In this document: one piece after another, positions 1 through 35,664 of the stretch
How positions within the stretch are numbered: the stretch's first letter is position 1
Layout of the letters: each line of letters opens with the position of its first letter
From: a virus
Lineage: Duplodnaviria; Heunggongvirae; Uroviricota; Caudoviricetes
Length of the DNA: 35,664 bases
Direction: 5' to 3' (one strand)
IMG/VR virus record: IMGVR_UViG_3300045988_119994
Made by a program: the position numbers and the translations under genes
The notes under the pieces: model-generated
Database searches by the model: none
What the model was told of the DNA's origin: nothing
What the model saw: only the letters and a program-made list of their open reading frames with translations

Positions 1-77
1 ACTTCGAACGTCTGATGGAAGGCGCTAAACTGCTGAAATGTTCAGAGTTTGGTGATGCGATCATCAAGAACATGTAA
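1..77 (+). CDS. icd: isocitrate dehydrogenase, 3' end (partial; 5' part outside window)
   Basis: Frame-3 translation FERLMEGAKLLKCSEFGDAIIKNM* matches the conserved Icd C-terminus as recalled; stop TAA at 75-77; terminator follows. Confidence 0.8.
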   Translation, partial: FERLMEGAKLLKCSEFGDAIIKNM

Positions 78-100
78 TTACTACATGTGTTAAATATTGT

Positions 101-130
101 AACGGGCGTATAACACGCCCGTTGTTTTAT
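101..130 (+). terminator. rho-independent terminator downstream of icd
   Basis: 8-bp stem AACGGGCG / CGCCCGTT (101-108 / 116-123), 7-nt loop, then T-rich GTTTTAT. Confidence 0.6.
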
Positions 131-200
131 GTTAGTACGCTAACGGTTATCAAAATTTTATCAAAATTAGTTATCAAAACCCTTCTGGAAGATTCATGTT

Positions 201-815
201 ATGGACTGCATTTCAAAACAAAAATTCACAATTATTTTAATAGTGGTGTTAATTGCCTTGGGCTGTGCTGCTTATTTTGGAGATGGTGAAGGATATTTTA
301 TAGGTAGCTTTGTGCCTGAATTTACTGGAGTGTGCCTTGAGCTTCTTATTATTTTAAAGGTTTTTGAGGTCTGGCAGCAAAGAGATGAGAAAAGGAAGCT
401 TATTAAGGTTGAAAGACGATTAAGGGAGTTTCTTATTTTCTTTCTGAACCATACGTGCATGGATTTTCCTCCATCCTGCCGTCCAGGGCGTTTTTATGGA
501 ATTGACTATGAGCAAAATCAAAAAGCATTAGAAAAATTAATCAATCATATTGAAGAAAAAGGATTAGCTGAAAATCTTGTTATTCAAGTTCAAATGTATT
601 GTAAGAGTGAATGTCAAATTATAAATAATTTAATCCCAGTTTCTTCTGAGCTTGAAAATGATCACTTTAAATCATGGGTTCGGATTGCCTATTATATGAA
701 TGCCGTTGCTAATGGGCAAGAAAAGGCTAGTGTTGCAATGATTAAAATACTTGAAAATATAAAAAGATTTGATAAGGAATCTCATGATAAAAAACTTTAT
801 GTTGGTGCAAATTAG
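201..815 (+). CDS. hypothetical membrane protein (two N-terminal TM helices plus ~150-aa soluble domain); AT-rich cargo of decayed element
   Basis: 204-aa ORF with ATG at 201; hydrophobic segments at about residues 9-26 and 33-55; visibly AT-rich; no recognisable catalytic motif. Confidence 0.55.
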   Translation: MDCISKQKFTIILIVVLIALGCAAYFGDGEGYFIGSFVPEFTGVCLELLIILKVFEVWQQRDEKRKLIKVERRLREFLIFFLNHTCMDFPPSCRPGRFYGIDYEQNQKALEKLINHIEEKGLAENLVIQVQMYCKSECQIINNLIPVSSELENDHFKSWVRIAYYMNAVANGQEKASVAMIKILENIKRFDKESHDKKLYVGAN

Positions 816-821
816 ATAACA

Positions 822-1083
822 ATAGCTCAGTCTTTCCCTTGGTCATCATAGTGGTGAGCAGTTTGCTACTGGGTCTTATGGCCCAGTAGTTTTCTGGTAT
901 CAACCCCTTGTTCCTTGTAAAGACGCTCAGATAAAGAATTTTGTTCATGAAAAGTTGCTAGAGTTCATGTGCCCTGGTCATTTCCTGCCAAATCCCTCGC
1001 TTTAATGAAATTCACCGTCAACGAATTGGATTTAACCTGTGCACCACGCTCTGTCTGTGAAGTTAAACGGAAAAAATCATGTG
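822..1083 (-). pseudogene. integrase 3' fragment (remnant of an earlier e14-like element)
   Basis: Nucleotide similarity to the 3' ~260 bp of the intact integrase gene (2788-3050) with indels and frame disruptions; no intact ORF; similarity stops near 1083. Confidence 0.7.
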
Positions 1084-1113
1084 TCTAAAACGGATCTATT
1101 TACAGATTGCACT

Positions 1114-1254
1114 AAAGCCGTAGACCTGATTGTTAAAGGTATGGAAGGCGCAATCAACTCCAAGAGCGTAATCTATGACTTCTAACGCTAGATTGAGGTT
1201 ACTAATCTGCTGAAATGTTGAGAGTTTAGTAAATCAATCACAGAAAACATGTAA
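1114..1254 (+). pseudogene. degenerate duplicate of the icd 3' end (icdC-like displaced copy), part of att repeat copy 2
   Basis: Translates as ...[43 protein letters not shown], i.e. Icd C-terminus interrupted by in-frame stops at 1183, 1189 and 1222. Confidence 0.7.
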
Positions 1255-1335
1255 TTCACATTCTGGAATATGTGAGAACGGTAGTCTAGCGGTTCCAGTT
1301 TTTATTATTAGATTTTGAACGGTTATCAAAACAGG
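1114..1335. repeat. att-like direct repeat copy 2 (pseudo-icd 3' end plus AACGGTTATCAAAAC arm at 1318-1332)
   Basis: Same order of elements as copy 1 (icd-like tail, hairpin, GGTTATCAAAA arm), diverged. Confidence 0.55.
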
Positions 1336-1336
1336 T

Positions 1337-1801
1337 TCACTTTGATTCAATTTTGAAACTTTTTTTAACCACTAAAATCATGCAGCTAATCACTTCTGCA
1401 ATGAGGTTAAGAGATAGCACGATAGCAAAAAGTTCTAAAGCAGTAAATAGCTTGCCTTTAGAAGGGATAAATTCGTGCTGAGGATAATTTACTAGTGGTA
1501 TGTCATAATTACGTAAATAGGGAAGGAAGATTGTTACTGCCAGACACATGACCAGTAATTTCAAATCTAATTCTAAACTATCTAAATAGTCCGTAAAGTC
1601 TGTGCTTTTCTCGCCCTTATTAATGACAGCCAAAATTCCGAAGATAACGGAGATACCTGCGGCAATACCTCCAAGTATTGAACCTATTACTCCAGCAGAA
1701 GCCTGCTCAAGTAAGGTATAAATGGTTTTATCAGTCGATGCTAATGCTAAGCACAAAAAGAAGGTAGCTATAGCTTTAATCCAGACAGTTAGATTTTGCA
1801 T
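1337..1801 (-). CDS. small four-TM membrane protein (second gene of cargo operon; candidate effector)
   Basis: 154-aa ORF; four hydrophobic helices (about residues 7-22, 37-60, 81-96, 118-145); start overlaps the upstream gene by 26 nt; AT-rich. Confidence 0.7.
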   Translation of the reverse strand: MQNLTVWIKAIATFFLCLALASTDKTIYTLLEQASAGVIGSILGGIAAGISVIFGILAVINKGEKSTDFTDYLDSLELDLKLLVMCLAVTIFLPYLRNYDIPLVNYPQHEFIPSKGKLFTALELFAIVLSLNLIAEVISCMILVVKKSFKIESK

Positions 1802-2672
1802 TTTTGAACGTATACCTGTTTTGATGTAATGCTATGATCTCTTTAATATCATTTGCTGAGTAGCCATCAAGTTCAATTTCTGATATCTCACCTTCGATCA
1901 GCACGATTTTGGCTGTCTGATTACTGGATACCGTAGTAGATTTTGACTTGAGTGTCTTACGTCCTTTAATCAACCATGACCCGCCACCATCTTTGACCCA
2001 GTCAACAAGAGTCTCAGCCCAATGAGAACCTTTGAGTTTCAAATTGCCATCTTTGTTTTCAAAAATAGTGGTCACAGTATTTGCATTGGTATCTTTTTCA
2101 AGCTTCCGTAAATCATTGGTTAACGCTTGCTTACTGCTTCCGAAGATATTCGGAGTAATCAGCGTAAAGCTGACTTTGTCGATAAATTGAAGCCTATGGT
2201 ATTCTGACCAAAAATCTTCCATTTCAAGACAAGGCTCTATAAATATTCTAAGTCCTAACTGAGCCAAATAGTCGTTATTGGCTAGATCTTCAAACGCTTT
2301 AGCAACTTGTTGCGCATCCTTGAAAACAGCGGTTTTCCTCTCAACCAGTAACACCTGCTCTACTTTGTCCCAAATCCATACGATAGGTGGATAGTTGTCT
2401 ACATCGTACTCTCGAAAGTCTTTATCATGTCCTTTAATCTTTTGCAGCTTTGATATGACTCCAGCCATAACACCATCAGTAGGTTTTATGCTCAATTTCA
2501 GGGTGTAACTAGTTTTCTTATGAACGGAAGGTGTTGATGACGTCATGTGTAAATTTTTTGCAGCGATAACCATAGCATTTTCAAAATGAGAGATATCTTT
2601 CTGAACAGTTCCTTTCGAAAAGAGGTCTGGATCGCGCGGTCTCATTAACACACGTAAGGCATACAACTGCAT
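1776..2672 (-). CDS. hypothetical 298-aa soluble protein (first gene of cargo operon; candidate sensor)
   Basis: ATG at 2672 with AGGAG 7 nt upstream; AT-rich; no HExxH, no GS..DxD nucleotidyltransferase motif and no obvious Walker A; possible D-x8-E-R-K nuclease-like motif is speculative. Confidence 0.7.
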   Translation of the reverse strand: MQLYALRVLMRPRDPDLFSKGTVQKDISHFENAMVIAAKNLHMTSSTPSVHKKTSYTLKLSIKPTDGVMAGVISKLQKIKGHDKDFREYDVDNYPPIVWIWDKVEQVLLVERKTAVFKDAQQVAKAFEDLANNDYLAQLGLRIFIEPCLEMEDFWSEYHRLQFIDKVSFTLITPNIFGSSKQALTNDLRKLEKDTNANTVTTIFENKDGNLKLKGSHWAETLVDWVKDGGGSWLIKGRKTLKSKSTTVSSNQTAKIVLIEGEISEIELDGYSANDIKEIIALHQNRYTFKNAKSNCLD

Positions 2673-2701
2673 AAGAAAACTCCTGTAAACTATTTGGTTT
2701 C

Positions 2702-2776
2702 ATTATTCCATAAAACCAAGCACTTTCAAGAGCTTAATTTTCTTTCAATTCTGTATGCATATACAGTATCATTCAA
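2702..2776 (-). promoter_or_regulatory. candidate sigma70 promoters for the cargo operon (TTGAAT-N17-CAGAAT overlapping the LexA box; TTGAAA-N16-AATAAT downstream)
   Basis: Minus-strand hexamers: -35 at 2771-2776 with -10 at 2748-2753; second pair -35 at 2724-2729 with -10 at 2702-2707. Confidence 0.35.
2751..2766. promoter_or_regulatory. LexA (SOS) box CTGTATGCATATACAG upstream of the cargo operon
   Basis: Exact CTGT-N8-ACAG palindrome with AT-rich centre (6/8 match to ATATATAT); 12 bp downstream of intE stop, 79 bp upstream of the operon start; no other such match found in the intergenic regions checked. Confidence 0.5.
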
Positions 2777-2787
2777 TTTTGTAAAAT

Positions 2788-3915
2788 TCAAACCTTGATT
2801 TTTGCCCATTCCTTACCACGATCATCATGGTATTTAGCTGTCTGGTTAGGCGATTTATGTCCCAGAAGTTTTTGGGTGTCGACGCCCTGAGCTTCGTAAA
2901 GTCGCTCAGATAAAGATCTTTGTTCATGGAATGTGGCGGGCGAACCTTCACCCCAGTCAATGCCTGCTAAATCCCTCGCTTTACTGAAATTCATCGTCAA
3001 TGTATTGGCTTTTACTTGCGCGCCACGTTCAGCCTGTGAAGTAGTACGAAAAAAATGTACAAGGTATGGGCTGACTGCATAGTCACGGCAGCGGGCTACT
3101 ACATCGCGTAAACTCCAGTTAATTGCATTGAGGCGAAGGGAAAGCGGGATGGCGATTTTGCTCCCGGTTTTTTCTTGGATGACGTGAAGATGATCATCCC
3201 AAATATCGCTAAATTTCATACGTGAGATATCACCTAACCGTTGGCCGGTAACCAGTGCTAACAGCATGGCATTCCCCATATAACGATGGCGGGCATCTGC
3301 GATATCAAAGATTTTTTGCCATTCTTCAAGACTTAACCGTTGTCGGGTAATTTTTCTTCTGGGTTGTTTGGTTGCCAGTGCTGGATTATAGCCCGGAGGG
3401 ACTTCCCCATAGTGTTGTGCCTCCTTGAATACATCAATTAGAACGGAGCGGACTACTTGCGCCATCCTCGGTTGCCCGGCAGTGATATACTCGTCAAGTA
3501 ATTGTGCTATATCCCTTACATCAACTGATGAAATTAATTTCATTCCTGCTCGTTCCCTGAGCAAGGATACTGGTTTGGCTTTCTGTTTATAGGTGTTTAG
3601 CTTTATATCGCCACTTTCCAGTCTGTCATCCTGGATTGCTTGATAGCGATCTAACCAGGTTGACGTTGTGATTGCTTTTCCTTTGCTGGTTGCGATCCTG
3701 TCACTGATAGCCAGAATCTGCCGGGTTCTTTGCTCAGCCAGGCGTGAATTTGCCTCAGTGGCAATAGCAATGGCTTCAGCTTCGTTTGTGCCTAAAGAAT
3801 GAAACTTCCCGGTCACTGGATGTTTATATCGCCAATAGACTTTATTTACTTTTCTACTATAAAGCGGATACAAGTTCGGGACTGAAACATTATTTTTACG
3901 TGGTCTGGCTGCCAT
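2788..3915 (-). CDS. intE: tyrosine integrase (lambda-integrase family), e14 IntE-like
   Basis: 375-aa ORF next to the icd-derived att; C-terminal catalytic region with conserved Arg, HxxR (HEQRS) and Tyr (YHDDRG); 5' end overlaps xis by 20 nt; size matches e14 IntE as recalled. Confidence 0.9.
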   Translation of the reverse strand: MAARPRKNNVSVPNLYPLYSRKVNKVYWRYKHPVTGKFHSLGTNEAEAIAIATEANSRLAEQRTRQILAISDRIATSKGKAITTSTWLDRYQAIQDDRLESGDIKLNTYKQKAKPVSLLRERAGMKLISSVDVRDIAQLLDEYITAGQPRMAQVVRSVLIDVFKEAQHYGEVPPGYNPALATKQPRRKITRQRLSLEEWQKIFDIADARHRYMGNAMLLALVTGQRLGDISRMKFSDIWDDHLHVIQEKTGSKIAIPLSLRLNAINWSLRDVVARCRDYAVSPYLVHFFRTTSQAERGAQVKANTLTMNFSKARDLAGIDWGEGSPATFHEQRSLSERLYEAQGVDTQKLLGHKSPNQTAKYHDDRGKEWAKIKV

Positions 3916-4141
3916 TACTTAAAATCCTTTGTAGAATAATAGAATCATTTTTCTTGATGACAGGAGTAACTAATTCCCCAACTAACTCTGCGTCCTCACG
4001 CACTCGCCATAGTCGACCTTGTTTCATTGCCGGTGGACAAAATAAATTCTGCTTAGCATAACGACGCAATGTGGACACGCTTGGAGGATTACTTCTGTAT
4101 TTTTCCGCAGCCCATTCCTCAAGTGTCAGCATTTGAAGCAT
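3896..4141 (-). CDS. xis: excisionase (lambda Xis-like)
   Basis: MLQMLTLEEW...FCPPAMKQGRLWRV resembles lambda Xis (MYLTLQEW...); start chosen at Met6 of the track ORF (GAGG 9 nt upstream) giving 81 aa; alternative starts at 4156 and 4132. Confidence 0.75.
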   Translation of the reverse strand: MLQMLTLEEWAAEKYRSNPPSVSTLRRYAKQNLFCPPAMKQGRLWRVREDAELVGELVTPVIKKNDSIILQRILSNGSQTT

Positions 4142-4184
4142 TTTTGATAACCTCATTTCTTTTGCTACAAAACTATTTCACTAG

Positions 4185-4733
4185 TTAATTTCGCTGTCTG
4201 GATTGTTTATGCATCTTATGCAGCTCTTTAAAGCGTTCCATAAACATCCCGTAGGCATGGCCCGGTGCCAGTGGAATCACGTTGAACATATCTGTTGCCG
4301 GGATGCCTTCCAGTACAGGCCAGAAAGAGCCATCATCAAGCCCGAGATCGCGGCGTTCGGTTGCCAGCATGATGAGATCGGCATATTTCACGGGCGTACT
4401 CATAACCGGGGGTAACCCGTATTTCTCACGGATTACGGCGTCTATTTTTTCTTCCATCTGTTTATAGTCAGGAAGAAGGCGTTTCAGTGGAGCGGGGATG
4501 TCCTGGCAATACACTTCTGTTGCATCATGCATTAACGCTTCAAAAGCAAATTCCTGCGGTACCAGTTGGCTGCAAAGAACCGCATGTTGGGCGACGCTGT
4601 AGAAGTGTGAAAGATGTCCTGCAAAGCGACAGATATTTGAAAGGGAAAACGCGATATCGTTAATAACGATATCGTCTTTATTTATCCTGTCATAATAAAA
4701 ATGCTTCCCAGAAAAAGTTTTAATAAATGACAT
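4185..4733 (-). CDS. yfdR: HD-domain 5'-deoxynucleotidase, YfdR/YfbR-like
   Basis: SVAQHAV...MHDATEVYCQDIPAP motif (His...HD...E...D) typical of YfbR/YfdR family; ATG at 4733 with GGAGAA SD; 182 aa; synteny with YfdQ- and YfdP-like genes. Confidence 0.75.
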   Translation of the reverse strand: MSFIKTFSGKHFYYDRINKDDIVINDIAFSLSNICRFAGHLSHFYSVAQHAVLCSQLVPQEFAFEALMHDATEVYCQDIPAPLKRLLPDYKQMEEKIDAVIREKYGLPPVMSTPVKYADLIMLATERRDLGLDDGSFWPVLEGIPATDMFNVIPLAPGHAYGMFMERFKELHKMHKQSRQRN

Positions 4734-4827
4734 TTTGTTCTCCACGTTATTTGCGCTGCACCGCACTGAATTCTGGTAAAAGGAAGCCCTCACCATCCGG
4801 CGATTATTGAGTTAATTACGTTTCCAT

Positions 4828-4849
4828 AAATGCCCCCGCAGGGGCATTT
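4828..4849. other. perfect 9-bp hairpin AAATGCCCC-CGCA-GGGGCATTT between yfdQ-like and yfdR-like genes
   Basis: Inverted repeat read directly; no clear U-tract on either strand, so terminator function is uncertain. Confidence 0.45.
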
Positions 4850-4861
4850 GCAGTAATCAAA

Positions 4862-5686
4862 TCAGGCGGTGAAAGTACCAATAAAGGTTTCTACTTTGCT
4901 GTCTTTGAATTTCTCAACAAGCAGATCGCGAAATTCGTTAGCCATTTCTTCCTGCACCGCCTCCAGCTGAATAATGCGCAGAACAAGTACAGGACGATCG
5001 CCAGTGATAATGCTGAGGCGTAATTTAAAAGAACGTTCTTTCAGACCTTCAAACGGAACGCATTTAAATTCAAATGCCACTGGCATAATGTCTTTGGTCT
5101 TCGCTTCGACAGACTCCATCAGGGAGCGTTTGCCGCTGAAGTCATTGTCTTCAAAATCAGCAGTCTGGTTCGCTTCAATTGTGATTTTACGGATCGCCGC
5201 AGCCGCTTTGGTTGCCTGAATGGCGTCACCATTAGCATCAAAGCCCACAAGGTTGTCGGCCCAGTCTTCAATCCATTCTGCCAGTGATTTCTGGGAGTTA
5301 CGCTCGCCGTGAACAGACAACAGAGCAGAGAACGGTGCTGTCTTTTTCAGTTTGAGAGTGGCGGTGTTATCTGCGTGGCCTGGTTCATCAATAGTACCCA
5401 GGTTAAGCACACTGACGGCACGCATATTATCAGCATCGATAAAGCAGCGGGTGCCTTCATCTGCAAGATCTTTAGAATAACGGGTAAAGTCATCAATGCT
5501 GGCAGTGGAAAGCGCACCACGGAAACGGAAGCGATTTAAATTAAATTTTTCCAGGTCATGAATGCGGAAATTCTCAGGCAATGCCACAGCATCGGCACCA
5601 ATCTTACTGATAATTTCATTAACACCCTGAGCAGAAATAAGGGCATGGATTTGATTAATTGCGGTTGCGTCTAAGTTCTGAGACAT
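4862..5686 (-). CDS. yfdQ: conserved prophage early protein, YfdQ-like (DUF2303 family as recalled)
   Basis: 274-aa ORF, GAGGA SD upstream of ATG at 5686; size and position between YfdP-like and YfdR-like genes match the CPS-53 yfdP-yfdQ-yfdR arrangement; identification from memory. Confidence 0.65.
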
Positions 5687-5751
5687 AATAAGTCCTCACT
5701 ATATAAAGATATTCAGTGATGAGATAAATAATCAGTTAATTAAAAACGATA

Positions 5752-6114
5752 TTAACGACCTGCTGCGCGGAGTTTTCCGTCAGGTTCACCGGCAAGAGTC
5801 AGTAACTGTCCCTGGTCTTCCTGCAGAATAGTCAGGCGACCACCGCGATTGACATACATCGGCGTTTCGGTGGTGTCTTCTTCGGAAATTTTCCCGCGGT
5901 TAGTCGGGCGAACATATGAGAGTTTGTGTTTGATTTTCACACGGTTCTCATCAAATGGTTCGATTTCCAGGTTGAGTGAGACCTTACCTTTGGTTTTCGT
6001 GTTCATCACACCGGAAGCGACTTCACTGAGAACTGCGCCGATTTTGGTTTCAAATACGCCGCCGTCCAGCTCCCCGATAAATGCCTGCACATCAGTACTG
6101 CGTTCGCTAGCCAT
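5752..6114 (-). CDS. yfdP: conserved prophage early protein, YfdP-like
   Basis: 120-aa ORF from ATG at 6114 with GAGGAG SD (track ORF extends N-terminally through GC-rich sequence, judged non-coding); synteny as above; symbol tentative. Confidence 0.6.
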   Translation of the reverse strand: MASERSTDVQAFIGELDGGVFETKIGAVLSEVASGVMNTKTKGKVSLNLEIEPFDENRVKIKHKLSYVRPTNRGKISEEDTTETPMYVNRGGRLTILQEDQGQLLTLAGEPDGKLRAAGR

Positions 6115-6162
6115 TTTGCTGCTCCTCATCATATCGACCCTGCAAGGCCGATTAGTTTCTCC

Positions 6163-6251
6163 ACAAAACAGAGAAGAACACCTGCGGTGGCAGCCGCCAG
6201 GATGGATTGGGTTATGAGCCCGTCGTCCGGTGATGCTCTTCTCTGTTTTGT
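6163..6251. other. long inverted repeat (17/18 bp arms, 53-nt loop) inside a GC-rich non-coding stretch
   Basis: ACAAAACAGAGAAGAACA at 6163-6180 pairs with TGCTCTTCTCTGTTTTGT at 6234-6251; A-tract before and T-tract after. Confidence 0.5.
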
Positions 6252-6515
6252 AAAAAGGACGGTACCAGCCGGAAGCAAGGGTACAAACTGGTACCGCCAG
6301 GACTACACACAGCATAAAGTTGTGGTGCCGGGTGCCTCCCGGTGCCTGGCGAAGGTTGCACACCAGGCGGGTGGGTATCCACAGAAGGTCGACTGTCAGC
6401 CTCAACCTTAACCCGCGTGCGCTGAGCCGCATTCACCACAACGCTAAGGATTCTCTCTGGTTGAAAATACTTAGCTGTTATGTGCCTGCTTTTAGCCACA
6501 TCAGGCGAGGTGGAC

Positions 6516-6567
6516 CTGGTTATTCCCCAACAACAAGGATTCGGTTAATCTGGTTATCCCCAACAAC
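6516..6567. repeat. two direct repeats CTGGTTAT(T)CCCCAACAAC immediately upstream of the 6583 ORF
   Basis: Copies at 6516-6534 and 6550-6567, 34 bp apart; possible regulator-binding sites. Confidence 0.5.
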
Positions 6568-6582
6568 GCAAAAGGAAAAGAA

Positions 6583-7017
6583 ATGTCCGGTAATATCTAT
6601 ACGCTGTACAAATCCCACTGTGAAAATGTTGGAAAGTATCGGGGCATTGAAATCAGTGGGGTAGTGTCATCAGTCGAAATAAGCAAAGTTGAATCAAGGG
6701 CAACATTACTTACTCTTTTGGACCTTGTCTTACATGAGCACCGGAAGAAATTCGGCACTCCCTATAATCAGTTGAATGGGAAAAAGGCTCTGGTTCACCT
6801 TATTCTGATGAAGCATCACTGGATGCCAAAACAGATTAATGAGATGAAATTTGATGAACTTCTTCTTTCAATTCAGGATGAACTCACACTTGATAAAATA
6901 AGCGTAACCGCCCAGAAATTTTTAGATTATCGAGACTGGAGATCACAAATTCATCACTTTGATGATTTTGACGAAAATGAATGGGATCCTAATTTGTCTG
7001 CACAATATCTAAAGTAA
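6583..7017 (+). CDS. hypothetical protein (immunity-region gene opposing the early-left operon)
   Basis: 144-aa ORF, AGGA SD 7 nt upstream of ATG; AT-richer than flanks; no recognisable motif. Confidence 0.5.
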   Translation: MSGNIYTLYKSHCENVGKYRGIEISGVVSSVEISKVESRATLLTLLDLVLHEHRKKFGTPYNQLNGKKALVHLILMKHHWMPKQINEMKFDELLLSIQDELTLDKISVTAQKFLDYRDWRSQIHHFDDFDENEWDPNLSAQYLK

Positions 7018-7195
7018 CATCCTGTGATAAAACCGTGATTTCCTGATCCAGTTTTTTTAAGGAGTCTATTGTTTCCTGTCGATAAGACAGCACTTCACGA
7101 AGCTGGTTTATAGCTGCCAGCTTCTTTGTCATCCACTCATAAATTTCCTCATCTGTGTAGCCAGGCGCGACGATTTTGGGTTCTGTTTTGTGCAT
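6989..7195 (-). CDS. hypothetical small protein, first gene of the leftward early operon
   Basis: 68-aa ORF from ATG at 7195 with GAGGAG SD; not arginine-rich so not obviously N-like; 3' end overlaps the convergent 6583 ORF by 29 nt. Confidence 0.45.
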   Translation of the reverse strand: MHKTEPKIVAPGYTDEEIYEWMTKKLAAINQLREVLSYRQETIDSLKKLDQEITVLSQDVTLDIVQTN

Positions 7196-7254
7196 TTCAC
7201 ATCTCCTCAAGTTATCAGTTACTTGTTGATGGGGACCAGATTGTTAAAGAGCTA

Positions 7255-7278
7255 AGCGTCCTGTAGGGCGCTTTTTTG
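7255..7278 (+). terminator. candidate rho-independent terminator (plus strand) between the 144-aa gene and cI
   Basis: 7-bp stem (AGCGTCC / GGGCGCT, one G-U), TGTA loop, then TTTTTTGTT. Confidence 0.45.
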
Positions 7279-7443
7279 TTGCTAACGAATCATCCTGGAC
7301 TTCATATGCCCCAGGCGGCTACTTCGTGGGCGTCCTGCCTGTTCGTTTTTGACATTTACTGACTGCTTACGACACATGCACCGTGTTGCAACCAGATTTT
7401 GTTGTAATCCTGTAGTTGGTCTGGAACAAAAGATAAAATTAAA

Positions 7444-7480
7444 TTGCGAGATATGCAAGTGATATTTGCGAGATATGCAA
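7444..7480. promoter_or_regulatory. oL-like operators: two identical 15-bp sites TTGCGAGATATGCAA, 22 bp centre to centre
   Basis: Sites at 7444-7458 and 7466-7480; TTGC-N7-GCAA inverted half-sites; same motif recurs in the cI-cro intergenic region. Confidence 0.6.
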
Positions 7481-7488
7481 ATTTATAG

Positions 7489-7514
7489 GTAATAAAAAGC
7501 CACCTTTCGGTGGC
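7489..7514 (-). terminator. rho-independent terminator downstream of cI
   Basis: Minus-strand hairpin GCCACC-GAAA-GGTGGC (7499-7514) followed by TTTTTATT. Confidence 0.55.
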
Positions 7515-7534
7515 CGATGGATGGGATATTGAGG

Positions 7535-8227
7535 TTAATTATGTCTCTTAAGGGTTTGCGACTGACTGATTAAGACCTTTCCAAAGACCATGAATCGGTG
7601 TTCGTTTTCGCTAGTAATTCCCCATTCACGGTAAATCTGGTTATCAGAAATCACCAGCAGTTTGTCAGGAATCATTTGAAGTCTTTTAACGTATATTTTG
7701 TCATCAAAACCAAAGACATATATACCATCACCATCAAACTGATTGATGCTGACATCAACGAAGATGAGATCTCCTGGCTCAATGGTTGGACACATACTGT
7801 CCCCACGAACGTTGATAACTTTGATGTGATTGGCTGGTCGTCCGCCGAACATTGATACAGCATTATCAGTTCTGTATTCGATGGCATGAATCACATCAAT
7901 GACATCACCGCCCTGGATAAGGCCATTTCCCGCACTGGCACTGATATCCAGCATTTCAATACGGAACACATCCTTCACCTGCGCAACATCCTCATTATTA
8001 CTGTTTTTATATACAGTATTACTTTTGTGGGCAGAGGTAAAGAGATCAGCAATATCAACACCTAAGCTCTTGGCAATATTACTCAGTGTTTGTTCGGTAA
8101 ATTGTTTTTGCTTACCCGTTTCTAAGCGCGAGATGTTCGCCGCATCTACTCCTATCGCTTCAGCGAGATCGGCGATTTTCATGTTCTTCGCTTGGCGAAG
8201 TTGTCTGACTCGGTTTCCTATGTTCAT
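7535..8227 (-). CDS. cI: CI-type repressor (N-terminal HTH, C-terminal peptidase S24 / LexA-like autocleavage domain); CohE-like
   Basis: 230-aa ORF; HTH in MKIADLAEAIGVDAANISRLETGK; C-terminal GDSMCPTIEPGDLIFVD and KRL motifs typical of S24; divergent from cro; weak SD. Confidence 0.9.
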   Translation of the reverse strand: MNIGNRVRQLRQAKNMKIADLAEAIGVDAANISRLETGKQKQFTEQTLSNIAKSLGVDIADLFTSAHKSNTVYKNSNNEDVAQVKDVFRIEMLDISASAGNGLIQGGDVIDVIHAIEYRTDNAVSMFGGRPANHIKVINVRGDSMCPTIEPGDLIFVDVSINQFDGDGIYVFGFDDKIYVKRLQMIPDKLLVISDNQIYREWGITSENEHRFMVFGKVLISQSQTLKRHN

Positions 8228-8247
8228 GCGTTTATTACATTTCTTTA

Positions 8248-8310
8248 TTGCGTGATAAGCAAATCAACTTGCGCAAAATAATTGCGTGAAATAACATGCA
8301 TAACGCGCAA
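8248..8310. promoter_or_regulatory. oR-like operator region (strong site TTGCGTGATAAGCAA at 8248-8262; palindrome TTGCGCAA at 8269-8276; weaker site at 8296-8310)
   Basis: Same TTGCG-N5-TGCAA family as oL; lies between divergent cI and cro. Confidence 0.55.
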
Positions 8311-8324
8311 TATTTGGAGGGCGT

Positions 8325-8585
8325 ATGCAATCACCATTACGAAATGTGCGTAAGGCGCATGGTTTCACTTTGCAGCATGTTGCTGCGGGTGTTCAAGTCA
8401 ATCCAGCGACGTTGAGTCGTATTGAGAGGCTGGAGCAGATTCCATCTATCGAGCTTGCAGAACGTTTAGCCAATTTTTTTAAGGGTGAAGTCAGCGAAAT
8501 GCAGATTCTTTATCCGGCACGTTTTCAATCTAGCCAAAACCAGAATGGGTTTAAACCACAGGAACAGGAGGTGAACCGTGGGTAA
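8325..8585 (+). CDS. cro: Cro-like HTH regulator
   Basis: 86-aa ORF divergent from cI; GGAGG SD; HTH in FTLQHVAAGVQVNPATLSRIERLE. Confidence 0.85.
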   Translation: MQSPLRNVRKAHGFTLQHVAAGVQVNPATLSRIERLEQIPSIELAERLANFFKGEVSEMQILYPARFQSSQNQNGFKPQEQEVNRG

Positions 8586-9129
8586 GCATCACTGGAAAGT
8601 AGAAAAACAGCCTGAGTGGTACGTGAAAGCTGTCAGAAAAACTATCGCAGCGTTGCCGGGGGGGTACGCTGAAGCTGCTGACTGGCTGGATGTAACAGAG
8701 AACGCATTATTTAACCGCCTTCGTGCCGATGGCGATCAGATTTTCCCGCTGGGATGGGCAATGGTTTTGCAACGTGCTGGTGGAACTCACTTCATTGCTG
8801 ACGCTGTGGCGCAGTCTGCAAATGGCGTCTTTGTGTCTCTTCCTGATGTCGAGGATGTGGACAACGCCGATATCAACCAACGCCTGCTGGAGGTCATTGA
8901 ACAGATCGGCAGTTATTCAAAACAGATTCGTTCAGCAATTGAAGACGGTGTAGTGGAACCGCATGAGAAGACAGCAATTAACGACGAGCTGTACCTCTCA
9001 ATTTCGAAGCTGCAGGAGCATGCAGCACTGGTCTACAAAATCTTTTGCGTTTCAGAAAGTAGTGACGCCCGCGAGTGTGCAGCTCCGGGCGCCGTGGCGT
9101 GTCGTGACTGTGGAGAAACTAACGCATGA
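8578..9129 (+). CDS. early regulatory protein, YmfL-like
   Basis: 183-aa ORF with GTG start overlapping cro stop, AGGAGG SD; synteny with e14 ymfL as recalled; no motif verified. Confidence 0.6.
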
Positions 9130-9464
9130 ACAGTTTAACAACACACTACCGTCGCTCGCAACTGATTGCGCTTCCTGTACCGGGTGGAAAAGCGAAGGTG
9201 GAGTATTGCTATGCAGTAAATGTACCAGGTGACAGGGAAATTGTAACCCACAGCTTTGCTGAGTGGGCTGTGGGTGATTTCAACCGGCAGAAGGAGACAG
9301 TCCTTTGCGACAAGTTAACCGCTGGTTCAAAGATCACTACGGAGTGCCCGTCAGAGTCATTCGTTGGGAGCCGGAAACACAACGAGTTATCTACCTCCGC
9401 GAAGGCTATGAGCATGAGTGCTTCAGCCCGCTCGAACAGTTTCGTCGTAAATTCAGGGAAATAG
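9126..9464 (+). CDS. ymfM: YmfM-like protein (candidate SOS-associated division inhibitor)
   Basis: 112-aa ORF, ATG overlapping upstream stop (ATGA); size and position match e14 ymfM as recalled; an alternative-frame ORF (9305-9484) overlaps its 3' half. Confidence 0.5.
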
Positions 9465-9473
9465 AGGTCGGTC

Positions 9474-10415
9474 ATGAGCACTAAATTAACCGGCTATGTA
9501 TGGGATGGTTGCGCTGCATCAGGCATGAAATTATCCAGCGTGGCAATTATGGCCCGCCTGGCTGATTTCAGTAATGACGAAGGTGTGTGTTGGCCATCAA
9601 TTGAAACCATTGCCCGTCAGATTGGCGCGGGGATGAGTACCGTCAGGACGGCTATCGCACGGCTGGAAGCAGAAGGCTGGTTAACGCGTAAGGCGCGTCG
9701 CCAGGGTAACCGCAATGCGTCGAATGTTTATCAGCTTAACGTTGCGAAGCTTCAGGCAGCGGCATTTTCTCAACTGTCAGATTCTGACCCGTCAAAATCT
9801 GACGCATCAAAATCTGACCCGTCAAAATTTGATGCGTCGAAATCTGGCAAAAAAGCGGGTTTTCACCCGTCAGAATCTGGCGGGGATCCGTCAGTAAAAT
9901 CAAAACATGATCCGTCAGATAAAAAACCTTCTCGTCCGGACGCTTCGCAACCGGACACGCAGACGGATGAACAGGATTTTTTAACTCGCCATCCTGATGC
10001 GGTTGTATTCAGCCCTAAAAAGCGCCATTGGGGAACGCAGGATGATTTGACCTGCGCACAGTGGCTCTGGAAAAAAATCATCGCCCTGTACGAGCAAGCC
10101 GCCGAATGTGACGGCGAGGTGGTTCGTCCCAAAGAACCGAACTGGACAGCCTGGGCAAACGAAATTCGCCTGATGTGTGTGCAGGATGGTCGTACTCACA
10201 AACAAATCTGCGAGATGTACAGCCGCGTCAGCCGCGATCCGTTCTGGTGCCGTAACGTGCTCAGCCCGTCGAAGTTGCGGGAAAAATGGGATGAGCTTTC
10301 CCTGCGCTTATCACCGTCCGTCAGCACGTACACCGAAAAACGCGAAGACCCGTACTTCAAATCCAGTTACGACAACGTGGACTACAGCCAGATCCCGGCA
10401 GGATTCAGGGGGTGA
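9474..10415 (+). CDS. replication initiation protein (N-terminal winged-helix DNA-binding domain) with internal origin iterons
   Basis: 313-aa ORF; N-terminal VCWPSIETIARQIGAGMSTVRTAIARLEAEGWL resembles phage replication-protein HTH; tandem 15-bp repeats inside the gene. Confidence 0.8.
   Translation: MSTKLTGYVWDGCAASGMKLSSVAIMARLADFSNDEGVCWPSIETIARQIGAGMSTVRTAIARLEAEGWLTRKARRQGNRNASNVYQLNVAKLQAAAFSQLSDSDPSKSDASKSDPSKFDASKSGKKAGFHPSESGGDPSVKSKHDPSDKKPSRPDASQPDTQTDEQDFLTRHPDAVVFSPKKRHWGTQDDLTCAQWLWKKIIALYEQAAECDGEVVRPKEPNWTAWANEIRLMCVQDGRTHKQICEMYSRVSRDPFWCRNVLSPSKLREKWDELSLRLSPSVSTYTEKREDPYFKSSYDNVDYSQIPAGFRG
9786..9924. repeat. iteron array (probable replication origin): four tandem 15-bp repeats GAYSCRTCRAAATYT (9786-9845) plus three related copies (9864-9878, 9885-9900, 9908-9924)
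   Basis: Direct repeats read in sequence; encode the repetitive SDPSK/SDASK peptide; analogous to lambda ori inside gene O. Confidence 0.7.
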
Positions 10416-10417
10416 TC

Positions 10418-10906
10418 ATGAGTCTTTTGAATGAAGTTCAGAAATTCATTGAAGCCCATCCGGGATGTACTTCCGGAGACATTGCGGATGCTTTTGCAGG
10501 TTACTCACGGCAGCGCGTTCTGCAGTCAGCAAGCAAGTTACGTCAGAGTGGGCGTGTGGCTCACCGTTGTGAAGGAGATACACGCAGACATTTCCCGCGC
10601 CTGACTGAGAGAGCGCAGGAACCGGAACCACAACCAGTTCGAGAAACCAGACCTGTGCGCAATTTCTATGTCGGCACTAACGATCCACGGGTGATTTTGT
10701 GCCTGACCCGCCAGGCTGAAGAACTGGAGTCCAGGGGCTTATACCGTCGTGCTGCAACCGTGTGGATGGCGGCATTCCGTGAAAGCCACTCCCAGCCAGA
10801 ACGAAACAATTTTCTGGCGCGTCGTGAGCGGTGCTTACGGAAAAGCAGCAAGCGCGCTGCATCGGGTGAAGAGTGGTATCTGTCAGGGAATTACGTGGGG
10901 GCTTAA
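10418..10906 (+). CDS. hypothetical regulatory protein (N-terminal winged-helix-like; C-terminal part reminiscent of PerC-like regulators)
   Basis: 162-aa ORF from ATG at 10418 just after the rep stop; family assignment from memory, low certainty. Confidence 0.55.
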   Translation: MSLLNEVQKFIEAHPGCTSGDIADAFAGYSRQRVLQSASKLRQSGRVAHRCEGDTRRHFPRLTERAQEPEPQPVRETRPVRNFYVGTNDPRVILCLTRQAEELESRGLYRRAATVWMAAFRESHSQPERNNFLARRERCLRKSSKRAASGEEWYLSGNYVGA

Positions 10907-11559
10907 TGAGTAATAAATATTGCCAGGCGCTGGTGGAACTGCGGAACAAACCAGCCCATGAACTGAAGGAAGTGGGCGATCAGTGGCGCACGCCGGACAA
11001 CATTTTCTGGGGAATTAACACCCTGTTTGGCCCGTTTGTTCTGGATCTGTTTACTGACGGTGATAACGCCAAATGTGCCGCGTATTACACGGCGGAAGAT
11101 AACGCGCTGGCGCATGACTGGTCAGAACGTCTTGCGGAGCTTAAAGGTGCTGCCTTTGGTAATCCCCCATACAGCCGCGCCAGTCAGCATGAGGGACAAT
11201 ACATCACCGGCATGCGTTACATCATGAAACATGCCAGTGCCATGCGTGATAAGGGCGGGCGCTATGTTTTCCTGATCAAAGCTGCCACCAGCGAAGTGTG
11301 GTGGCCGGAAGATGCGGACCATATTGCTTTTATTCGCGGGCGTATTGGTTTTGAACTGCCTGCCTGGTTTATCCCGAAGGATGAGAAGCAGGTGCCGACA
11401 GGCGCTTTCTTCGCTGGTGCTATTGCTGTTTTCGACAAGACCTGGAAGGGACCGGCAATCAGCTACATCGGGCGCGATGAACTTGAGGCATGTGGTGAAG
11501 CCTTTCTGGTGCAGGTTCGCCAGCAGGCGGAAAAACTGGTCAGGGAGATGGCGGCATGA
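10906..11559 (+). CDS. phage DNA N6-adenine methyltransferase (Dam-like, orphan)
   Basis: NPPY catalytic motif (FGNPPYSRA); start overlaps upstream stop (TAATG); no adjacent restriction gene. Confidence 0.8.
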   Translation: MSNKYCQALVELRNKPAHELKEVGDQWRTPDNIFWGINTLFGPFVLDLFTDGDNAKCAAYYTAEDNALAHDWSERLAELKGAAFGNPPYSRASQHEGQYITGMRYIMKHASAMRDKGGRYVFLIKAATSEVWWPEDADHIAFIRGRIGFELPAWFIPKDEKQVPTGAFFAGAIAVFDKTWKGPAISYIGRDELEACGEAFLVQVRQQAEKLVREMAA

Positions 11560-11882
11560 CGACGTTAACTCAATGCCAGCAGCAGGTGCTGGATATGCTG
11601 ATTTCTTACCAGAAAGAGCGTGGCTTTCCGCCAACCAATCAGGAGGTGGCAACCATGCTGGGATACCGTTCAGTGAATGCAGCGGTAGAGCATCTTCGTG
11701 CACTGGAGAAAAAAGGCGTCATCACGATAAAGCGTGGCGTGGCCCGGGGGATAACGCTTCATACCGCGGTGAAGGACGACGACAGCGAGGCGGTCGGGAT
11801 TATCCGCGCACTGCTTGCCAGTGAGGAAAACGCCAGGCTGCGTGCAGCCCACTGGTTACATGAGAGAGGCCTGAAAGTATGA
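11556..11882 (+). CDS. LexA DNA-binding-domain-only protein (no peptidase S24 domain)
   Basis: 108 aa; aligns with the LexA N-terminal winged helix (LT-QQ-VLD...G-PPT..E-A..LG-RS-NAA-EHL-AL-KKGVI...ARGI-L); C-terminal ~40 aa is a short helical tail. Confidence 0.8.
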   Translation: MTTLTQCQQQVLDMLISYQKERGFPPTNQEVATMLGYRSVNAAVEHLRALEKKGVITIKRGVARGITLHTAVKDDDSEAVGIIRALLASEENARLRAAHWLHERGLKV

Positions 11883-12268
11883 AGCTGATCTTGCCTTTCC
11901 CGCCCAGCGTGAACACGTACTGGCGACACCCCAACAAAGGGGCGTTTGCTGGTAAGAGTCTGATAAGCGCGGTGGGGCGAAAATTCCAGAGCGCGGCGTG
12001 CGCAGCAATAGTTGAGCAGTTACGTCGTCTGCCGAAACCAACGTCGGCACCTGCTTCAGTGGAGATCGTGTTGTTTCCTCCGGATAACCGGATCCGCGAT
12101 CTGGACAACTATAACAAGGCGCTGTTTGACGCCCTGACCCACGCGGGTGTGTGGGAAGACGACAGTCAGGTGAAAAGAATGCTGGTGGAGTGGGGACCGG
12201 TTATCCCGGGAGGGAAGGTCGAGATCACTATCAGTAAGTACGAGAAAACGGCGGGTGCAGCCGCCTGA
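11879..12268 (+). CDS. rusA: Holliday junction resolvase RusA
   Basis: 129 aa; LPFPPSVNTYWRH...DLDNYNKALFDALTHAGVWEDDSQV matches RusA catalytic region. Confidence 0.9.
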   Translation: MKLILPFPPSVNTYWRHPNKGAFAGKSLISAVGRKFQSAACAAIVEQLRRLPKPTSAPASVEIVLFPPDNRIRDLDNYNKALFDALTHAGVWEDDSQVKRMLVEWGPVIPGGKVEITISKYEKTAGAAA

Positions 12269-12287
12269 TTAAGAGGAGAAACGAAGT

Positions 12288-13097
12288 ATGAATAATCTGA
12301 TGGTCATTGATGGTATTGAAGTTCGTCGTGATGCTTATGGGCGTTACAGCCTGAACGATCTGCACAGGGCAGCCGGGGGAGAACAAAAAAACCGCCCGAA
12401 ATACTGGCTCTCCAATAAGCAAACCTGTGAATTGATTGAACAACTTTTCACCGAGGGTGGAATTCCGCCTCTGGAACAAAATCAACCAGTTAGCGTCATT
12501 AATGGCGGAAATAACCAGGGGACGTATGTCTGCAAAGAACTGGTGTATGCCTATGCAATGTGGATCAGCCCGTCATTCCATCTGAAGGTGATCCGTACTT
12601 TCGATATGGTAACCAGCGTACCGGAAAAATTATCCGGGCAGGCTGCTGACAAGATGCAGGCTGGAGTGATTCTGCTGGACTTTATGCGCAGGGAGTTAAA
12701 CCTGTCTAACTCTTCAGTGCTTGGGGCCTGTCAGAAACTCCAGGAGGCTGTTGGCTTACCGAATCTGGCACCGCGCTATGCCATTGATGCTCCTGCTGAC
12801 GCGCCTGATGGCTCAAGTCGCCCGACACTGTCGCTGAGTGCACTGCTGAAACAGTATGGTATCCGCCTTACAGCTAATCAGGCATATCACCAGATGGCGA
12901 AGCTGGGGATCGTCGAGCAGCGCGAACGATACAGCCGTACCGCGATTAACAACATCAAAAAATTCTGGTCGCTGACGGCGAAAGGCTGCATGTTCGGCAA
13001 GAACATCACCAGTCCCGCAAATCCGCGCGAGACGCAGCCGCATTTCTTCGAATCCCGATTCCCTGAGCTGTTAAAGTTGCTCGATACCGTTCATTGA
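12288..13097 (+). CDS. KilA-N domain protein
   Basis: 269 aa; N-terminal IDGIEVRRDAYGRYSLNDLHRAAGG...WLSNKQTCELI is a KilA-N signature. Confidence 0.8.
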   Translation: MNNLMVIDGIEVRRDAYGRYSLNDLHRAAGGEQKNRPKYWLSNKQTCELIEQLFTEGGIPPLEQNQPVSVINGGNNQGTYVCKELVYAYAMWISPSFHLKVIRTFDMVTSVPEKLSGQAADKMQAGVILLDFMRRELNLSNSSVLGACQKLQEAVGLPNLAPRYAIDAPADAPDGSSRPTLSLSALLKQYGIRLTANQAYHQMAKLGIVEQRERYSRTAINNIKKFWSLTAKGCMFGKNITSPANPRETQPHFFESRFPELLKLLDTVH

Positions 13098-13098
13098 G

Positions 13099-14094
13099 GT
13101 GACCGTGAGAGCACTACTGACCCCTGAAATAGCCCCGCGTATGGGGATCGTATTGTTCAGACCAGGTTCAGAGCTGATGCCCCTGTTTATGCAGGGGCGT
13201 GTACTGCTGGAGCCTGAGCCGGAACGTTATTCATCTTTCGCCAGTGGTGCCGTTCCCGCGGCATCACAACCGCTGGCGGATGATCCTGCTGTTCGGGCCG
13301 TGTTCCGCAATGAGGCAGTGATCCGTCGTGCTGGTGGCGTAGAATGTCTTGAAAGCTGGTTACTTCGTGAAAAAGGCTGCCAGTGGCCTCATTCCGACTG
13401 GCACAGCGAGAACATGACCACAATGCGACACGCTCCGGGCGCAATCCGTCTGTGCTGGCACTGTGATAACCAGCTGCGCGATCAGTTCACGGAACGGCTG
13501 GAATCAATGGCAACGGATAACTGTGCCCGCTGGGTGTTGTCTGTTGTGCGTCGGGATCTCGGTTTTGATGATAGTCACGTTGTGACAATGCCGGAACTGT
13601 GCTGGTGGCTGATTCGTAATGACCTGGCGGATGCCTTACCGGAAAGTGCAGCCCGTAAGGCACTGAGATTACCAAAGCCTGTTGTGCCGTCTGTCACCCG
13701 GGAAAGTGACCTTGTGCCTTCGGTTCCTGCCACCAGCATCATCCAGGATAAGGCAAAAAAGGTGCTGGCGCTGAAAGTGGATCCGGAGTCGCCGGAGTCT
13801 TTTATGTTACGCCCAAAACGTCGCCGCTGGGTTAATGAAAAGTACACGCGCTGGGTTAAGACACAGCCGTGTGCATGTTGTGGAAAGCCCGCTGATGATC
13901 CCCACCACCTGATAGGCCACGGTCAGGGGGGAATGGGTACAAAAGCGCATGACCTCTTTGTGTTGCCTTTGTGCAGAAAGCATCACGACGAGCTGCATGC
14001 GGATACCGTGGCATTTGAAGAGAAGTATGGCTCCCAGCTGGAGCTGATATTTCGTTTTATCGATCGTGCGCTGGAAATAGGCGTGCTGGCCTGA
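13099..14094 (+). CDS. DUF968 family phage protein (YdfU-like)
   Basis: 331 aa; Cys/His-rich C-terminus (CACCGKP...HHLIGHG...CRKHHDELH); family recalled from prophage Qin; start may be GTG at 13105. Confidence 0.65.
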   Translation: MTVRALLTPEIAPRMGIVLFRPGSELMPLFMQGRVLLEPEPERYSSFASGAVPAASQPLADDPAVRAVFRNEAVIRRAGGVECLESWLLREKGCQWPHSDWHSENMTTMRHAPGAIRLCWHCDNQLRDQFTERLESMATDNCARWVLSVVRRDLGFDDSHVVTMPELCWWLIRNDLADALPESAARKALRLPKPVVPSVTRESDLVPSVPATSIIQDKAKKVLALKVDPESPESFMLRPKRRRWVNEKYTRWVKTQPCACCGKPADDPHHLIGHGQGGMGTKAHDLFVLPLCRKHHDELHADTVAFEEKYGSQLELIFRFIDRALEIGVLA

Positions 14095-14111
14095 TTTTGT
14101 GGAGAAATTTG

Positions 14112-14477
14112 ATGCGTGATATTCAGATCATCCTTGAACGTTGGGGGGCATGGGCAGCTAGTGATAGCTCAGGAGTGGACTATTCGCCTATAGCTGCTGG
14201 GTTTAAGGGACTTCTTCCCTATACCAGTAAGGCACGCCAAGCTTGTTCAGATAATGATGCGCTAATTATTGAAAGTTGCTTGGAGCAACTAAAAAAAAGA
14301 AAACCTTATGAGCATTCTCTACTGGTTGCGCATTATTTGTACGGGTTTTCAAAGCGGAAGATTGCCAAAGTACAAGGAAAGGATGAGAAATTAATCCGTA
14401 TAGAAATATTGTTAGCAGAGGGATTCATTGATGGTTGCCTTTCTACTCTCGATATTCATTTAGATATGGAGTTATAA
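14112..14477 (+). CDS. late-gene antiterminator Q (QuuD-like)
   Basis: MRDIQIILERWGAWAA... N-terminus matches QuuD-type antiterminators as recalled; GGAGA SD. Confidence 0.8.
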   Translation: MRDIQIILERWGAWAASDSSGVDYSPIAAGFKGLLPYTSKARQACSDNDALIIESCLEQLKKRKPYEHSLLVAHYLYGFSKRKIAKVQGKDEKLIRIEILLAEGFIDGCLSTLDIHLDMEL

Positions 14478-14487
14478 TAAAAAATAA

Positions 14488-14512
14488 CCCCGTAAACTTT
14501 ATGTTTACGGGG
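14488..14512. terminator. bidirectional terminator between convergent Q and TIR genes
   Basis: Perfect 10-bp stem CCCCGTAAAC / GTTTACGGGG, 5-nt loop, A-tract upstream and T-tract downstream. Confidence 0.6.
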
Positions 14513-14517
14513 GAAGG

Positions 14518-15333
14518 TTATTTCTTTTTTTTATTACTTTCAGATAATCGTTGGTTTAATGTGTATTTTATTTGGTTCCTAATCATTTTTTCAGGAATGT
14601 CATATTTGTCTAAGAATGATATTATTTCATCCTCGTCAAGCAATCCATTCTTTATAATTTCATCTATCTGTTTTTGTAGATACCAAACATCCTTCTGTTC
14701 TACAGGAGTTAAATTCATATGGCTATTTATGGAGTTGATAGTAGCATCACGTTCAAGAACTCTAATCCTTTGATTTAATGAACGAGTGTTTTGTAATATT
14801 TCAGATAAAAGATCTTGTTCAGTACGTGGTTTTACTTCTTCAGTTGGAGGGTATTGATCTAAAGCTCGTTTAAAATTGTTTTCAAATTGCTCCCAGTATG
14901 TATTAAAAACTTGCTTTAGAATACGGTCATCTAAAGATTTATCGACAAGACAATTGTTTATTGTCCTTACTAATTCCCAAACACTCTCTTTATTTGGCGT
15001 TGTGTGATTGAATTGAGCAAGTGGATCTTTTAAATCTTCTGGTTTTAAGTCAATCAAGAATGTACAAACTTTATTTGTTGAAAGTCCTTTTGCTAGTGCT
15101 CCTGTTTCAAACAAAATCCATGGTTTATTTTTATTTTCTTGTGTCAAACATACAATTCCGACAGATACATCTTTTAATTTATCATTAATTTCAGAGAACC
15201 ATATAGCGCCACGATCAATATCTCTGGTTGAAATCCATGGCTGCGAAGCTTGGATAACACACTTCAGCCAGTCGCTAATAAGTTCTGCAACAGCTTGACT
15301 TCTTTGCCCAGACCAACTTATGAACACTTTCAT
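14518..15333 (-). CDS. TIR-domain protein (N-terminal TIR-like domain plus ~170-aa helical C-terminal domain); AT-rich moron
   Basis: From ATG at 15333 (GGAG SD 6 nt upstream): MKVFISWSGQRS... then PWILFETGA with Trp-x3-Glu; markedly AT-rich; opposite strand to late operon. Confidence 0.8.
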   Translation of the reverse strand: MKVFISWSGQRSQAVAELISDWLKCVIQASQPWISTRDIDRGAIWFSEINDKLKDVSVGIVCLTQENKNKPWILFETGALAKGLSTNKVCTFLIDLKPEDLKDPLAQFNHTTPNKESVWELVRTINNCLVDKSLDDRILKQVFNTYWEQFENNFKRALDQYPPTEEVKPRTEQDLLSEILQNTRSLNQRIRVLERDATINSINSHMNLTPVEQKDVWYLQKQIDEIIKNGLLDEDEIISFLDKYDIPEKMIRNQIKYTLNQRLSESNKKKK

Positions 15334-15457
15334 TATGTACTCCATGTAATCACTCAAAAGGAACTGAAATTTACATTAAAAATTAAATAAAATCACTCAC
15401 GCGGTCCGCAGAAACCATTGTAATCTGTTATGAGTGGTTACTTCGCCACACAACTTA

Positions 15458-15486
15458 AACCCGCCGTCGAGCGGGTTTTGTCGTTT
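15458..15486 (+). terminator. tR'-like terminator in the late promoter region
   Basis: Stem ACCCGC / GCGGGT (15459-15464 / 15471-15476), loop CGTCGA, then TTTGTCGTTTC. Confidence 0.4.
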
Positions 15487-15630
15487 CTGGTCCTAGGGAT
15501 TAATTGCTTCTGCCCTATCCCGCAGTTATCCATTGGCTCGGCTTCTTTTACGTTTCCGCTTCTGATTTGCGGTTCGTGGTACACCCTCAATTTGCACCTC
15601 CTTTATCGGCGAGGTGAGAGATAACTACAA

Positions 15631-15957
15631 ATGCCTCATAACCCAAATACCTGGCTGGAGTTGTTCCAGAGCTGGTGGCGTGGAGACACACCACTGGGCG
15701 CAGTAATTATGTCGATCGTTATGGCTGGCTTGCGCATTGCCTATTTTGGCGGTGGTGGTGGCTGGAAGCGAAAAACGCTCGAGATTTTTCTCTGTGGCGC
15801 TCTGACACTGACTTTTGCATCCGCTCTTGAGTATGTCGGATGGCCTAAATCTCTTTCTGTTGCCATTGGTGGCGGCGTTGGGCTGATCGGGGTCGATGCT
15901 ATTCGTGGTGCGGCAATGAGAGTAATCGGTAACAAGTTTGGTAGCTCGAAGGAGTAA
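15631..15957 (+). CDS. holin (lambda S-like class I)
   Basis: 108 aa; hydrophobic segments and A-LR--Y-GG pattern similar to lambda S; GAGGTGAGAG SD; directly upstream of endolysin. Confidence 0.8.
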   Translation: MPHNPNTWLELFQSWWRGDTPLGAVIMSIVMAGLRIAYFGGGGGWKRKTLEIFLCGALTLTFASALEYVGWPKSLSVAIGGGVGLIGVDAIRGAAMRVIGNKFGSSKE

Positions 15958-15960
15958 TTT

Positions 15961-16437
15961 ATGCAGGAACTAAATCCTCAGCGTAAAGCTTTCCTTGATA
16001 TGGTGGCCTGGTCAGAAGGAACGGATAACGGGCGACAACCGACACGTAACCACGGTTATGACGTTATTGTTGGCGGCGAACTGTTTACTGATTACTCCGA
16101 TCACCCTCGCAAACTTGTCACGTTAAACCCCAAACTCAAATCAACAGCAGCCGGACGTTACCAGCTTCTTTCCCGTTGGTGGGATGCTTACCGTAAGCAA
16201 CTTGGACTGAAAGACTTCTCTCCGAAAAGCCAGGATGCTGTTGCGCTGCAGCAGATTAAGGAGCGTGGCGCTTTACCGATGATTGATCGCGGTGATATTC
16301 GTCAGGCAATCGACCGTTGCAGCAATATCTGGGCGTCGTTACCTGGTGCAGGTTATGGTCAGTATGAACATAAAATAGGCGACCTGATTGCCCGATTTAA
16401 AGAGGCTGGTGGGGAAGTAAATGAAGCTGAGATATAA
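15961..16437 (+). CDS. R: endolysin, lytic transglycosylase (lambda R-like)
   Basis: 158 aa; NPQRKAFLDMVAWSEGTDNGRQPTRNHGYDVIVGGELFTDYSDHPRK... nearly identical to lambda R as recalled. Confidence 0.95.
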   Translation: MQELNPQRKAFLDMVAWSEGTDNGRQPTRNHGYDVIVGGELFTDYSDHPRKLVTLNPKLKSTAAGRYQLLSRWWDAYRKQLGLKDFSPKSQDAVALQQIKERGALPMIDRGDIRQAIDRCSNIWASLPGAGYGQYEHKIGDLIARFKEAGGEVNEAEI

Positions 16438-16813
16438 GCTGGTTATTGTTGCCTTCTTTGTTACCGTCATTGGTTCCTTCATCTGGTCTACCGGGCATTA
16501 CTACAGCAAATATCAGCACGAAAAGGAGCGTGCTGATGAGGCTGTACGAAATGCTGAATCAGCAACTGCCATTACCCGTAACGTTCTGCAATCACTGCAA
16601 ATCATCAATACAGTTATAGAGGCTAACCAGCATGCAAAACAGCAGATCGCACTGGAGTCACAGAGAACCCAGGAAGATATCAAAGTGGCTGTTGCGGATG
16701 ATGATTGTGCTTCACGTCATGTGCCTGCTGCCGCTGCTGACCGGTTGCGGAAGTACGCGAACAGTTTACGTGCCGGTTCCGGCGGTACCGCTGCCAACAA
16801 GCCTGACCACTGA
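16421..16813 (+). CDS. i-spanin (Rz-like)
   Basis: 130 aa; N-terminal TM helix then coiled-coil-like periplasmic region; overlaps endolysin end. Confidence 0.8.
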   Translation: MKLRYKLVIVAFFVTVIGSFIWSTGHYYSKYQHEKERADEAVRNAESATAITRNVLQSLQIINTVIEANQHAKQQIALESQRTQEDIKVAVADDDCASRHVPAAAADRLRKYANSLRAGSGGTAANKPDH

Positions 16814-16955
16814 AACGCCCCAGCCAGTCATTCCCGACCCGCTGACCTATGGGGCCAGTCTGGATCTGAATGTGAGCCTGCTTTCGGCGCTGGGCCAGTG
16901 CAACATCGACAAGGCCAGTATCAGGAAGATAGAAACGTCACGCAACTCACAGTAG
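16698..16955 (+). CDS. o-spanin (Rz1-like lipoprotein), overlapping and extending beyond Rz
   Basis: Alternative frame within Rz; signal peptide with lipobox LLTG|C; proline-rich mature part. Confidence 0.75.
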   Translation: MMIVLHVMCLLPLLTGCGSTRTVYVPVPAVPLPTSLTTETPQPVIPDPLTYGASLDLNVSLLSALGQCNIDKASIRKIETSRNSQ

Positions 16956-16995
16956 CCATTACAAAGCTCATCTGCGGGTGGGCTTTGTAATGGCT
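16954..16995. other. perfect 14-bp inverted repeat (AGCCATTACAAAGC / GCTTTGTAATGGCT) at the convergence of Rz1 and a minus-strand ORF
   Basis: Read directly; 14-nt loop; no clear U-tract. Confidence 0.5.
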
Positions 16996-17300
16996 TATTC
17001 GTAGTTGTCACCAGGGAAGTATTCCTGAAACTTTGATTTTGGGAGCTGGGTTTTCGCGAAGTTCGCAAGCCTTCCTCTTGTAAGCATGTAGTCACACCCA
17101 CCTTCTTGTTTGAGAAGGTCACTAGCTAATGTCCGATACACAACGTCACTTCGCAAAATTTCAATGGTGGAATTCCTGATGAGAAATGTTTCACACATCG
17201 GGCATCTAATTAACCAAGCGGTATCACGGTTCTGCCAGGTCGCATCTGAATTGCAAGCCGGGCAGCATTTCTGATCTTCTTGTCCTATGACCATTGTCAT
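16995..17300 (-). CDS. hypothetical Cys-rich (zinc-ribbon-like) protein encoded antisense to the late operon
   Basis: 101-aa ORF with CCPACN...CPMCETF motifs; weak SD, so coding status uncertain. Confidence 0.4.
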   Translation of the reverse strand: MTMVIGQEDQKCCPACNSDATWQNRDTAWLIRCPMCETFLIRNSTIEILRSDVVYRTLASDLLKQEGGCDYMLTRGRLANFAKTQLPKSKFQEYFPGDNYE

Positions 17301-17373
17301 GCTCTCGCATAGTGAAGGAATTTTCAGATTAACTCATTTTCAGACGCATCGTAATGGCTTAAGGAAACAATTA

Positions 17374-17724
17374 ATGCCACCACGTACACCAAAAGCCTGC
17401 CGCGTTCGCGGTTGCCGCAATACCACTACTGACCCGTCAGGCTATTGCGAAAGCCACAAAAGCGAAGGCTGGAAGCAATACAAACCAGGCCTGTCACGTC
17501 ATCAGCGCGGTTACGGTTCGAAGTGGGATACCATCCGTGAACGTGTGCTGAAGCGTGACAAAGGCCTGTGTCAGTTATGTCTGCGTGCCGGTGTGGTGCG
17601 TGAGGCGAAAACCGTTGACCACATTATCCCTAAGGCGCATGGCGGCACTGACGCTGACAGTAATCTGCAGAGCCTGTGCTGGCCATGTCATAAGGCGAAG
17701 ACGGCCCGTGAACGGTTGAAGTAA
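17374..17724 (+). CDS. HNH endonuclease (terminase-associated)
   Basis: 116 aa from ATG at 17374 (AAGGAAA SD); Cys-rich CRVRGCRN...CQLC...DHIIPKAHGG...CWPCH HNH motif; directly upstream of terminase. Confidence 0.85.
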   Translation: MPPRTPKACRVRGCRNTTTDPSGYCESHKSEGWKQYKPGLSRHQRGYGSKWDTIRERVLKRDKGLCQLCLRAGVVREAKTVDHIIPKAHGGTDADSNLQSLCWPCHKAKTARERLK

Positions 17725-17750
17725 GAACCAGTTCCCACAGCCAGAGGGGA

Positions 17751-17810
17751 GGGGCGGGTCAAATCCCTGTGACCTGACGTCTTCCGGACTGCCCGCCCCA
17801 TCGTTTTTTT
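17751..17810 (+). terminator. strong hairpin plus T7 tract between HNH and terminase small subunit
   Basis: GGGGCGGG (17751-17758) pairs with CCCGCCCC (17792-17799); 33-nt loop; followed by TTTTTTT. Confidence 0.5.
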
Positions 17811-17849
17811 ATACCCGCGAAAAATGAAATTTAACCAGGAGTGCCGCAT

Positions 17850-18344
17850 ATGGCTGGAACGGCGGGGCGTTCCGGGCGTCGCCCCAAGCCAACGGCGCGC
17901 AAGGCGCTGGCCGGAAACCCCGGCAAGCGAGCCCTGAACAAAGATGAACCTGTTTTTACGCCCATCAAAGGTGTTGAGCCACCGGAGTGGTTCGCTGAAG
18001 AAGATCTCCCTCTCGCCACGATCATGTGGCAACTGACAACCAAAGAACTCTGCGGTCAGGGCCTGCTGTGCGTGACTGACCTCGCGGTGCTTGAGCGGTG
18101 GTGCGTGGCCTATGAGTTCTGGCGACGTGCCGTGAAAAATATTGCCAGACAGGGCAACACCATCACCGGTGCAATGGGCGGCATGGTCAAAAATCCGGAG
18201 CTGACCGCCAAAAAAGAACAGGAGTCCGAGATGAGCAGTACGGGGGCAATGCTCGGACTCGACCCCAGCAGCCGCCAGCGTCTGATTGGCCTGGCGGGGC
18301 AGAAGAAAGCCACTAACCCGTTTCTGAAAATTATCGAATCATGA
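17850..18344 (+). CDS. terminase small subunit (P27 family)
   Basis: 164 aa from ATG at 17850 (AGGAG SD); [15 protein letters not shown]-terminus typical of P27-family small terminases. Confidence 0.85.
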
Positions 18345-20074
18345 GCCGGAAATCTTACCCCAACGTAAATGCTGCAAATCAGTATGCCCGTGATGTCGTG
18401 CGCGGAAAGATTGTGGCCTGCCAGTTTGTGATTCAGGCCTGCCAGCGCCATCTTGATGACCTGATGGCGGAAAAAAGTAAGTCGTTTCGTTACCGCTTCG
18501 ACAAGGACCTGGCTGAACGGGCCGCCAAATTTATTCAGCTGTTGCCGCACACCAAGGGTGAGTGGGCATTCAAGAGGATGCCTATCACGCTGGAGCCGTG
18601 GCAGCTCTTTGTGATCTGCTGCGCGTTTGGCTGGGTCAATAAAGGCTCCCGGCTGCGCCGCTTCCGTGAGGTGTATACCGAAATCCCCCGTAAGAACGGC
18701 AAATCGGCAATTTCTGCCGGTGTCGCCCTGTATTGTTTTGCCTGTGATAACGAGTTCGGCGCGGAAGTGTATTCCGGTGCCACGACGGAGAAACAGGCAT
18801 GGGAAGTCTTTCGTCCGGCAAGACTGATGTGTAAACGCACACCCATGCTGACGGAAGCGTTCGGGATTGAGGTTAACGCCTCAAACATGAACCGTCCGGA
18901 GGATGGTGCGCGTTTTGAACCGCTGATCGGTAACCCCGGTGATGGTTCATCACCCCACTGTGCGGTGGTGGATGAATATCACGAGCACGCCACCGATGCG
19001 CTTTACACCACGATGCTTACCGGGATGGGGGCGCGACGTCAGCCACTGATGTGGGCTATCACTACCGCCGGGTACAACATTGAGGGGCCGTGCTACGACA
19101 AACGGCGGGAAGTCATCGAGATGCTCAACGGCTCGGTGCCTAACGATGAACTGTTCGGGATTATCTATACCGTTGATGAAGGTGACGACTGGACCGACCC
19201 GCAGGTGCTGGAAAAAGCTAACCCGAATATTGGCGTGTCGGTTTATCGCGAATTTTTGTTAAGTCAGCAGCAGCGTGCGAAAAATAACGCCCGTCTGGCA
19301 AACGTCTTTAAAACAAAACACCTCAATATCTGGGTGTCGGCGCGTTCGGCGTATTTCAACCTGGTGAGCTGGCAGAGCTGCGAGGATAAATCACTGACCC
19401 TTGAGCAGTTCGAGGGGCAGCCGTGCATTCTGGCCTTTGACCTGGCGCGTAAGCTGGATATGAACAGCATGGCGCGACTTTATACCCGCGAGATTGACGG
19501 TAAAACGCATTACTACAGTGTGGCCCCGCGTTTCTGGGTACCGTATGACACGGTGTACAGCGTCGAGAAAAATGAAGATCGACGGACAGCCGAACGCTTT
19601 CAGAAATGGGTGGAAATGGGCGTTCTGACCGTTACCGATGGTGCGGAGGTGGATTATCGCTACATCCTCGAGGAGGCCAAAGCGGCGAACAAAATCAGCC
19701 CGGTCAGTGAGTCACCCATTGACCCCTTCGGGGCGACCGGGTTGTCACATGACCTTGCTGATGAAGACCTGAACCCCATCACTATCATTCAGAACTACAC
19801 CAACATGTCCGACCCGATGAAAGAGCTGGAAGCGGCAATTGAATCGGGGCGCTTTCATCATGATGGCAATCCCATCATGACCTGGTGTATCGGCAACGTG
19901 GTCGGCAAAACCATTCCGGGTAACGATGATGTGGTGAAGCCCGTCAAAGAGCAGGCGGAAAACAAAATCGATGGTGCAGTTGCGCTGATTATGGCGGTTG
20001 GCAGAGCCATGCTGTACGAGAAAGAAGACACGCTGTCTGACCACATTGAGTCCTATGGGATCCGCTCGCTTTAA
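18341..20074 (+). CDS. terminase large subunit (HK97-type)
   Basis: 577-aa ORF following the small subunit with 4-nt overlap; family recalled. Confidence 0.9.
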
Positions 20075-20085
20075 CTGAGGTAATT

Positions 20086-20268
20086 ATGATCATGCTGATT
20101 CTCGCGCCTCTGGTGGGCGTGCTGGGGGCGCTTTTGCTGGCGTATGGTGCCTGGCTGATTTATCCCCCGGCGGGGTTTGTTGTTGCCGGGGCGTTGTGCC
20201 TGTTCTGGTCGTGGCTGGTGGCGCGATATCTCGACCGTACACAGTCGTCAGTCGGCGGAGGTAAATAG
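20086..20268 (+). CDS. ymfR: small membrane protein, YmfR-like
   Basis: 60 aa, two hydrophobic helices; GAGG SD; lies between terminase and portal, matching e14 ymfR in size and position as recalled. Confidence 0.55.
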
Positions 20269-21509
20269 TGTTCTTTTCGGGATTATTTCAACGAAAAAGT
20301 GACGCACCGGTGACCACGCCAGCAGAGCTGGCGGACGCTATCGGGCTGTCCTACGACACCTATACCGGAAAGCAGATCAGCAGTCAGCGGGCCATGCGAC
20401 TGACGGCGGTTTTTTCCTGCGTCAGGGTGCTGGCAGAGTCGGTCGGGATGTTGCCCTGCAACCTGTATCACCTGAACGGCAACCTGAAACAGAGAGCCAC
20501 CGGCGAACGTCTGCATAAGCTGATTTCCACGCATCCCAATGGCTATATGACGCCGCAGGAGTTTTGGGAGCTGGTGGTCACCTGTCTGTGCCTGCGGGGA
20601 AACTTTTACGCCTACAAAGTGAAAGCATTTGGCGAAGTGGCTGAACTGCTGCCCGTCGATCCCGGCTGTGTGGTACCGAAGCTTAACAGTAGCTGGGATC
20701 CGGTCTATCAGGTCACATTCCCGGATGGCTCCACGGATGTACTGAGCCAGGAGGATATCTGGCATGTGCGCACGCTGACGCTGGACGGACTGGTGGGGCT
20801 GAATCCCATTGCCTATGCCCGCGAGGCAATATCGCTGGCGGCAGCGACCGAAGAGCACGGGGCCAGACTGTTCAGCAATGGTGCGGTGACGTCGGGTGTG
20901 TTGCGTACAGAGCAGACGCTGTCAGATCAGGCTTACGAGCGCCTGAAGAAAGATTTTGAGGAGCGTCACACCGGGCTTGGCAATGCTCACCGCCCGATGA
21001 TCCTTGAGATGGGGCTGGACTGGAAGTCGATGGCGCTGAACGCCGAGGACAGCCAGTTCCTGGAAACCCGCAAGTTTCAGCTTGAAGAAATCTGTCGTCT
21101 GTTCCGGGTGCCATTGCACATGGTGCAGAACACCGATCGCGCCACCTTCAACAATATCGAAGAGCTGGGGCTGGGATTTATCAACTATTCACTGGTGCCG
21201 TATCTGACCCGCATTGAGCAGCGGATCAACACCGGACTGGTACGAAAAAGTAAGCAGGGCGTTTATTACGCCAAATTTAACGCCGGGGCCTTACTGCGCG
21301 GGGATATGAAGTCCCGTTTTGAAGCCTACGCCACTGGGATCAACTGGGGAATTTACTCTCCCAATGACTGCCGCGACCTGGAAGATATGAATCCGCGTCC
21401 CGGTGGTGATGTCTATCTCACACCGATGAACATGACCACGAAACCCTCCGATGGCAGTAAAGCCGGTAAGCAGAAGGATAACGCCAATGCAGACGAAACA
21501 ACGTCTTGA
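20268..21509 (+). CDS. portal protein (HK97 family)
   Basis: 413-aa ORF, GTG start with GGAGG SD; position after terminase; family recalled. Confidence 0.9.
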   Translation: MFFSGLFQRKSDAPVTTPAELADAIGLSYDTYTGKQISSQRAMRLTAVFSCVRVLAESVGMLPCNLYHLNGNLKQRATGERLHKLISTHPNGYMTPQEFWELVVTCLCLRGNFYAYKVKAFGEVAELLPVDPGCVVPKLNSSWDPVYQVTFPDGSTDVLSQEDIWHVRTLTLDGLVGLNPIAYAREAISLAAATEEHGARLFSNGAVTSGVLRTEQTLSDQAYERLKKDFEERHTGLGNAHRPMILEMGLDWKSMALNAEDSQFLETRKFQLEEICRLFRVPLHMVQNTDRATFNNIEELGLGFINYSLVPYLTRIEQRINTGLVRKSKQGVYYAKFNAGALLRGDMKSRFEAYATGINWGIYSPNDCRDLEDMNPRPGGDVYLTPMNMTTKPSDGSKAGKQKDNANADETTS

Positions 21510-22137
21510 TGTACCGCTGAGTCTGAAATCTGTCAGTGACTCCGGTGAGTTTGAAGGGTATGGCTCCGTCTTTGGTGTAAAGGACAGCCACGATGATGTG
21601 GTGATGTCAGGGGCATTTGCCGCTTCCCTGCGGGCGTGGAGTGACAGAAAAGCGTTACCTGCGCTGCTCTGGCAGCACCGCATGGATGAGCCCATCGGTG
21701 TTTACACCGAAATGAAGGAAGACGATGTCGGGCTTTACGTCAGGGGGCGGTTGCTCATTGATGATGATCCCCTCGCAAAACGCGCACATGCACACATGAA
21801 GGCCGGTTCGTTAACCGGCCTTTCTATTGGGTACGTCCTGAAAGACTGGGAATACGACCGGAGCAAAGAAGCCTTTCTGCTGAAAGAAATCGACCTCTGG
21901 GAAGTCAGTCTGGTGACGTTCCCGTCTAACGACGAGGCGCGGATCAGCGACGTCAAGAACGCACTGGCCCGCGGGGAAATCCCCGAACAGAAAAAAATCG
22001 AAAGAGTCCTGCGTGATGTCGGACTCTCCCGTACCCAGGCCAAAGCATTCATGGCCGGGGGCTATGGCGCACTGTCCCTGCGCGACGCTGAGGATGTGGG
22101 CTCTGCACTGAATGCACTGAAAAATCTGAACTTCTAA
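21487..22137 (+). CDS. prohead protease (HK97 family)
   Basis: From ATG at 21487 (alternative 21451); lies between portal and capsid. Confidence 0.8.
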   Translation: MQTKQRLDVPLSLKSVSDSGEFEGYGSVFGVKDSHDDVVMSGAFAASLRAWSDRKALPALLWQHRMDEPIGVYTEMKEDDVGLYVRGRLLIDDDPLAKRAHAHMKAGSLTGLSIGYVLKDWEYDRSKEAFLLKEIDLWEVSLVTFPSNDEARISDVKNALARGEIPEQKKIERVLRDVGLSRTQAKAFMAGGYGALSLRDAEDVGSALNALKNLNF

Positions 22138-22151
22138 TCAGGAGAAATACG

Positions 22152-23357
22152 ATGGCGGTTGATATTAAAGATGTCGAACAGGTCGCGCAGGAGCTGCAGC
22201 AGAAGTTTGACGACTTCAAGGCAAAGAACGACAAGCGCGTGGATGCGATTGAGCAGGAAAAAGGCAAACTTGCCGGACAGGTGGAAACCCTGAACGGGAA
22301 ACTCAGCGAGCTGGAAAATCTCAAAAGCGACCTTGAAAAAGAGCTGCTTGAGCTGAAACGTCCGGCAGGTGGTGCGCAAAATAAACTGGCCACAGAGCAC
22401 AAAGAGGCGTTTGTGGGCTTCCTGCGTAAAGGCCGTGAAGACGGTCTGCGCGATCTGGAGCGCAAGGCATTGCAGGTGGGCACCGATGAAGACGGTGGCT
22501 ATGCCGTGCCGGAAGCACTGGATCGCAACATTCTCACCCTGCTGAAAGATGAAGTGGTGATGCGCCAGGAAGCCACGGTAATCACTGTTGGCGGTTCCGA
22601 CTACAAAAAACTGGTGAATCTGGGCGGCACGGCTTCCGGATGGGTTGGCGAGACTGACGCGCGCTCCCAGACCGCCACCTCAAAACTGGGACTGATTGAA
22701 CCTTTCATGGGGGAAATCTACGGTAACCCGCAGGCCACCCAGAAAATGCTGGATGATGCCTTTTTCAACGTGGAAGCATGGATCAACAGCGAGCTGGCAA
22801 CCGAATTTGCCGAACAGGAAGAAATTGCCTTTACCACCGGCGATGGTACCAAGAAGCCGAAAGGGTTCCTGGCGTATGAATCCACTGATGAAACCGATAA
22901 GGTCCGGGCGTTCGGCAAACTTCAGCATATTGTATCCGGCGAAGCGACGGCGGTGACCGCAGACGCCATTATCAAACTGATTTACACGCTGCGTAAGGCA
23001 CACCGCACTGGCGCGAAGTTCATGATGAACAACAACAGCCTGTTTGCCATCCGTCTGCTTAAAGACAGCGAGGGTAACTATCTGTGGCGTCCGGGGCTGG
23101 AACTGGGGCAGCCGTCCTCTCTGGCGGGTTACGGTATCGCTGAAAACGAACAGATGCCGGATATCGCCGCTGATGCGAAAGCCATTGCATTTGGTAACTT
23201 CAAACGGGGTTACACCATCGTTGACCGTATCGGCACCCGCATTCTGCGTGACCCGTACACCAATAAACCGTTTGTCGGTTTTTATACCACCAAGCGCACC
23301 GGCGGGATGCTGGTCGATTCGCAGGCCATCAAACTGCTGAAGATTGCAGCGGCGTAA
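22152..23357 (+). CDS. major capsid protein (HK97 fold) with N-terminal coiled-coil delta domain
   Basis: 401 aa; N-terminal ~100 aa charged coiled coil (EQVAQELQQKFDDFKAKNDKRVD...); position after protease. Confidence 0.9.
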   Translation: MAVDIKDVEQVAQELQQKFDDFKAKNDKRVDAIEQEKGKLAGQVETLNGKLSELENLKSDLEKELLELKRPAGGAQNKLATEHKEAFVGFLRKGREDGLRDLERKALQVGTDEDGGYAVPEALDRNILTLLKDEVVMRQEATVITVGGSDYKKLVNLGGTASGWVGETDARSQTATSKLGLIEPFMGEIYGNPQATQKMLDDAFFNVEAWINSELATEFAEQEEIAFTTGDGTKKPKGFLAYESTDETDKVRAFGKLQHIVSGEATAVTADAIIKLIYTLRKAHRTGAKFMMNNNSLFAIRLLKDSEGNYLWRPGLELGQPSSLAGYGIAENEQMPDIAADAKAIAFGNFKRGYTIVDRIGTRILRDPYTNKPFVGFYTTKRTGGMLVDSQAIKLLKIAAA

Positions 23358-23406
23358 TCACTCAGGGGCGCGGAACCGCACCCCCTGTTCTGACGGGTGA
23401 AGAATC

Positions 23407-23607
23407 ATGATCCTGAAACAAGATCTGAAATGGTCACCGGACGGTATGCGTGTTGAGGTCATTCGGGCCGGTGAGTATGACGACGGGGCGCTTCCTGCCC
23501 GGGTGCAGGAGATTGCACTTCAGGCCGGGTTAGCAGAGCGCGGAATCAGTGTAAAAAGCAGTAAAGCGGCAAAAGAGAAAAAAGCCACGACCAGTAAAGA
23601 GGGCTGA
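23407..23607 (+). CDS. hypothetical small head-associated protein
   Basis: 66-aa ORF between capsid and connector genes; coding status moderate. Confidence 0.45.
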   Translation: MILKQDLKWSPDGMRVEVIRAGEYDDGALPARVQEIALQAGLAERGISVKSSKAAKEKKATTSKEG

Positions 23608-23609
23608 GT

Positions 23610-23933
23610 ATGCTTCTGACAATGGAAGAGATTAAAGCCCAACTCCGGCTGGATGAGGATTTCGATGCTGATGACCGCCATCTGCAACTGCTGGCCTGTG
23701 CGGCGCAAAAGCGGACGGAAACGTATCTGAACCGGAAGCTCTATGCACCGGATGAAACCATTCCGGACAGCGATCCGGACGGGCTGCACCTGCCGGATGA
23801 TATTCGTCTGGGGATGCTGATGCTTATCAGCCATTTTTACGAAAACCGCTCGTCGGTTACGGAAGTGGAGAAACTCGACATGCCGCAGAGTTTTGGCTGG
23901 CTTGTCGGCCCGTACAGGTACTTTCCGCAATGA
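23610..23933 (+). CDS. head-tail connector protein (gp6-like)
   Basis: 107 aa; position and size; family recalled. Confidence 0.75.
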   Translation: MLLTMEEIKAQLRLDEDFDADDRHLQLLACAAQKRTETYLNRKLYAPDETIPDSDPDGLHLPDDIRLGMLMLISHFYENRSSVTEVEKLDMPQSFGWLVGPYRYFPQ

Positions 23934-24340
23934 AAATTCGTCAGGCGCAGACCAGCGCAACCTACATTCTGCCGGACCCCGGTGAACTGAATAAACGCGT
24001 CCTGATCCGCCAGCGGGTGGATATGCCCGCGGATAACTTTGGCGTGGAGCCTCAATACCCGGTTGCGTTCCGGACATGGGCGAAGGTTGTCCAGACCAGT
24101 GCCACCACCTGGCAGGAAACCGCGCAGACCGGTGACGCCATCACCCATTACATCACCATTCGTTACCGCCGGGGGATCACCGCTGATTATGAGGTGGTCT
24201 GGGGTGACAGTGTGTACCGGGTGAAACGTCAGCGCGATCTGAACGGGGCGCGGCGCTTTCTGCTGCTGGAGTGTACGGAGCTGGGCGAATGTAGGCAGAG
24301 TCACGGAGGCAACAATGACGACTTCCTTTTTGCACGTTGA
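23930..24340 (+). CDS. head closure protein (gp16-like)
   Basis: 136 aa; 4-nt overlap with the upstream gene; position. Confidence 0.7.
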   Translation: MKIRQAQTSATYILPDPGELNKRVLIRQRVDMPADNFGVEPQYPVAFRTWAKVVQTSATTWQETAQTGDAITHYITIRYRRGITADYEVVWGDSVYRVKRQRDLNGARRFLLLECTELGECRQSHGGNNDDFLFAR

Positions 24341-24821
24341 TTTTCAGCAGCCCGCGGAGATGCGCTTTAACCGCGCCCGTGTCCGGCGGGCGTTTGTCAC
24401 GATTGGTCAGCGTCATATGCGTGATGCCCGTCGGCTGGTGATGCGCCGTGCGCGGTCGGCACCGGGTGAAAACCCCGGTTATCAGACCGGACGCCTGGCT
24501 CGTTCGATTGGTTACATGGTACCCAGAGCCAGTAAACATCGCCCTGGTTTTATGGCACGTATAGCCCCTAACCAGCGTAATGGAGAGGGAAACCGCCGTA
24601 TCACCGGTGATTTTTATCCGGCTTTTTTGTTCTATGGCGTGAGGCGAGGTGCAAAGCGTCGTCGCAGCCATCATCGTGGTGCATCCGGTGGCAGCGGCTG
24701 GCGACTGGCTCCACGTAATAACTTCATGGTGGAAACGCTTGAAAAGAACCACAGCTGGACACGCTATTTTCTGGCGCGGGAATTGCGTAAATCACTGAAG
24801 CCGGAGCGACGACACAGATGA
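24315..24821 (+). CDS. HK97 gp10-like tail component
   Basis: 168 aa; position; family recalled. Confidence 0.65.
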   Translation: MTTSFLHVDFQQPAEMRFNRARVRRAFVTIGQRHMRDARRLVMRRARSAPGENPGYQTGRLARSIGYMVPRASKHRPGFMARIAPNQRNGEGNRRITGDFYPAFLFYGVRRGAKRRRSHHRGASGGSGWRLAPRNNFMVETLEKNHSWTRYFLARELRKSLKPERRHR

Positions 24822-25378
24822 AACTGACGCCTGTTATTGCTGCGCTGCGTGCCCGCTGCCCGTATTTTGAAAACCGGGTGGCAGGCGCGGCACAGTTCAA
24901 AAATCTGCCGGAGGTCGGAAAGCTGAGACTCCCGGCGGCGTATGTGGTACCGGGGGATGATTCTCCGGGAGAAAACAAAAGCCAGACCGACTACTGGCAG
25001 GAGCTGAAAGAGGGCTTCTCCGTGGTTGTCATACTGAGTAACGGGCGTGATGAGTGCGGTCAGTTTGCTTCGTATGATGTGGTGGACGATGTCCGGCAGA
25101 TGCTCTTTAAGGCCCTGCTGGGCTGGAACCCGGAAGCGTGCGGTAACCCGATTACCTATGACGGCGGCACGCTGCTGGATCTGAATCGTCATGAGCTGAT
25201 TTATCAGTTCGATTTTTCGGTCATCAGCGAGCTGACCGAAGACGATACCCGCCAGCAGGATGAGCTGAACAGTCTGGATGAACTGCGAACGCTGGCGATT
25301 GATGTTGATTATCTCGATCCCGGTAACGGGCCTGACGGCGATATCGAACATCACACCGAAATAACCCTTCCTTCCTGA
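24818..25378 (+). CDS. tail completion / tail terminator-like protein
   Basis: 186 aa; immediately upstream of the sheath gene. Confidence 0.6.
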   Translation: MKLTPVIAALRARCPYFENRVAGAAQFKNLPEVGKLRLPAAYVVPGDDSPGENKSQTDYWQELKEGFSVVVILSNGRDECGQFASYDVVDDVRQMLFKALLGWNPEACGNPITYDGGTLLDLNRHELIYQFDFSVISELTEDDTRQQDELNSLDELRTLAIDVDYLDPGNGPDGDIEHHTEITLPS

Positions 25379-25386
25379 GGATCCTC

Positions 25387-25557
25387 ATGTTTGTCAAACC
25401 TGTTAAAGGGCGGTCAGTGCCTGACCCTGCCCGCGGCGACCTTTTGCCCGCCGAAGGGCGAAATGTTGACGAGAACAACTACTGGCTGCGCCGTGAAGCA
25501 GCGGGTGATATCCGGCGCGTGAATAAAAAGGTGAACACCGATGACGATAAGCTTTAA
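25387..25557 (+). CDS. small protein preceding tail sheath (DUF2635-like, tentative)
   Basis: 56-aa ORF not in the track (MFVKPVKGRSVPDPARGDLLPAEGRNVDENNYWLRREAAGDIRRVNKKVNTDDDKL); GAGGA SD 6 nt upstream; overlaps sheath start. Confidence 0.45.
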   Translation: MFVKPVKGRSVPDPARGDLLPAEGRNVDENNYWLRREAAGDIRRVNKKVNTDDDKL

Positions 25558-27037
25558 CACCATTCCGTCGAATACGCTGGTTCCGTTGTTTTATGCGGAA
25601 ATGGATAACCAGGCGGCGAATACTGCACAGGACAGCGGAGCATCGCTGCTGATTGGTCATGCCAATAACGGTGCAGAGATTGTTGCCAACAGTCTGGTAC
25701 TGATGCCGTCGGCAGACTATGCACGCCAGATTTGTGGTGCGGGAAGTCAGCTGGCGCGTATGGTCGAGGCTTATCGCCAGACTGACCCGTTTGGCGAGCT
25801 GTATGTGATTGCCGTTCCTGAATCCACAGGCGCGGCGGCAACGGTTACGCTGACGGTGACCGGGGAAGCAACCGAAAGCGGCACGGTGAATGTCTATGTG
25901 GGACGTACCCGCGTGCAGGCTCCGGTGACCAACGGCGATAACGTCACGACGATTGCCAGCAGTATCCAGGATGCCATCAATGCCGTTCCGACTCTGCCGT
26001 TTACAGCTTCATCTTCGGCTGGTGTTGTCACGCTGACCGCGCGTCATAAGGGGCTTTGCGGGAATGAAGTTCCTGTCAGCCTCAATTACTACGGCTTCGG
26101 TGGGGGTGAAGTGCTGCCAGCGGGCGTACAGATTGCCGTGGCGACGGGGACCGCCGGAACGGGTGCTCCGGTTCTCACCGGCGCGGTGGCTGCAATGGCG
26201 GATGAGCCGTTTGATTATATCGGTCTGCCGTTCAACGACACGGCCTCCGTTAACACGCTGGTGACCGAGATGAACGATACCAGCGGTCGCTGGAGCTATG
26301 CGCGTCAGCTGTATGGTCATGTGTATACGGCAAAGACCGGCACACTGTCAGAACTGGTGAACGCAGGTGACCAGTTTAACCAGCAGCACATCACCCTGGC
26401 GGGGTACGAAAAAGAGACCCAGACGCCTGCCGACGAGCTGGCGGCAAGCCGTACCGCCCGCGCAGCGGTGTTTATCCGCAACGATCCGGCACGTCCCACG
26501 CAGACCGGTGAGCTGGTGGGGATGCTGCCTGCGCCGAAGGGGAAACGGTTCACGATGACCGAGCAGCAGACCCTGCTGTCTCATGGCGTGGCAACGGCGT
26601 ATGTCGAAAGCGGGGGGCTGCGCATTCAGCGTGATGTCACCACGTACAGGAAAAATGCTTACGGGGTTGCGGATAACAGCTACCTCGACAGCGAGACGCT
26701 GCATACCAGTGCGTATGTACTGCGCAAACTGAAATCCGTCATTACCAGTAAGTACGGGCGTCACAAGCTTGCCAGCGACGGTACCCGCTTTGGTCCCGGT
26801 CAGGCGATTGTTACCCCGGCGGTAATCAAAGGGGAACTGCTGGCAACCTACCGTCAGCTTGAGCGTGCGGGGATCGTGGAAAACTACGAACTGTTTAAGC
26901 AGTACCTGGTTGTTGAGCGTGATGCCAGCGATCCGAACCGCCTGAACACGCTGTTCCCGCCTGACTATGTTAACCAGTTGCGTGTTTTTGCCGTGGTTAA
27001 CCAGTTCCGTCTTCAGTATTCAGAGGAGTCTGCATAA
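25541..27037 (+). CDS. tail sheath protein (contractile tail, Mu gpL-like)
   Basis: 498 aa; position before tube and chaperone genes; family recalled. Confidence 0.9.
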   Translation: MTISFNTIPSNTLVPLFYAEMDNQAANTAQDSGASLLIGHANNGAEIVANSLVLMPSADYARQICGAGSQLARMVEAYRQTDPFGELYVIAVPESTGAAATVTLTVTGEATESGTVNVYVGRTRVQAPVTNGDNVTTIASSIQDAINAVPTLPFTASSSAGVVTLTARHKGLCGNEVPVSLNYYGFGGGEVLPAGVQIAVATGTAGTGAPVLTGAVAAMADEPFDYIGLPFNDTASVNTLVTEMNDTSGRWSYARQLYGHVYTAKTGTLSELVNAGDQFNQQHITLAGYEKETQTPADELAASRTARAAVFIRNDPARPTQTGELVGMLPAPKGKRFTMTEQQTLLSHGVATAYVESGGLRIQRDVTTYRKNAYGVADNSYLDSETLHTSAYVLRKLKSVITSKYGRHKLASDGTRFGPGQAIVTPAVIKGELLATYRQLERAGIVENYELFKQYLVVERDASDPNRLNTLFPPDYVNQLRVFAVVNQFRLQYSEESA

Positions 27038-27393
27038 TGGCCCGTATCGGGGGAACCTGTTATTTCAAAATTGACGGTCAGCAGCTATCGCTGACCGGCG
27101 GCATTGAGGTGCCCATGAACAGGACGGTCAATGATGACATCATCGGCCTGGACGGTTCAGTGGACCGCAAGGAAACTCACCGTGCGCCTTATGTCAAAGG
27201 GACCTTCAAGGTGCCGAAGAATTTTCCGGTGAGCAAAATCACCTCGTCTGATGAGATGACCATCACTGCCGAGCTGGCGAACGGTCAGGTCTATGTATTG
27301 TCGTCCGCCTGGCTGCACGGCGAAGCGAACCATAATGCCGAAGAAGGCACGGTTGATCTTGAGTTCCACGGTGAAGAAGGGGATTACCAGTAA
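27037..27393 (+). CDS. tail tube protein (Mu gpM-like)
   Basis: 118 aa directly after sheath with ATGA overlap. Confidence 0.85.
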   Translation: MARIGGTCYFKIDGQQLSLTGGIEVPMNRTVNDDIIGLDGSVDRKETHRAPYVKGTFKVPKNFPVSKITSSDEMTITAELANGQVYVLSSAWLHGEANHNAEEGTVDLEFHGEEGDYQ

Positions 27394-27662
27394 TGAAAGA
27401 GCTTGAGTTAAAGAAACCGATTATCGCTCATGGTGAGACACTCTCCGTACTGGAGTTTGATGAACCCACCGGGAAGGATGTCCGCGAGCTGGGGTATCCC
27501 TACCAGATGAATCAGGATGAGTCCGTCAGACTTCTGGCGCATGTGGTGTCGAAATACATTGTGCGGCTGGCGAAAGTGCCGCAAAGCTCTGTCGACCAGA
27601 TGTCTCCGGCAGACCTGAATGCAGCGGCGTGGCTTGTGGCTGGTTTTTTCCTCCAGGCCTGA
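27393..27662 (+). CDS. tail assembly chaperone (upstream frame)
   Basis: 89 aa between tube and tape measure; ends just after a slippery heptamer. Confidence 0.75.
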   Translation: MKELELKKPIIAHGETLSVLEFDEPTGKDVRELGYPYQMNQDESVRLLAHVVSKYIVRLAKVPQSSVDQMSPADLNAAAWLVAGFFLQA

Positions 27663-27811
27663 CGGCTGAATACCTCACTGATCGCTTCTTTGACTGCGCC
27701 AGCTACTGGCGCATTAATCCCTTCGAATTGCTGAATATGCCGATCAGTGAAATTCCCTTGCTGGTCAGTCAGGCAAACAGGATAGAGCAGGAGAAACGCA
27801 CACATGGCTGA
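27629..27811 (+). CDS. tail assembly chaperone, -1 frameshift extension
   Basis: ORF in the -1 frame overlapping the chaperone 3' end and running to the tape-measure start; reached via T_TTT_TTC at 27644-27650. Confidence 0.6.
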   Translation: MACGWFFPPGLTAEYLTDRFFDCASYWRINPFELLNMPISEIPLLVSQANRIEQEKRTHG

Positions 27812-29636
27812 ATTTGAGCTTAAGGCGTTGATCACCGGTGTCGACAGGCTTTCTCCCGCGCTGTCGAAAATGCAAAAGAAAATCCGGGGATTTAAACGCC
27901 AGGCGGAAGAAGCGTCACAGGGTGGGCTGGCGCTTGGTGGCGGACTGGCAGCGGGGCTGACGCTTTCCCTGAAATCTTATGCCGATCAGGAAAACGCCGC
28001 TACCGGGCTGAAAGTCGCCATGATGGATGCGAACGGCGAGGTTGGAAAGAGCTTTCAGGACATCAATAAACTGGCTATTGGCCTGGGTAACCAGCTACCC
28101 GGTACAACGGCTGATTTCCAGAACATGATGCAGATGCTGGTGCGTCAGGGGATCCCGGCAGAAAACATTCTGGGTGGTGTGGGTAAAGCGACAGCTTATC
28201 TTGCGGTACAACTGAAAAAAACACCGGAAGCGGCTGCCGAGTTTGCCGCAAAGATGCAGGATGCTACCGGAACGGCCTCAGAAGACATGATGGGGCTGTT
28301 CGACACAATTCAGAAGGCGTTTTATCTGGGCGTTGACGACACCAACATGCTGTCATTCTTCACTAAAACCAGCTCTGTTCTGAAGATGGTGAATAAGGAC
28401 GGTCTTCAGGCTGCACAGAGTCTTGCCCCCATCAGTGTCATGATGGATCAGATGGGGATGAACGGGGAGTCGGCAGGTAATGCCCTGCGAAAAGTTATCC
28501 AGTCCGGATTAAGCGTTAAGAAAATCAGGGACGTCAATAAAGTCATGGCCCGCCAGAAACTCGGGGTACAGCTCGATTTTACTGACGGCAAAGGAAGTTT
28601 TGGCGGTCTTGATAACATGTTCAGGCAACTGGCAAAGTTGCGAAAACTGACCGACGTTAAGCGAACAGGCGTACTTAAGGCAATATTTGGTGATGATGCC
28701 GAAACCCTTCAGGTGGTCAATGCGCTGATCGATAAAGGAAAGGATGGCTACGATCAGATCCAGCAGAAGATGAATAAACAGGCCAGCCTGAATAAACGTG
28801 TTCAGGCTCAGCTTGGTACGCTGTCCAACCTGTGGGAGGCAATGACGGGGACCGCAACTAACGGCCTTGCGGCTATTGGCGGCGCATTTTCTGGTGACGC
28901 TAAGAACATCACGCAGTGGCTGGGGGAGTTGGGGGAGAAATTCACGAAGTTTGCGGATGAAAATCCCCGGGTTATTCGCGGCGTCGTCGGGCTTGCTGCC
29001 GGTCTTGCGATTCTGAAACTGGGATTGATGGGCGTGGGCAGTGCCATCAGCATTGTCAGCAGGATCATGTCGATGACGCCGATTGGCATGATTGCGACGG
29101 CGATAGCCCTGGCTGCGGGATTAATTATCACCAACTGGGATGTTGTCGGACCTTATTTCAAGAAGCTCTGGGAAACCATTGGTCCTTATTTTGAGGCTGG
29201 CTGGGAACTCCTTAAGAAAGTTTTTGCCTGGTCGCCGCTGGGGATGGTGATCAATAACTGGGGGCCGGTTGTTAAGTGGTTTCAGGATATGTGGGACAAG
29301 CTGAAGCCAATTATTGAGTGGTTTATCGACAGTTCCGGTGACACGGTCGATGCCATTAACTCTGCGCAGTGGGGCGCGGGTGCTTATGATGCTTATGGGA
29401 CGGGAATACCGCCACGGGGATACACTCCTTATCCGGAGGTGGATCCGGCTCAGGCAAACAACGCCTCCGGTGCCACAGGTCCGAATCCCTTCATGATTAA
29501 TAAAGCTACCGCGCCAAAAGTTGATGGTGAGATCAAGGTATCATTTATAAATATGCCACCAGGTATGCGGGTTACGGAAACACGCTCCAGTGGCATTGAT
29601 ATAAATCACGATGTTGGCTATACCCGATTTTGGTAG
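27804..29636 (+). CDS. tail tape measure protein
   Basis: 610 aa, helical N-terminus, Gly/Ala-rich hydrophobic central segments; position. Confidence 0.9.
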   Translation: MAEFELKALITGVDRLSPALSKMQKKIRGFKRQAEEASQGGLALGGGLAAGLTLSLKSYADQENAATGLKVAMMDANGEVGKSFQDINKLAIGLGNQLPGTTADFQNMMQMLVRQGIPAENILGGVGKATAYLAVQLKKTPEAAAEFAAKMQDATGTASEDMMGLFDTIQKAFYLGVDDTNMLSFFTKTSSVLKMVNKDGLQAAQSLAPISVMMDQMGMNGESAGNALRKVIQSGLSVKKIRDVNKVMARQKLGVQLDFTDGKGSFGGLDNMFRQLAKLRKLTDVKRTGVLKAIFGDDAETLQVVNALIDKGKDGYDQIQQKMNKQASLNKRVQAQLGTLSNLWEAMTGTATNGLAAIGGAFSGDAKNITQWLGELGEKFTKFADENPRVIRGVVGLAAGLAILKLGLMGVGSAISIVSRIMSMTPIGMIATAIALAAGLIITNWDVVGPYFKKLWETIGPYFEAGWELLKKVFAWSPLGMVINNWGPVVKWFQDMWDKLKPIIEWFIDSSGDTVDAINSAQWGAGAYDAYGTGIPPRGYTPYPEVDPAQANNASGATGPNPFMINKATAPKVDGEIKVSFINMPPGMRVTETRSSGIDINHDVGYTRFW

Positions 29637-29664
29637 CCAGGATTCCCCTCACAGGTATTGCTGG

Positions 29665-29692
29665 TTGTAAGTCATAAATAGAGTGATAGAAT
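29665..29692 (+). promoter_or_regulatory. candidate sigma70 promoter of the tail-module moron (TTGTAA-N16-TAGAAT)
   Basis: -35 at 29665-29670, -10 at 29687-29692, 36 bp upstream of the moron ATG. Confidence 0.4.
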
Positions 29693-29727
29693 TAATGCAC
29701 ATTTAGAAAAATGTTAATAGGCGAAAA

Positions 29728-30258
29728 ATGAAAGGCTATATCACAGCAAGTGTAATTCTTGGAGTGGCGGCTATTTTTTCATCTCTCATAATCTCTGGCA
29801 ACATCTCCTTTAAAGATGAACATATTATTCAGTTATCTGGAGGAGCCATAAAACTTGGTGATGTTTATAAAGAAAATAAATTGATAAGTGCAAAGATTAT
29901 TTTTCCAGATAATCAGGGTGAACAGATTCTTGTTGTCGACGGCAATCCTGAAAACTTTAAGGAGGATTTTCAGGAGAAATTAAATAAAGTAATAAAAACT
30001 TTAAATGCGTCAAAGAAAAAAGATGAAGAGAAAGTTAGCCTGGATAATTTAAGTGTTATTGAAGAGTCTAAACTAGAGCTCGTTTCTGCGGTGCGTTACT
30101 CTGCTCAGTATGTTCCTATGTTTACTCTGACGCTGGACAAAAAAGAAATTACCATGCCTAAAAATACGGTAATATTTCCATTTGCCAGCGATGAAACAGC
30201 TAAGTATTTAAATGAACAACAGCAAAAGTATAAAGATTCGTTGTTTCTGACTCGCTAA
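29728..30258 (+). CDS. hypothetical membrane-anchored protein (AT-rich moron inside tail module)
   Basis: 176 aa; single N-terminal hydrophobic helix; AT-rich; own promoter and terminator. Confidence 0.6.
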   Translation: MKGYITASVILGVAAIFSSLIISGNISFKDEHIIQLSGGAIKLGDVYKENKLISAKIIFPDNQGEQILVVDGNPENFKEDFQEKLNKVIKTLNASKKKDEEKVSLDNLSVIEESKLELVSAVRYSAQYVPMFTLTLDKKEITMPKNTVIFPFASDETAKYLNEQQQKYKDSLFLTR

Positions 30259-30276
30259 TTAATAAAATTCATTACA

Positions 30277-30305
30277 AGGCCACCTTCTAATAGGTGGCTT
30301 TTTAA
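30277..30305 (+). terminator. rho-independent terminator after the moron
   Basis: Stem GCCACC / GGTGGC (30279-30284 / 30293-30298), loop TTCTAATA, then TTTTTAATTTT. Confidence 0.6.
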
Positions 30306-30319
30306 TTTTCGGAGTATAT

Positions 30320-31648
30320 ATGACGTGGAAAGACAGACTTCAGGACGCGTCATTTCGCGGTGTGCCGTTTAAGGTTGAAGAAGAAAGTGCGGGAACCGGT
30401 CGTCGTGTGGAAACACATGAATACCCGAACCGCGACAAGCCCTATACCGAAGACCTGGGGAAAATCACTTTCCGCCCGTCCATCACGGCTTATGTGGTGG
30501 GAGATGACTGCTTTGACCAGCGCGATCGCCTGATTGACGCGCTGAATAAACCCGGTCCCGGCACGCTTGTCCATCCGACTTACGGTGAGCTGAAAGTCTG
30601 TGTTGACGGAGAGGTTCGGGTCAGCACATCGAAGAGTGAAGGGCGTATTGTCCGCTTTGACCTGAAGTTTGTCGAAGCGGGAGAACTCTCTTACCCCACA
30701 TCAGGTGCGGCGACGGCGCAGACGCTGATGTCATCCTGTTCTGCACTGGATGACTGCATCAGTGACAGCTTCAGCGGTTTCAGTATTGATGGCGTGGCGG
30801 ATTTTGTGCAGAACGACGTTATCGGTAATGCCAGCACAATGCTGGGGTATGTTTCTGATGCGATGAAAGTGGTGGATTCTGCCGTATCGGATGCCGCCAG
30901 GCTGTTGCAGGGGGATATCTCGGTACTTCTGCCGCCGCCATCGTCAGGCAAAAATTTTGTTGAGCAGGTGCAGAAAATGTGGCGTACCGGGAAGCACCTT
31001 TATGGTAACGCCAGCGACCTGGTCACCATGATCAAAACGCTTTCTGGTGTCAGCCTCGGCAGCGATCTGCAACCGCGCGGCGTCTGGAAAACGGACAGTA
31101 AAACCACCGCCACGGCGACGCAGCAGCGTAACGTGGTTGCCAGCACCCTTCGTACGACCGCAATCAGCGAAGCGGCGTATGCCGTCACCCGATTGCCTGC
31201 GCCAACAACTTCCGCGGTGATGCAGAATGCTGCAGTGGGGCAGTCAACAACACCCGCGCAGAGCACCGGCTGGCCTTCCGTCACGCATCCGGCACTGAAC
31301 AATGCACCGGCGGTGAAAAACACGGTTGACCTGCCAACGTGGGAGGAACTGACCGACATTCGCGACACACTGAATACGGCAATTGATAAGGAGTTGTCCC
31401 GTACAACCAGTGATGCGCTATTTCTGGCGCTGCGCCGGGTGAAAGCAGATCTGAATGCGGATATCAACACGCGCCTTGAACAGTCTGCACGGATCATTCA
31501 GCGCACGCCGGATGAGGTTTTACCCGCGCTGGTGCTGGCGGCGACCTGGTTTGATAACGCGGCGCGTGACGCGGACATTATCCGGCGTAATGCCATTAAA
31601 CATCCCGGCTTTGTGCCGGTGATCCCTCTGAAGGTGCCAGTGCAATGA
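30320..31648 (+). CDS. DNA circularisation protein (Mu gpN-like)
   Basis: 442 aa; MTWKDRLQDASFRGVPFKVEE... N-terminus typical of Mu N family as recalled. Confidence 0.8.
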   Translation: MTWKDRLQDASFRGVPFKVEEESAGTGRRVETHEYPNRDKPYTEDLGKITFRPSITAYVVGDDCFDQRDRLIDALNKPGPGTLVHPTYGELKVCVDGEVRVSTSKSEGRIVRFDLKFVEAGELSYPTSGAATAQTLMSSCSALDDCISDSFSGFSIDGVADFVQNDVIGNASTMLGYVSDAMKVVDSAVSDAARLLQGDISVLLPPPSSGKNFVEQVQKMWRTGKHLYGNASDLVTMIKTLSGVSLGSDLQPRGVWKTDSKTTATATQQRNVVASTLRTTAISEAAYAVTRLPAPTTSAVMQNAAVGQSTTPAQSTGWPSVTHPALNNAPAVKNTVDLPTWEELTDIRDTLNTAIDKELSRTTSDALFLALRRVKADLNADINTRLEQSARIIQRTPDEVLPALVLAATWFDNAARDADIIRRNAIKHPGFVPVIPLKVPVQ

Positions 31649-32724
31649 ACGATAACGTCACGCTACGGGTAAATGGCCGGGAGTGGAATGGCTGGACATC
31701 GGTGCGCATCGGTGCCGGTATTGAACGGCTGGCGCGGGATTTCAGTGTGGAGATCACCCGCCAGTGGCCGGGAGATGAGGGTATCACCACGCTTCAGCCG
31801 CGCATTAAAAACGGTTCAAAAGTGGAAGTGCTGATTGGTGATGAGCTGGTGATCACTGGCTGGGTGGAGGCGACGCCCGTTCGTTACGATGCCCGTTCGG
31901 TCAGCACCGGTATTGCCGGACGCAGTCTGACCGCTGACCTGATTGACTGTGCAGCCGAACCGACACAGTTTAACGGACGATCGCTGGTACAGATTGCGCA
32001 GGCGCTTGCTGCGCCTTTCGGCATTGAGGTGGTGAACAACGGTGCGCCGTCGGGTGTTATTCCTGACGTCCAGCCTGATCACGGTGAAACGGTGATTGAG
32101 GTAATCAACAAAATACTCGGTCAGCAGCAGGCACTGGCTTACGACGATCCGCACGGCAGGCTGGTGATTGGCGGTATTGGCTCAACGCGGGCACATACCG
32201 CGCTGGTACTTGGGGAAAACATCCTTTCCTGTGATACGGAGAAGAGTATCCGGGAGCGGTTTTCAGTTTACCAGGTGGCGGGGCAGCGTGCCGGAAACGA
32301 CGATGATTTCGGTGAGGCCACCACCACCGCGCTGCGGGCCCGCACAGAGGACGCATTTATTGCCCGTTACCGTCCGATGTATATCAGGCAGACAGGGCAG
32401 GCCACGGGGGCAGGCTGTATTGCGCGTGCTGACTTTGAAGCCCGACAACGGGCGGCGCGGACGGATGAAACCACCTATGTGGTGCAGGGCTGGCGACAGG
32501 GTAACGGTACGCTGTGGCAGCCCAATCAGCGGGTGATTGTCTTCGATCCGGTCTGTGGTTTCGACAATACCGAACTGCTTGTCTCGGAAGTCACGTTTAC
32601 TCAGGACCAGAACGGCACCCTGACGGAAATCCGTGTCGGCCCACCTGATGCTTATCTGCCTGAACCCGAAGCCCCCGGCGCGCGGAAAAAGAAAAAAGCC
32701 AGAGTACAGGAGGACCCGTTCTGA
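31645..32724 (+). CDS. baseplate hub protein (Mu gpP / gp44-like)
   Basis: 359 aa; position after the gpN-like gene. Confidence 0.8.
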   Translation: MNDNVTLRVNGREWNGWTSVRIGAGIERLARDFSVEITRQWPGDEGITTLQPRIKNGSKVEVLIGDELVITGWVEATPVRYDARSVSTGIAGRSLTADLIDCAAEPTQFNGRSLVQIAQALAAPFGIEVVNNGAPSGVIPDVQPDHGETVIEVINKILGQQQALAYDDPHGRLVIGGIGSTRAHTALVLGENILSCDTEKSIRERFSVYQVAGQRAGNDDDFGEATTTALRARTEDAFIARYRPMYIRQTGQATGAGCIARADFEARQRAARTDETTYVVQGWRQGNGTLWQPNQRVIVFDPVCGFDNTELLVSEVTFTQDQNGTLTEIRVGPPDAYLPEPEAPGARKKKKARVQEDPF

Positions 32725-33272
32725 TGAGGACGATTGAAGCCATGCAGCGACAACTCCTCGGCCTGATTGGGCGGGCCGTGGTGAAAAGCATCAGTGCCGC
32801 CACGAAATGTCAGACCGTGGATGTGTCCCTGATTGCCGGTGAACCCAAAGCCGGGGTTGAACATCTTGAACCCTACGGTTTTACCGCAAGGGCAAACAGC
32901 GGTGCGGAAGCGGTGGTGTTGTTTCCGGATGGCGACCGTTCTCATGCGGTGGTTGTTACGGTGTCGGACCGGCGCTACCGCCTGAAAGGGCTGCAGACGG
33001 GTGAGGTGGCTGTCTATGACGATCAGGGGCAGTCCGTGACGCTGACCCGGGAGGGGATCGTGGTGGACGGTGCAGGTAAAACGATCACGTTTCGCAATGC
33101 ACCTGAAGCACGTTTTGAAATGGATCTGGAAGTGACAGGACAGGTGAAAGACCTGTGCGACTCCGGCGGCACCACCATGTCAGCGATGCGGCTTGCCTAT
33201 AACGGGCATCGTCACAGAGAGAACGGCCAGGGCAGTAACACCGACAAACCTGATAAAGCGATGGAGGCATGA
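32724..33272 (+). CDS. baseplate spike protein (gpV / Mu gp45-like)
   Basis: 182 aa; position; family recalled. Confidence 0.8.
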   Translation: MRTIEAMQRQLLGLIGRAVVKSISAATKCQTVDVSLIAGEPKAGVEHLEPYGFTARANSGAEAVVLFPDGDRSHAVVVTVSDRRYRLKGLQTGEVAVYDDQGQSVTLTREGIVVDGAGKTITFRNAPEARFEMDLEVTGQVKDLCDSGGTTMSAMRLAYNGHRHRENGQGSNTDKPDKAMEA

Positions 33273-33697
33273 TGGAACTGTGGCTGACGGTGAACGGTAA
33301 ACGCACCTGCGCCAGCGCACCGCTGGATCCGCTGACCCGCGCCGTGGTGATTTCCCTGTTTACCTGGCGGCGGGCGGAGCCTGATGACAACGCCGACGTC
33401 CCGATGGGATGGTGGGGGGATACCTGGCCTGCGGTACAGAATGACCGTTACGGCTCCCGACTGTGGCTGCTTCAGCGCAGCAAATTGACCAATCAGCTGG
33501 TGCAGACGGTAAGGGGATATATCCGCGAATGCCTGCAATGGATGATTGATGACGGCGTGGTGTCCCGTATTGATCTGGATATCCGCCGCACCGGGATTAA
33601 TGAACTGGGTAACAGTATCACTCTCTGGCGTCGTGACGGACCGGTAATGATTTCTTTTGATGATCTGTGGAGTGCGATAACGCATGGCGGACAGTGA
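33269..33697 (+). CDS. baseplate protein (Mu gp46 / gpW-like)
   Basis: 142 aa; position. Confidence 0.75.
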   Translation: MMELWLTVNGKRTCASAPLDPLTRAVVISLFTWRRAEPDDNADVPMGWWGDTWPAVQNDRYGSRLWLLQRSKLTNQLVQTVRGYIRECLQWMIDDGVVSRIDLDIRRTGINELGNSITLWRRDGPVMISFDDLWSAITHGGQ

Positions 33698-34742
33698 ATT
33701 TCAGCGCCCGACGCTGGCAGAAAATATCAGTATGCTCCGTAACGATTTATTCGCCAGGCTGGACGTCAGCGACACGCTCCGGCGCATGGATGAAGACGTG
33801 CGGGCAAAGGTGTATGCGGCGGCGCTGCATACGGTTTACGGGTACATCGATTATCTGGCAATGAACATGCTGCCTGACCTGTGCGATGAGTCCTGGCTGG
33901 CGCGACATGCTGCGATGAAACGGTGTCCGCGCAAGGGGGCCACGGCTGCCAGCGGGTATATGCGCTGGGAAGGTGTCAGCGATGGCCTGAAGGTGACTGC
34001 CGGGAGCGTGATTCAGCGCGATGACCTGGTTCAGTACACGGCAACTGCCGATGCAACCAGCTCCGGTGGTGTCCTGCGCGTGCCGATCGCCTGCTCAACT
34101 GCAGGCGCGGTCGGTAACGCTGACGATGGTACGGCATTAATCCTGGTCACGCCGGTGAATGGTCTGCCGTCTTCCGGTGTGACTGACACCCTGACAGGCG
34201 GATTTGATACAGAAGATCTGGAAACGTGGCGCGCCCGCGTCATTGAGCGGTATTACTGGACGCCGCAGGGCGGGGCTGACGGGGACTATGTCGTCTGGGC
34301 TAAAGAAGTGCCCGGCATTACCCGCGCATGGACATACCGTCACTGGATGGGAACGGGAACTGTCGGTGTGATGATTGCCGGCAGTGACCTGATTAATCCC
34401 ATTCCGGAAGAATCAACGGAAACGGCGGCAAGACAACATATCGGGCCACTGGCCCCGGTGGCAGGCTCTGATTTGTATGTGTTCAGGCCGGTGGCGCATA
34501 CGGTGGATTTTCATATCCGTGTGACGCCGGATACACCGGAAATACGGGCTGCCATCACCGCGGAGTTGCGTTCGTTCCTGCTGCGTGATGGTTATCCGCA
34601 GGGAGAACTGAAGGTGTCGCGTATCAGTGAAGCGATTTCCGGTGCGAACGGGGAATACAGCCATCAGTTGCTTGCACCGGCGGAAAATATCTCCATTGCA
34701 AAAAATGAACTGGCGGTTCTGGGGACGATTTCATGGACGTGA
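33684..34742 (+). CDS. baseplate J-like protein (Mu gp47 / e14 JayE-like)
   Basis: 352 aa; position; family recalled. Confidence 0.85.
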
Positions 34743-35317
34743 CAAACGATGATTACATCCGTCTGTTGTCGGCACTGCTGCCGCCCGGTCCGGCGTGGTC
34801 AGCCAGCGATCCGGCGATTGCCGGTGCGGCACAGTCATTAACCCGCGTTCATCAGCGTGCGGATGCCCTGATGCGGGAGCTGGATCCGCGCACCACCACC
34901 GAACTGATAAATCGCTGGGAGCGTCTGTGCGGCCTGCCGGATGAATGTATTCCCGCAGGAACACAGACCCTTCGCCAGCGTCAGCAACGACTGGATGCGA
35001 AGGTTAACCTGGCGGGCGGCATCAATGAGGATTTTTACCTTGCACAGCTTGCTGCCCTGGGCAGACCAGACGCCACCATCACGCGATACGACAAAAGCAC
35101 GTTCACCTGCTCATCGTCCTGTACTGACGCGGTGAATGCGCCGGAATGGCGGTATTACTGGCAGGTCAACATGCCAGCCGCCACCAACAGCACCTGGATG
35201 ACATGTGGCGATCCCTGTGATTCCGCGCTGCGTATCTGGGGCGACACCGTCGTCGAATGTGTGCTTAACAAACTCTGCCCTTCGCATACCTACGTAATTT
35301 TTAAATATCCGGAGTAA
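34733..35317 (+). CDS. ymfQ: tail protein, DUF2313 / Mu gp48-like (e14 YmfQ-like)
   Basis: 194 aa, same size as e14 YmfQ as recalled; position between baseplate J and tail fibre. Confidence 0.7.
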
Positions 35318-35320
35318 TCC

Positions 35321-35664
35321 ATGCATCGTATAGACACGAAAACCGCGCAGAAGGATAAGTTCGGCGCGGGTAAGAACGGTTTTACCCGTGGTAACCCCCA
35401 GACCGGCACGCCTGCCACCGATCTGGATGATGACTACTTTGACATGTTGCAAGAAGAGCTTTGCAGCGTGGTGGAGGCATCCGGTGCCAGTCTGGAGAAG
35501 GCGCGGCACGACCAGTTGCTTACCGCGCTTCGTGCGCTGCTGTTAAGCCGCAAGAATCCGTTTGGCGATATCAAATCGGATGGCACGGTGAAAACGGCTC
35601 TCGAAAACCTTGGTTTGGGAGAAGGCTCTGCATTACCGGTTGGGGTGCCTGTTCCGTGGCCTTC
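35321..35664 (+). CDS. tail fibre protein, N-terminal part (partial; continues beyond window)
   Basis: [47 protein letters not shown]... conserved tail-fibre N-terminus; GGAG SD. Confidence 0.75.

What the first reader, a model, noticed from the sequence alone, without database searches (positions are those of the whole stretch)
201..815. AT-rich 204-aa membrane protein surviving as the only intact gene of the decayed element
Seen: ORF with two N-terminal hydrophobic helices followed by a ~150-aa soluble domain, strongly AT-rich, located in the att-proximal cargo position where exclusion and abortive-infection genes are typically carried. Retention of this gene while the rest of the element decayed suggests selection for its function. 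No catalytic motif recognised.
Basis: inference. Interest (0 to 1): 0.5.

Follow-up and report, generated by a model that had tools for sequence, protein, structure and literature searches.

The report
Orphan prophage membrane gene kept by selection
A small, AT-rich membrane protein gene left behind next to icd when the rest of its prophage eroded is a genuine, selectively maintained member of a rare, uncharacterised family that travels as prophage cargo and integron cassettes and is most likely an anti-phage (exclusion/abortive-infection) factor, though no function has been tested.

Summary
Window 201-815 (+) encodes a 204-aa protein (WP_000340437.1, "hypothetical") with two N-terminal TM helices and a 147-aa all-helical cytoplasmic domain. 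It is 33 % GC in a 51 % GC window. It lies between the icd tail/attL and a 94-codon integrase stub that abuts a displaced second icd tail and a second e14-like prophage.

It is not a fragment. The family has about 100 clusters at 50 % identity among 1.84 billion proteins, nearly all 190-235 aa. No Pfam, PADLOC, PHROGs, NCBIfam or PDB match was found, and only generic helix-bundle folds.

The same gene sits between icd and an intact integrase in Citrobacter and Proteus prophages. In V. cholerae it is a single-gene attC-flanked cassette of the superintegron. Elsewhere it neighbours AIPR, TIR-like, retron-like and PDC-M45 genes.

Two E. coli alleles differ by about 20 % in the integrase stub and intergenic DNA. 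The gene itself shows dS 0.21 but dN 0.014 (omega 0.07), so it was retained by selection.

In a marine subclade an 80-aa partner precedes the gene. Elsewhere that same partner precedes a defence-type dGTPase.

Best reading: a stand-alone membrane-acting phage-defence or exclusion effector. This is inferred, not shown. It is a new, uncharacterised family of a known kind.

The parts
1..77 (+). 3' end of icd. This functional tail was supplied by the integrated element and contains the attL core region.
   Evidence: RefSeq annotation of the identical region. It is duplicated at 1178-1256 with 75 % identity.
99..125 (+). icd intrinsic terminator hairpin carried by the element
   Evidence: Terminator scan. 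The hairpin is conserved with compensatory changes in E. coli SC487, Citrobacter, Serratia and Proteus.
147..179 (+). Three direct TTATCAAAA repeats (starting at 147, 158 and 171). They are candidate Int arm-type sites, arranged like the lambda P' arm of attL.
   Evidence: Motif positions. Conserved in SC487, Citrobacter and Proteus despite about 20 % divergence around them, and absent in Serratia, which has no integrase. The function is inferred by analogy with lambda P'1-P'3.
201..815 (+). The 204-aa cargo gene. It has TM1 (about 9-27), a short acidic periplasmic loop, and TM2 (about 35-57) with a conserved P39-E40-x2-G43-x3-E47 face. TM2 continues as a basic juxtamembrane helix (invariant ERRLRE, 71-76). 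A cytoplasmic four-helix bundle follows, carrying the invariant N153-x-HFK-x-W-x-R161, D191, S194 and Y200-V-G202.
   Evidence: Purifying selection is shown.
818..1099 (-). Integrase pseudogene stub: the C-terminal roughly 94 codons (residues 281-373 of about 375) with 4 in-frame stops
   Evidence: tblastn with three intact integrases, translation and the RefSeq pseudogene annotation.
1107..1256 (+). Displaced, degenerate second copy of the icd 3' end. It marks the right boundary of the decayed element and the left boundary of the next prophage.
   Evidence: blastn gives 79-82 % identity to functional icd tails. The reading frame ends early.

Best explanation
The gene is the surviving cargo ('moron') of a lambdoid, icd-integrating prophage of the e14 integrase type. 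The rest of that prophage was deleted, leaving about 1.1 kb: P' arm, cargo gene and integrase stub.

Its product is a stand-alone inner-membrane protein with N-in/C-in topology. TM1 is a poorly conserved anchor. TM2 carries a family-wide conserved face with two acidic residues (P-E-x2-G-x3-E). It runs on as one long helix into a highly conserved basic juxtamembrane segment and a cytoplasmic four-helix bundle.

The most likely function is protection of the lysogen, or of an integron host, against other phages by acting at the membrane. One version is that the cytoplasmic bundle holds the TM2 hairpins in an inactive state until an infection cue lets them oligomerise into an acid-lined cation or proton leak (abortive infection, RexB/PycTM-like logic). 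The other is constitutive interference with phage genome entry or early steps (superinfection exclusion).

Shown: the anatomy, the topology arguments, the mobility, the solitary genetic architecture, the purifying selection and the defence-rich neighbourhoods. Inferred: the anti-phage role, the oligomeric pore and the trigger.
For: Mobile and accessory:
- 33 of 5,426 complete E. coli genomes carry it.
- 10 of about 185,600 species-representative genomes carry it.
- The identical protein occurs in Salmonella.
- GC is 27-35 % in every host, whatever the host GC.

Prophage cargo: the arrangement icd | gene | intact Arm-type int | xis | lambdoid genes is seen in Citrobacter and Proteus.

Integron cassette: the gene is bracketed by VCR/attC repeats in the V. 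cholerae chromosome-2 array and lies downstream of IntI in the V. diabolicus group. 16 of 88 unknown N16961 cassettes tested were antiphage (bioRxiv 10.1101/2024.07.02.601686).

Defence neighbours:
- lit occupies the same slot of K-12 e14.
- PDC-M45 lies next door in SC487.
- An RT + AAA_15 pair lies next door in Proteus.
- AIPR, SNase and NADAR genes lie in the Pseudoalteromonas island.
- A TIR-effector-like gene lies immediately downstream in Oceanisphaera.
- AbiH and putAbiC cassettes occur in the same arrays.

Interchangeable-effector signal: an 80-aa partner is conserved upstream in a marine subclade. The same partner precedes a PADLOC defence dGTPase (E 3.7e-71) in S. pealeana.

No conserved neighbour otherwise, so the gene is self-sufficient.

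Selection: omega is 0.19 or less between genera. It is 0.07 between the two E. coli alleles, while the flanking stub evolved neutrally.

Structure and topology:
- The AlphaFold2 model has pLDDT 89.6.
- The conserved residues P39, E40, G43, E47, I51 and V54 fall on one face of TM2, and PE..G...E persists at 17-20 % identity.
- A KR-rich segment follows TM2.
- Two family members add one more TM segment plus an OmpA-like periplasmic domain, which places the conserved domain in the cytoplasm.
Against: - There is no experimental or transcript evidence.
- No sigma-70-like promoter was found between the icd terminator and the start codon.
- No homology to any known defence, Abi, Sie or holin family was found in Pfam, PADLOC 2023, PHROGs or NCBIfam. 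Fold searches returned only generic bundles.
- The gene is absent from 50,697 deposited phage genomes.
- About a third of the contexts examined (Marinobacterium, Marinomonas, Colwellia, Desulfoluna, an uncultured 2.5-Mb contig) show no recognisable defence or mobile-element genes.
- The cytoplasmic domain is very conserved across genera. That fits a conserved host target or an enzymatic or ligand-binding role at least as well as it fits a phage sensor.
- The base rate for an unknown integron cassette being antiphage is only about 10-18 %.
Confidence: 0.45

Rival explanations
1. It is a lysogenic-conversion or host-physiology membrane protein unrelated to phages. Examples would be an ion- or envelope-homeostasis factor, or a regulator that anchors or sequesters a conserved cytoplasmic host partner. 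It would be carried by mobile elements because it benefits the host in certain, mainly aquatic, niches.
For: - The cytoplasmic domain is strongly conserved: 29 invariant positions across genera, with omega 0.19 or less. This suggests a conserved host-side partner or ligand rather than a fast-evolving phage target.
- Several family members sit among housekeeping or transport genes with no visible defence genes.
- Most integron cassettes tested were not antiphage (72 of 88).
- Two relatives are fused to OmpA-like envelope domains.
Against: - The distribution is extremely sparse and patchy: 10 of about 185,600 species.
- The gene repeatedly sits in the defence-rich attL-int slot and next to AIPR, TIR-like, RT and PDC-M45 genes.
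- Its small partner is shared with a defence dGTPase.
Confidence: 0.25
2. It is a selfish toxin-like or addiction module. The membrane protein would be intrinsically toxic and stabilise the cassette array or prophage remnant. It would be kept in check by the 80-aa partner where that is present, or by silencing or an unrecognised antisense RNA where it is solitary.
For: - The gene lies among CcdAB and ParE/Phd cassettes in Vibrio arrays.
- It is a small two-gene module in one subclade.
- It persisted in E. coli after its element decayed.
- At 33 % GC it would be a typical target of H-NS silencing. This point is established knowledge applied as inference; it was not tested here.
Against: - Most copies (E. 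coli, Salmonella, Citrobacter, Proteus, Serratia, V. cholerae) have no partner gene.
- A solitary protein toxin of 204 aa with an elaborate conserved cytoplasmic domain is atypical for type I toxins.
- The partner also occurs alone, or with a dGTPase, which does not fit a dedicated antitoxin.
Confidence: 0.12
3. It is an inert passenger. The ORF would be intact in E. coli only because the truncation is recent, and it would be silent and functionless there.
For: 32 of the 33 E. coli copies differ by 0-1 nucleotides, and no promoter consensus was found.
Against: The SC487 allele shows about 0.2 substitutions per site of neutral divergence in the stub, in the intergenic DNA and at synonymous sites, yet dN is 0.014 and the frame is intact. 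Both integrase stubs carry independent stop codons. Family-wide omega is well below 1.
Confidence: 0.08

Closest known systems
Lit (cell-death peptidase) and other cargo in the attL-int slot of E. coli prophage e14
   Same: It occupies the same genomic slot, between the icd-embedded attL and an e14-type Arm-domain integrase and excisionase. It is also a stand-alone accessory gene carried by a (cryptic) prophage.
   Different: There is no sequence or fold relationship. Lit is a soluble zinc metalloprotease that cleaves EF-Tu (established knowledge), whereas this protein is a 2-TM all-helical protein with no protease motif. It is also unrelated to YmfE from the same slot.
Membrane-acting abortive-infection / exclusion effectors (lambda RexB; Pycsar PycTM and CBASS 2TM effectors; SieB-type proteins)
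   Same: Small inner-membrane proteins encoded by prophages or defence islands. A TM hairpin is joined to a cytoplasmic regulatory domain. The proposed action is loss of membrane integrity or potential. Like such effectors, this gene alternates with an enzymatic effector (a dGTPase) behind a shared small partner.
   Different: No HMM match to any of these families was found in Pfam or PADLOC. There is no cyclase, RexA-like or other signalling partner in the enterobacterial and V. cholerae copies. The cytoplasmic domain is a helix bundle with no recognisable nucleotide-binding fold.
Antiphage cassettes of sedentary chromosomal integrons (e.g. 'Brigantia', a TM-only protein from V. cholerae N16961; Darracq et al., bioRxiv 10.1101/2024.07.02.601686)
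   Same: It is a single-gene, attC-flanked cassette of unknown function in a Vibrio superintegron that encodes a membrane protein with no known domain.
   Different: Identity with any of the 16 validated cassettes could not be tested, because no sequences are given in the held text or supplement. The V. cholerae strains that carry this cassette are not N16961.
Pfam DUF4760 (label given to relatives by UniRef/NCBI)
   Same: Source databases name the Enterobacterales, Citrobacter and V. crassostreae members 'DUF4760 domain-containing protein'.
   Different: None of the 88 family members scanned matches PF15956. P0002, the Citrobacter protein that carries the label, gave no hit even at E <= 10. 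DUF4760 itself has no known function.

Membership tests
Pfam DUF4760 (PF15956) | Significant match to the Pfam HMM (gathering threshold) | tested here: not met
   hmmscan of the window protein, of P0002 itself, and of 38 close plus 50 distant members gave no DUF4760 hit. The E-value limit was 10 for the close set and 1 for the distant set.
Known anti-phage defence protein families (PADLOC-DB 2.0.0) | HMM match to a defence-system component | tested here: not met
   0 families at E <= 1. Newer DefenseFinder and PADLOC models were not available.
Known phage superinfection-exclusion, Abi and holin families represented in Pfam or PHROGs | HMM match to the family model | tested here: not met
   Pfam gave only sub-threshold chance hits. 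PHROGs gave one hit at E 0.098 over 16 residues. BFVD Foldseek gave no match at E <= 0.001.
Prophage cargo ('moron') of an icd-integrating e14-type lambdoid phage | Located inside the element, between the attL arm and the integrase gene, in intact prophages | tested here: met
   Citrobacter L014 and Proteus L012/L013 show icd | gene | 374-375-aa Arm-DNA-bind + Phage_integrase | Exc | lambdoid genes. The window is collinear with L014.
Prophage cargo ('moron') of an icd-integrating e14-type lambdoid phage | Own promoter and terminator; expressed from the prophage state | tested here: inconclusive
   The gene is flanked by the icd terminator (99-125) and a terminator-like hairpin (865-890), but no sigma-70 consensus promoter was found upstream. 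No transcript data are available.
Integron gene cassette | Single ORF bounded by attC recombination sites within an array next to an IntI integrase | tested here: met
   For homologues, not for the window copy. In V. cholerae L002 VCR repeats lie at 7814-7969 and 8631-8786 around the gene at 8001-8618, within 21 or more cassettes. In L008 the array lies downstream of a 320-aa integrase.
Membrane pore / depolarising Abi effector (functional class) | Inner-membrane localisation with TM hairpin | tested here: met
   Prediction only. Two hydrophobic 19-23-residue helices. Positive-inside distribution. OmpA-fusion relatives.
Membrane pore / depolarising Abi effector (functional class) | Oligomerises and collapses membrane potential on phage infection; confers population-level protection | not testable with these tools
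   Needs phage challenge, DiBAC/DiSC3 depolarisation assays and cross-linking or native mass spectrometry.

The most novel reading that the evidence does not exclude
The family is the membrane effector of a previously undescribed, minimal anti-phage system. A 2-TM protein with an acidic TM2 face (P-E-x2-G-x3-E) would form a gated cation or proton leak. It would work alone in enterobacterial prophages and V. cholerae cassettes. In marine bacteria it would be wired to an 80-aa beta-sheet partner that can alternatively be wired to a defence dGTPase. That would make a new small sensor or adaptor with interchangeable effectors.
Probability: 0.3. Interest if true: 0.65.

Novelty: new member of a known kind. 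Interest (0 to 1): 0.45.

Why it matters
If the inference holds, this adds a compact (about 0.6 kb) single-gene membrane defence family that is absent from the defence catalogues searched here.

It also shows that the attL-int slot of icd-integrating prophages is a cargo hotspot linked to the integron cassette pool: the same gene moves between Vibrio superintegrons and enterobacterial prophages.

The comparison of the gene with its own decaying integrase stub is a clean natural experiment. It shows domestication of a single prophage gene by purifying selection.

The 80-aa partner shared with a defence dGTPase is a testable lead to a new modular system.

If the function turns out not to involve phages, the family is still a strongly constrained, horizontally mobile membrane protein of unknown role, present on at least 1000 E. 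coli and Salmonella contigs.

Tried and rejected
- HMM scans of the protein and of 88 family members against Pfam, PADLOC, PHROGs and NCBIfam gave nothing above noise.
- The 'DUF4760' label in UniRef and NCBI names could not be reproduced, and the literature on DUF4760 is empty.
- A profile search of PDB sequences gave nothing.
- tblastn against 50,697 phage genomes gave no hit. Plasmids gave only a mis-binned E. coli chromosome piece and one 33 %-identical Vibrio megaplasmid gene.
- Candidate catalytic motifs were considered by eye and rejected. The H155-x-K157 stretch lacks the Asp of a PLD HKD motif. There is no R-x4-6-H (HEPN) motif in the right order, and no second His/Asp set for an HD domain. 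This rests on inspection of the alignment.
- The protein is unrelated to YmfE (same slot in e14) and to the 154-aa membrane ORF of the neighbouring element.
- The 80-aa partner gave a confident beta-meander model but uninformative fold matches.
- Literature searches by accession or locus tag found no paper.
- The integron-defence preprint could not be linked to this family by sequence.
- One look-up (P0062) found no contig.

Full report
**1. What is in the sequence**

The window opens with the last 77 nt of icd (…FGDAIIKNM*). Identical DNA in E. coli strain E4 is annotated in this order: icd, a hypothetical protein (WP_000340437.1), a partial integrase pseudogene, two hypothetical proteins, intE and xisE.

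The flagged ORF (201-815, +, ATG, 204 aa) exists exactly as described. Kyte-Doolittle windows give two hydrophobic segments, about 9-27 and 35-57. An AlphaFold2 model built on a 38-sequence alignment is confident (mean pLDDT 89.6, pTM 0.76) and all-helical:
- H6-26 is TM1.
- H32-85 is one continuous helix, consisting of TM2 plus a basic juxtamembrane extension.
- H100-120, H124-143, H153-170 and H176-196 form a bundle.

The gene is 33.0 % GC (GC3 25 %) in a 50.6 % GC window.

**2. Anatomy of the decayed element**

- The icd tail (1-79) is duplicated at 1178-1256 with 75 % identity. The whole second tail (1107-1256) is 79-82 % identical to functional icd tails of E. coli, Citrobacter and Serratia, and its frame is broken.
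- Between the gene and this displaced tail lies an integrase stub on the minus strand (818-1099). It corresponds to residues 281-373 of intact 374-375-aa e14-type integrases and contains four in-frame stops.
- Window 1-1077 is collinear at 75.5 % identity with a Citrobacter locus in which the same gene is followed by an intact Arm-DNA-binding integrase and an excisionase.
- Between the icd terminator hairpin (99-125) and the start codon lie three direct TTATCAAAA repeats (147, 158, 171). They are conserved in SC487, Citrobacter and Proteus although the surrounding DNA is about 20 % diverged, and they are missing in Serratia, where no integrase remains. By analogy with the three tandem P' arm-type sites of lambda attL (established knowledge), they are probably Int arm sites. 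That would place the cargo gene inside the element, between the P' arm and int.

The 'decayed element' is therefore about 1.1 kb: icd tail/attL, P' arm, cargo gene and int stub. It ends at the icd tail displaced from the next, largely intact e14-like/lambdoid prophage (cargo 1337-2672, intE 2788-3915, xisE).

**3. It is a full-length member of a rare family**

The word-indexed search found 74 proteins of 200-213 aa at 42-99 % identity. They come from Citrobacter, Serratia, Proteus, Vibrio, Photobacterium, Pseudoalteromonas, Teredinibacter, Marinobacterium and Thiomicrorhabdus.

An exhaustive profile search of 1.84 billion representatives found only 101 clusters at E <= 1e-3, nearly all 190-235 aa. 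Only 10 of about 185,600 species-representative genomes encode a relative, plus one IMG/VR contig.

In E. coli the gene occurs in 33 of 5,426 complete genomes. The identical protein is nevertheless recorded on at least 1000 contigs, including Salmonella enterica.

No Pfam, PADLOC, PHROGs or NCBIfam model matches. The 'DUF4760' name that UniRef and NCBI attach to some relatives is not reproduced for any of the 88 members scanned.

Conserved positions:
- In TM2: P39, E40, G43 and E47.
- W58 and E71-R-R-L-R-E76.
- F98/G100, N106 and C134.
- N153-x-H-F-K-x-W-x-R161.
- D191, S194 and Y200-V-G202.

The conserved TM2 residues (P39, E40, G43, E47, I51, V54) fall on one helical face, while TM1 is poorly conserved. 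PE..G...E, H155, W159 and F190 persist even at 17-20 % identity.

**4. Topology**

Three observations all point to N-in/C-in, with the conserved domain in the cytoplasm:
- Charge distribution: a basic N-tail, an acidic loop (GDGEG) and 8 K/R in the 34 residues after TM2.
- Two long relatives add one further TM segment.
- Those two relatives also carry a weak OmpA-like, peptidoglycan-binding domain of a type that is normally periplasmic.

This is prediction, not measurement.

**5. Genomic contexts**

(a) Intact prophages. Proteus terrae and Citrobacter sp. show icd (or an icd' fragment) | gene | int | xis | SSB, repressor, RusA and so on. One Proteus locus has an RT + AAA_15 pair immediately upstream, at the junction of tandem prophages.

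(b) Serratia marcescens. The gene is directly downstream of icd in an island without an integrase.

(c) Integron cassettes.
- In V. cholerae chromosome 2 the gene is bracketed by VCR repeats (817-bp cassette) within an array of 21 or more cassettes. The array includes ParE/Phd, CcdAB and acetyltransferases, and in a sister strain AbiH.
- In the V. diabolicus group the gene lies in the array downstream of an IntI-type integrase. A putAbiC cassette is nearby.

(d) Pseudoalteromonas arctica. The island carries resolvases, NADAR, PRTase-CE, SNase and AIPR.

(e) Oceanisphaera. The next gene matches a PADLOC TIR effector (E 1.5e-11).

(f) Marinobacterium, Teredinibacter, Marinomonas, Colwellia, Desulfoluna and an uncultured 2.5-Mb contig. 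No recognisable defence genes and no conserved neighbour.

The same attL-int slot in K-12 e14 holds ymfD, ymfE and lit, the cell-death peptidase. In E. coli SC487 the slot of the adjacent e14-like element holds PADLOC candidate system PDC-M45.

The gene is absent from 50,697 deposited phage genomes.

**6. A partner in one subclade**

In the V. diabolicus group, Shewanella glacialipiscicola, Aeromonas popoffii and the IMG/VR contig, an approximately 80-aa ORF lies 12-20 nt upstream. It is 55-76 % identical between genera, and a remnant survives in Pseudoalteromonas.

That family has 41 clusters and folds as a five-stranded beta-meander (pLDDT 92). It has no informative structural neighbour.

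It is not tied to the membrane protein. In Shewanella pealeana it precedes, by 58 nt, a 439-aa protein that matches the PADLOC defence dGTPase model (E 3.7e-71). In Pseudomonas viridiflava it stands alone in a prophage early region.

A small conserved protein paired alternatively with a 2-TM protein or with a nucleotide-depleting enzyme resembles the interchangeable-effector logic of defence systems. This is an inference. The enterobacterial and V. cholerae copies have no such partner.

**7. Selection**

Between genera, synonymous sites are saturated (dS above 1.6 or undefined) while dN is 0.09-0.42, so omega is 0.19 or less wherever it can be computed. Gene GC stays at 27-35 % in hosts whose loci are 34-54 % GC.

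Thirty-two E. coli copies differ by 0-1 nt and so carry no information. Strain SC487 carries a 95.3 %-identical allele in the same arrangement, with a shorter integrase stub and a different downstream e14-like element.

Segment-wise divergence between the two alleles:

| Segment | Divergence |
|---|---|
| icd tail | 2.6 % |
| intergenic | 20.3 % |
| gene | 4.7 % |
| integrase stub | 20.7 % |

Within the gene, 23 of the 29 differences are at third codon positions. dN is 0.014 and dS is 0.208, giving omega 0.07. The two stubs have different end points and no shared stop codons.

The gene's synonymous divergence equals the divergence of the adjacent dead DNA, while its protein has been held almost constant. 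One caveat applies: part of the divergence may have accrued while each allele was still in a live prophage.

**8. Mechanism (committed, with confidence 0.45)**

I read this as a stand-alone inner-membrane anti-phage factor. The constrained acidic face of TM2 would mediate oligomerisation into an ion-conducting or membrane-perturbing assembly. The cytoplasmic bundle, including the ERRLRE juxtamembrane helix, would gate it. In some lineages an accessory small protein would modulate it.

The result could be abortive infection (depolarisation after a trigger) or constitutive exclusion at genome entry. These data cannot separate the two. The anatomy, mobility and selection are shown. The antiviral role and the pore are inferred.

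Rivals are:
- a non-phage host-physiology membrane protein (0.25);
- a toxin-like or addiction gene (0.12);
- an inert passenger (0.08), which the dN/dS contrast disfavours.

**9. Comparison with known systems and novelty**

Functionally the closest known systems are prophage or defence-island membrane effectors (RexB, PycTM/CBASS 2TM, SieB-type) and the cargo of the e14 attL-int slot (Lit). By sequence and fold it belongs to none of them: the membership tests were not met.

It is best described as a new, uncharacterised family of a known kind, namely mobile-element-borne, membrane-anchored candidate defence cargo.

Interest is moderate. Nothing here is mechanistically surprising yet. Still, the family is clean, compact, experimentally tractable and absent from the defence libraries searched here. 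It links enterobacterial prophage cargo to the Vibrio integron cassette pool, and the small partner shared with a dGTPase is a concrete lead.

Noticed in passing
window 147-179 (+); also 1323-1331 (+) and 4142-4150 (-): Three tandem TTATCAAAA repeats lie between the icd terminator and the cargo gene. They are conserved in E. coli SC487, Citrobacter and Proteus but absent in Serratia. Single copies occur at the left arm and near xisE of the neighbouring prophage. They are probably Int arm-type (lambda P'-like) binding sites of e14-type integrases.
   Followed up: partly
L008 7747-7989; L016 1185-1439; L017 5740-5979; L025 7740-7979; L031 5001-5243; L032 5001-5216: An approximately 80-aa five-stranded beta-meander protein family (41 clusters) with the invariant motif E-x-RKG-x-DT and SM-x-I-x-PP. 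It lies directly upstream of the membrane gene in a marine subclade. In Shewanella pealeana it lies upstream of a defence-type dGTPase (PADLOC E 3.7e-71). In a Pseudomonas viridiflava prophage it stands alone. It may be a shared sensor, adaptor or regulator of interchangeable effectors.
   Followed up: partly
window 1337-1801 (-) and 1776-2672 (-): Two overlapping ORFs, a 154-aa multi-TM protein and a 298-aa protein, fill the attL-int cargo slot of the second (e14-like) prophage. Neither has a hit in Pfam, PADLOC, PHROGs or NCBIfam, and the 154-aa ORF is unrelated to the 204-aa family. This is another unknown candidate cargo pair in a defence-prone slot.
   Followed up: partly
L029 9931-11614 (E. 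coli SC487, NZ_LR778149.1): A three-gene cargo (dual-OB, DUF488, DUF4326) sits in the attL-int slot of an e14-like element that also carries pinE and mcrA. The first two proteins match PADLOC candidate system PDC-M45A and PDC-M45C (E 1.7e-53 and 8.3e-68).
   Followed up: partly
L012 3661-7143 (Proteus terrae): A reverse transcriptase (RVT_1) plus AAA_15/AAA_21 ATPase pair lies at the junction of two tandem icd-integrated prophages. It sits just upstream of an icd' fragment and the family gene, and looks like a retron- or DRT-like defence module.
   Followed up: no
L020 6756-7907 (Oceanisphaera submarina): The gene immediately downstream of the family member matches a PADLOC TIR effector model (E 1.5e-11).
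   Followed up: no
P0078 (419 aa) and P0081 (496 aa), metagenomic relatives: In these proteins the family domain is followed by extra TM segment(s) and a weak OmpA-like C-terminal domain (E 1e-4 to 3e-3, below the Pfam cut-off). This suggests that some relatives are tethered to peptidoglycan.
   Followed up: partly
window about 14000-15500 and 29500-30500: Two further AT-rich dips (31-41 % GC) occur inside the otherwise 52-60 % GC prophage, for example around ORF 14518-15357 (-) and ORF 29728-30258 (+). They are possibly additional moron-type cargo.
   Followed up: no
cluster of the window protein: The exact 204-aa sequence is recorded on at least 1000 contigs, including Salmonella enterica. 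Many Salmonella entries are 'partial' at contig ends. This implies recent exchange of this icd-adjacent remnant between E. coli and Salmonella.
   Followed up: no

Follow-up and report, generated by a model that had tools for sequence, protein, structure and literature searches.

Positions 6115-6582 of the window, the whole stretch of 35,664 nucleotides of phage DNA that was analysed, hold a minus-strand element made of a structured RNA with a pseudoknot, akin to the prophage small RNA family STnc100/PasD, together with a terminator of DicF type and another long hairpin. This identification is carried by homology, strand, structure, covariation, a conserved position and the absence of coding conservation. 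The element is probably, on balance, a non-coding RNA gene that lies in the leftward early operon of a lambdoid prophage of SfIV/e14 type; it would yield a separate small RNA, terminated or processed, comparable to the Hfq-binding RNAs STnc100, PasD and DicF, and set a terminator barrier before yfdPQR. A first-pass annotation had proposed that the early-left transcript contains a structured RNA or an attenuator, and the strand of the operon, the match to a curated family and the covariation of the helices across phages support that proposal; the strand, the family, the closing helix and the pseudoknot were absent from it. The features of the locus are listed below.

5752..6114, minus: yfdP-family gene (ORF list; RefSeq annotation of the identical locus; phrog_204, 1.2e-49)
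6163..6251, minus: T2, long hairpin, branched at its top, with 21-25 bp in the stem (inverted repeat I1, fold, compensated pairs)
6252..6298, minus: T1, predicted intrinsic terminator (inverted repeat I4, fold, DicF alignment)
6297..6318, minus: linker UUUAUGCUGUGUGUAGUCC (UUUAUGCUGUGUGUAGUCCUGG), unpaired in the centroid fold
6319..6442, minus: structured core, STnc100-like 'GCGGCU' sub-type (Rfam match, own model R1, covariation)
6442-6434 with 6327-6319, minus: P1 closing helix, GUUGUGGUG/CACCACAAC, followed in the core by the junction AAU
6430-6415, minus: P2 hairpin
6414-6412 with about 6371-6369, minus: P3, GGG with CCC
6368-6361 with 6351-6344, minus: P4
6342-6328, minus: P5, CCGGG-AGGCA-CCCGG
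6352..6409, minus: pseudoknot, AAGGUUG (6409-6403) with CAACCUU (6358-6352) (permutation test, sub-family alignment)
6443..6513, minus: conserved 5' region of the module (inverted repeat I3, BLAST boundaries, start of the Rfam match at 6472)
6516-6534 and 6550-6567, no strand assigned: two direct repeats, CTGGTTATTCCCCAACAAC and CTGGTTATCCCCAACAAC (families D3, D4, D5)

Strand and coding status of the region

When the minus-strand RNA (6520→6140) was folded, it reached -158.1 kcal/mol compared to -126.4 ± 5.5 for shuffled sequences (z = -5.8, 0/100), so that its structure is above chance, whereas the plus strand of the region gave a z of only -2.5. The strand of the element is that of the leftward early operon, and the RNA unit is ordered 5' to 3' as core (6442→6319), linker (6318→6297), T1 (6298→6258 plus five U's) and T2 (6251→6163). 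The first early-left gene 3' of the RNA and its two hairpins is yfdP, with its ATG at 6114 and a GAGGAG ribosome-binding site upstream. Every repeat in the first-pass annotation was found, displaced by no more than 1–2 nt from the place given there. A search with our family model R1 detected a single copy of the element and no second one in the window, and ARAGORN detected no tRNA or tmRNA in it. No named RNA for this locus, for ymfH or for ST64B small RNAs was found in the literature.

The earlier view that the region holds no convincing ORF is borne out by broken frames and by the lack of any Pfam family for the overlapping ORFs. That the region is protein-coding or decayed, as ymfH (103 aa, minus strand), as a 226-aa extended yfdP (SfIV_34) or as plus-strand ORFs (SfIV_35, phrog_3651), is hardly credible, despite its RefSeq/GenBank coding sequences (ymfH in e14, 'hypothetical protein, frameshifted' in strain E4, SfIV_34/35) and the matches of a plus-strand 74-aa ORF to phrog_3651 (5.8e-50) and of a 49-aa ORF to phrog_33599. 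These PHROG families group annotated ORFs that overlie the region and have no known function, phrog_3651 being antisense to yfdP, and their matches were interpreted as annotation artefacts. A frameshift was flagged by PGAP itself, and the ORFs overlap one another in three frames. Among 65 close variants, 31 carry a 1-nt indel at 6488 and just 28 keep the 95-aa ORF intact; two further 1-nt indels inside the core separate the window from ST64B, and the substitutions preserve RNA pairs, not codons. No reading frame kept among homologues together with a recognisable protein family was found for ymfH, SfIV_34, SfIV_35 or phrog_3651. The decayed gene offered as an alternative in the first pass is thus unsupported, as only the PHROG families derived from overlying ORFs match and the frames are broken among homologues.

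Core helices, pseudoknot and family match

The core, about 124 nt in length, comprises helices P1–P5 and the pseudoknot, and is matched by R1 with 71.6 bits. P1, a 9-bp long-range pair (6319-6327/6434-6442, inverted repeat I5), had been missed earlier, whereas the GCCTGG/CCAGGC stem had been noticed and lies at 6344-6349/6363-6368; the three GGTGCC copies also noticed then (6324-6329, 6331-6336 and 6341-6346) correspond to P5 plus the 3' strand of P1. Covariation supports P1, P2 and P3, and also P4 (6.36 vs. 3.88 ± 0.11), while P5 is almost invariant, with a single compensatory change, in Qin. The fitted sub-family alignment was 98.8% paired (0/500 shuffles), with a covariation score of 0.592 vs. 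0.166. A tRNA-like reading of the P1 and P5 stack is pure speculation. A general tie of the RNA family to tRNA genes was also considered and dropped, a tRNA being present in just 7 of 60 loci.

The pairing of AAGGTTG (6352-6358) with CAACCTT (6403-6409) had gone unseen in the first pass. Its RNA strands lie just 3' of P2/P3 (AAGGUUG) and inside the P4 loop (CAACCUU). In a family-wide permutation the mean best complement was 5.82, compared to 4.58 ± 0.09 with the loops swapped (0/200); 85 of 95 partners begin at most 5 nt from the end of P2, and 57 distinct helix sequences are represented. In the sub-family, all seven pairs vary on both sides (hand-fitted alignment).

The Rfam STnc100 model (RF02076) matches the minus strand from 6472 to 6250 over its full length (1-206 of 206) with 43.1 bits (E 1.2e-7). 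Because this score is under the gathering score of 47 bits, the element falls outside the curated family and is unannotated; the Qin copy of the sub-type scores 34.4 bits against the same model. The core helices of STnc100 are all present, namely the GGUG/CACC closing helix, P2 (with two non-canonical pairs in the sub-type, according to the model alignment), P4 and the CCGGG-AGGCA-CCCGG hairpin that immediately precedes the 3' strand of the closing helix, and the 3' Rho-independent terminator of the family has its counterpart in T1 (6298-6258 plus U5), which aligns to the 3' hairpin of the model. By these sequence comparisons, the core is assigned to a divergent sub-type of the STnc100/PasD prophage small RNA family. 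The loop–junction pseudoknot is missing in the Rfam structure line for STnc100, and this, together with a sub-type that scores below threshold, suggests that the curated model can be improved.

Linker, hairpins and upstream region

T1 consists of an 11-bp stem (GGCGGUACCAG/CUGGUACCGUC) with a 19-nt loop, followed by CCUUUUU, and folds with -21.4 kcal/mol (z -3.05). The stem reported earlier at about 6260-6294 is contained in it as a perfect 9-nt inverted repeat, GGTACCAG/CTGGTACC (6260-6268/6288-6296), and one-sided G-U to G-C changes at 6258/6259 preserve the stem in variants. The hairpin is homologous to the terminator hairpin of DicF, since alignment A4 with K-12 DicF has 27 invariant columns that include UGGCGGUA.CAGUU and CCG.CCUUUUUA.

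T2 lies immediately upstream of the yfdP ribosome-binding site; it is preceded by an A-run, ends in a U-run and folds with -46.0 kcal/mol (z -6.5). Its arms (6163-6187/6227-6251) are 25 nt long and 84% complementary, with flanking A- and T-runs; the 17/18-bp inverted repeat with a 53-nt loop described in the first pass corresponds to the outer 18 nt, with one A·C mismatch (6178/6236) that is mended from either side in variants. The hairpin is kept in mEp460, phiNP and e14, with four compensated pairs, and we infer that it is a second terminator and a possible RNase III site. A terminator scan called neither T1 nor T2.

Between core and T1, the single-stranded linker UUUAUGCUGUGUGUAGUCCUGG is a candidate seed for base pairing. 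Its sequence UGCUGUGUGUAGUC is kept in e14, phiNP and phiES15, and with one change in ST64B, although terminators or cores differ among these four, whereas DicF and mEp460 have other sequences at this position. A search for linker targets within the window gave short G-U-rich matches only, none of them convincing.

The conserved 5' region contains the hairpin GCUAAGUAUUUUC...GAGAAUCCUUAGC (6475-6443) and an upstream stretch that reaches the mosaic boundary detected by BLAST at 6513. By our own reading, it may hold a weak putative promoter (cTGAtg-N17/18-cATAAc) or may be merely upstream transcript; a consensus scan of 6440-6600 called no promoter adjoining the RNA. The two direct repeats reported earlier at 6516-6567 are indeed there; they lie in the divergent intergenic region, shortly before the ATG at 6583, and outside the conserved RNA unit. 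Their minus-strand sequence is GUUGUUGGGGA(A)UAACCAG and, as GAAUCCUU precedes one copy, the repeats resemble shortened versions of the core's 5' boundary (GAAUCCUUAGC-GUUGUGGUGAAU). PhiR29_1 retains them before another plus-strand gene, and they are absent from SfV, e14 and phiES15, where homology stops at 6513. The earlier suggestion of a regulatory region for the divergent 144-aa gene may hold for 6514-6582 alone, but not for the conserved RNA module, which is bounded at 6513.

The predicted transcript ends, Hfq binding, seed, read-through and processing can be combined as follows. Transcription would start at the cI-repressed PL at about 7430, or at the weak promoter near 6500, and the polymerase would enter the element and halt mostly at T1/T2, releasing an RNA of ~180-230 nt. 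A cut by RNase E in the linker may trim this RNA to a DicF-like species of ~70 nt, Hfq would be bound via the terminator and the U-tail, and the conserved linker would pair with target mRNAs. T1 and T2 together would act as a barrier like lambda tL1, so that yfdP-yfdQ-yfdR would be made only by polymerase rendered termination-resistant; a boxA-type site is present at 7241-7252 in the PL leader. RNase III may then cut the long stem of T2, separating the RNA from the downstream mRNA. Several observations were counted against a terminated RNA: PL is repressed in the lysogen, hence lysogen expression is a prediction only; the consensus scan gave no promoter and the window no convincing linker target; and T1 has only five U's in its tail and a large loop.

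Distribution of copies, function of the core and known relatives

Parts of the present 501-nt stretch were matched by 2861 of the 5426 complete E. coli genomes searched, and at least 80% of it by 1324. The element is found downstream of the repressor gene and on the early-left strand in SfIV, SfV, SfII, e14, ST64B, 118970_sal3 and phiES15, lying just before kil in phiES15 and, in ST64B, in the ~450 unannotated nt that directly follow the repressor gene. ST64B, phiES15 and P1-like phages share the sub-type, and K-12 Qin has an unannotated copy of it between dicF and dicB, at NC_000913 1649451-1649586. The e14 homologue, annotated as ymfH (b1142), is first in the SOS-induced ymfH-xisE-intE unit (PMC2634741). 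Against STnc100, genome copies that share the 20-nt 3' core reach 50-104 bits, and canonical family members also occur in tandem arrays of 2-4 copies.

The contexts of the sub-type are mixed, with a terminator in 31 cases, a ribosome-binding site and ORF in 19 and neither in 8. The core lies 23-40 nt before the start codon of dicB, tciA (TerB-like) or small membrane-protein genes, or before a terminator, and in P1-like phages, Qin and several chromosomes it is followed by a ribosome-binding site and ORF with no terminator, for which a cis-acting role fits at least as well as a terminated RNA. It is possible, but unlikely, that the core is chiefly a cis-acting leader with the terminated RNA as a by-product, whether as an attenuator that responds to a ligand or protein, as a domain for processing or stability, or even as a ribozyme. 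The genes under its control would be yfdPQR in this prophage, kil in phiES15, dicB in Qin and tciA in P1-like phages, and a holin or KdgM porin gene for the canonical type. Such mixed 'expression platforms' are typical of riboswitch-like leaders, the core and its downstream gene are always co-oriented, and in 15 species an orthologous porin gene of the KdgM family is found downstream of a canonical core. The core also has invariant unpaired nucleotides, the pseudoknot and a variable insert, and its very high conservation, far above that of the variable 3' part, suggests that it has a job of its own that the reading as a terminated RNA does not name. In contrast, the core is not seen to occlude the ribosome-binding sites downstream, leaders do not usually come in tandem arrays of 2-4 copies, and relatives have been shown experimentally to be discrete Hfq-bound small RNAs (PMC8550237, PMC7873438). 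A 7-nt alternative pairing of CCUGGCG (linker/T1) with CGCCAGG (P4) is present in the window but is not kept in ST64B or phiES15, so that no covariation speaks for a core–T1 antiterminator switch.

A put- or nut-type processive antitermination site, whose nascent RNA would bind RNA polymerase as HK022 putL does and allow read-through of T1/T2 and later early-left terminators, is very improbable. As in HK022 put, a structured nascent RNA lies 3' of an early promoter and 5' of terminators, here two of them followed by the early-left genes; the ORFs around PL include no evident N-like protein rich in arginine, and the unannotated location in ST64B would fit as well. However, put RNAs are ~70 nt long with two stems and no such pseudoknot (PMC9378689), and a filter-free search with R1 of HK022 22000-40751, including the immunity region, gave at best 7 bits (E 1.3), a result that bears on similarity to the model, not on function; a put-like antiterminator was rejected for this lack of similarity. 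Moreover, the element is ~1 kb from PL, behind a convergent gene, the boxA-type site in the PL leader is separate from it, and canonical members at operon ends, upstream of porin genes and in tandem arrays do not suit an antiterminator.

More tentatively than the leader, the pseudoknotted core of ~110-140 nt that STnc100, PasD and the early-left sub-type have in common may itself be a functional RNA domain and not the mere body of a small RNA, set by temperate phages of Enterobacterales before toxic or envelope genes; it could serve in ligand sensing, protein binding, directed processing or self-cleavage. If so, the core would precede dicB, kil, tciA, holin and KdgM porin genes as such a domain, and the Hfq-bound 'sRNAs' would be its terminated or processed products.

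Whatever the function, a widespread element has been miscalled as protein-coding, being annotated as ymfH in K-12, as 'hypothetical protein' or as an extended yfdP, and its identity as RNA removes spurious genes from E. coli annotations. It also ties STnc100/EcOnc27, PasD and DicF, which had been studied separately, into one modular system with a conserved pseudoknotted core, swappable linkers or seeds, and common terminators. With the Qin copy between dicF and dicB, the function of the core is directly testable in a standard laboratory strain.

Regarding known systems, the preferred reading of a terminated small RNA resembles StxS and lambda tR' and tL1 in that a phage operon transcript would be stopped at an intrinsic terminator unless the polymerase is antiterminated, and in that the short product can act as a small RNA (StxS, cited in PMC7873438); there is no sequence relation with these systems, and termination, read-through and product activity are only predicted here.

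With STnc100 the core shares its architecture (closing helix, P2 hairpin with a ..GCG loop, P4, P5 and 3' terminator) and near-identical signature sequences (GGUGAAU; CACCGGGAGGCACCCGGCACCA), and like STnc100/PasD it is carried by prophages in Enterobacterales. It differs in P2 (GCGGCUNAGCGCACGC here, CCCCCUNNGCGGNGGGG there), in the P3/P4 junction (CCCGYC here, CGCGRRYC there) and in having a DicF-type terminator and another linker. Hfq binding and Northern verification are on record for two sets of small RNAs, EcOnc27/sRNA103, which overlaps the predicted STnc100 downstream of stx2B, and PasD1/PasD2 of EPEC (PMC7873438, PMC12711010, PMC8550237). The published STnc100/EcOnc27 and PasD copies belong to the late region (downstream of stx2B; near Q), whereas the present one lies in the early-left operon. 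PasD and STnc100 have been judged homologous in a preprint that makes no mention of DicF, a pseudoknot or ymfH (bioRxiv 10.64898/2026.05.13.724894).

The Rfam DicF model (RF00039) matches 6311-6257 only weakly (15.7 bits, E 2.8; gathering score 48), compared to 76.7 bits for K-12 DicF. The terminator of DicF is nevertheless recognisable here as a hairpin GGCGGUAUCAG...CUG..CCGCC followed by a U-run, and the two hairpins are homologous (UGGCGGUAYCAGUUU ... CCGYCCUUUUU), whereas the 5' single-stranded seed UUUCUGGUGACGUU, which pairs with the known targets of DicF, is replaced by UUUAUGCUGUGUGUAGUCC. [quoted passage not shown] Both elements occupy an early-left-type operon site between the repressor gene and kil/dicB-type genes, and in Qin DicF directly adjoins the same core sub-type, although the order there is DicF then core, whereas here the core comes before the terminator.

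The early-left setting and anatomy of the RNA element

The window is a lambdoid prophage from E. coli or Shigella that resembles SfIV, SfV and e14; its positions 6050-6650 are 99% identical to Shigella phage SfIV. The following genes frame the RNA element:

7535..8227, minus: repressor gene, with cro-like and ymfL-like genes on its right
7195→6989, minus: 68-aa early-left gene, left of the repressor gene
6583..7017, plus: ECs1072-family gene (phrog_5286), a convergent insertion in the early-left operon
5752..6114, minus: yfdP, early-left, with an RBS and then ATG at 6114
4862..5686, minus: yfdQ, early-left
4185..4796, minus: yfdR-like HD hydrolase gene, early-left

The element occupies the gap between yfdP and the plus-strand ECs1072-family gene. 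The latter shares 29 nt with the end of the 68-aa minus-strand gene, and its slot, filled in PhiR29_1 by another plus-strand gene, is moron-like in behaviour.

For this GC-rich stretch (6115-6582), the first-pass annotation had listed several repeats and suggested a structured RNA or attenuator. All of these repeats are present, and the finding is real: what the stretch holds is a divergent member of a known family of prophage RNAs, an unannotated sub-type joined to a DicF-like terminator. A structured RNA is indicated by an Rfam match, by covarying helices and by the fold of the minus-strand RNA 6520→6140, which reached -158.1 kcal/mol (z = -5.8 compared to dinucleotide shuffles), whereas the plus strand reached only z = -2.5; in several helices, G·U pairs of the minus strand correspond to A·C mismatches on the plus strand. 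Two pairings had been overlooked, a perfect 9-bp long-range one (6319-6327 with 6434-6442) and that of AAGGTTG (6352-6358) with CAACCTT (6403-6409). The anatomy of the RNA is as follows:

6475-6443, minus: 5' hairpin
6442-6434 with 6327-6319, minus: helix P1, GUUGUGGUG / CACCACAAC
6433-6431, minus: junction J1/2, AAU
6430-6415, minus: P2 hairpin
6414-6412 with about 6371-6369, minus: P3, GGG / CCC
between the P3 strands, minus: variable insert
6368-6361 with 6351-6344, minus: P4
6342-6328, minus: P5, CCGGG-AGGCA-CCCGG
6358-6352 with 6409-6403, minus: H-type pseudoknot, P4 loop CAACCUU with AAGGUUG
6318-6297, minus: linker, UUUAUGCUGUGUGUAGUCCUGG
6298-6258, minus: terminator hairpin T1, then CCUUUUU
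6251-6163, minus: long hairpin T2

The earlier statement that the stretch has no convincing ORF also held: a 1-nt indel at 6488 was found in 31 of 65 close variants, a 95-aa ORF was intact in only 28 of the 65, and two 1-nt indels within the core separate the window from ST64B. No ORF over the RNA gave a Pfam match, the sole protein-family matches being PHROGs of unknown function which, in our reading, were built from mis-called ORFs. At the level of sequence, this evidence argues against translation of these ORFs. CDSs annotated over the RNA are ymfH in K-12, a "hypothetical protein, frameshifted" of PGAP in strain E4, SfIV_34 (a 226-aa extended yfdP) and SfIV_35. These database "proteins", together with phrog_33599 and phrog_3651 (plus-strand ORFs antisense to yfdP), lie over the RNA or antisense to yfdP (5849-6411, plus, in the window) and look like annotation artefacts.

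Family membership, sub-type and covariation

The RNA folding and covariance search proposed in the first-pass annotation yielded both a family match and compensatory changes. At a permissive threshold, Rfam gave one clear match, STnc100 (RF02076), over 6472→6250 of the minus strand, full length, with 43.1 bits (E 1.2e-7); as this is just under the gathering score of 47, the match goes unreported at curated thresholds. The three GGTGCC copies noticed previously are the STnc100 signature 3' core, CACCGGGAGGCACCCGGCACCA. When 20 nt of this 3' signature were scanned in species-representative genomes, at least 120 loci were found, mostly in Enterobacterales, the few matches in unrelated taxa looking like chance or contamination. 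Copies in 15 loci put through Rfam were called STnc100 (50-104 bits), often as tandem arrays adjoining IsrI, C4/isrK and occasional tRNAs; a tRNA gene was found in only 7 of the 60 loci examined for one. Head-to-tail arrays of 2-4 STnc100-type cores, about 220-340 nt apart and sometimes interleaved with tRNA, IsrI or C4/isrK RNAs, were seen at comparison loci L166 (6323-7018), L183 (2787-3238), L167 (894-2010) and L207 (3717-5512). A canonical core with a KdgM-family porin gene about 85-200 nt downstream, and a terminator-like hairpin between the two, was seen in Klebsiella, Kosakonia, Raoultella, Enterobacter and related genera (L181 1841-1975 and 14 others, including L137, L150, L155, L158, L160, L168, L172, L195 and L219); these loci are apparently outside prophages.

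The window's core differs from canonical STnc100 in P2 (GCGGCUNAGCGCACGC instead of CCCCCUNNGCGGNGGGG), and an exact scan of IMG/VR for its 5' signature found at least 120 contigs. This sub-type occurs in early-left operons (SfIV, SfV, SfII, e14, ST64B, 118970_sal3 and phiES15), where the conserved linker and a terminator come next, followed in phiES15 by kil; in P1-like phages (SJ46, RCS47), where ~36 nt separate the core from the start codon of tciA, whose product weakly matches TerB, or where small membrane-protein genes follow it; in some chromosomes; and in E. coli K-12, where it lies within the Qin prophage between dicF and dicB (NC_000913.3 1649451-1649586, corresponding to L251 1952-2087). 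The Qin copy scored 62.6 bits (E 5e-17) with the family model built here but only 34.4 bits with Rfam STnc100; 23 nt separate its end from the dicB start codon, and its P5 has the compensatory form CCUGG/CCAGG. No RNA annotation was found in RefSeq at any of these four kinds of place.

When 108 diverse cores of phage and genome origin were aligned, RNAalifold recovered P1, P2, P3 and P5, with compensatory changes in P1-P3, as exemplified by the P3 pair at columns 36/117 (GC 44, CG 17, AU 16, UA 14). For P4, 6.36 contiguous pairs were observed versus 3.88 ± 0.11 when 5' strands were swapped between sequences. The pseudoknot was assessed without bias by swapping loops, the best complement being 5.82 versus 4.58 ± 0.09 with swapped loops; the observed value was reached in 0 of 200 permutations. 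Its upstream partner starts no more than 5 nt from where P2 ends in 85 of the 95 sequences, and the helix takes 57 different sequences. Within the window's sub-type (17 distinct sequences), all 7 pseudoknot pairs showed two-sided changes and 98.8% of cells pair, in an alignment hand-fitted to the structure and so biased towards it. The pseudoknot is absent from the structure line of the Rfam STnc100 model as printed and goes without mention in the Pas/STnc100 preprint (bioRxiv 10.64898/2026.05.13.724894). In the window's lineage, the minimum-energy fold has the pseudoknot 5' strand AAGGUUGA in a local pairing with UCGACCUU instead (6383-6410, minus); such a pairing is only weak in ST64B and phiES15 and may be chance or a lineage-specific switch.

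Modularity of core, linker and terminator

The linker UGCUGUGUGUAGUC is kept in e14, phiNP and phiES15, and with one change in ST64B, although the terminators of ST64B and phiES15 differ and phiNP has a different structured insert. Both mEp460 (L248 1567-1709) and phiNP (L249 about 1590-1745) retain P1-like flanks (GUUGUGG ... CCACAAC), T1 and T2 around another structured insert, phiNP with the window's linker and mEp460 with a different one; our model gave 19.8 bits for mEp460 and no match in phiNP. Therefore, the core behaves like an exchangeable cassette, and the combinations found in relatives show a modular unit whose core, linker or seed, and terminator are exchanged by recombination. 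Boundaries of the mosaic were located at about 6138/6152, 6299, 6513 and 6567. T2 has a stem of 21-25 bp (-46 kcal/mol, z = -6.5) with some compensated pairs, and its one A·C mismatch is repaired from either side in variants.

The direct repeats at 6516-6567 are outside the conserved RNA module and are kept in PhiR29_1 ahead of a different plus-strand gene. Their minus-strand sequence, (GAAUCCUU)GUUGUUGGGGAAUAACCAG, resembles the core's 5' edge (GAAUCCUUAGC GUUGUGGUGAAU). We infer from this likeness that recombination probably left them behind as shortened copies of the core boundary, which may have found a second use in the divergent gene's promoter region.

Proposed mechanism and comparison with known RNAs

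No consensus promoter was found next to the RNA, which lies ~1 kb downstream of PL (about 7430-7460, minus) on the same strand. A 15-nt operator, TTGCATATCTCGCAA, occurs in two identical copies (7466-7480 and 7444-7458) that overlap this PL-like promoter; the terminator of the repressor gene (7515-7498) lies just to the right. The PL leader contains a hairpin (7273-7254) directly followed by a perfect rrn-type boxA, GCUCUUUAACAA, at 7252-7241 (minus; one match versus 0.16 expected), which suggests that the early-left operon is subject to antitermination of the Nus-factor type; near the leader, no N-like arginine-rich protein was evident. The same leader is present in PhiR29_1, and phiNP has only its upstream part. 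The SOS induction of the e14 "ymfH-xisE-intE" unit (PMC2634741) fits transcription from the repressor-controlled side.

DicF arises from a polycistronic transcript through termination together with RNase III and RNase E (bioRxiv 10.1101/2023.04.14.536235); by analogy, the RNA would be derived from the early-left transcript, with termination at T1/T2 and processing. It would pair with other RNAs in the manner of Hfq-type small RNAs, using the conserved linker, and T1 and T2 would act as a gate ahead of yfdPQR and the genes beyond until antitermination sets in. The core may instead be a cis-acting domain, as dicB, tciA and other small genes start directly after it, its conservation far exceeds that of the 3' part, and canonical copies precede P21-type holin genes and, in 15 species, an orthologous KdgM-family porin gene (PF06178, 2e-63). 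Nevertheless, this possibility was ranked second because no conserved terminator/antiterminator alternative was found.

The proposed base-pairing RNA has described relatives. STnc100 is a prophage small RNA of common origin with PasD1/PasD2 of EPEC (bioRxiv 10.64898/2026.05.13.724894); PasD RNAs are Hfq-dependent with many RIL-seq partners (PMC8550237), and the STnc100 copy downstream of stx2B overlaps EcOnc27/sRNA103, Hfq-bound and verified by Northern blot (PMC12711010, PMC7873438). The DicF terminator hairpin is homologous to T1, with invariant UGGCGGUA.CAGUU ... CCG.CCUUUUUA, whereas its seed differs from the single-stranded part of the window's RNA. New with respect to these systems are the pseudoknot, the early-left/P1/Qin niche of the sub-type, the mis-annotation of the RNA as ymfH and the modular link of STnc100/PasD with DicF.

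What the first reader, a model, noticed from the sequence alone, without database searches (positions are those of the whole stretch)
6583..7278. Convergent AT-rich gene pair in the immunity region (144-aa plus-strand ORF against a 68-aa first gene of the leftward operon)
Seen: the 144-aa ORF (6583-7017) is transcribed against the leftward early operon, has its own SD and upstream direct repeats, overlaps the 3' end of the 68-aa minus-strand ORF by 29 nt, and is followed by a plus-strand hairpin with T tract (7255-7278). The 68-aa ORF occupies the position of lambda N but is not arginine-rich. Established: the region next to cI is where lambdoid phages carry exclusion genes (rexAB, sieB). Inference: candidate exclusion or anti-defence moron with possible antisense interplay.
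Basis: inference. Interest (0 to 1): 0.45.

Follow-up and report, generated by a model that had tools for sequence, protein, structure and literature searches.

The report
Convergent prophage gene pair, likely immunity/counter-immunity
Two overlapping, head-on genes beside the prophage repressor form a conserved mobile cassette whose layout matches recently described prophage defence genes paired with a self-protection gene, although neither protein has a known function.

Summary
Both ORFs are real genes. The 144-aa protein belongs to NCBIfam NF033230 ('ECs1072 family') and PHROG 5286. About 76 clusters at 50% identity exist. A pLDDT-94 all-helical model has no PDB or BFVD fold match. The 68-aa protein is PHROG 1744.

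The new result is that the two genes form an obligate module. All 50 diverse loci found through the large gene carry a convergent small ORF overlapping its 3' end by 29-272 nt. In the reverse scan, 78 of 80 loci found through the small gene carry the large one. The 770-bp cassette (6514-7283) sits in a swap site between conserved flanks and occurs in 408 of 5,426 complete E. coli genomes.

Relatives sit after PL, after cro, or after four unrelated Q antiterminators. The small gene always runs with the lytic operon and the large gene against it. The large gene has its own conserved extended -10 motif in 38 of 42 distinct upstream regions.

This is the 'noncontiguous operon' layout shown experimentally for Tai/Ati (phi80) and Tha/Ith (S. 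aureus 80alpha), but with unrelated proteins. Best reading (about 0.45): a lysogen-expressed immunity or exclusion gene plus a lytic-phase antagonist. Function is untested.

The parts
6514..7283 (.). The swappable cassette (770 bp) holding both genes, their leaders and the terminator
   Evidence: blastn against SfII and SfV: homology stops at 6513 and resumes at 7284. SfIV and E. coli Ecol_AZ146 carry the whole cassette at about 99%. It is in 408 of 5,426 complete E. coli genomes.
6485..6513 (+). End of the conserved left flank: hairpin GCCTG-N13-CAGGC followed by GAGGTGG. This is the first half of the leader shared with distant family members
   Evidence: Upstream alignment by eye of 20+ loci. 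The group consensus is GTGCCTG-N13-CAGGCGGCGGTGGTATCTTGG...CCAAGAAGG-N8-ATG. The same segment recurs beside other cassettes in L127-L133.
6509..6567 (+). Two direct copies of CTGGTTATYCCCAACAAC. They are a duplicated, altered version of the family's extended -10/leader (TGGTTATTC and TGGTTATCC instead of TGGTATCTT)
   Evidence: The window is one of 4 of 42 upstream regions that lack the exact TGnTA[TC]nnT motif.
6583..7017 (+). 144-aa gene (called 'BIG' here). It belongs to the ECs1072 family (NF033230, PHROG 5286) and is a soluble all-helical protein
6989..7195 (-). 68-aa partner gene (PHROG 1744). It is acidic, with an N-terminal motif EP-x4-PG-x-[ST]-x2-E-I-x2-W followed by a helix
   Evidence: PHROG E 7.8e-35. 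39% identity to the L008 partner, E 4e-16. An HMM of the first 45 residues hits only the convergent partner ORFs among 2,792 ORFs. Polymorphism is 10 synonymous to 13 non-synonymous, with no stops, in 59 haplotypes.
6989..7017 (.). 29-nt 3'-3' coding overlap of the two genes
   Evidence: The overlap is 29-272 nt in all 50 loci of the first sample and mostly 74-113 nt in the reciprocal sample.
7099..7124 (+). Strong plus-strand hairpin inside the small gene. It is a possible first stop or processing site for the 144-aa mRNA
   Evidence: -15.6 kcal/mol, z -3.6; listed. L095 has an analogous plus-strand terminator 30 nt after its large gene's stop.
7223..7242 (-). Inverted third copy of the repeat (AATCTGGTCCCCATCAACAA on the minus strand), in the small gene's leader
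   Evidence: pair I1: 20 nt, 75% complementary to 6547-6566.
7241..7252 (-). Exact GCTCTTTAACAA, which I recall as the core of the E. coli rrn boxA (UGCUCUUUAACAA), on the PL transcript just upstream of the small gene
   Evidence: It is the only zero-mismatch copy in the window. It is also present beside the module in SfIV, L004 and L127-L134. Its function is inferred only.
7254..7279 (+). Intrinsic terminator for plus-strand transcription. If used, the 144-aa mRNA is antisense to the whole small gene, including its ribosome-binding site
7284..7350 (-). 67-bp PL-leader segment conserved across phages with different immunity regions and different cassettes
   Evidence: SfII, SfV, SfIV, Citrobacter phiNP, Pantoea AH07, L127-L133.
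7429..7480 (-). OL operators (two copies of TTGCGAGATATGCAA) and the probable PL (TTGCAT-17-TATCTT, read by eye)
   Evidence: for the operators. The promoter reading is my inference; the stringent scan did not list it.

Best explanation
The locus is a self-contained, horizontally mobile two-gene cassette arranged as a 'noncontiguous operon'.

The 144-aa gene (ECs1072 family) is transcribed against the phage lytic operon. It uses its own weak, repressor-independent extended -10 promoter, so it is made in the lysogen. I infer that it acts there as an immunity or exclusion (abortive-infection type) factor against other phages, and would also harm its own phage.

The 68-aa gene is the first gene read from PL. 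In relatives it is the first gene read from PR after cro, or from PR' after Q. When the resident prophage goes lytic, two things happen together:
- Strong head-on transcription, together with the obligatory complementary 3' ends, lowers expression of the 144-aa gene.
- The small acidic protein is made and neutralises the 144-aa protein already in the cell, probably by binding it.

Shown here: both genes are real and conserved; they are co-inherited; the orientation rule holds; the 3' overlap is conserved; the promoter motif and terminators are present; the cassette is mobile.

Inferred: expression timing, the antagonism between the two proteins, and the anti-phage function.
For: - Obligate pairing. 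50 of 50 loci sampled through the large gene have a convergent ORF overlapping its 3' end. 41 of these partners are recognised by an HMM built only from the non-overlapping N-terminus, with no off-target hit among 2,792 ORFs. 78 of 80 loci found through the small gene have the large gene on the opposite strand.
- Orientation rule at three kinds of lytic promoter. The module sits next to S24 repressors and PL (window, L008, L119-L135, L138). It sits after cro in L009. It sits after Q proteins of four families: PF03589, PF06530, DUF1133 and PF06323. L008 has an 11/12 PL-like promoter directly before the small gene. L095 has a PR'-like promoter, then a tR'-like terminator, then the small gene.
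- Own promoter for the large gene. TGnTA[TC]nnT ends 27-41 nt before the start codon in 38 of 42 distinct upstream regions, against a background of 0.9%. The gene also has its own plus-strand terminators.
- Moron hallmarks. The cassette has low GC, exact cassette boundaries, and occurs beside different immunity types.
- Neighbourhood. A true SieB (PF14163, E 1.2e-21) sits in the same orientation beside the module in L126, and a STAND NTPase sits beside it in L102. Lambda sieB is convergent with N.
- Experimental precedent for this logic. In phi80, taiEcA is antisense inside the Q operon and constitutive in the lysogen. Its level falls when Q is expressed, and the adjacent late-operon gene atiEcA neutralises it; binding of an Ati to its Tai was shown for the Salmonella TaiSalB/AtiSalB pair (PMC11364771). 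[quoted passage not shown] BstA/aba lies next to cI (PMC8585504).
- Weak expression hint. ECs1072 appears as a regulated transcript in uninduced O157 Sakai cultures (PMC2241611).
Against: - There is no functional or homology evidence for defence. PADLOC gives 0 hits and Pfam gives none for any of 48 family members. PDB sequence and fold searches and BFVD give nothing.
- There is no homology to phi80 gp52/gp51, the presumed TaiEcA/AtiEcA (hhalign probability 0.4% and 0.3%).
- The window's own copy lacks the exact promoter motif. It has TGGTTATTC and TGGTTATCC, and the stringent promoter scan finds no plus-strand promoter. Lysogenic expression of this particular copy is therefore not assured.
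- One relative (L137) has the large gene without a partner. Two loci (L140, L143) keep the small gene with only a remnant of the large one.
- The small protein is under only moderate constraint, and its C-terminus tolerates frameshifts.
- Co-inheritance is also expected from physical overlap alone.
Confidence: 0.45

Rival explanations
1. The locus is a lysogenic-conversion moron with a non-defence function, such as host physiology or virulence. The 144-aa protein changes the host during lysogeny. The small gene and head-on transcription simply switch it off in the lytic cycle.
For: The architecture evidence is the same. The SfIV authors flagged ORF35/36 as candidates for virulence studies (PMC3851460). 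No defence-family signal was found. ECs1072 changes with growth phase in Sakai.
Against: A dedicated protein antagonist made only in the lytic cycle makes sense mainly if the product harms phage development. The neighbouring cargo includes SieB and a STAND NTPase. All experimentally resolved cases of this layout in prophages are immune systems.
Confidence: 0.2
2. The locus is a lysis-lysogeny fidelity device of the phage itself. The 144-aa protein, or merely its transcription, damps leaky expression from PL, PR or PR' in the lysogen. The small protein relieves this once the phage commits to lysis.
For: The module always sits immediately downstream of a major lytic promoter, with transcription directed towards it. 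A boxA and a conserved leader lie just upstream in the window.
Against: The plus-strand terminator at 7254-7279 stops the transcript before PL. Closely related phages (SfII, SfV) manage without the cassette, so it is accessory rather than core regulation. The strong protein conservation would not be explained by a purely transcriptional role.
Confidence: 0.15
3. The locus is a toxin-antitoxin or addiction module that stabilises the prophage, with RNA-level control like the convergent type I systems of Bacillus prophages (recalled from memory).
For: The genes are convergent with complementary 3' ends. The module is mobile and two-gene.
Against: Neither protein is small and hydrophobic: the maximum 19-residue hydropathy is 0.84 and 0.29. 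The genes are not co-transcribed. One of them depends on a repressed lytic promoter, so it could not act as a constantly replenished antitoxin. There are no TA family hits.
Confidence: 0.07
4. The 68-aa ORF is this phage's N-type antiterminator acting at the adjacent boxA site, and the 144-aa gene is an unrelated neighbour.
For: It is the first gene after PL, directly downstream of a hairpin and an exact boxA core.
Against: There is no arginine-rich motif; the protein is acidic with pI 4.8. Homologues sit after Q and after cro and always accompany the large gene. L008 has the pair but no boxA. The hairpin is weak on the minus strand.
Confidence: 0.03

Closest known systems
Tai/Ati of coliphage phi80 (tail assembly inhibition and its counter-defence; PMC11364771)
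   Same: [quoted passage not shown] It is made in the lysogen. An adjacent small gene on the operon strand, made only in the lytic cycle, neutralises it. The pair travels together in moron sites. Many relatives of the window's module sit in the same Q-to-late-genes region.
   Different: There is no sequence relationship (hhalign probability 0.4% and 0.3% against phi80 gp52/gp51, which I equate with TaiEcA/AtiEcA by size and position only). In phi80 the two genes are divergent with a 20-nt 5' overlap and the counter-gene lies downstream. Here they are convergent with a 3' overlap and the small gene lies upstream. The target and activity of the 144-aa protein are unknown.
Tha/Ith of S. aureus phage 80alpha (PMC11087260)
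   Same: [quoted passage not shown] Mutually exclusive transcription by head-on RNA polymerase collision couples immunity to the phage life cycle.
   Different: Tha is a HEPN RNase driven from the cI promoter, and the inhibitor has its own constitutive promoter, which is the reverse assignment of promoters. The window protein has no HEPN match in Pfam. The hosts are Gram-positive.
Lambda and P22 SieB (with P22 esc/sas, recalled from memory)
   Same: The map position and orientation match: a plus-strand gene convergent with the first PL gene, beside the immunity region. A real SieB sits beside the module in L126.
   Different: SieB is a membrane protein (PF14163). The 144-aa protein has no PF14163 match and no hydrophobic segment. 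Lambda sieB abuts N without overlap, and N is not a dedicated partner.
BstA/aba of Salmonella prophage BTP1 (PMC8585504)
   Same: It is a prophage defence gene next to cI with cognate self-immunity encoded in the same locus.
   Different: aba is a DNA element, not a protein. The BstA protein family is unrelated.

Membership tests
NCBIfam NF033230 'ECs1072 family phage-associated protein' / PHROG 5286 | Full-length match to the family HMM above the curated cutoff | tested here: met
   157.8 bits against a cutoff of 70, residues 4-144. PHROG 5286 E 1.5e-90 over 1-144. Both families are annotated as function unknown.
PHROG 1744 (small partner) | Full-length HMM match | tested here: met
   E 7.8e-35, profile positions 1-68 of 68.
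[quoted passage not shown] | Antisense gene flanked on both sides by genes of one operon | tested here: met
   Gene maps of about 49 distinct contexts: 37 of 45 left neighbours and 39 of 47 right neighbours lie on the opposite strand. In the window the order is PL, small gene, antisense 144-aa gene, then yfdP/Q/R.
Noncontiguous operon | Own promoter for the antisense gene | tested here: inconclusive
   An extended -10 motif is present in 38 of 42 relatives, but the window copy carries an altered, duplicated version and the stringent scan gives no hit.
Noncontiguous operon | Overlapping complementary transcripts with reciprocal regulation | not testable with these tools
   Coding overlap makes at least 29 nt of complementarity unavoidable. 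Transcript mapping would need RNA data.
Tai/Ati immune and counter-defence pair | Homology of the immune protein to Tai and of the small protein to Ati | tested here: not met
   hhalign probability 0.4% (A3 against phi80 gp52) and 0.3% (A7 against gp51).
Tai/Ati immune and counter-defence pair | Anti-phage activity and inhibition of tail assembly | not testable with these tools
   This needs plaque and induction assays.
Tha/Ith | HEPN domain with an Rx4-6H motif in the immune protein | tested here: not met
   No Pfam HEPN hit in any of 48 members. No histidine lies 4-6 residues after the conserved R54.
SieB superinfection exclusion (PF14163) | PF14163 match and membrane segments | tested here: not met
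   No Pfam hit at E<=1. Maximum 19-residue hydropathy is 0.84. Only the position and orientation match.
Lambda N-type antiterminator (for the 68-aa ORF) | Arginine-rich RNA-binding motif, and a fixed position after PL and nutL | tested here: not met
   2 Arg and pI 4.8. Homologues lie after Q or cro.
Known anti-phage defence systems (PADLOC-DB 2.0) | HMM match to any catalogued defence protein | tested here: not met
   0 families for either protein at E<=1.

The most novel reading that the evidence does not exclude
The ECs1072-family gene and its overlapping partner are a previously unrecognised, widespread enterobacterial prophage immunity/counter-immunity system. It is built on a new helical fold. 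The conserved 3'-3' coding overlap is itself the switch that couples immunity to the phage life cycle. The whole unit can be plugged in behind any lytic promoter (PL, PR or PR').
Probability: 0.3. Interest if true: 0.7.

Novelty: new variant of a known kind. Interest (0 to 1): 0.55.

Why it matters
If the model holds, about 7.5% of complete E. coli genomes carry an uncharacterised phage-immunity gene with a built-in antidote, as do many Shigella, Salmonella, Serratia and related prophages. The effector has no relatives of known structure, so it would add a new family. It would extend the 'noncontiguous operon' solution to prophage autoimmunity, shown so far for Tai/Ati and Tha/Ith, to a third, unrelated module with a different geometry. 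It would also give a simple genomic signature for finding more such pairs: a small operon-sense gene whose 3' end overlaps an antisense gene that has its own extended -10 promoter. Even if the function turns out not to be defence, the strict conservation of a convergent coding overlap across relatives of 20-40% identity is a clean natural case for studying regulation by head-on transcription.

Tried and rejected
**Function searches that returned nothing**
- The afdb50 library was unavailable.
- Literature searches for the accessions and family ids found no papers.

**Scans that failed or added little**
- The search for related loci with the broad alignments A3 and A6 failed for lack of conserved stretches.
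- The genome-contig scan gave only 3 loci.
- The first viral scan returned 80 identical copies. They were useful only for polymorphism counts, and the 20:0 synonymous excess in the large gene is biased by that selection.

**Errors I corrected**
- I first scored several loci (L124, L127-L134) as lacking a partner. That was an artefact of my -250 nt filter. They carry a second partner type with a 254-272 nt overlap.

**Ideas considered and dropped**
- The repeats as a conserved operator flanking the module: other loci do not share the motif. The repeats look like a duplicated, altered promoter/leader.
- The 7254-7273 hairpin as a boxB-like nut element: it is weak on the minus strand.
- The 226-aa ORF 5752-6432 is an over-extension of yfdP (120 aa, 5752-6114).

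Full report
**Context.** The window is an SfV/SfII/SfIV-like lambdoid prophage of E. coli/Shigella.
- The S24 repressor cI is at 7535-8227 (-), cro at 8325-8585 (+), and a cII/YmfL-like gene at 8578-9129 (+).
- The leftward genes yfdP, yfdQ and yfdR lie at 5752-4185.
- Two identical operators, TTGCGAGATATGCAA, lie at 7444-7480, with related sites between cI and cro. PL therefore fires leftward from about 7430.
- The cI terminator is at 7515-7498 (-).

**The observation.**
- The small ORF is best read as 68 aa from ATG 7195, which has a GAGGAG Shine-Dalgarno. PGAP annotates it the same way.
- The hairpin at 7254-7273 is a true plus-strand terminator. It folds at -12.6 kcal/mol with a U6 tail on the plus strand, but only -7.5 kcal/mol (z -0.07) on the minus strand.
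- A second strong plus-strand hairpin lies inside the small gene at 7099-7124 (-15.6 kcal/mol, z -3.6).
- I add a third, inverted copy of the upstream repeat at 7223-7242, in the leader of the small gene.

**Both ORFs are genes.**
- The 144-aa protein matches NCBIfam NF033230, 'ECs1072 family phage-associated protein' (157.8 bits against a cutoff of 70), and PHROG 5286.
- An exhaustive profile search finds 76 clusters at 50% identity, nearly all 145-155 aa. Conserved residues are L50, R54, L64, G66, A69, H72 and W134.
- With that alignment AlphaFold gives a confident all-helical model (pLDDT 94.1, pTM 0.88).
- No Pfam, PADLOC or PDB-sequence hit exists for it or for any of 48 relatives.
- The 68-aa protein is PHROG 1744. 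It is soluble and acidic (pI 4.8) with only two arginines.
- In 59 haplotypes of the E. coli/Shigella cassette it shows 10 synonymous and 13 non-synonymous changes, with no stop or frameshift. That indicates moderate purifying selection.

**It is a cassette in a swap site.**
- Homology to SfII and SfV ends exactly at 6513 and resumes at 7284. Those phages carry different cargo there: a 63-aa plus-strand gene in SfII and a 98-aa minus-strand gene in SfV.
- SfIV, phages Kati and 569R4, and many E. coli chromosomes carry this cassette at 98-100% identity, beside different repressors.
- 408 of 5,426 complete E. coli genomes hold at least 80% of it.
- The SfIV paper lists the gene (ORF36) as unique among Shigella serotype-converting phages and of unknown function (PMC3851460).

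**The central new result: an obligate convergent pair.**
- I collected 50 loci through the large gene. Their proteins are 20-72% identical to the window's.
- Every one has a minus-strand ORF whose 3' end overlaps the 3' end of the large gene, by 29-272 nt.
- An HMM built only from the first 45 residues of five partners, which is the non-overlapping part, found the partner in 41 loci (E 2e-25 to 8.5e-4). It found nothing else among 2,792 ORFs, even at E<=10.
- Eight loci carry a second partner type that is also conserved in its non-overlapping part. One locus (L014) carries a third, coiled-coil-like ORF.
- In the reverse direction, a scan with the small protein returned 80 viral loci. 78 of them have the large gene on the opposite strand, 77 of them overlapping by 74-113 nt and one separated by a 99-nt gap.
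- Exceptions exist. L137 has the large gene alone. L140 and L143 keep the small gene with only a C-terminal remnant of the large gene, which has been replaced by a different gene behind the same leader.

**Orientation rule.** The module occurs at three kinds of site.
- Beside an S24 repressor and PL: the window, L008, L119-L135 and L138.
- After cro in the rightward early operon: L009.
- Directly after Q antiterminators of four unrelated families, between Q and the lysis genes: L007, L011 and L095-L118.

In all of them the small gene runs with the lytic operon and the large gene runs against it.
- Naive gene maps put 37 of 45 left neighbours and 39 of 47 right neighbours on the strand opposite to the large gene.
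- L008 has an 11/12 sigma-70 promoter immediately before the small gene.
- L095 has a PR'-like promoter, then a tR'-like terminator, then the small gene. It also has a plus-strand terminator 30 nt after the large gene's stop and a minus-strand terminator just beyond its 5' end.

**Own promoter.**
- In 38 of 42 distinct upstream regions, an extended -10 motif TGnTA[TC]nnT ends 27-41 nt before the large gene's start codon. The background rate is 0.9% per window of that size.
- In the repressor-side group the whole 70-nt leader is conserved far better than the protein.
- The same leader drives other plus-strand cargo. In L133 it precedes a 157-aa membrane protein.
- The window shares this leader up to the cassette boundary.
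- The promoter strength of this particular copy is therefore uncertain, and the stringent scan finds none.

**Mechanism.** The layout means the two mRNAs are necessarily complementary, and strong lytic transcription must collide with transcription of the large gene. It is the 'noncontiguous operon' arrangement.
- Two experimentally dissected prophage systems use it to avoid autoimmunity.
  - In phi80, taiEcA is antisense inside the Q operon and constitutive in the lysogen. Its level falls when Q is expressed, and the adjacent late-operon gene atiEcA neutralises it; binding of an Ati to its Tai was shown for the Salmonella TaiSalB/AtiSalB pair (PMC11364771).
- BstA/aba shows self-immunity at the cI-adjacent site (PMC8585504).
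- Lambda's sieB has the same map position and orientation relative to N. A genuine SieB lies beside the module in L126.
- I therefore propose that the 144-aa protein is a lysogen-expressed immunity or exclusion factor. The 68-aa protein, together with head-on transcription, would be its lytic-phase antagonist.
- This is inference. There is no homology to Tai/Ati, SieB, HEPN proteins or any catalogued defence protein, and no expression data. The only hint is a microarray listing of ECs1072 in uninduced O157 Sakai (PMC2241611).

**Rivals.**
- A non-defence lysogenic-conversion function with the same off-switch: 0.2.
- A lysis-lysogeny fidelity device: 0.15.
- A toxin-antitoxin-like module: 0.07.
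- An N-like role for the small ORF: 0.03. This is contradicted by its composition and by its presence after Q and cro.
- Spurious ORFs are excluded.

**Verdict.** The kind of system is known since 2024. The protein families, the 3'-3' overlap geometry and the ability to sit behind several different promoters are new. Interest is moderate to high because the module is common in E. coli and structurally orphan.

Noticed in passing
window 6250-6472 (-): A sub-threshold but clear match to the prophage sRNA family STnc100 (RF02076): 43.1 bits against a gathering score of 47, E 3e-7, over the full model length and with its own terminator stem. It lies in the conserved left flank, downstream of the cassette on the PL transcript. 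STnc100 is reported to be related to PasD sRNAs (bioRxiv 10.64898/2026.05.13.724894).
   Followed up: partly
window 7241-7252 (-); also L001, L004, L127-L134: An exact GCTCTTTAACAA, which I recall as the rrn boxA core. It is the only zero-mismatch copy in 35.6 kb and sits on the PL transcript just after a hairpin and before the first gene. The same 12-mer follows a different hairpin beside the module in L127-L134. It may be a nutL-like site in phages that have no recognisable N.
   Followed up: partly
window 7284-7350: A 67-bp segment directly downstream of the immunity-specific PL/OL region is conserved at 79-97% identity across phages with different repressors and different cassettes (SfII, SfV, SfIV, Citrobacter phiNP, Pantoea AH07, L124-L133). 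This suggests a functional PL-leader element.
   Followed up: no
L007 about 4400-4440 and group-B loci; window 6976-6985: The conserved E-W-D-P near the C-terminus of the large protein is encoded by the palindrome TGGGATCCCA. In relatives with longer overlaps the partner therefore also reads P-W-D-P from the opposite strand, so the same palindromic DNA encodes one motif in both proteins. In the window the small gene stops just short of it.
   Followed up: partly
L133 4838-5700; L126 about 3650-4170; L102: The same hotspot holds tandem cargo in other phages. L133 has a second cassette behind a window-type leader, encoding a 157-aa membrane protein. L126 has a SieB (PF14163, E 1.2e-21). L102 has a 407-aa STAND NTPase next to the Q-site module.
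   Followed up: partly
L140 and L143, about 1700-2470: The small partner is retained with only the last 15-50 codons of the large gene. The rest has been replaced by a different convergent gene (about 165-190 aa) behind the same leader. This looks like cargo exchange that preserves the overlap.
   Followed up: partly
window 5752-6432 (-) and 6129-6440: The 226-aa ORF listed mechanically is an over-extension. The real gene is yfdP (120 aa, 5752-6114). The GC-rich 6115-6500 stretch is non-coding or sRNA, and PGAP marks a 'frameshifted hypothetical' there in a near-identical genome.
   Followed up: partly
L138 1070-1312 (-); proteins P0137, P0141: Some close relatives of the 68-aa protein share the first about 47 residues and then diverge through frameshifts into longer C-termini that run further into the large gene. 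The N-terminal part is therefore the constrained domain.
   Followed up: no

Follow-up and report, generated by a model that had tools for sequence, protein, structure and literature searches.

Candidate operators on both sides of cI in an SfII/mEp460-type lambdoid CI/Cro immunity region

Described immunity systems and the locus in the window

Phage lambda has three left (OL1-3) and three right (OR1-3) operators of 17 bp, with an activating OR2 at -42 of pRM, and its cI mRNA made from pRM is leaderless. In phages 434 and P22, a repressor and a Cro of the HTH_3/XRE type bind short palindromes whose central bases are not contacted; the 434 sites read ACAA-N6-TTGT, with variable central bases. 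Repressor sites are also found downstream of promoters: gal OI is located at +53.5, and OD of TP901-1 lies inside the cro-like mor gene. mEp460 belongs to a set of 26 temperate lambdoid phages for which lysogeny and induction by mitomycin C have been reported, and the mEp collection was picked to cover different immunity groups (PMC9836094). No N gene was reported for SfII, SfV or SfIV, unlike lambda (PMC3851460). Our literature search found no described operators of SfII, mEp460, ST64B or SfV, and no binding, footprint or transcription-start data for the SfII/mEp460 immunity type in the searchable literature.

We analyzed a stretch of phage DNA of 35,664 nucleotides (IMG/VR record IMGVR_UViG_3300045988_119994), referred to below as the window. 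Its gene context was as the initial annotation had assumed. The cI gene (7535..8227, minus strand) codes for a repressor of 230 aa with an N-terminal HTH_3 domain (PF01381, 1.2e-11) and a C-terminal S24 autopeptidase domain (Peptidase_S24, PF00717, 6e-19), in which Ala99-Gly100, Ser144 (GDSM) and Lys181 (VKRL) were recognized. The protein is 100% identical to CI of SfII. The cro gene (8325..8585, plus strand) is preceded by the Shine-Dalgarno (SD) sequence GGAGG (8316-8320) and codes for an HTH_3 protein of 86 aa (PF01381, 5.1e-10) that is annotated as Cro in SfII; a CII/CP76-family gene follows. A divergent pair of an HTH-S24 repressor gene and a small HTH cro gene is the arrangement of a lambdoid region, and, judged from its sequence, the region is an ordinary lambdoid immunity region. 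CI of mEp460 is a close relative, and the immunity region of that phage is about 91% identical at the DNA level.

The locus resembles lambda in its divergent cI and cro genes, in operator clusters on both sides of cI that overlap pL, pR and pRM, in a predicted leaderless cI mRNA from pRM, in the S24 self-cleavage domain of CI, and in a weaker cI-proximal site suited to negative autoregulation. It differs from lambda in that its operators are 15 bp long (TTGCG-N5-CGCAA), OL consists of two sites, OR2 in the window is a half-site at about -49 rather than -42 from pRM, an extra candidate operator lies inside cro, and Cro is an HTH_3 protein and not of the lambda Cro fold. The distance between OL and OR is about 0.8 kb. 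As in 434 and P22, repressor and Cro are both of the HTH_3 type and the sites are short palindromes, and as in 434 the outer 4-5 bp are conserved while the central bases vary. The half-site sequence, site length and spacings, however, differ from those of 434 and P22, and sequence similarity to 434 is marginal. Among solved structures, the closest match of repressor type to the CI N-terminal domain was the 434-derived 1sq8 (E 4e-4), with the ClgR regulator slightly better. When the recognition helix was placed by the HTH_3 profile and compared by eye, the motif V-(D/N)-x-A-x-(I/L)-S-R-(L/I)-E was common to CI and Cro; a BLASTP comparison of Cro with the CI N-terminal domain found no significant alignment.

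SfV, SfIV and e14 (YmfK-YmfT) share the backbone and the flanks, with ymfL-/ymfM-like and early-left genes, and they also have cI, cro and two operator clusters. They are, however, heteroimmune, with operators of the TGTAC/GGTACA type and with CIs that align in the protease domain only. Both flanks of SfIV, including the conserved ymfL-family gene in the right-hand one, are common with the window, but its CI and Cro are unrelated, the CI proteins again aligning in the protease domain only, and TGTAC/GGTACA palindromes occupy the equivalent places. The claim that the sites define immunity specificity was upheld by this comparison: they are fixed among relatives whose CI is 66-100% identical, and other palindromes are found in SfIV, so that operators co-vary with the repressor. 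From the ymfL annotation, e14 of K-12 had been expected to be a characterized homologue. It belongs to the SfV/SfIV immunity type instead and therefore serves only as a heteroimmune contrast.

Operators and promoters on both sides of cI

The comparison set consisted of 30 non-redundant relatives (CI 66-100% identical) from Escherichia, Shigella, Citrobacter, Klebsiella, Trabulsiella and Buttiauxella. A symmetric operator weight matrix was trained on 104 sites from 27 relatives, with the operator subtype of the window excluded; its scores are given in bits and are not affinities. The top four matches in the 35.6-kb window (16-19 bits) were the sites at 7444-7458 (19.3 bits), 7466-7480 (19.3 bits), 8296-8310 (17.9 bits) and 8248-8262 (16.3 bits), and all four are located in the two non-coding stretches flanking cI. 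The chance expectation for a match of at least 16 bits was 0.055 per window with a zero-order background and 0.07 with mononucleotide shuffles. At a threshold of at least 14 bits, the background was 0.31 by dinucleotide shuffle versus 0.13 by exact zero-order calculation, and the four sites are far above either. The fifth match, at 8346-8360 inside cro, scored 7.8 bits, and the best match elsewhere in the window scored 7.6.

The positions given in the initial annotation, TTGCGAGATATGCAA at 7444-7458 and 7466-7480 (22 bp start to start), TTGCGTGATAAGCAA at 8248-8262, TTGCGCAA at 8269-8276 and ATGCATAACGCGCAA at 8296-8310, were all confirmed. The sites proposed there as TTGCG-N5-TGCAA are real, but the consensus of the family is instead TTGCG-N5-CGCAA, which is constant across the relatives. 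The motif search suggested there, TTGC-N7-GCAA, gave four exact matches in the window, three of them in this region, against 1.24 expected, a count that is not decisive alone. Among the relatives, the sites keep fixed distances from the cI start, with variable centres between conserved outer TTGC/GCAA bases. The spacings were 27 bp for OR1-OR2 and 21 bp for OR2-OR3 in 30/30 relatives.

Sigma-70 consensus scanning of 7000-8700 found no promoter at threshold, and promoters were therefore assigned from conservation; pL, pR and pRM fit the sigma-70 consensus moderately (7-8 of 12 positions).

On the left side, the promoter-proximal site OL1 (TTGCGAGATATGCAA, 7444..7458) contains the predicted pL -35 hexamer TTGCAT in its right half (7453-7458, minus strand). 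The predicted -10 hexamer TATCTT (7430..7435, minus strand) is 17 nt downstream of this TTGCNN half, and the leftward pL start is predicted near 7423. The hexamers of pL (TTGCAT-17-TATCTT) are conserved: the -10 hexamer is TATCTT in 16 of 27 relatives and fits TAnnnT in almost all of them. The distal site OL2 (7466..7480) has the same sequence as OL1, 22 bp apart, and is centred at about -50 from pL. The relatives mostly have the OL1-equivalent site without mismatch to TTGCG-N5-CGCAA, and the OL2-OL1 spacing is 22-24 bp. OL2 retained the TTGC/GCAA ends in 78 of 80 close relatives, whereas its centre varied. Two OL sites were found in 27 of 30 relatives; OL1 and OL2 form a 22-bp direct repeat, of which one copy was deleted in one relative. 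Between the cI stop codon and OL2 lies an intrinsic terminator of cI (GGCCACCGAAAGGTGGC followed by a T run, 7498..7515, minus strand), which was invariant in 80 loci and is annotated as a putative rho-independent terminator in SfII.

Just downstream of pL, we also observed a conserved structured RNA, located at 7351-7282 in the window; in the relatives it mostly begins a few nt after the predicted pL start, and SfIV has this pL leader element as well. A covariance-model search for a second copy downstream of pR, as in a put-like pair, found a single copy only. Rfam gave no match in the window at the gathering threshold, and none at E up to 1 in 6900-8700. Regarding a possible location of the mEp460-prophage sRNA-17 in the pL leader, five pL-leader, OL and OR strings were absent from the supplements of PMC7719688, and this idea was set aside.

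On the right side, pR and pRM are divergent and back to back, only 6 bp separating the two -35 hexamers, and the cI-cro intergenic region contains OR3, OR1 and a conserved half-site between them, overlapping both promoters. The cI-proximal site OR3 (TTGCGTGATAAGCAA, 8248..8262; 16.3 bits) has its centre at -28 of pRM and -49 of pR, and its equivalent was found at -35 to -21 from the cI ATG in all 30 relatives. One half of OR3 is the predicted pRM -35 hexamer TTGCTT (8257-8262, minus strand), and position 5 of this half was A or T, never G, in 30/30 relatives. pRM (TTGCTT-17-TGTAAT) is conserved. Its predicted -10 hexamer TGTAAT (8234..8239, minus strand) was invariant in 30/30 relatives and located at -12 to -7 from the cI ATG in 28/30, with no SD sequence. 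With 6 nt between the end of TGTAAT and the ATG, the predicted +1 is the first base of the start codon (A8227), which predicts that cI mRNA from pRM is leaderless, as in lambda. This agrees with the weak SD and lambda-like maintenance promoter suggested in the initial annotation.

The palindrome TTGCGCAA (8269..8276, plus strand), which had been listed as a palindrome close to the sites, is invariant in 30/30 relatives, but in the window it combines the pR -35 hexamer TTGCGC (8269-8274; 30/30 relatives) with one good OR2 half-site and is not a full OR2. In the OR2 register (8269-8283), the distal half is degenerate: the 15-mers containing TTGCGCAA scored -2.8 and -7.1 bits in the window, the latter being the OR2 register. 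Only 12 of 30 relatives had an OR2 of at least 8 bits (median 5.8). pR was assigned as TTGCGC-17-TAACAT, with the predicted -10 hexamer at 8292..8297 (plus strand), 17 nt after TTGCGC, and with the start near 8303-8305; the -10 hexamer was TAACAT, TAATAT or TAAAAT in 29 of 30 relatives. The cro-proximal site OR1 (ATGCATAACGCGCAA, 8296..8310; 17.9 bits) overlaps the end of this hexamer, with which it shares its outer A, and the predicted start. Its equivalent was found at -83 to -69 from the cI ATG in 30/30 relatives, always with a GCAT end. Another sequence considered as a family operator, TTGCGTGAAATAACA (8282-8296), was rejected, as it scored -5.1 bits and was unconserved outside an E. coli/Citrobacter subtype.

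The lambda-type oL/oR layout claimed previously was supported, with corrections: operators are present on both sides of cI, but OL has two sites, not three, and OR2 in the window is a half-site. The three full OR operators of the canonical lambda design were not found in the window. With a half-site for OR2, the tripartite lambda OR is therefore incomplete. The centre of OR2, measured from the predicted start, is at about -49 of pRM versus the -42 of the canonical design, a position from which CI can contact sigma region 4, and therefore activation of pRM in the lambda manner is not supported.

A candidate operator inside cro

A conserved site that was absent from the initial annotation is located inside cro. 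This candidate fourth right-hand operator, O-cro (GTGCGTAAGGCGCAT, 8346..8360), covers codons 8-12 of cro; its distance from OR1 is 50 bp, and it sits at about +49 relative to the pR start. The copy in the window (7.8 bits) is weaker than those of the relatives, in which the median was 16.3 bits and 28/30 sites scored at least 8 bits, although these sites were outside matrix training. The O-cro-OR1 spacing was 50 bp in 25 of 30 relatives.

The codons used at O-cro were set against those in the remainder of cro and in cI. Leu was encoded by TTG in 25/25 cases versus 14% elsewhere, Ser by TCG in 23/23 versus 9%, and Ala by GCG in 5/5 versus 17%. This bias supports O-cro as a candidate conserved operator that is maintained by codon choice. 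Like gal OI and TP901-1 OD, it is a putative repressor site inside the first gene downstream of a repressed promoter; unlike them, a looping or roadblock function is only proposed for it, and the site is weaker in the window than in relatives.

Proposed regulation, alternatives and distribution

We consider it very probable, at roughly 0.85, that the palindromes serve as operators in an SfII/mEp460-type lambdoid CI/Cro immunity region. The evidence is comparative: it establishes the sites, how well they are conserved, their link to this immunity type, the promoter hexamers with their spacings, and the protein domains. In the scheme below, we infer the identity of the binding protein, the order of occupancy, the transcription starts and the state of CI activation of pRM. 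The 15-bp palindrome TTGCG-N5-CGCAA would presumably be bound by dimers of the HTH_3-type CI, and by the HTH_3-type Cro in lytic growth. OL1 would cover the pL -35 hexamer and spacer (centre -28), with OL2 one site upstream (centre -50); with this geometry, a cooperatively bound pair would shut pL. pR would be blocked by OR1 at -10/+1, and probably also by the OR2 half-site over its -35 hexamer, while pRM, starting at the A of the cI ATG, would be blocked by OR3, which covers the -35 hexamer and spacer of that promoter. In every relative, OR3 departs from the consensus at a conserved position; it is therefore probably a low-affinity site for negative autoregulation, and OR1 and OL would probably be filled first and OR3 later. 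O-cro would probably reinforce repression of pR, either as a roadblock or through binding that is cooperative or looped. RecA-stimulated self-cleavage of CI at Ala99-Gly100 would lead to induction. The OR3-OR2 spacing is the same as that of OL1-OL2, and pRM could be repressed as readily as pL.

The same sites might also be used with a logic other than that of lambda, which we regard as unlikely: CI would bind OR3 and OR2 cooperatively, as it would OL1 and OL2, with which they have the 21-22 bp spacing and the -28/-49 geometry in common, and shut pR and pRM together, without self-activation, so that maintenance would depend on negative autoregulation or another promoter. Such use would fit the likeness of pL and pRM, in both of which an operator half is the -35 hexamer and a second site lies 21-24 bp upstream, at fixed spacings in 30/30; it would also fit the distance of OR2 from pRM (about -49, not -42) and the OR1-OR2 spacing of 27 bp, which is out of helical phase. 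OR2, however, is weak, or degenerate in one half, in the window and most relatives, the invariably sub-consensus position 5 of OR3 suits a site filled last, and no other conserved cI promoter was seen. A combined model is equally tentative. It describes a distinct lambda variant with a symmetric back-to-back promoter pair. OR2 and OR3 would each cover the -35 hexamer of one promoter (centre -28) while lying at -49 of its partner, CI would not activate its own synthesis, and an obligatory O-cro together with OR3 would bracket pR (-49/+49) as a small repression loop. Diversifying selection on the non-contacted operator centres and on the SD-ATG spacer of cro would adjust the induction set-point in prophages that are otherwise identical.

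That the palindromes are bound by Cro alone, or by another phage or host regulator such as one of the CII/YmfL family, and not by CI, is very improbable. In its favour, the sites are linked to cro and to the CP76-family gene as well as to cI. OL, however, directly follows the cI terminator and travels with cI, and SfIV keeps the ymfL-family gene, yet its operators differ along with CI and Cro. Palindromic 15-mers suit HTH dimers, and CI and Cro have recognition-helix residues in common; we know of no E. coli host regulator with a TTGCG-N5-CGCAA consensus. We give still less credence to the idea that the repeats are mere promoter -35 elements (TTGCxx) or leftovers of duplication, without operator function. 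Three TTGC half-sites do coincide with predicted -35 hexamers, and the direct repeat of OL1 and OL2, with its deleted copy in one relative, would fit a duplication. However, the partner half CGCAA is conserved at the exact 15-bp register, the full palindrome is kept at OR1 (+1), OL2 (-50) and O-cro, where there is no -35 hexamer, and the ends are conserved while the centres vary. Binding by CI and Cro at true operators remains our preferred reading.

The immunity module is widely distributed. A 1.5-kb query consisting of cI, cro, the start of ymfL and the OL flank matched at least in part in 2,642 of 5,426 complete E. coli genomes; it was at least 80% covered in 1,037 genomes, and identity was at least 99% in 335 records. 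SfII, a serotype-converting phage of Shigella, and some Stx2a-converting phages also carry the module. The operator and promoter map, with the probably leaderless cI, gives a basis for predicting homo- and heteroimmunity among such prophages and for engineering induction-proof or hyper-inducible derivatives, and would aid the interpretation of natural variation in the induction of Stx phages or SfII. It adds one more worked case in which lambda logic is re-implemented with a different geometry, and leaves the paradigm unchanged.

As a separate observation, the operator centres and the spacer of the cro ribosome site were hypervariable.

The immunity module and its probable operator sites

The region analysed is a lambdoid prophage's immunity module, and 7284-8700 was 99.5% identical to Shigella phage SfII, whose annotation of this stretch contains cI, cro, cII and a terminator after cI, and several E. 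coli genomes carried chromosomal prophages 100% identical over the whole of 7200-8700. Of 5,426 complete E. coli genomes, 2,642 matched at least part of 7200-8700, and in 1,037 of these the match covered 80% or more of it. The cI gene (7535-8227, minus strand) codes for 230 aa with HTH_3 and Peptidase_S24 domains, and cro (8325-8585, plus strand) for 86 aa with an HTH_3 domain. CI contains Ala99-Gly100, Ser144 and Lys181, which a repressor sensitive to RecA should have. The next gene after cro is YmfL-like (CII/CP76 family, 8578-9129), and a 112-aa ORF (9126-9464) has the length and position of e14 YmfM, a protein that the e14 annotation lists as an inhibitor of cell division. The backbone is of the e14/SfV kind, although the immunity type differs.

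The immunity region of coliphage mEp460 showed about 91% DNA identity to that of the window. mEp460 belongs to a set of 26 temperate lambdoid phages for which lysogeny and induction by mitomycin C have been reported, and the mEp collection was picked to cover different immunity groups (PMC9836094). The deposited cI annotations of mEp460, Stx2a_1447 and 1720a-02 (loci L002-L004) begin 15 codons late (648 instead of 693 bp), and the late start, by omitting the equivalent of window 8183-8227, would cost the HTH domain its helix 1. Conservation of the ATG further upstream and of the N-terminal codons makes it almost certain that the longer form is the true one.

The initial annotation had proposed 15-bp palindromes flanking cI as the oL/oR operators of a lambda-type switch. 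Each listed element was found at its stated coordinates: OL1 (7444-7458), OL2 (7466-7480), OR3 (8248-8262), OR1 (8296-8310) and the palindrome at 8269-8276, which lies in the OR2 register (8269-8283). The loose form of the motif, TTGC-N7-GCAA, showed only a modest enrichment, with 4 matches in the window against 1.24 expected and three of the four in this region. Relatives of cI were drawn from a species-representative genome set and IMG/VR, giving 30 non-redundant right-operator regions, and a symmetric weight matrix was built from 104 sites of 27 relatives, with the window's own subtype left out. In the consensus, TTGCG-N5-CGCAA, the centre was rich in A/T and under weak constraint. When the window was scanned with this matrix, the top four matches were the four full sites already noticed: OL1 and OL2 (19.3 bits each), OR1 (17.9 bits) and OR3 (16.3 bits). 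These four sites are real and far above chance, because only 0.055 matches of at least 16 bits are expected per window. The fifth-best match lay within cro (7.8 bits), and the best match outside those five scored 7.6 bits. The scan of the 35.6 kb detected no operator-like sequence of 8-16 bits outside 7444-8360; the expected number was about 1.5 under the zero-order model and about 3 in dinucleotide shuffles. The deficit may be due to chance or to a weak tendency to avoid stray operators.

Conservation and immunity specificity

The CI proteins of the relatives were 66-100% identical and came from Shigella, Citrobacter, Klebsiella, Trabulsiella, Buttiauxella and Pseudescherichia, and the distances of the operator sites from the cI start codon were fixed. 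OR3 was located at -35 to -21 and OR1 at -83 to -69 from the cI ATG in all 30 relatives, the end of OR1 always being GCAT, and TTGCGCAAGT between the two was invariant. OR1 and OR2 were 27 bp apart, and OR2 and OR3 21 bp apart, in 30/30 relatives; on the left, two sites spaced by 22-24 bp (OL2-OL1) directly followed the cI terminator in 27/30. In phages 90% identical, substitutions within the sites hit the centre and spared the TTGC/GCAA ends. One close relative, IMG/VR locus L036, retained a single OL site: compared with 7444-7480, precisely one copy of the 22-bp OL repeat was gone, probably through slippage on, or recombination between, these direct repeats.

The heteroimmune phage SfIV has a left flank (to about 7347) and a right flank (ymfL) in common with the window, and its CI and Cro are unrelated to the window's. 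No TTGCG-N5-CGCAA sites were found in SfIV, which has TGTAC/GGTACA palindromes at the equivalent places. Because SfIV, with its unrelated CI/Cro, has other palindromes, the motif travels with this CI/Cro pair, as an immunity determinant should, in agreement with the proposal that the sites define immunity specificity. Two mosaic junctions were noticed on the left side, one at about 7284, where identity to SfII begins, and the other at about 7347, where the left-flank homology to SfIV stops, which sets the left limit of the immunity module.

CI and Cro were both placed on the HTH_3 profile and compared by eye. The recognition helices, VDAANISRLE at CI residues 27-36 and VNPATLSRIE at Cro residues 25-34, were identical at V, A, S, R and E, and BLASTP of CI against Cro gave no alignment. 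The common helix residues are compatible with CI and Cro reading the same sites. The region is an ordinary lambdoid immunity region, and our literature search found no experimental description of the operators of this type.

Promoters, the site within cro and the proposed switch

A consensus promoter scanner returned nothing at its threshold, and three promoters, all with a 17-nt spacer, were defined by conservation. On the minus strand, pRM has the -35 TTGCTT (8262-8257, half of OR3), the -10 TGTAAT (8239-8234) and a predicted start at A8227, and pL has the -35 TTGCAT (7458-7453, half of OL1), the -10 TATCTT (7435-7430) and a predicted start at about 7423. On the plus strand, pR has the -35 TTGCGC (8269-8274), the -10 TAACAT (8292-8297) and a predicted start at about 8303-8305, in the centre of OR1. 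The pR -35 was TTGCGC in 30/30 relatives and its -10 TAAYAT or TAAAAT in 29/30. At every promoter an operator half-site serves as the -35; the centre of one operator is at -28 and that of a second at about -49/-50. In the divergent pair pR/pRM, OR2 and OR3 exchange these two roles. The outer A of OR1 is also part of the pR -10. In most relatives a conserved RNA element begins a few nucleotides past the predicted pL start, which independently supports pL.

The predicted pRM start is the A of the cI ATG. Since TGTAAT is invariant (30/30), the gap to the ATG is exactly 6 nt in 28/30 and cI has no SD, a leaderless cI mRNA is predicted, in line with the lambda-like maintenance promoter that had been suggested from a weak SD.

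The match within cro (O-cro, 8346-8360, GTGCGTAAGGCGCAT), covering cro codons 8-12, was not listed in the initial annotation. It is a weaker version of the site in the relatives, which read TTGCG-N5-CGCAA at this position; their sites, not included in the matrix training set, had a median of 16.3 bits, reached at least 8 bits in 28/30 and were 50 bp from OR1 in 25/30. The protein motif here is (L/V)R(K)(S/A)(H/Q), and codon choice was extreme when set against the remainder of cro and cI in the same phages. Leu was TTG in 25/25 cases (14% elsewhere; Fisher P 6e-21), Ser was TCG in 23/23 (9%; 1e-23) and Ala was GCG in 5/5 (17%; 1e-4), with P values that overstate independence as the sequences are phylogenetically related. 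Arg was always CGN, with AGR making up about a third elsewhere, and wobble positions within the centre varied freely. The codon pattern is that of a constraint at the DNA level, and O-cro is interpreted as an auxiliary operator located about +49 relative to pR, with cooperative binding, looping or a roadblock as candidate roles.

The OL of the window has two sites, unlike that of lambda. The OR2 register scored -7.1 bits in the window, where only the TTGCGCAA part is good, and was variable in the relatives (median 5.8 bits, at least 8 bits in 12/30). Another candidate, TTGCGTGAAATAACA (8282-8296), was rejected as a family feature, being confined to the E. coli/Citrobacter subtype. OR2 is at about -49 from the predicted pRM start, not at -42 as in lambda, and activation of pRM by CI is therefore not inferred. 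The chief rival mechanism has OR3 and OR2 acting as a cooperative pair like OL1/OL2, which would give plain co-repression without self-activation. As for OR3, its pRM -35 half had A or T, not G, at position 5 in 30/30 relatives; G at this position was mostly retained in the pL -35 halves. This suggests that OR3 is kept below optimum, which would be expected if it is the last site to fill and serves negative autoregulation. The geometry is in some respects non-canonical compared with lambda, and there is in addition a candidate intragenic operator.

The initial observation was correct and its interpretation as a lambda-type switch essentially right. The sites, their conservation and immunity specificity, the promoter hexamers with their spacing and the protein domains were directly observed. 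In the proposed switch, CI dimers on OL1/OL2 would shut pL, and CI dimers on OR1, plus the OR2 half-site and O-cro, would shut pR; leaderless cI mRNA would be made from pRM until OR3 is filled by CI. RecA-stimulated cleavage of CI would lift the repression, and Cro would afterwards occupy the same sites and shut pRM.

Hypervariable positions and the RNA element downstream of pL

In 80 IMG/VR loci with essentially identical CI (L015-L094), the cI and cro DNA was almost invariant (pi 0-0.01). Two stretches were highly polymorphic: 7450-7493, comprising the OL2 centre, the OL1-OL2 spacer and the sequence up to the cI terminator, and 8321-8323, three variable positions out of the 4 nt that separate the SD of cro from its ATG. 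Common polymorphisms occupied 15/52 positions in OL versus 24/1,229 in the backbone, 52 distinct OL variants were present among the 80 loci, and one identical 1,229-bp backbone haplotype was combined with 8-9 of them. The TTGC/GCAA ends were retained despite this hypervariability. A Salmonella-type clade showed milder variability, in the OL1 and OR1 centres. The hypervariability could reflect a mutational hot spot, or diversifying selection that acts on the strength of repression or on translation of Cro.

Directly downstream of the predicted pL, a conserved structured RNA-like element of about 62-70 nt (7351-7282, minus strand) was noticed, with the architecture CGAACAGGCAGGACGCCCACGAAGTAGCCGCC-stem-loop-GGATGATTCG. 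It crosses immunity types, being present in SfII, heteroimmune SfIV and most relatives, and was absent from e14 and mEp460-type phages. RNAalifold showed compensatory changes at 4 base pairs, Rfam gave no match, and a covariance model found a single copy in the window (96 bits). Because SfII, SfV and SfIV were reported to be without N (PMC3851460), a reasonable guess is that the element may act in cis as a leader RNA for the early-left operon of such phages. A terminator-like hairpin on the plus strand (7254-7273) faces the leftward pL transcript.

Follow-up and report, generated by a model that had tools for sequence, protein, structure and literature searches.

An out-of-frame overlap between ymfM and a DUF4222 gene upstream of the replication gene in an Escherichia coli lambdoid prophage

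Nucleotides 9126-9484 of the window, by which we mean the whole 35,664-nt stretch of Caudoviricetes DNA that was analysed (IMG/VR record IMGVR_UViG_3300045988_119994), most likely hold two genuine genes, both translated, that overlap out of frame over 160 nt, a reading based on sequence comparison to which we give a probability of roughly 0.8. The longer gene is ymfM and the one that begins within it encodes a DUF4222 protein, and the locus is an instance of phage overprinting, a known kind of arrangement. An initial annotation of these letters had left three possibilities for the region, a frameshift, a pseudogene or a true overlapping gene; we retain the last and reject the other two, as every one of the 114 adjacent-type loci has both frames laid out in this way, the two parts are found separately elsewhere and DUF4222 has a Shine-Dalgarno sequence and a start codon of its own.

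Table 1. Features of the ymfM-DUF4222 region, with positions numbered along the window
Feature	Position	Strand	Evidence or remark
ymfL, cII-like regulator, 183 aa	8578..9129	+	Pfam Phage_CP76, E 1.3e-13
ymfM, 112 aa, composite	9126..9464	+	97% identity to K-12 b1148; stop TAG 9462-9464
YmfM N-terminal domain, ~residues 1-57, outside the DUF4222 overlap	9126..9299	+	Stand-alone homologues
Shine-Dalgarno AAGGAG for DUF4222, within ymfM codons K56-E57	9291..9296	+	8 nt 5' of TTG 9305
DUF4222 gene, 59 aa, TTG start	9305..9484	+	Pfam PF13973; PGAP CDS WP_001250269.1
Dual-coding segment, 160 nt; YmfM tail (residues 60-112) is the DUF4222 +1 frame	9305..9464	+	
ymfM stop TAG, formed by DUF4222 codon ATA (I53) and the G of the next codon	9462..9464	+	
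Shine-Dalgarno GAGG and ATG 9474 of the replication gene, between the ymfM and DUF4222 stops	9466..9476	+	Read from the sequence
Replication initiator (HTH_36, O-like), same frame as ymfM	9474..10415	+	Pfam HTH_36, E 4.3e-11

The region belongs to the early-right operon of an E. coli lambdoid prophage, and its features are collected in Table 1. YmfL scores 169.9 bits against the NCBIfam model phage_reg_YmfL (cut-off 90), PGAP naming it 'protein YmfL', and the product of the replication gene matches phrog_391, 'replication initiation O-like', with E 2.2e-135. The ymfL stop (TGA, 9127-9129) and the ymfM start (ATG 9126) form an ATGA overlap. The DUF4222 frame is open from 9278, directly after TGA 9275-9277, leaving 27 nt of open frame before the TTG, and its TAA stop (9482-9484) falls inside the replication gene, 8 nt past the ATG at 9474. 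Each feature listed in the initial annotation (the ATGA, the ORF, the AAGGAG, the TTG and the stop overlap) is present where it had been placed, the alternative-frame peptide had been given exactly, and the overall description, in which an alternative-frame ORF overlaps a YmfM-like gene and is linked by a stop/start overlap to the replication gene, holds.

Both frames encode members of recognizable families. The DUF4222 product matches Pfam PF13973 over residues 2-53 (positions 3-52 of the 53 in the model) with E 8.6e-19 and 67.3 bits against a cut-off of 27, which by profile score is far above chance, and it also matches phrog_1343. PGAP calls it as WP_001250269.1, a DUF4222 domain-containing protein, both on an identical E. 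coli chromosome and on that of a K-12 derivative, and homologues occur in 111 phage records with identities down to 33%, some of them at sites without any ymfM overlap. An AF2 model (pLDDT 83) predicts a small SH3/Tudor-like barrel resembling the RNA-polymerase-binding domains of UvrD, Mfd and CarD. YmfM, in turn, is identical at 109 of 112 residues to b1148 of the K-12 e14 element, which occupies the same position with ymfL 5' and the replication gene 3', and it matches phrog_1170 over residues 1-112 (E 3.8e-70). Its N-terminal domain is matched by a 63-aa profile, phrog_20047, and is modelled by AF2 as three strands and two helices with pLDDT of ~70-80; the tail, with pLDDT below 50, is probably disordered and Ser/Thr-rich. 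Judged from these comparisons, YmfM is a composite of a conserved N-domain and an overprinted tail. An exhaustive phmmer search with the N-domain also matched large surface proteins (DUF7507, Listeria-Bacteroides repeats) through the motif PxGGxxVxYxYxV; we took this to be a common β-hairpin motif and rejected homology with such repeat surface proteins.

The 114 adjacent-type loci that make up the comparative set come from about ten enterobacterial genera (Escherichia, Shigella, Klebsiella, Enterobacter, Citrobacter, Kosakonia, Kluyvera, Atlantibacter, Pantoea and Phytobacter). The region is carried by 2707 of the 5426 complete E. coli genomes, about half, and occurs in K-12 itself as part of e14. 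In e14 and the related prophages both frames persist in this arrangement, with the DUF4222 frame conserved; conservation is not confined to the frame of 9126-9464, and a single uninterrupted frame across the region is seen only in a few rare indel fusion variants. A scan of viral contigs returned near-identical E. coli copies, which are usable for counts of intact ORFs and not for divergence. The two parts are also found apart. Elsewhere the YmfM N-domain forms a stand-alone gene of 59-68 aa (Citrobacter phiNP, Hafnia yong2, a Providencia phage and others). Lengths in the YmfM family fall into two classes, 59-68 and 111-118 aa. A distance of 700-800 nt separates the N-domain gene from DUF4222 in phiNP, in Hafnia yong2 and at eight genome loci, and the Providencia phage has the N-domain without DUF4222. 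A second DUF4222 subfamily (loci L139 and L048) shows the same full overlap, with probabilities of an open ymfM frame, estimated as described below, of 0.036 and 0.087, and in the distant relatives L052 and L056 the ORF of the YmfM N-domain stops before or just within DUF4222.

Synonymous divergence is saturated (pS 0.69) in a diverged set of 22 lineages with less than 90% nucleotide identity. In the DUF4222 frame pN is 0.13 and pS 0.69, corresponding to pN/pS of 0.19, as against 1.7 in the frame of the YmfM tail; for the YmfM N-domain the within-subtype values are 0.24-0.42. The N-terminus of the replication gene has a pS of 0.69, equal to that of DUF4222, and the YmfM tail therefore adds no constraint on protein sequence. 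The window and e14 differ at three YmfM residues, each of which lies in the tail and leaves the DUF4222 protein unchanged. As read from these substitution patterns, it is only in the DUF4222 frame that protein sequence is under purifying selection within the overlap. It had been suggested at the outset that the alternative-frame peptide looked more protein-like than the YmfM C-terminus, and this is borne out: one is a Pfam family under purifying selection, the other an unconstrained tail that is predicted to be disordered.

The ymfM frame is nonetheless kept open. In each of the 114 adjacent-type loci the ymfM ORF is 108-117 aa long, and the +2 frame carries 2-10 stops. Under a null model in which DUF4222 is recoded synonymously with local codon usage, the probability that the ymfM frame is open is 0.014-0.088 per lineage, the model being sensitive to the assumed codon usage. 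Up to its terminal stop the frame is open in all 22 lineages, which share ancestry and amount, by the parsimony minimum, to only ~13 independent events. The avoidance of stops is most clearly seen in DUF4222 codons of the form xTN. Before a codon starting with A or G the third base is A or G in none of 174 cases, as compared with 36 of 115 in safe contexts (Fisher 8e-17), whereas in DUF4222 genes without the ymfM overlap 45 of the 90 such codons followed by A end in A or G and each gene contains 1-7 stops in the +1 frame. Codon choice tracks context, CGN always following where column 16 has GTA/GTG or column 19 has ATA, and at the dangerous columns at least 13 independent third-base changes, a parsimony minimum, are all T<->C. 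Each of the two frames is thus conserved or open beyond chance and beyond what the other imposes. From these codon statistics, a second layer of selection on DUF4222 synonymous sites is what keeps the ymfM frame free of stops.

The composition of the tail is also skewed. Set against stop-free recodings, the tail of every one of the 22 lineages shows lower hydrophobicity (mean z -1.9) and more Ser/Thr (mean z +1.7), while for control genes the composition of the +1 frame fits the null. The codon comparison indicates that the tail is kept hydrophilic, and in its sequence it looks like a peptide that is translated but unconstrained. The hydrophilic bias rests on the C-rich, T-poor third positions of DUF4222, for which another cause is possible.

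Signals at both ends of DUF4222 are preserved as well. Each of the 22 diverged lineages has a purine-rich, Shine-Dalgarno-like motif upstream of a DUF4222 start codon that is ATG, GTG or TTG; it is TTG here and ATG in most other genera. Among 81 unique sequences, the DUF4222 codon that forms the ymfM stop is xTA (ATA, TTA, CTA or GTA, all of them rare) followed by A or G in 80, establishing that the stop is kept although the DUF4222 residue varies between I, L and V. The distance from this stop to the ATG of the next gene is 9 nt in 21 of the 22 lineages (3 nt in the other), within the Shine-Dalgarno region of that gene, and the junction TAR-(A/G)GG-N5-ATGAG is conserved before at least six different downstream genes. 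No significant RNA structure sequestering the ribosome binding site (RBS) of the replication gene was found (MFE z +0.80). We also rejected a conserved hairpin over the DUF4222 Shine-Dalgarno sequence and start (z -0.56), the 6-bp AAGGAG/UCCUUU hairpin not being conserved among lineages. An antisense ORF (9209-9481, minus strand, 90 aa) that is annotated in one Klebsiella phage record was rejected as a gene, because it is the codon-aligned shadow of DUF4222, with interruptions in 9 of the 22 lineages.

The strongest competing account, though an unlikely one, holds that only DUF4222 matters in the overlap, with YmfM really a protein of ~60 residues whose 52-residue extension is a neutral accident of ancestry or codon bias. 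The pN/pS of 1.7, the unreduced synonymous rate of DUF4222 and the predicted disorder of the tail all fit such an account, as do the stand-alone homologues of 59-68 aa that lack a tail and the consistent omission of the ymfM frame by PGAP. A neutral extension would, however, be expected to acquire stops, and no +1 stop occurs in any of the 22 lineages despite saturated sites and probabilities of 1-9% each for remaining open. Moreover, the avoidance depends on the codon that follows and is absent from DUF4222 genes without the ymfM overlap, the rare stop-forming xTA is kept whatever the residue, and the composition of the tail is off the null in every lineage. The opposite proposal, in which ymfM alone is real and the DUF4222 frame happens to be open by chance, is close to negligible; it draws on NC_000913.3, where b1148 alone is annotated, and on the attribution of filamentation to YmfM, and it has to contend with the PF13973 match of E 8.6e-19, the homologues in 111 phage records, the pN/pS of 0.19, a confident fold prediction and the existence of a characterised family member, RgdR.

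Two further explanations join the frames into a single product. Programmed -1 frameshifting from ymfM into the DUF4222 frame between 9278 and 9305, yielding a fusion besides the separate products, is very improbable: DUF4222 is indeed the -1 frame of ymfM, open from 9278, and natural fusions show that such a protein is tolerated, but 9278-9310 lacks any X XXY YYZ slippery heptamer in the ymfM frame, the junction is poorly conserved between lineages, downstream structure is not significant (z -0.56), and an independent Shine-Dalgarno sequence and start codon provide a simpler account of DUF4222 expression. Slightly less probable still is a frameshifted or decaying single gene, that is, an ancestral fusion of the YmfM N-domain with DUF4222 that was split by an indel near 9270-9310 or appears split through a sequencing error. 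A few in-frame fusion proteins of this kind do occur in the databases (P0030, P0052, P0059, P0065 with 14 members, and P0090), and the frame of DUF4222 is open for 27 nt 5' of the TTG; however, since the fusion variants differ in their junctions and are rare, secondary indels or assembly errors are the best explanation for them. The same two-frame layout in all 114 adjacent-type loci, and in the 2707 E. coli genomes as well, together with the occurrence of the parts as independent genes in other phages and of a DUF4222 Shine-Dalgarno sequence and start in every lineage, argues against a split fusion.

For the two overlapping genes that we prefer, the geometry suggests how translation might proceed. 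Translation of ymfM would start at the ATGA overlap with ymfL, with a functional core formed by the N-terminal ~57 residues, and the last ~52 residues would arise as the ribosome reads through DUF4222 in the +1 frame. DUF4222 would be started from its own AAGGAG inside ymfM, and its stop overlaps the start of the replication gene. Ribosomes that initiated at ymfM would run to the RBS of the replication (or Rha) gene and terminate there, those translating DUF4222 would terminate just past the downstream ATG, and the downstream gene would be translationally coupled to both upstream ORFs, the tail needing only to be harmless. It is from the placement of stops and starts only that we infer this coupling, and, given that DUF4222 alone could couple the downstream gene, coupling does not obviously require the long YmfM tail. 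Because its pN/pS exceeds 1 and its conservation does not go beyond that imposed by DUF4222, the product of the tail could be dispensable.

Existing annotations conflict at this locus, the curated K-12 record listing ymfM only and PGAP DUF4222 only; by the comparative data both are right and each is incomplete. The locus also provides a natural example of an overprinted frame that appears to be selected only for openness, a fixed end and hydrophilicity, and selection of this sort escapes dN/dS-type tests and gene finders alike. A more practical consequence concerns filamentation. That ymfM had been reported as an SOS-inducible filamentation gene, as the initial annotation stated, is correct (bioRxiv 10.1101/2020.11.19.390815): a clone of the e14 ymfM ORF is reported to block Z-ring formation and to cause filamentation on expression. 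The published constructs comprise the ymfM ORF in pBAD24, a screen clone spanning ymfL(142-185)-ymfM-ymfN(1-92) and a ymfM deletion, and the work assumed a gene with a single product and contains no frame-specific mutants (bioRxiv 10.1101/2020.11.19.390815). The ymfM ORF clone also holds codons 1-53 of DUF4222 with its Shine-Dalgarno sequence. Since the published clones include, and the deletion removes, both ORFs, neither filamentation (SfiC) nor the 2020-21 identification of ymfM as sfiC can be tied to a single product. The polypeptide that blocks the Z ring may be the N-domain of YmfM or DUF4222, or both may be active. Rather doubtful, though worth stating, is the more specific idea that SfiC is, or requires, DUF4222, the YmfM tail then being selected solely as a 'ribosome conveyor' to the RBS of the replication gene. 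Our literature search returned no paper tying ymfM to DUF4222, to an overlap or to start sites from ribosome profiling, and no ribosome-profiling or proteomic report that mentions ymfM. Prophages of the e14 type are repressed in standard data sets.

Among known systems the closest is e14 itself, where b1148 likewise follows ymfL and the embedded DUF4222 protein is 100% identical; the difference lies in the replication gene, which in e14 is truncated and fused (the ymfN chimera) and in the window is intact. Kil (lambda, Rac), DicB (Qin) and SulA are small proteins of early or SOS-derepressed prophage operons that block the Z ring, a phenotype shared by the ymfM construct as reported by Ansari et al. 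One DUF4222 protein has been characterised, RgdR (ECs1581) of the EHEC prophage CP-933C (PMC3378721, PMC10877973), a 99-aa product of a P4-like element in which an RGD at residues 20-22 is needed for T3SS activation (PMC3378721). Compared by description, RgdR and the protein of the window are both small and prophage-encoded and share the DUF4222 domain, which for RgdR is as reported, the pleiotropic regulatory effects being those of RgdR; the window protein is 40 residues shorter, at 59 aa, and is placed directly before a replication gene. An RGD tripeptide, looked for in the 59-aa product, is absent.

Termination-reinitiation coupling where stop and start codons overlap or lie close together is known, an example being the ATGA of phage and trp operons. 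The ymfL-ymfM ATGA has this geometry, and so has the placement of the ymfM stop 9 nt before, and the DUF4222 stop 8 nt after, the ATG of the replication gene. Here, in contrast to such operons, two ORFs in different frames end at one start, one of them apparently kept open over 52 codons, and we know of no described case of this arrangement.

Overprinted phage genes on the same strand and in different frames are likewise familiar from lambda Rz/Rz1 and from the phiX174/MS2 type, Rz1 being a functional, sequence-constrained lipoprotein that is wholly embedded in Rz. The ymfM-DUF4222 pair resembles these in combining what would be an older, constrained frame with a younger one that is biased and predicted to be disordered, each with translation signals of its own. 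It differs from Rz/Rz1 in that only the C-terminal half of ymfM is overprinted, the putative functional N-domain lying outside the overlap, and in that the tail, unlike Rz1, appears to be under no constraint on protein sequence, being marked instead by stop avoidance, a fixed end and a hydrophilic bias.

The 112-aa product of the ORF starting at 9126 is YmfM, with 109 of 112 residues identical to those of b1148 in the E. coli K-12 prophage e14, labeled 'cell division inhibitor YmfM' in NC_000913.3, and the alternative frame codes for a 59-aa protein consisting of a complete DUF4222 domain (PF13973, E 8.6e-19), 100% identical to the e14 protein at the same site. Pfam and NCBIfam searches with the 112-aa YmfM gave no match. 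Each ORF by itself is already known to databases, and each annotation system chooses one frame: PGAP genomes, including a K-12 derivative, carry the DUF4222 CDS only, with 9130-9304 left without annotation, and the curated MG1655 record carries ymfM only. PHROGs families exist for all three forms, YmfM (phrog_1170, 112-aa profile), its N-terminal half alone (phrog_20047, 63-aa profile) and DUF4222 (phrog_1343). Our literature search found no paper connecting ymfM with DUF4222.

Reading of the sequence bears out the layout described in the initial annotation: ATG 9126 shares bases with the TGA of the 183-aa upstream gene (the ATGA overlap) and opens 112 codons ending at TAG 9462-9464, while frame 2 is open from 9278, after TGA 9275-9277, with AAGGAG at 9291-9296, TTG at 9305 and a TAA (9482-9484) overlapping the start of the replication gene, whose ATG is at 9474. 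Two coding frames, each with its own predicted initiation signals, are evident. Gene content places these ORFs among the immunity and early-right genes of a lambdoid prophage; E. coli LST200A is 100% identical to the window in this region, and of 5426 complete E. coli genomes 2707 have some match to it.

Features of the window in and around the ymfM/DUF4222 overlap
Feature	Position	Strand	Remark
CI-like repressor	7535-8227	minus	
Cro-like HTH protein	8325-8585		
YmfL	8578-9129		cII-like
ymfM/DUF4222 overlap			between ymfL and replication initiator
Repeat-like segment of YmfM	9165-9275		residues 14-50
Antisense ORF	9209-9481	minus	90 aa
Hairpin	9288-9307		6 bp
Replication initiator	9474-10415		HTH_36/O-like
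Direct repeats	9762-9884		within replication gene
PerC-like protein			beyond replication initiator
N6-adenine methyltransferase			listed after PerC-like protein
LexA-like ORF	11556-11882	plus	108 aa

Three further features of this region deserve mention. The replication gene contains six direct repeats of 15-nt period, TCAAAATCTGACCCG-like and coding for a SDPSKSDASKSDPSK linker, that by analogy with lambda O look like origin iterons inside the initiator gene. The LexA-like ORF resembles the N-terminal DNA-binding domain of LexA but lacks the protease domain, and could specify a prophage-encoded LexA operator modulator; a fusion variant (P0002) carries PF01726. The antisense ORF, codon-aligned with DUF4222, is probably a shadow ORF, broken in 9 of 22 lineages; its equivalent is annotated as hypothetical protein QBQ71618.1 in a Klebsiella phage record.

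As judged from sequence comparisons, YmfM is a composite protein. Against phages, tblastn detects DUF4222 in 111 records, at identities as low as 33%, and full-length YmfM in close relatives only. The N-terminal ~57 residues (the N-domain, conserved as LT..RRSQL.ALPVPGG....YCYAV.VPG...V.H.F.EWAVGDF) occur as a separate gene of 59-66 aa right after a cII-like gene in Citrobacter phiNP, Hafnia yong2 and a Providencia phage, with DUF4222 either absent or placed behind a Rha-like gene, 700-800 nt downstream. An exhaustive phmmer search with residues 1-58 returned only 56 cluster representatives, in two length groups of 59-68 and 111-118 aa. A scan with each species represented by a single genome yielded 47 DUF4222 loci, and at every locus of what we call the adjacent type, where the N-domain gene is followed directly by DUF4222, the N-domain ORF continues through DUF4222 in the +1 frame to a total of 108-117 aa. 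Such loci are found in Escherichia, Shigella, Klebsiella, Atlantibacter, Buttiauxella, Enterobacter, Citrobacter, Kosakonia, Kluyvera, Silvania, Pantoea, Phytobacter and Raoultella.

In rare variants of 102-152 aa (clusters P0030, P0052, P0059, P0065 and P0090, one of them with 14 members) indels join the N-domain in frame to DUF4222; these may be natural variants or assembly errors. The repeat-like segment of YmfM, LPVPGGxxxVxYCYAVxVPG, resembles units of large surface proteins, namely DUF7507 repeats (e.g. P0229) and Listeria-Bacteroides repeats, which suggests a shared beta-hairpin unit and not homology.

Divergence of the overlap and of the sequence on either side was quantified as Nei-Gojobori proportions, using 22 adjacent-type representatives with <90% nucleotide identity in DUF4222. 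Within the overlap the DUF4222 frame has a pN/pS of 0.19 (pS 0.69, pN 0.13), as against 1.7 for the same nucleotides in the YmfM frame (pS 0.16, pN 0.29), so that protein-sequence selection in the overlap acts on DUF4222 only. Synonymous sites of DUF4222 are saturated to the same degree as those of the neighbouring, non-overlapped replication gene (first 90 codons, pS 0.69, pN 0.08-0.12, pN/pS about 0.12). The N-domain outside the overlap gives pN/pS values of 0.24-0.42 within subtypes, and the ratios point firmly to purifying selection on the DUF4222 protein and the N-domain. The window and e14 YmfM differ at three residues, E87G, A94V and S98N, all in the tail and all silent in DUF4222, showing on a small scale the same constraint. 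AlphaFold2 models agree with constraint on DUF4222 rather than on the tail: DUF4222 is predicted with confidence (pLDDT 83) to form a barrel of five strands plus a short helix, the N-domain is of moderate confidence (about 70-80) and residues 70-110 fall below 50.

DUF4222 carries a nonsense codon at codon 7 in Phytobacter sp. V91 (L039, 1501-1680) and at codon 46 in Kosakonia quasisacchari (L025, 71-256), with the ymfM frame open in each and 113-114 aa long despite the interruption. The reverse case, an interrupted ymfM frame with DUF4222 intact, was not seen among 114 adjacent loci.

The YmfM frame is held open by selection. Adjacent-type sequences all have a single stop in the +1 frame of DUF4222, at offset 157-166, and 2-10 stops in the +2 frame; control genes, that is DUF4222 genes without a ymfM overlap, have 1-7 stops dispersed along +1. 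Recoding each DUF4222 protein by the codon usage of long ORFs nearby left the +1 frame open with a probability of 0.014-0.088 (a null that depends on the usage assumed), yet all 22 representatives, which are not fully independent lineages, are open. Selection against stops in the tail frame is seen in the codons themselves: where the next codon begins with A or G, none of 174 xTN codons (Val, Leu, Ile) ends in A or G, versus 36 of 115 before C or T (Fisher 8e-17) and 45 of 90 next-A codons in control genes. At alignment column 16, GTA and GTG encode Val only before CGN Arg, with GTC or GTT used before AGA, AGG or AAA, and at column 19 ATA occurs solely before CGN. Always-dangerous columns have undergone at least 13 independent third-base changes, all between T and C (parsimony on an NJ tree, a conservative count). 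A second, more distant DUF4222 subfamily with the same complete overlap (L139, Logan assemblies, P(open) 0.036; L048, Buttiauxella, 0.087) is in effect an independent replication.

The end point is equally regular. In 80 of 81 unique sequences the ymfM stop is formed by a DUF4222 codon xTA (ATA, TTA, CTA or GTA, all rare, the residue varying between Ile, Leu and Val) followed by A or G. This stop precedes the next ATG by 9 nt in all but one of the 22 representatives, the exception having 3 nt; in these lineages ymfM and the downstream gene share one reading frame, parted only by the stop and three codons. At L139 the stop lies 8 nt past the ATG and all three frames are in use. The downstream genes have six or more distinct N-termini, among them those of HTH_36 replication genes, of an O-like gene and of Rha, so the cassette brings its own junction, TAR-(A/G)GG-N5-ATGAG, and the termination point is fixed at the next gene's putative ribosome-binding site. 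In E. coli AR_0013 (L003, 1276-2478) a Rha-family gene, not a replication gene, follows the cassette with the 9-nt spacing retained, and in other phages Rha lies between the N-domain gene and DUF4222; these placements point to recombination precisely at the junctions. Compared with stop-free synonymous recodings, all 22 lineages have a tail of lower hydrophobicity (mean z -1.9) and higher Ser/Thr content (mean z +1.7), the +1 frames of control genes having a composition like the null; this suggests that the tail is produced as a polypeptide and kept innocuous.

Why the frame is kept open is a separate question, for which we prefer translational coupling, with a probability of about 0.4. Ribosomes on ymfM would come to their stop at the replication gene's Shine-Dalgarno region and those on DUF4222 just inside the gene, so that expression of the replication gene would follow both. 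The main alternative, only slightly less probable, gives the disordered hydrophilic tail a role in modulating YmfM, e.g. its turnover. The stand-alone homologues of 59-68 aa show that the N-domain can exist without a tail and argue mildly against a core function for it.

As for the preferred coupling, we found nothing in RNA structure that supports or excludes it. Pairing is possible between the DUF4222 Shine-Dalgarno AAGGAG and UCCUUU at the UUG start, and the resulting hairpin could render DUF4222 initiation dependent on ymfM translation; it lacks statistical significance, and other genera do not conserve it.

The overlap bears on SfiC, the SOS filamentation phenotype assigned to ymfM. Expression of the ymfM 'open reading frame' from pBAD24 causes complete filamentation with loss of Z rings, independently of SulA, SlmA and MinC, and deletion of ymfM in a sulA-deletion background reduces SOS filamentation (Ansari et al., bioRxiv 10.1101/2020.11.19.390815). 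The original library clone contained ymfL(142-185), ymfM and ymfN(1-92). An insert ending at the ymfM stop would retain the DUF4222 Shine-Dalgarno, TTG and codons 1-53, i.e. the whole Pfam domain, and a ymfM deletion takes out both genes; no frame-specific mutant is reported in the ymfM filamentation work. We consider the significance moderate, because the overlap involves a K-12 gene that already has a name and a phenotype known for 40 years, and the matter can be tested by single-base changes.

Overprinting in Rz/Rz1, phiX174 and the RNA phages combines an old, constrained frame with a young, disordered one, and ymfM/DUF4222 is a further phage case with this usual signature. Unlike in those systems, overprinting in ymfM is confined to the tail of the gene, the tail is free of sequence constraint yet clearly selected for openness, end point and composition, and the pair moves as a cassette ahead of varied replication genes.

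Follow-up and report, generated by a model that had tools for sequence, protein, structure and literature searches.

We propose that the replication origin of an SfII/SfIV-like lambdoid prophage lies at positions 9776-9956 of the window (the whole stretch of viral DNA analysed here, 35,664 nucleotides, IMG/VR record IMGVR_UViG_3300045988_119994), embedded in the linker-coding part of the replication initiator gene, rep. Sequence comparisons make this reading, together with the mechanism that we propose for it, highly probable. An earlier note on this DNA had taken an iteron array inside rep as the likely origin, and that proposal gains support from nucleotide-level selection on the repeats, from a motif maintained out of frame, from the co-inheritance of the array with the initiator N-domain and from an A+T-rich segment to its right, as in lambda. 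The premise of the note, that lambda-type phages place their origin iterons inside the initiator gene, is established for lambda, the Stx phages, P22 and phage L (lambda annotation; PMC7466680; PMC8022706). In lambda and the Stx phages the iterons lie inside the O gene (PMC7466680), while the origins in gene 18 of P22 and gene 18 of phage L were deduced from in-gene repeats on sequence grounds (PMC8022706), a kind of reasoning that is standard for lambdoid phages (PMC8022706; PMC7466680).

The window represents an SfII/SfIV-like lambdoid prophage. At the nucleotide level its rep gene shares 98-99.6% identity with the rep genes of SfII and SfIV, both Shigella phages, and of Escherichia phage vB_EcoM-689R6. 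The match to vB_EcoM-689R6 extends over 76% of the window's first 25 kb, at 96.8%; according to the annotation of that phage, the prophage site adjoins the isocitrate dehydrogenase gene. The early genes follow the order cI, cro-like, YmfL (CII-like), a small ORF, rep, YfdN (PerC-like), Dam, LexA-like, RusA, KilA-N and Q. Rep itself combines an HTH_36 winged-helix N-domain (PF13730; aa 23-70, E=4e-11), a Ser/Asp/Pro/Lys-rich linker encoded by the repeats and a lambda-O-type C-domain, and it was assigned to phrog_391 (E=2e-135), annotated as 'replication initiation O-like'. BLASTP shows its C-domain to be a homolog of the lambda O C-domain, at E=8e-26 and 31% identity along 216 aa, the best-matching block being aa 182-277. 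Phage_rep_O (PF04492), by contrast, which lambda O matches at E=6e-36, gave no match to the window's Rep at E<=0.01 in the Pfam search. A P-type helicase loader is absent directly downstream of rep, where the PerC-like/YfdN homolog, Dam, LexA-like and RusA genes are found instead, and neither a P-type loader nor a helicase is encoded in the window or in the related phages phiNP, Flotzy, KpF5, YeP2 and SfV. A search for DnaA boxes (TTWTNCACA) found none anywhere in the window.

The four tandem 15-mers quoted in the earlier note stand exactly where it had placed them (9786-9800, 9801-9815, 9816-9830 and 9831-9845), and the repeat-finder check that it suggested agrees: Tandem Repeats Finder reported 9783-9846 at a period of 15 (4.3 copies, score 86) and also at a period of 30 (2.1 copies, score 100). 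The copies of the array all fall within the rep ORF (9474-10415) and encode units of the SDPSK/SDASK type. Allowing up to three mismatches, the consensus 15-mer occurs nine times in the 35.7-kb window against 0.97 expected, with six of the nine matches in the array, and none of 100 shuffles reached nine. The limits of the array had to be redrawn, however. The repeats are real, but they start 10 nt earlier than had been thought, with a further copy at 9776-9788 (GTCAGATTCTGAC), and only one of the three 'related copies' described beyond the tandem block is a full site (9864-9878), the other two (9885-9894 and 9909-9918) being half-sites, GATCCGTCAG, in an A+T-rich stretch.

A better register is given by a dyad-symmetric core of 11-13 bp, TCARAWTCTGA (13-mer form, GTCARAATCTGRC; as a single-site oligonucleotide, TCAGAATCTGA), which is present in six copies with cores starting at 9777, 9792, 9807, 9822, (9837) and 9870. 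The first five 13-mers start at 9776, 9791, 9806, 9821 and 9836, an exact 15-bp spacing, and the sixth occupies 9869-9881, its core lying 33 bp beyond the fifth (Table 1). Because each unit is dyad-symmetric, the motif also matches the opposite strand within the array. With at most one mismatch the core was found 13 times against 2.8 expected; ten of these matches are in the array (five places, each on both strands) and only three, at chance level, lie outside it in the 35.7 kb. Extra copies of CCGTCAGA at 9348 and 9614 were treated as chance occurrences, the copy within rep not being conserved at synonymous positions. Within the 942-nt gene the iterons span nt 303-411, which puts them between the N- and C-domains, and the best-conserved site of the family is iteron 6, at whose place the homologs L162 and L168 carry a perfect palindrome, CC(C)TCCAGAATCTGGAGG(G). 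The logo of 249 distinct copies from 80 homologous genes consists of the 11-nt core TCARAATCTGA, with core positions partly inflated by how the copies were chosen, followed by four weakly constrained nucleotides.

Table 1. Features of rep and of the candidate origin, in positions of the window.
Feature	Position	Strand	Details or basis
rep gene, replication initiator, 313 aa (942 nt)	9474..10415	+	ORF list, Pfam, phrog_391, nucleotide identity
N-terminal DNA-binding domain coding region (aa 1-97)	9474..9764	+	Ordinary protein-level conservation only; codon comparison
Nucleotide-level conservation island, proposed whole cis-acting origin	9765..9956		Major-codon share, codon-position conservation, sliding window
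Iteron 1	9776..9788		GTCAGATTCTGAC, perfect 13-bp palindrome
Iteron 2	9791..9803		GTCAAAATCTGAC
Iteron 3	9806..9818		ATCAAAATCTGAC
Iteron 4	9821..9833		GTCAAAATTTGAT
Iteron 5	9836..9848		GTCGAAATCTGGC, most degenerate copy
Variable spacer between iterons 5 and 6	9849..9865		A6 run and short GC hairpin; low conservation of aa columns 125-129
Iteron 6	9866..9884		CCCGTCAGA-A-TCTGGCGGG, 19-bp near-palindrome, 8/9 arm positions
A+T-rich candidate unwinding element, A-rich top strand	9885..9930		Two GATC (9885-9888, 9909-9912), two half-sites GATCCGTCAG
G+C-rich right flank of island	9931..9956		Includes 10-bp palindrome CGTCCGGACG (9933-9942)
lambda-O-type C-terminal domain	10017..10304	+	BLASTP vs lambda O

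Conservation in this part of rep acts on the DNA and not on the protein. Among six phages (that of the window, phiNP, Kp4871-1, Flotzy, KpF5 and YeP2), whose N-domains are 81-89% identical to the window's, aa 1-97 have an amino-acid identity of 84% and a synonymous-codon identity of only 46%, whereas in the array region, aa 98-150, the amino-acid identity is 73% and the synonymous-codon identity 85%. A sliding-window comparison with the two phages that share the window's C-domain outlined an island at about 9744-9983, where synonymous-codon identity is 0.8-0.93, as against 0.2-0.55 on both sides. The same contrast holds across a wider range of hosts. A scan of one genome per species gave 80 loci with N-domain identities of 52-100% in Citrobacter, Kosakonia, Enterobacter, Kluyvera, Buttiauxella, Yersinia, Rahnella, Providencia, Proteus, Pantoea and other genera, and the codon analysis used 71 distinct genes from many Enterobacterales species, each with an N-domain identity of at least 70%. 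The frequency of the commonest codon at columns with a conserved amino acid (major-codon share) was 0.90 over 40 columns of the island (aa 98-161), 27 of them reaching at least 0.9, and 0.54 over 73 columns of the N-domain, not one of which reached 0.9 (Mann-Whitney p=9e-16); for the right part of the island, aa 151-165, it was 0.81. Several island columns have fixed codons, such as Ser TCA and Val GTA in 100% of the 71 genes, neither of them a favoured codon, while N-domain Ser in the same genes uses up to six codons. Conservation at codon positions 1, 2 and 3 was 0.87, 0.92 and 0.56 in the N-domain and 0.85, 0.87 and 0.80 in the island, where the third-position dip is gone: the signature of protein-coding constraint disappears in the island.

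Within the repeat unit, the free positions (nt 1 and 3 of the P/A/T/G codon) have a major-allele frequency of 0.48-0.49. Their divergence equals that of neutral sites in the N-domain, and therefore the island is not merely younger than its surroundings or a recent import. The motif has also been retained out of frame: in L161, from a Citrobacter sp., GTTTTCACCCGTCAGAATCTGAC reads VFTRQNLT, whereas GGTTTTCACCCGTCAGAATCTGGC of the window reads GFHPSESG, and L006 (Stx2_KH16-043) behaves like L161, the N-domains of both being 61-63% identical to the window's. Against this it must be said that 335 of 337 motif copies share one reading frame, as in-frame duplication of a peptide repeat would also produce. 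The repeats are constant as DNA rather than as protein, and they are therefore very probably initiator-binding sites of a phage origin; the repeat region as a whole is a cis-acting DNA element that overlaps a tolerant linker. The synonymous-site test was not feasible on lambda O because homologs of its N-domain in the phage collection are either >=95% or <=53% identical, and recovery of the annotated iterons and of the A+T-rich region served as the lambda controls in its place.

The array also goes together with the DNA-binding N-domain of the initiator. The core is present 2-7 times in every homolog and in the linker only (337 matches, against one elsewhere), and every member that has kept the core also has the putative recognition helix, STVRTA (S55-A60), unchanged. 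It is the rep N-domain that the array accompanies and not the neighbouring genes, which differ between phages. N-domain and array are joined to at least four types of C-domain (lambda-O-type, Phg_2220_C, SfV-type and a fourth), the C-domain groups overlapping in their range of N-domain identity. Among collected phages, phiNP matches only nt 2-479 of the window's rep and mEp460_4F5 only nt 443-942, and a mosaic joint can therefore be placed just right of the island. These results point to a specificity cassette, made up of N-domain and iterons, that has been shuffled among several C-domains in the classic lambdoid pattern. The earlier note was fair in saying that the array defines the DNA specificity of the initiator, but what the initiator recognises is more likely to be the palindromic core than the 15-mer in its original phasing. 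A scan of viral contigs with the N-domain alignment returned only 100% identical N-domains and served to follow unit-number polymorphism rather than divergence: among 80 IMG/VR loci with identical N-domains, one has lost a unit, four have gained one and one has gained two. In one IMG/VR locus an A7 variant of the spacer A-run frameshifts rep.

Iteron 6 is followed directly by the 40 bp of rep that have both the highest A+T content and the lowest stability (9891-9930, 70% A+T). Applied to lambda O, this calculation picks out the known A+T-rich region to the right of iteron 4, a tract that is A-rich and 80% A+T. The window's element is modest, at only about the 95th percentile of the window for A+T, and weaker than that of lambda, which counts against the origin reading. 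Its two GATC sites, 24 bp apart, are conserved: 69 of 81 homologs have at least two GATC no more than 90 nt from the last iteron. Homologs with Asp at these sites always encode it by GAT (100% at both), whereas the Asp of the iterons is mostly encoded by GAC. Promoter-like sites were not found within or next to the array (9100-10600 examined), and no Rfam family matches the region. Two further candidates, an IHF site picked by eye at 9897 and a minus-strand terminator-like hairpin at 9869-9856, were dropped, the former not being conserved in the family consensus and the latter not conserved either.

This arrangement is that of oriλ, found also in the Stx phages 933W and P27: dyad-symmetric iterons midway through the initiator gene, where it encodes the linker, an A-rich tract for unwinding directly to their right (a candidate element in the window), an N-domain that forms a specificity cassette with the iterons, and a homologous C-domain. 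The layout in the window differs from the oriλ type in three ways, namely the 15-bp phasing, the N-domain family and the lack of a P-type loader. Lambda has four sites of 18-19 bp at 20-24 bp, annotated at nt 349-433 of the 900-nt O gene, where the window has six with an 11-13 bp core; the N-domain of lambda O is Phage_rep_O and that of the window's Rep HTH_36; the A+T-rich tract of lambda reaches 80% as against 70% and two conserved GATC sites in the window; and the P gene that lies downstream in lambda has no counterpart here. P22 has four repeats of about 20 bp and phage L six of 11 bp (TGTCCAACGGA), close in number and size to the six 11-bp cores of the window, although the repeat sequences differ, and both P22 and L encode their own DnaB-type helicase, gp12, whereas the window phage encodes none. 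The HTH_36 'O-like' initiators of 24B, RothC, SfV and mEp460 have the N-domain family in common with Rep (39-46% identity), and each carries dyad repeats of its own at the corresponding place in the gene. The repeat finder that recovered lambda's four annotated iterons also detected different dyad repeats at the same place of the gene in 24B, RothC and SfV; these have other sequences and a 21-24 bp spacing that is not always a multiple of 3, and downstream of the initiator gene 24B and RothC have a primase-helicase or P gene, unlike the window. Plasmid iteron origins (P1 oriR, with an oriC-like logic) likewise set initiator-binding repeats beside an A+T-rich, GATC-bearing segment, but the window lacks DnaA boxes, its initiator is not Rep_3 and its iterons lie inside the initiator coding sequence. 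Iterons of lambda and of plasmids are phased at about two helical turns, in contrast to the 15 bp seen here.

Could the repeats be no more than a low-complexity peptide linker of SDxSK units, generated by slippage and selected, if at all, for flexibility, with the DNA repeat as a by-product? The period is a multiple of 3, nearly all copies share one frame, and the unit number varies by -1, +1 and +2 among near-identical prophages, as such a linker would predict. Yet it is the amino acids that vary and the synonymous positions that are fixed (Ser TCA and Val GTA again), the codon-position periodicity of conservation is lost, and the same DNA gives a different peptide in L006 and L161; the synonymous-codon and codon-position results largely refute this reading, which we regard as very improbable. 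We give no more credence to a constraint imposed by an overlapping ORF (9715-9897 on the plus strand or 9736-9903 on the minus strand), a structured RNA or a single-stranded DNA element. Both ORFs do exist in the ORF list and the 201-nt island folds with z=-5.3, but the codons that contain the ATG at 9715 are freely variable among homologs, and the overlapping ORFs, which are free of stops only because of the repeat, were rejected because the start codon is not conserved. The strong fold, for its part, is an automatic outcome of palindromic repeats pairing together, finds no match in Rfam and, if specific, would be disrupted by the variation in unit number.

Two other readings accept the conservation of the DNA and assign it to something else. 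In the first, the array binds Rep or another phage protein (the CII-like YmfL or the winged-helix/PerC-like YfdN homolog) with autoregulation, control of copy number or a roadblock to transcription as its role, while replication starts elsewhere. Plasmid iteron arrays do serve in autoregulation and handcuffing as well, the A+T-rich element is modest, and neither a loader gene nor a DnaA box ties the site to helicase loading. We nonetheless consider it unlikely: the motif occurs nowhere else in the 35.7 kb beyond chance level, promoter regions included, no promoter-like site lies within or beside the array, the array moves with the rep N-domain and not with the neighbour genes, and both its position and the order of iterons, A-rich tract and G+C-rich flank copy oriλ. 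The other reading, that the island serves mainly as a patch of homology ('linker sequence') where two modules meet, kept uniform by C-domain-swapping recombination and with no binding function of its own, seems quite improbable to us. In its favour, the N-domain cassette meets at least four types of C-domain at a joint immediately to the right of the island, the 3' end of rep is a second such conserved patch, and the placement of the island exactly at the mosaic junction does count against an origin, as recombination may add to its uniformity. A homology patch, however, leaves unexplained the tandem dyad-symmetric units, the periodic alternation of 11 fixed core nucleotides with 4 free spacer nucleotides, the conserved GATC pair and the out-of-frame copy, and the spacer positions have diverged like neutral sites. 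A recombination patch is also compatible with an origin, whose conservation would itself supply homology for exchange, and it may contribute.

If the island is the origin, as we think, dimers of the Rep winged-helix N-domain would bind the six dyad-symmetric iterons through the core TCARAWTCTGA, the resulting nucleoprotein complex would destabilise the adjacent A-rich, GATC-bearing segment at 9885-9930, and the lambda-O-type C-domain and/or the conserved C-terminal tail would bring in the host replicative helicase. Rep is the presumed array-binding protein and 9885-9930 the predicted site of unwinding; because no P-type loader is encoded, we can only infer how the helicase would be recruited. 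The isolated sixth site and the longer palindromes of L162 and L168 favour TCAGA-N1-TCTGA over TCTGA-N4-TCAGA as the putative dimer site. Some features sit awkwardly with this mechanism. With a spacing of 15 bp, adjacent sites face roughly opposite sides of the helix, the half-sites of an 11-bp palindrome are unusually close for a helix-turn-helix dimer, and the lack of a P-type loader, helicase or DnaA box in the window counts against the origin reading. Initiators with unrelated C-domains have in common a short conserved C-terminal peptide, P-x-G-F-R-G, which ends the window's Rep as ...IPAGFRG. It may tentatively be suggested, although we think it rather doubtful, that this is a P-independent lambdoid origin, in which an HTH_36 initiator bound to 11-bp palindromes 1.5 turns apart, on alternating faces, opens a methylation-sensitive GATC element and recruits the host helicase directly via this peptide.

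The SfIV genome paper lists a replication module and mentions no origin (PMC3851460), and we found no earlier description of an SfII/SfIV-type origin in open-access text. What we describe is the usual lambda-style arrangement, in a group of phages for which it had yet to be described, well supported and not surprising. It leaves the understanding of lambdoid replication unchanged, while raising the question of how a lambda-O-type C-domain works without P. The combination of synonymous-site fixation with loss of codon periodicity offers a comparative signature for origins hidden in coding sequence. Relatives of the initiator N-domain are encoded at more than 590 loci in one viral-contig scan, and our results provide a probable origin and an initiator recognition sequence, useful for annotation, for prophages that are very common in E. 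coli, Shigella and other Enterobacterales, a group that includes SfII, SfIV and CPS-53-type relatives.

In the early right operon (window 8300-13100), neither a loader gene of the P or DnaC type nor a gene for a helicase or primase was found alongside the lambda-O-type C-domain of the initiator Rep, and such genes were likewise absent beside rep in phiNP, Flotzy, KpF5, YeP2 and SfV. Past Dam, the gene order continues with a LexA-like protein and RusA (for rep-proximal features, see the table).

Features in and around rep and close to the window's left end
Feature	Position	Strand	Remark
Tandem repeat GTTATCAAAATT	146-179		Period 11, 2.8 copies
Octamer CCGTCAGA	9348-9355		Exact; upstream of array
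Octamer CCGTCAGA	9614-9621		Exact; upstream of array, in rep N-domain coding region
Terminator-like hairpin, CGGGTGAAAACCCG then T-run	9856-9869	minus	In spacer between iterons 5 and 6
GATC site	9885-9888		In candidate unwinding element
GATC site	9909-9912		In candidate unwinding element
3' end of rep	10340-10415		Encodes C-terminal tail
YfdN homolog, winged-helix/PerC-like	10412-10906		Next after rep
Dam	10873-11559		After YfdN homolog

Rep itself ends in ...DYSQIPAGFRG. In a comparison that drew on homologous loci L001-L006 and L092-L171, 39 of 80 members of the family end exactly in a tail of the form P-x(1-3)-G-F-[RK]-[GST], and in about 12 further members of the 80 the same motif lies within three residues of the C-terminus, over unrelated types of C-domain; a second class of tail reads ...WNSIWK.C.QR.... 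At the nucleotide level, the final 76 nt of rep match those of SfV, mEp460 and Stx2a/2c phages at 96-97% identity, although the remainder of rep in these phages is unrelated. As read from these sequences, the conserved tail could be a partner-recruiting peptide of initiators that lack P, the lambda-type helicase-loader gene, or else it could represent a second patch of recombination.

The array of iterons in the rep linker differs in length by whole 15-bp units among 80 IMG/VR loci with an N-domain identical to that of the window, being one unit shorter in one locus, one longer in four and two longer in one. In one of these loci A7 replaces A6 (the equivalent of window 9849-9854), and Rep is truncated at 145 aa. 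In two E. coli chromosomes (CP178308 and CP178306; L144 and L169), Rep codons 1-79, 99% identical, are joined directly to other sequence, which was taken by eye as terminase-like; this direct run suggests that both loci are deleted prophage remnants, from which the origin and everything as far as the packaging genes would have gone.

The two additional octamers, which read TGCCCGTCAGA within 11-mers, were considered as outlying sites, and both are probably due to chance, since the copy inside rep is not conserved at synonymous positions among homologs. The iteron 5/6 spacer that carries the terminator-like hairpin is poorly conserved among homologs.

By similarity to ON470584.1, the prophage adjoins the host isocitrate dehydrogenase gene, and its left arm (window about 1-7400) encodes an integrase, an excisionase, a DUF262 protein, an HD-family hydrolase and YfdP/YfdQ homologs. 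Overexpression of YfdQRST, which are encoded by CPS-53, a cryptic prophage of K-12, has been reported to inhibit initiation at oriC (PMC4776307). The GTTATCAAAATT repeat, not far from the window's left end, is close to the presumed attachment site.

Both GATC sites in the candidate unwinding element are conserved, and about 1 kb downstream of them the phage has its gene for a Dam methylase. A Dam-like gene was found within the fetched flank of 35 of 86 related loci. Despite the reported absence of the methylase from SfIV (PMC3851460), the SfIV rep is 98.6% identical to that of the window. It is possible that methylation, or SeqA, is linked to firing of the phage origin.

What the first reader, a model, noticed from the sequence alone, without database searches (positions are those of the whole stretch)
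14488..15430. Stand-alone TIR-domain gene inserted antisense between antiterminator Q and the late promoter
Seen: the minus-strand ORF (14518-15333) begins MKVFISWSGQRS and contains PWILFETGA, with Glu four residues after Trp as in NADase-active TIR domains; it is followed by a ~170-aa helical domain of unknown function. The gene is strongly AT-rich, has its own SD, shares a perfect 10-bp bidirectional terminator with Q, and faces against late transcription. Established: TIR domains are NAD-consuming or signal-producing modules in Thoeris, CBASS and other defences, and the Q-to-lysis junction is a classic moron hotspot. No ThsA-like partner (SIR2, SLOG, Macro) is adjacent, so this looks like a single-gene TIR system with an uncharacterised C-terminal domain.
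Basis: partly seen in the sequence, partly recalled or inferred. Interest (0 to 1): 0.8.

Follow-up and report, generated by a model that had tools for sequence, protein, structure and literature searches.

The report
Stand-alone TIR defence gene in prophage
A lambda-like prophage of E. coli carries, backwards between its Q antiterminator gene and its lysis genes, one intact gene for a TIR-domain enzyme of the NAD-cleaving kind, which most likely works alone to abort infection by other phages and belongs to a very large family that has never been tested as a stand-alone protein.

Summary
Window 14518-15333 (-) encodes a 271-aa protein with a SD, about 31% GC against 50-55% in the flanks, and a perfect 10-bp hairpin shared with Q.

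The rest is not one 170-aa domain. Helices 131-205 are conserved. A three-helix tail (206-271) is hypervariable, at 24% pairwise identity against 87% in the TIR.

The family is huge: 11,260 clusters at 50% identity. All members are about 270 aa, none has a TM segment, and none has a conserved same-strand partner.

It travels as solo cargo: in this Q-holin slot, beside integrases, and as a single-ORF cassette in the V. cholerae superintegron.

The only validated relative is the TIR of the three-gene P2_AC1 system of Rousset 2022 (38% identity; PADLOC 'TIR-TM'). Its two membrane partners are absent here.

Best reading, not proven: an autonomous sensor-effector TIR NADase acting by abortive infection, analogous to SpbK.

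Novelty: a new variant of a known kind. Interest is moderate.

The parts
14518..15333 (-). TIR gene, 271 codons plus stop (WP_000862379.1)
   Evidence: ORF and translation. RefSeq CDS in 25 E. coli genomes. Pfam TIR_2 31.1 bits against a cut-off of 28. PADLOC PDLC03016, E=1.7e-57. phrog_13899, E=3e-100.
14944..15333 (-). TIR domain, residues 1-130 (strands bA-bE, helices aA-aE)
15106..15120 (-). W72-I-L-F-E76, the WxxxE motif in helix aC, with the putative catalytic Glu
   Evidence: W72 and E76 are invariant in 145 sequences down to 36% identity. A profile alignment places them on DWTNYE of AbTir and SWCLDE of RPP1-type TIR NADases.
14719..14943 (-). Conserved helical extension, residues 131-205 (helices 136-160 and 172-205)
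   Evidence: Secondary structure from the model. Pairwise identity of 67-71% over residues 126-194. Conserved residues L134, L139, F143, Y146, W147, F150, R170, L176, E178, I179, L180, R184 and E194. Heptad register L176/I179/T183/L186/I190/L193, read directly from the sequence.
14521..14718 (-). Hypervariable C-terminal three-helix tail, residues 206-271
   Evidence: Helices 213-228, 234-244 and 248-270 with pLDDT 86-94. Pairwise identity is only 24% among homologues whose TIR is 87% identical. Amino-acid identity is 12-46% and nucleotide identity 31-59%.
15340..15343 (-). Shine-Dalgarno GGAG, 6 nt upstream of the ATG
   Evidence: Read from the sequence.
14488..14512 (.). Hairpin between the convergent Q and TIR genes (10-bp perfect stem). 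Terminator of the TIR gene and possibly of Q.
   Evidence: Terminator scan, minus strand. Compensatory stem changes in 8 prophage loci. In mEp390 the depositors annotated terminators in both directions at the same place.
14109..14477 (+). Antiterminator Q gene, convergent with the TIR gene
   Evidence: PF06530 Phage_antitermQ, E=9.6e-49. RefSeq 'antiterminator Q family protein'. Tail-to-tail with the TIR gene in 14 loci.
15344..15478 (.). Divergent control region. It should hold the unmapped promoter of the TIR gene (-) and the late promoter and leader (+), ending in a tR'-like terminator at 15457-15478.
   Evidence: Terminator-like site on the + strand and a weak promoter-like site at 15364-15393. 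The region is conserved among 8 prophages. Similarity to SfII/SfIV starts at about 15372-15389. No promoter has been mapped, so this is an inference.
15631..15957 (+). Lambda-family holin, first gene of the lysis cassette and right border of the slot
   Evidence: RefSeq annotation. Matches to the SfII/SfIV/SfV holin.

Best explanation
The gene encodes a self-contained, one-protein anti-phage system carried by the prophage as a lysogen-expressed moron.

Shown: residues 1-130 form a TIR domain with the active-site Trp and Glu of NAD-cleaving TIRs. Residues 131-205 are a conserved helical extension with a heptad pattern. Residues 206-271 form a rapidly diverging small helical bundle. No partner gene is conserved anywhere.

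Inferred: the variable tail, alone or together with the extension, recognises a protein of an infecting phage. Binding to a multimeric trigger clusters the TIR domains into the head-to-tail assemblies that TIR NADases need for activity. The enzyme then cleaves NAD+ to ADPR and/or a cyclic ADPR isomer, NAD+ collapses, and the infection aborts before progeny are released.

Also inferred: the gene is convergent with Q and lies upstream of the late promoter. This would let it be expressed in the lysogen, and early transcription running through Q during the prophage's own induction could dampen it.
For: TIR identity:
- Pfam TIR_2 above its cut-off.
- High-confidence model.
- Best structural matches are NADase TIRs: SPARTA, SARM1, SpbK and AbTir.
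- W72 and E76 are invariant and aligned with the catalytic residues of AbTir and RPP1.

Defence role:
- 38% identity (E=1e-33) to the TIR of the P2_AC1 system, which protects against lambda, LF82_P8 and P2-like phages.
- PADLOC model PDLC03016 at 193.6 bits.
- The same slot holds other antisense cargo, including the PADLOC candidate PDC-S20.

Autonomy:
- No conserved same-strand neighbour in 37 loci.
- No homologue of the AC1 membrane partners in the window or in 41 loci.
- No TM segment in 270 family members.
- In V. cholerae it is a single-ORF integron cassette bounded by VCR repeats.
- It lies next to integrases in Pseudomonas.
- AC1-type TIRs at 74% and 60% identity also lack the TM genes.

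Sensor idea:
- The TIR is 87% identical and the tail 24% identical among the same proteins.
- The TIR is under purifying selection.

Precedent: SpbK is a 266-aa single-gene TIR defence on ICEBs1. Its non-TIR domain binds the phage portal protein, which clusters the TIR domains and turns on the NADase (PMC11984713; PMC12847820).
Against: Nothing has been measured for this protein or for any stand-alone member: no activity, no phenotype, no expression.

The only validated relative was cloned together with two membrane proteins, and its authors proposed that the TIR signals to them.

The invariant Trp of WxxxE is linked, from my own knowledge of the AbTir and ThsB work, to production of cyclic ADPR isomers. 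That would fit a signalling role as well as NAD depletion.

In 2 of about 16 genomic loci the gene lies among ThsB_TIR and SLATT 2TM genes.

The tail's variability could reflect weak constraint rather than an arms race.

The promoter is not mapped. The consensus scan found no minus-strand promoter upstream of the gene.
Confidence: 0.5

Rival explanations
1. The protein is a ThsB-like signal generator. On sensing a phage it makes a cyclic ADPR-type messenger that must activate a separate effector encoded elsewhere in the host, such as a membrane or SLATT protein. On its own it would do little.
For: The closest validated relative sits in a three-gene operon with a 1TM and a 2TM protein, and was proposed to signal to them. 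In L006 and L007 homologues lie on the same strand as ThsB_TIR and SLATT 2TM genes. The Trp of WxxxE is invariant.
Against: No such partner is found in the 35.6-kb window or is conserved in 37 loci. The gene moves as a one-ORF integron cassette and as solo prophage cargo across phyla, where an unlinked receptor cannot be relied on. AC1-type relatives occur without the TM genes.
Confidence: 0.22
2. The protein is a Tcp-like virulence factor, like TcpC or BtpA, that interferes with TLR signalling in the animal host.
For: It is a TIR protein in E. coli strains from humans and animals.
Against: Close homologues (over 55% identity) occur in marine and free-living bacteria: Pseudoalteromonas, Marinobacter, Nitrospira, and Planctomycetota and Verrucomicrobiota MAGs. 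No hydrophobic segment was found in any member, including at the N-terminus. The gene sits in phage, integron and integrase cargo positions.
Confidence: 0.03
3. The gene serves the phage as a counter-defence or addiction module. For example it might consume or mimic host immune nucleotides, or kill cells that lose the prophage.
For: It is phage-borne, with a conserved position next to Q.
Against: It is equally common outside phages, in integrons and genomic islands. It points against the lytic transcription units. No antitoxin-like neighbour is conserved.
Confidence: 0.07
4. The TIR acts on a substrate other than NAD+. It might cleave nucleic acid with 2',3'-cNMP synthetase activity, as some plant TIRs do, guided by the conserved Arg-bearing helix 170-194.
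For: R170, R184, R189 and R191 are conserved on the long helix. Plant TIRs are among the best sequence matches.
Against: The region has no net positive charge. No nucleic-acid-binding fold was detected. All close structural matches are NADases.
Confidence: 0.05

Closest known systems
TIR protein gp02 of the P2_AC1 three-gene system (Rousset et al. 2022; DefenseFinder name Rst_2TM_1TM_TIR recalled from memory; PADLOC models 'TIR-TM', '1TM-TIR', '2TM-TIR')
   Same: Homologous by sequence: 38% identity over residues 1-179, E=1e-33. Both match PDLC03016, at 193.6 and 393 bits. Both have the same N-terminal TIR plus first helical extension. Both are prophage hotspot cargo.
   Different: The AC1 protein is 315 aa with an unrelated C-terminal half. 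It is encoded downstream of two membrane proteins that were cloned with it. Neither partner exists in the window or in 41 related loci. Whether the AC1 TIR needs them has not been reported.
SpbK of Bacillus subtilis ICEBs1 (single-gene TIR abortive-infection protein)
   Different: No sequence similarity is detectable: no PADLOC spbK hit and no PDB sequence hit at E<=10. The domain order is reversed, with the SpbK sensor N-terminal and its TIR C-terminal. SpbK has no counterpart of the conserved 131-205 extension.
Thoeris ThsB
   Same: A TIR fold with a catalytic Glu. ThsB structures are among the matches.
   Different: The hits fall below the thresholds: PF08937 E=0.062 with no accepted stretch, and PADLOC ThsB E=0.018. 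No ThsA is adjacent.
AbTir and plant TIR NADases (RPP1, Roq1)
   Same: These are the only PDB proteins found by sequence profile (E=2.5e-4 to 0.03). The WxxxE Trp and Glu are aligned.
   Different: The accessory domains differ: a coiled coil N-terminal to the TIR in AbTir, and NB-LRR in the plant proteins. Identity is below 20%.

Membership tests
TIR domain (Pfam TIR_2, PF13676) | Profile match above the curated cut-off | tested here: met
   31.1 bits against a cut-off of 28, residues 3-97.
TIR domain (Pfam TIR_2, PF13676) | Flavodoxin-like five-strand fold that superposes on solved TIR domains | tested here: met
NADase-type TIR | Catalytic Glu in helix aC (WxxxE in the bacterial enzymes that make cyclic ADPR isomers) | tested here: met
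   E76 and W72 lie in helix 71-82. They are invariant in 145 sequences and aligned to the W/E of AbTir and RPP1.
NADase-type TIR | NAD+ cleavage activity | not testable with these tools
   Needs an enzyme assay or NAD+ measurement in vivo.
P2_AC1 three-gene TIR system (PADLOC TIR-TM + 1TM-TIR + 2TM-TIR) | TIR protein matching the 'TIR-TM' model | tested here: met
   E=1.7e-57, 193.6 bits, profile positions 1-248 of 293. The model is the one that AC1 gp02 matches at 393 bits.
P2_AC1 three-gene TIR system (PADLOC TIR-TM + 1TM-TIR + 2TM-TIR) | Adjacent 1TM protein (gp03-like) | tested here: not met
   tblastn with gp03 at E<=1 finds nothing in the window or in 41 loci other than AC1 itself. The flanking genes are Q and holin.
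P2_AC1 three-gene TIR system (PADLOC TIR-TM + 1TM-TIR + 2TM-TIR) | Adjacent 2TM protein (gp04-like) | tested here: not met
   Same search with gp04 finds nothing.
P2_AC1 three-gene TIR system (PADLOC TIR-TM + 1TM-TIR + 2TM-TIR) | Protection against lambda, LF82_P8 and P2-like phages | not testable with these tools
   Needs plaque assays.
Thoeris | ThsB-type TIR together with an adjacent ThsA effector (SIR2-SLOG or Macro-TM) | tested here: not met
   ThsB models score below threshold. No such gene is adjacent, and none is a conserved neighbour in 37 loci.
SpbK family | Sequence match to spbK, with an N-terminal sensor and a C-terminal TIR | tested here: not met
   No PADLOC spbK hit for this protein. 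The domain order is reversed. Only the TIR fold is shared.
CBASS / Pycsar TIR effectors | Nucleotide-sensor domain (SAVED, STING or cNMP-binding) on the protein, and a cyclase gene nearby | tested here: not met
   There is only a marginal SAVED_TIR hit on the TIR part (E=0.0086). No sensor fold appears in the model. The neighbours are Q and holin.

The most novel reading that the evidence does not exclude
This would be the type example of one of the most abundant single-protein immune sensors in bacteria that has not yet been recognised. It has an almost invariant TIR-plus-helix chassis carrying an interchangeable, fast-evolving 65-residue recognition tail. It spreads as the smallest possible cargo (prophage moron, integron cassette, integrase-adjacent gene) across at least six phyla. 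Current defence finders miss it because they define it only as part of a very rare three-gene system. One survey did not detect the complete system in its bacterial genome set, whereas the TIR family has more than 11,000 clusters at 50% identity.
Probability: 0.4. Interest if true: 0.7.

Novelty: new variant of a known kind. Interest (0 to 1): 0.55.

Why it matters
If the protein works alone, a 0.9-kb gene would be a complete sensor-plus-effector immune system.

Its layout suits the question of how bacterial TIR enzymes recognise phages. The catalytic chassis is constant and the short tail is hypervariable, so natural tail variants in the same prophage slot offer a ready-made specificity panel.

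It would also show that the three-gene definition used by PADLOC and DefenseFinder hides a family of thousands of stand-alone members.

Finally, it would mark the Q-to-late-promoter junction of SfV/SfII/e14-like prophages as an antisense defence hotspot worth mining.

Tried and rejected
- The first AlphaFold run used 52 close homologues and gave a poor TIR core (pLDDT 36-55). It was discarded for a run with 145 diverse sequences.
- The full-length profile against PDB sequences found nothing meaningful. Only the TIR-only profile did.
- The afdb50 fold library was not available, so the helical part could not be compared with predicted structures. BFVD gave only TIR-like and deoxyribosyltransferase-like matches with poor superposition. 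No fold assignment was obtained for residues 131-271. An impression that the tail resembles a UBA-like three-helix bundle rests on reading the sequence only and is not claimed.
- The PADLOC name 'TIR-TM' suggested a membrane segment, but none exists in 270 family members or in AC1 gp02.
- NCBIfam has no model for the protein. The PHROGs family has no known function.
- Rfam found nothing in the window, and there are no tRNAs.
- Literature searches for the accession, 'TIR-TM', 2TM-1TM-TIR, TIR in lambdoid hotspots, and TIR in integron cassettes found no study of the stand-alone family.
- The consensus promoter scan gave no convincing minus-strand promoter upstream of the gene, and the total number of sites was no higher than in shuffled sequence.

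Full report
**Observation.** The minus-strand ORF at 14518-15333 is real. It encodes 271 residues beginning MKVFISWSGQRS and containing PWILFETGA, with W72 and E76. A GGAG lies 6 nt before the ATG. GC falls to 0.29-0.35 across the gene against 0.50-0.58 on both sides.

A perfect 10-bp hairpin at 14488-14512 separates its stop codon from that of the convergent gene. That gene is a Q antiterminator (PF06530, E=9.6e-49). The scan calls the hairpin a terminator only on the TIR strand. On the Q strand the T-run is displaced by about 10 nt, so 'bidirectional' is plausible but not shown. The stem keeps pairing through compensatory changes in eight related prophages.

On the other side of the gene there is a tR'-like terminator at 15457-15478 (+). 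DNA similarity to the holin-upstream region of SfII and SfIV starts at about 15372-15389. Together these place the late promoter and leader upstream of the TIR start codon.

Identical DNA occurs in 25 of 5,426 complete E. coli genomes. In the two records inspected it occupies this position, and RefSeq calls the product a 'TIR domain-containing protein', WP_000862379.1.

**What the protein is.** Pfam TIR_2 matches above its cut-off. A first AlphaFold run with close homologues failed in the TIR core. A second run with 145 diverse sequences gave pLDDT 92.3.

The model shows a five-strand TIR fold in residues 1-130. This is followed by two long helices (136-160 and 172-205) and then a three-helix bundle (213-270).

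A profile of the TIR part alone finds RPP1-type plant TIRs and AbTir in the PDB. It aligns W72 and E76 with their catalytic Trp and Glu. Both residues are invariant in 145 sequences.

**Anatomy of the family.** The family is very large. It has 2,084 clusters at 90% identity and 11,260 at 50% identity, of which 3,365 score E<=1e-30. Nearly all members are 250-300 aa.

Conservation is very uneven. Among 52 homologues the mean pairwise identity is:
- 87% in residues 1-125;
- 67-71% in residues 126-194;
- 24% in residues 195-271.

In the TIR part, nucleotide identity of about 79% goes with about 90% amino-acid identity. The conservation therefore reflects selection rather than recent transfer.

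The extension carries conserved hydrophobic and Arg/Glu positions and a clean heptad register, L176/I179/T183/L186/I190/L193. No member has a transmembrane segment.

**Context.** In 37 related loci no same-strand neighbour is conserved. Fourteen loci keep the tail-to-tail arrangement with a Q gene, and 13 of these also have DUF968 beside it. They include prophage contigs whose TIR protein is only 59-72% identical, and phage mEp390.

Six Pseudomonas loci place the gene tail-to-tail with an integrase. In V. cholerae the gene is a single-ORF cassette of the superintegron, bounded by VCR repeats and present twice. A Marinobacter locus is also an attC-like array. In two marine genomes the gene lies among ThsB_TIR, SLATT 2TM and other TIR genes.

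The Q-holin slot itself is variable. Related prophages carry other antisense cargo there:
- a KAP NTPase that matches the PADLOC candidate PDC-S20;
- an SDH-family serine protease;
- several hypothetical proteins;
- in phage SfII, two hypothetical genes.

**Relation to known systems.** The strong PADLOC hit 'TIR-TM' is the model of gp02 of phage P2_AC1. Its neighbours gp03 and gp04 are PADLOC's '1TM-TIR' and '2TM-TIR'.

This is the three-gene system that Rousset et al. showed to protect against lambda, LF82_P8 and P2-like phages. They proposed that the TIR signals to the membrane proteins (PMC9122126).

The window protein is 38% identical to gp02 over residues 1-179. The two membrane partners, however, have no homologue in the window or in 41 loci. 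Two AC1-type TIRs at 74% and 60% identity also lack them. One survey did not detect the complete three-gene system in its bacterial genome set.

The window gene therefore passes the test for the TIR component and fails the test for the system. It is also not a Thoeris, CBASS/Pycsar or SpbK family member by sequence or by neighbours.

**Mechanism.** The best-supported reading is an autonomous sensor-effector.

Shown: an intact NADase-type TIR, a conserved helical extension, a hypervariable tail, and solo mobility.

Inferred, by analogy with SpbK: in SpbK the non-TIR domain binds the phage portal and so clusters the TIRs into active two-stranded assemblies. Here the tail would recognise a phage protein, clustering would switch on NAD+ cleavage, and the infected cell would be lost before phage release.

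The main rival is a ThsB-like signal generator that needs an unlinked effector. That rival is supported by the AC1 operon and by the two SLATT-containing loci. It is weakened by the integron cassette and by the absence of any conserved partner.

I give the autonomous model 0.5 and the signalling model about 0.2. Virulence, counter-defence and non-NAD substrates are each unlikely.

**Novelty and verdict.** It is not a new kind of system, since single-gene TIR defences and this TIR family's validated relative are already known. The stand-alone architecture, with its conserved chassis and hypervariable tail, has not been characterised. No paper on it was found. I rate it a new variant of a known kind, of moderate interest.

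Noticed in passing
L052 4828-6087 and 7103-7912 (V. cholerae CP053803, chromosome 2): A 67%-identical homologue is a single-ORF superintegron cassette flanked by VCR repeats. It is present as two identical copies 2.1 kb apart.
   Followed up: yes
L042 4007-5338, L043 4180-5175, L048 3505-4524, L051 3449-4663, L056 842-2456: In related prophages the slot between Q and the holin holds other antisense cargo: a KAP NTPase (PADLOC PDC-S20, 588 bits), an SDH Clp-fold serine protease, and several hypothetical proteins including SfII_49/50. This makes it a defence-type hotspot.
   Followed up: partly
L006 3893-7761 and L007 4580-7946: In Bermanella and Marinomonas the homologue lies on the same strand as ThsB_TIR, SLATT 2TM effector genes and further TIR_2 genes. 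This could be a multi-TIR system with a membrane effector.
   Followed up: partly
L045 and L046 (IMG/VR contigs), 4001-4960: Relatives of the P2_AC1 TIR at 74% and 60% identity have no gp03/gp04 membrane partners. This raises the question whether the partners are needed even in AC1.
   Followed up: partly
L005 (Marinobacter sp. F3R08), whole locus: Many attC-like repeats (TAACAAGG...GCGTTA) lie between small same-strand genes around the TIR homologue, which suggests a chromosomal integron array.
   Followed up: partly
L009, L011, L013, L031, L034, L037 (about 50-60 nt after the TIR stop): In Pseudomonas and related contigs the TIR homologue is tail-to-tail with a tyrosine integrase, the edge-of-element cargo position.
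   Followed up: partly
window 16995-17300 (-): A 101-aa ORF with CxxC...CxxC lies antisense between the spanin genes and the HNH endonuclease, with no Pfam or PADLOC hit. In a related prophage (L002) the iss gene occupies that position, so this may be a second moron slot.
   Followed up: partly
window 1-2787: This AT-rich stretch (31-41% GC) holds three hypothetical ORFs (201-815 +, 1337-1801 -, 1776-2672 -) beside the integrase. RefSeq records show icd and intE here, so the prophage sits at the e14 site. None of the ORFs has a Pfam or PADLOC hit.
   Followed up: partly
window 15430-15624 (+): This 64-aa ORF overlaps the tR'-like terminator and the conserved late leader. RefSeq does not annotate it in the identical prophage, so it is probably non-coding.
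   Followed up: no
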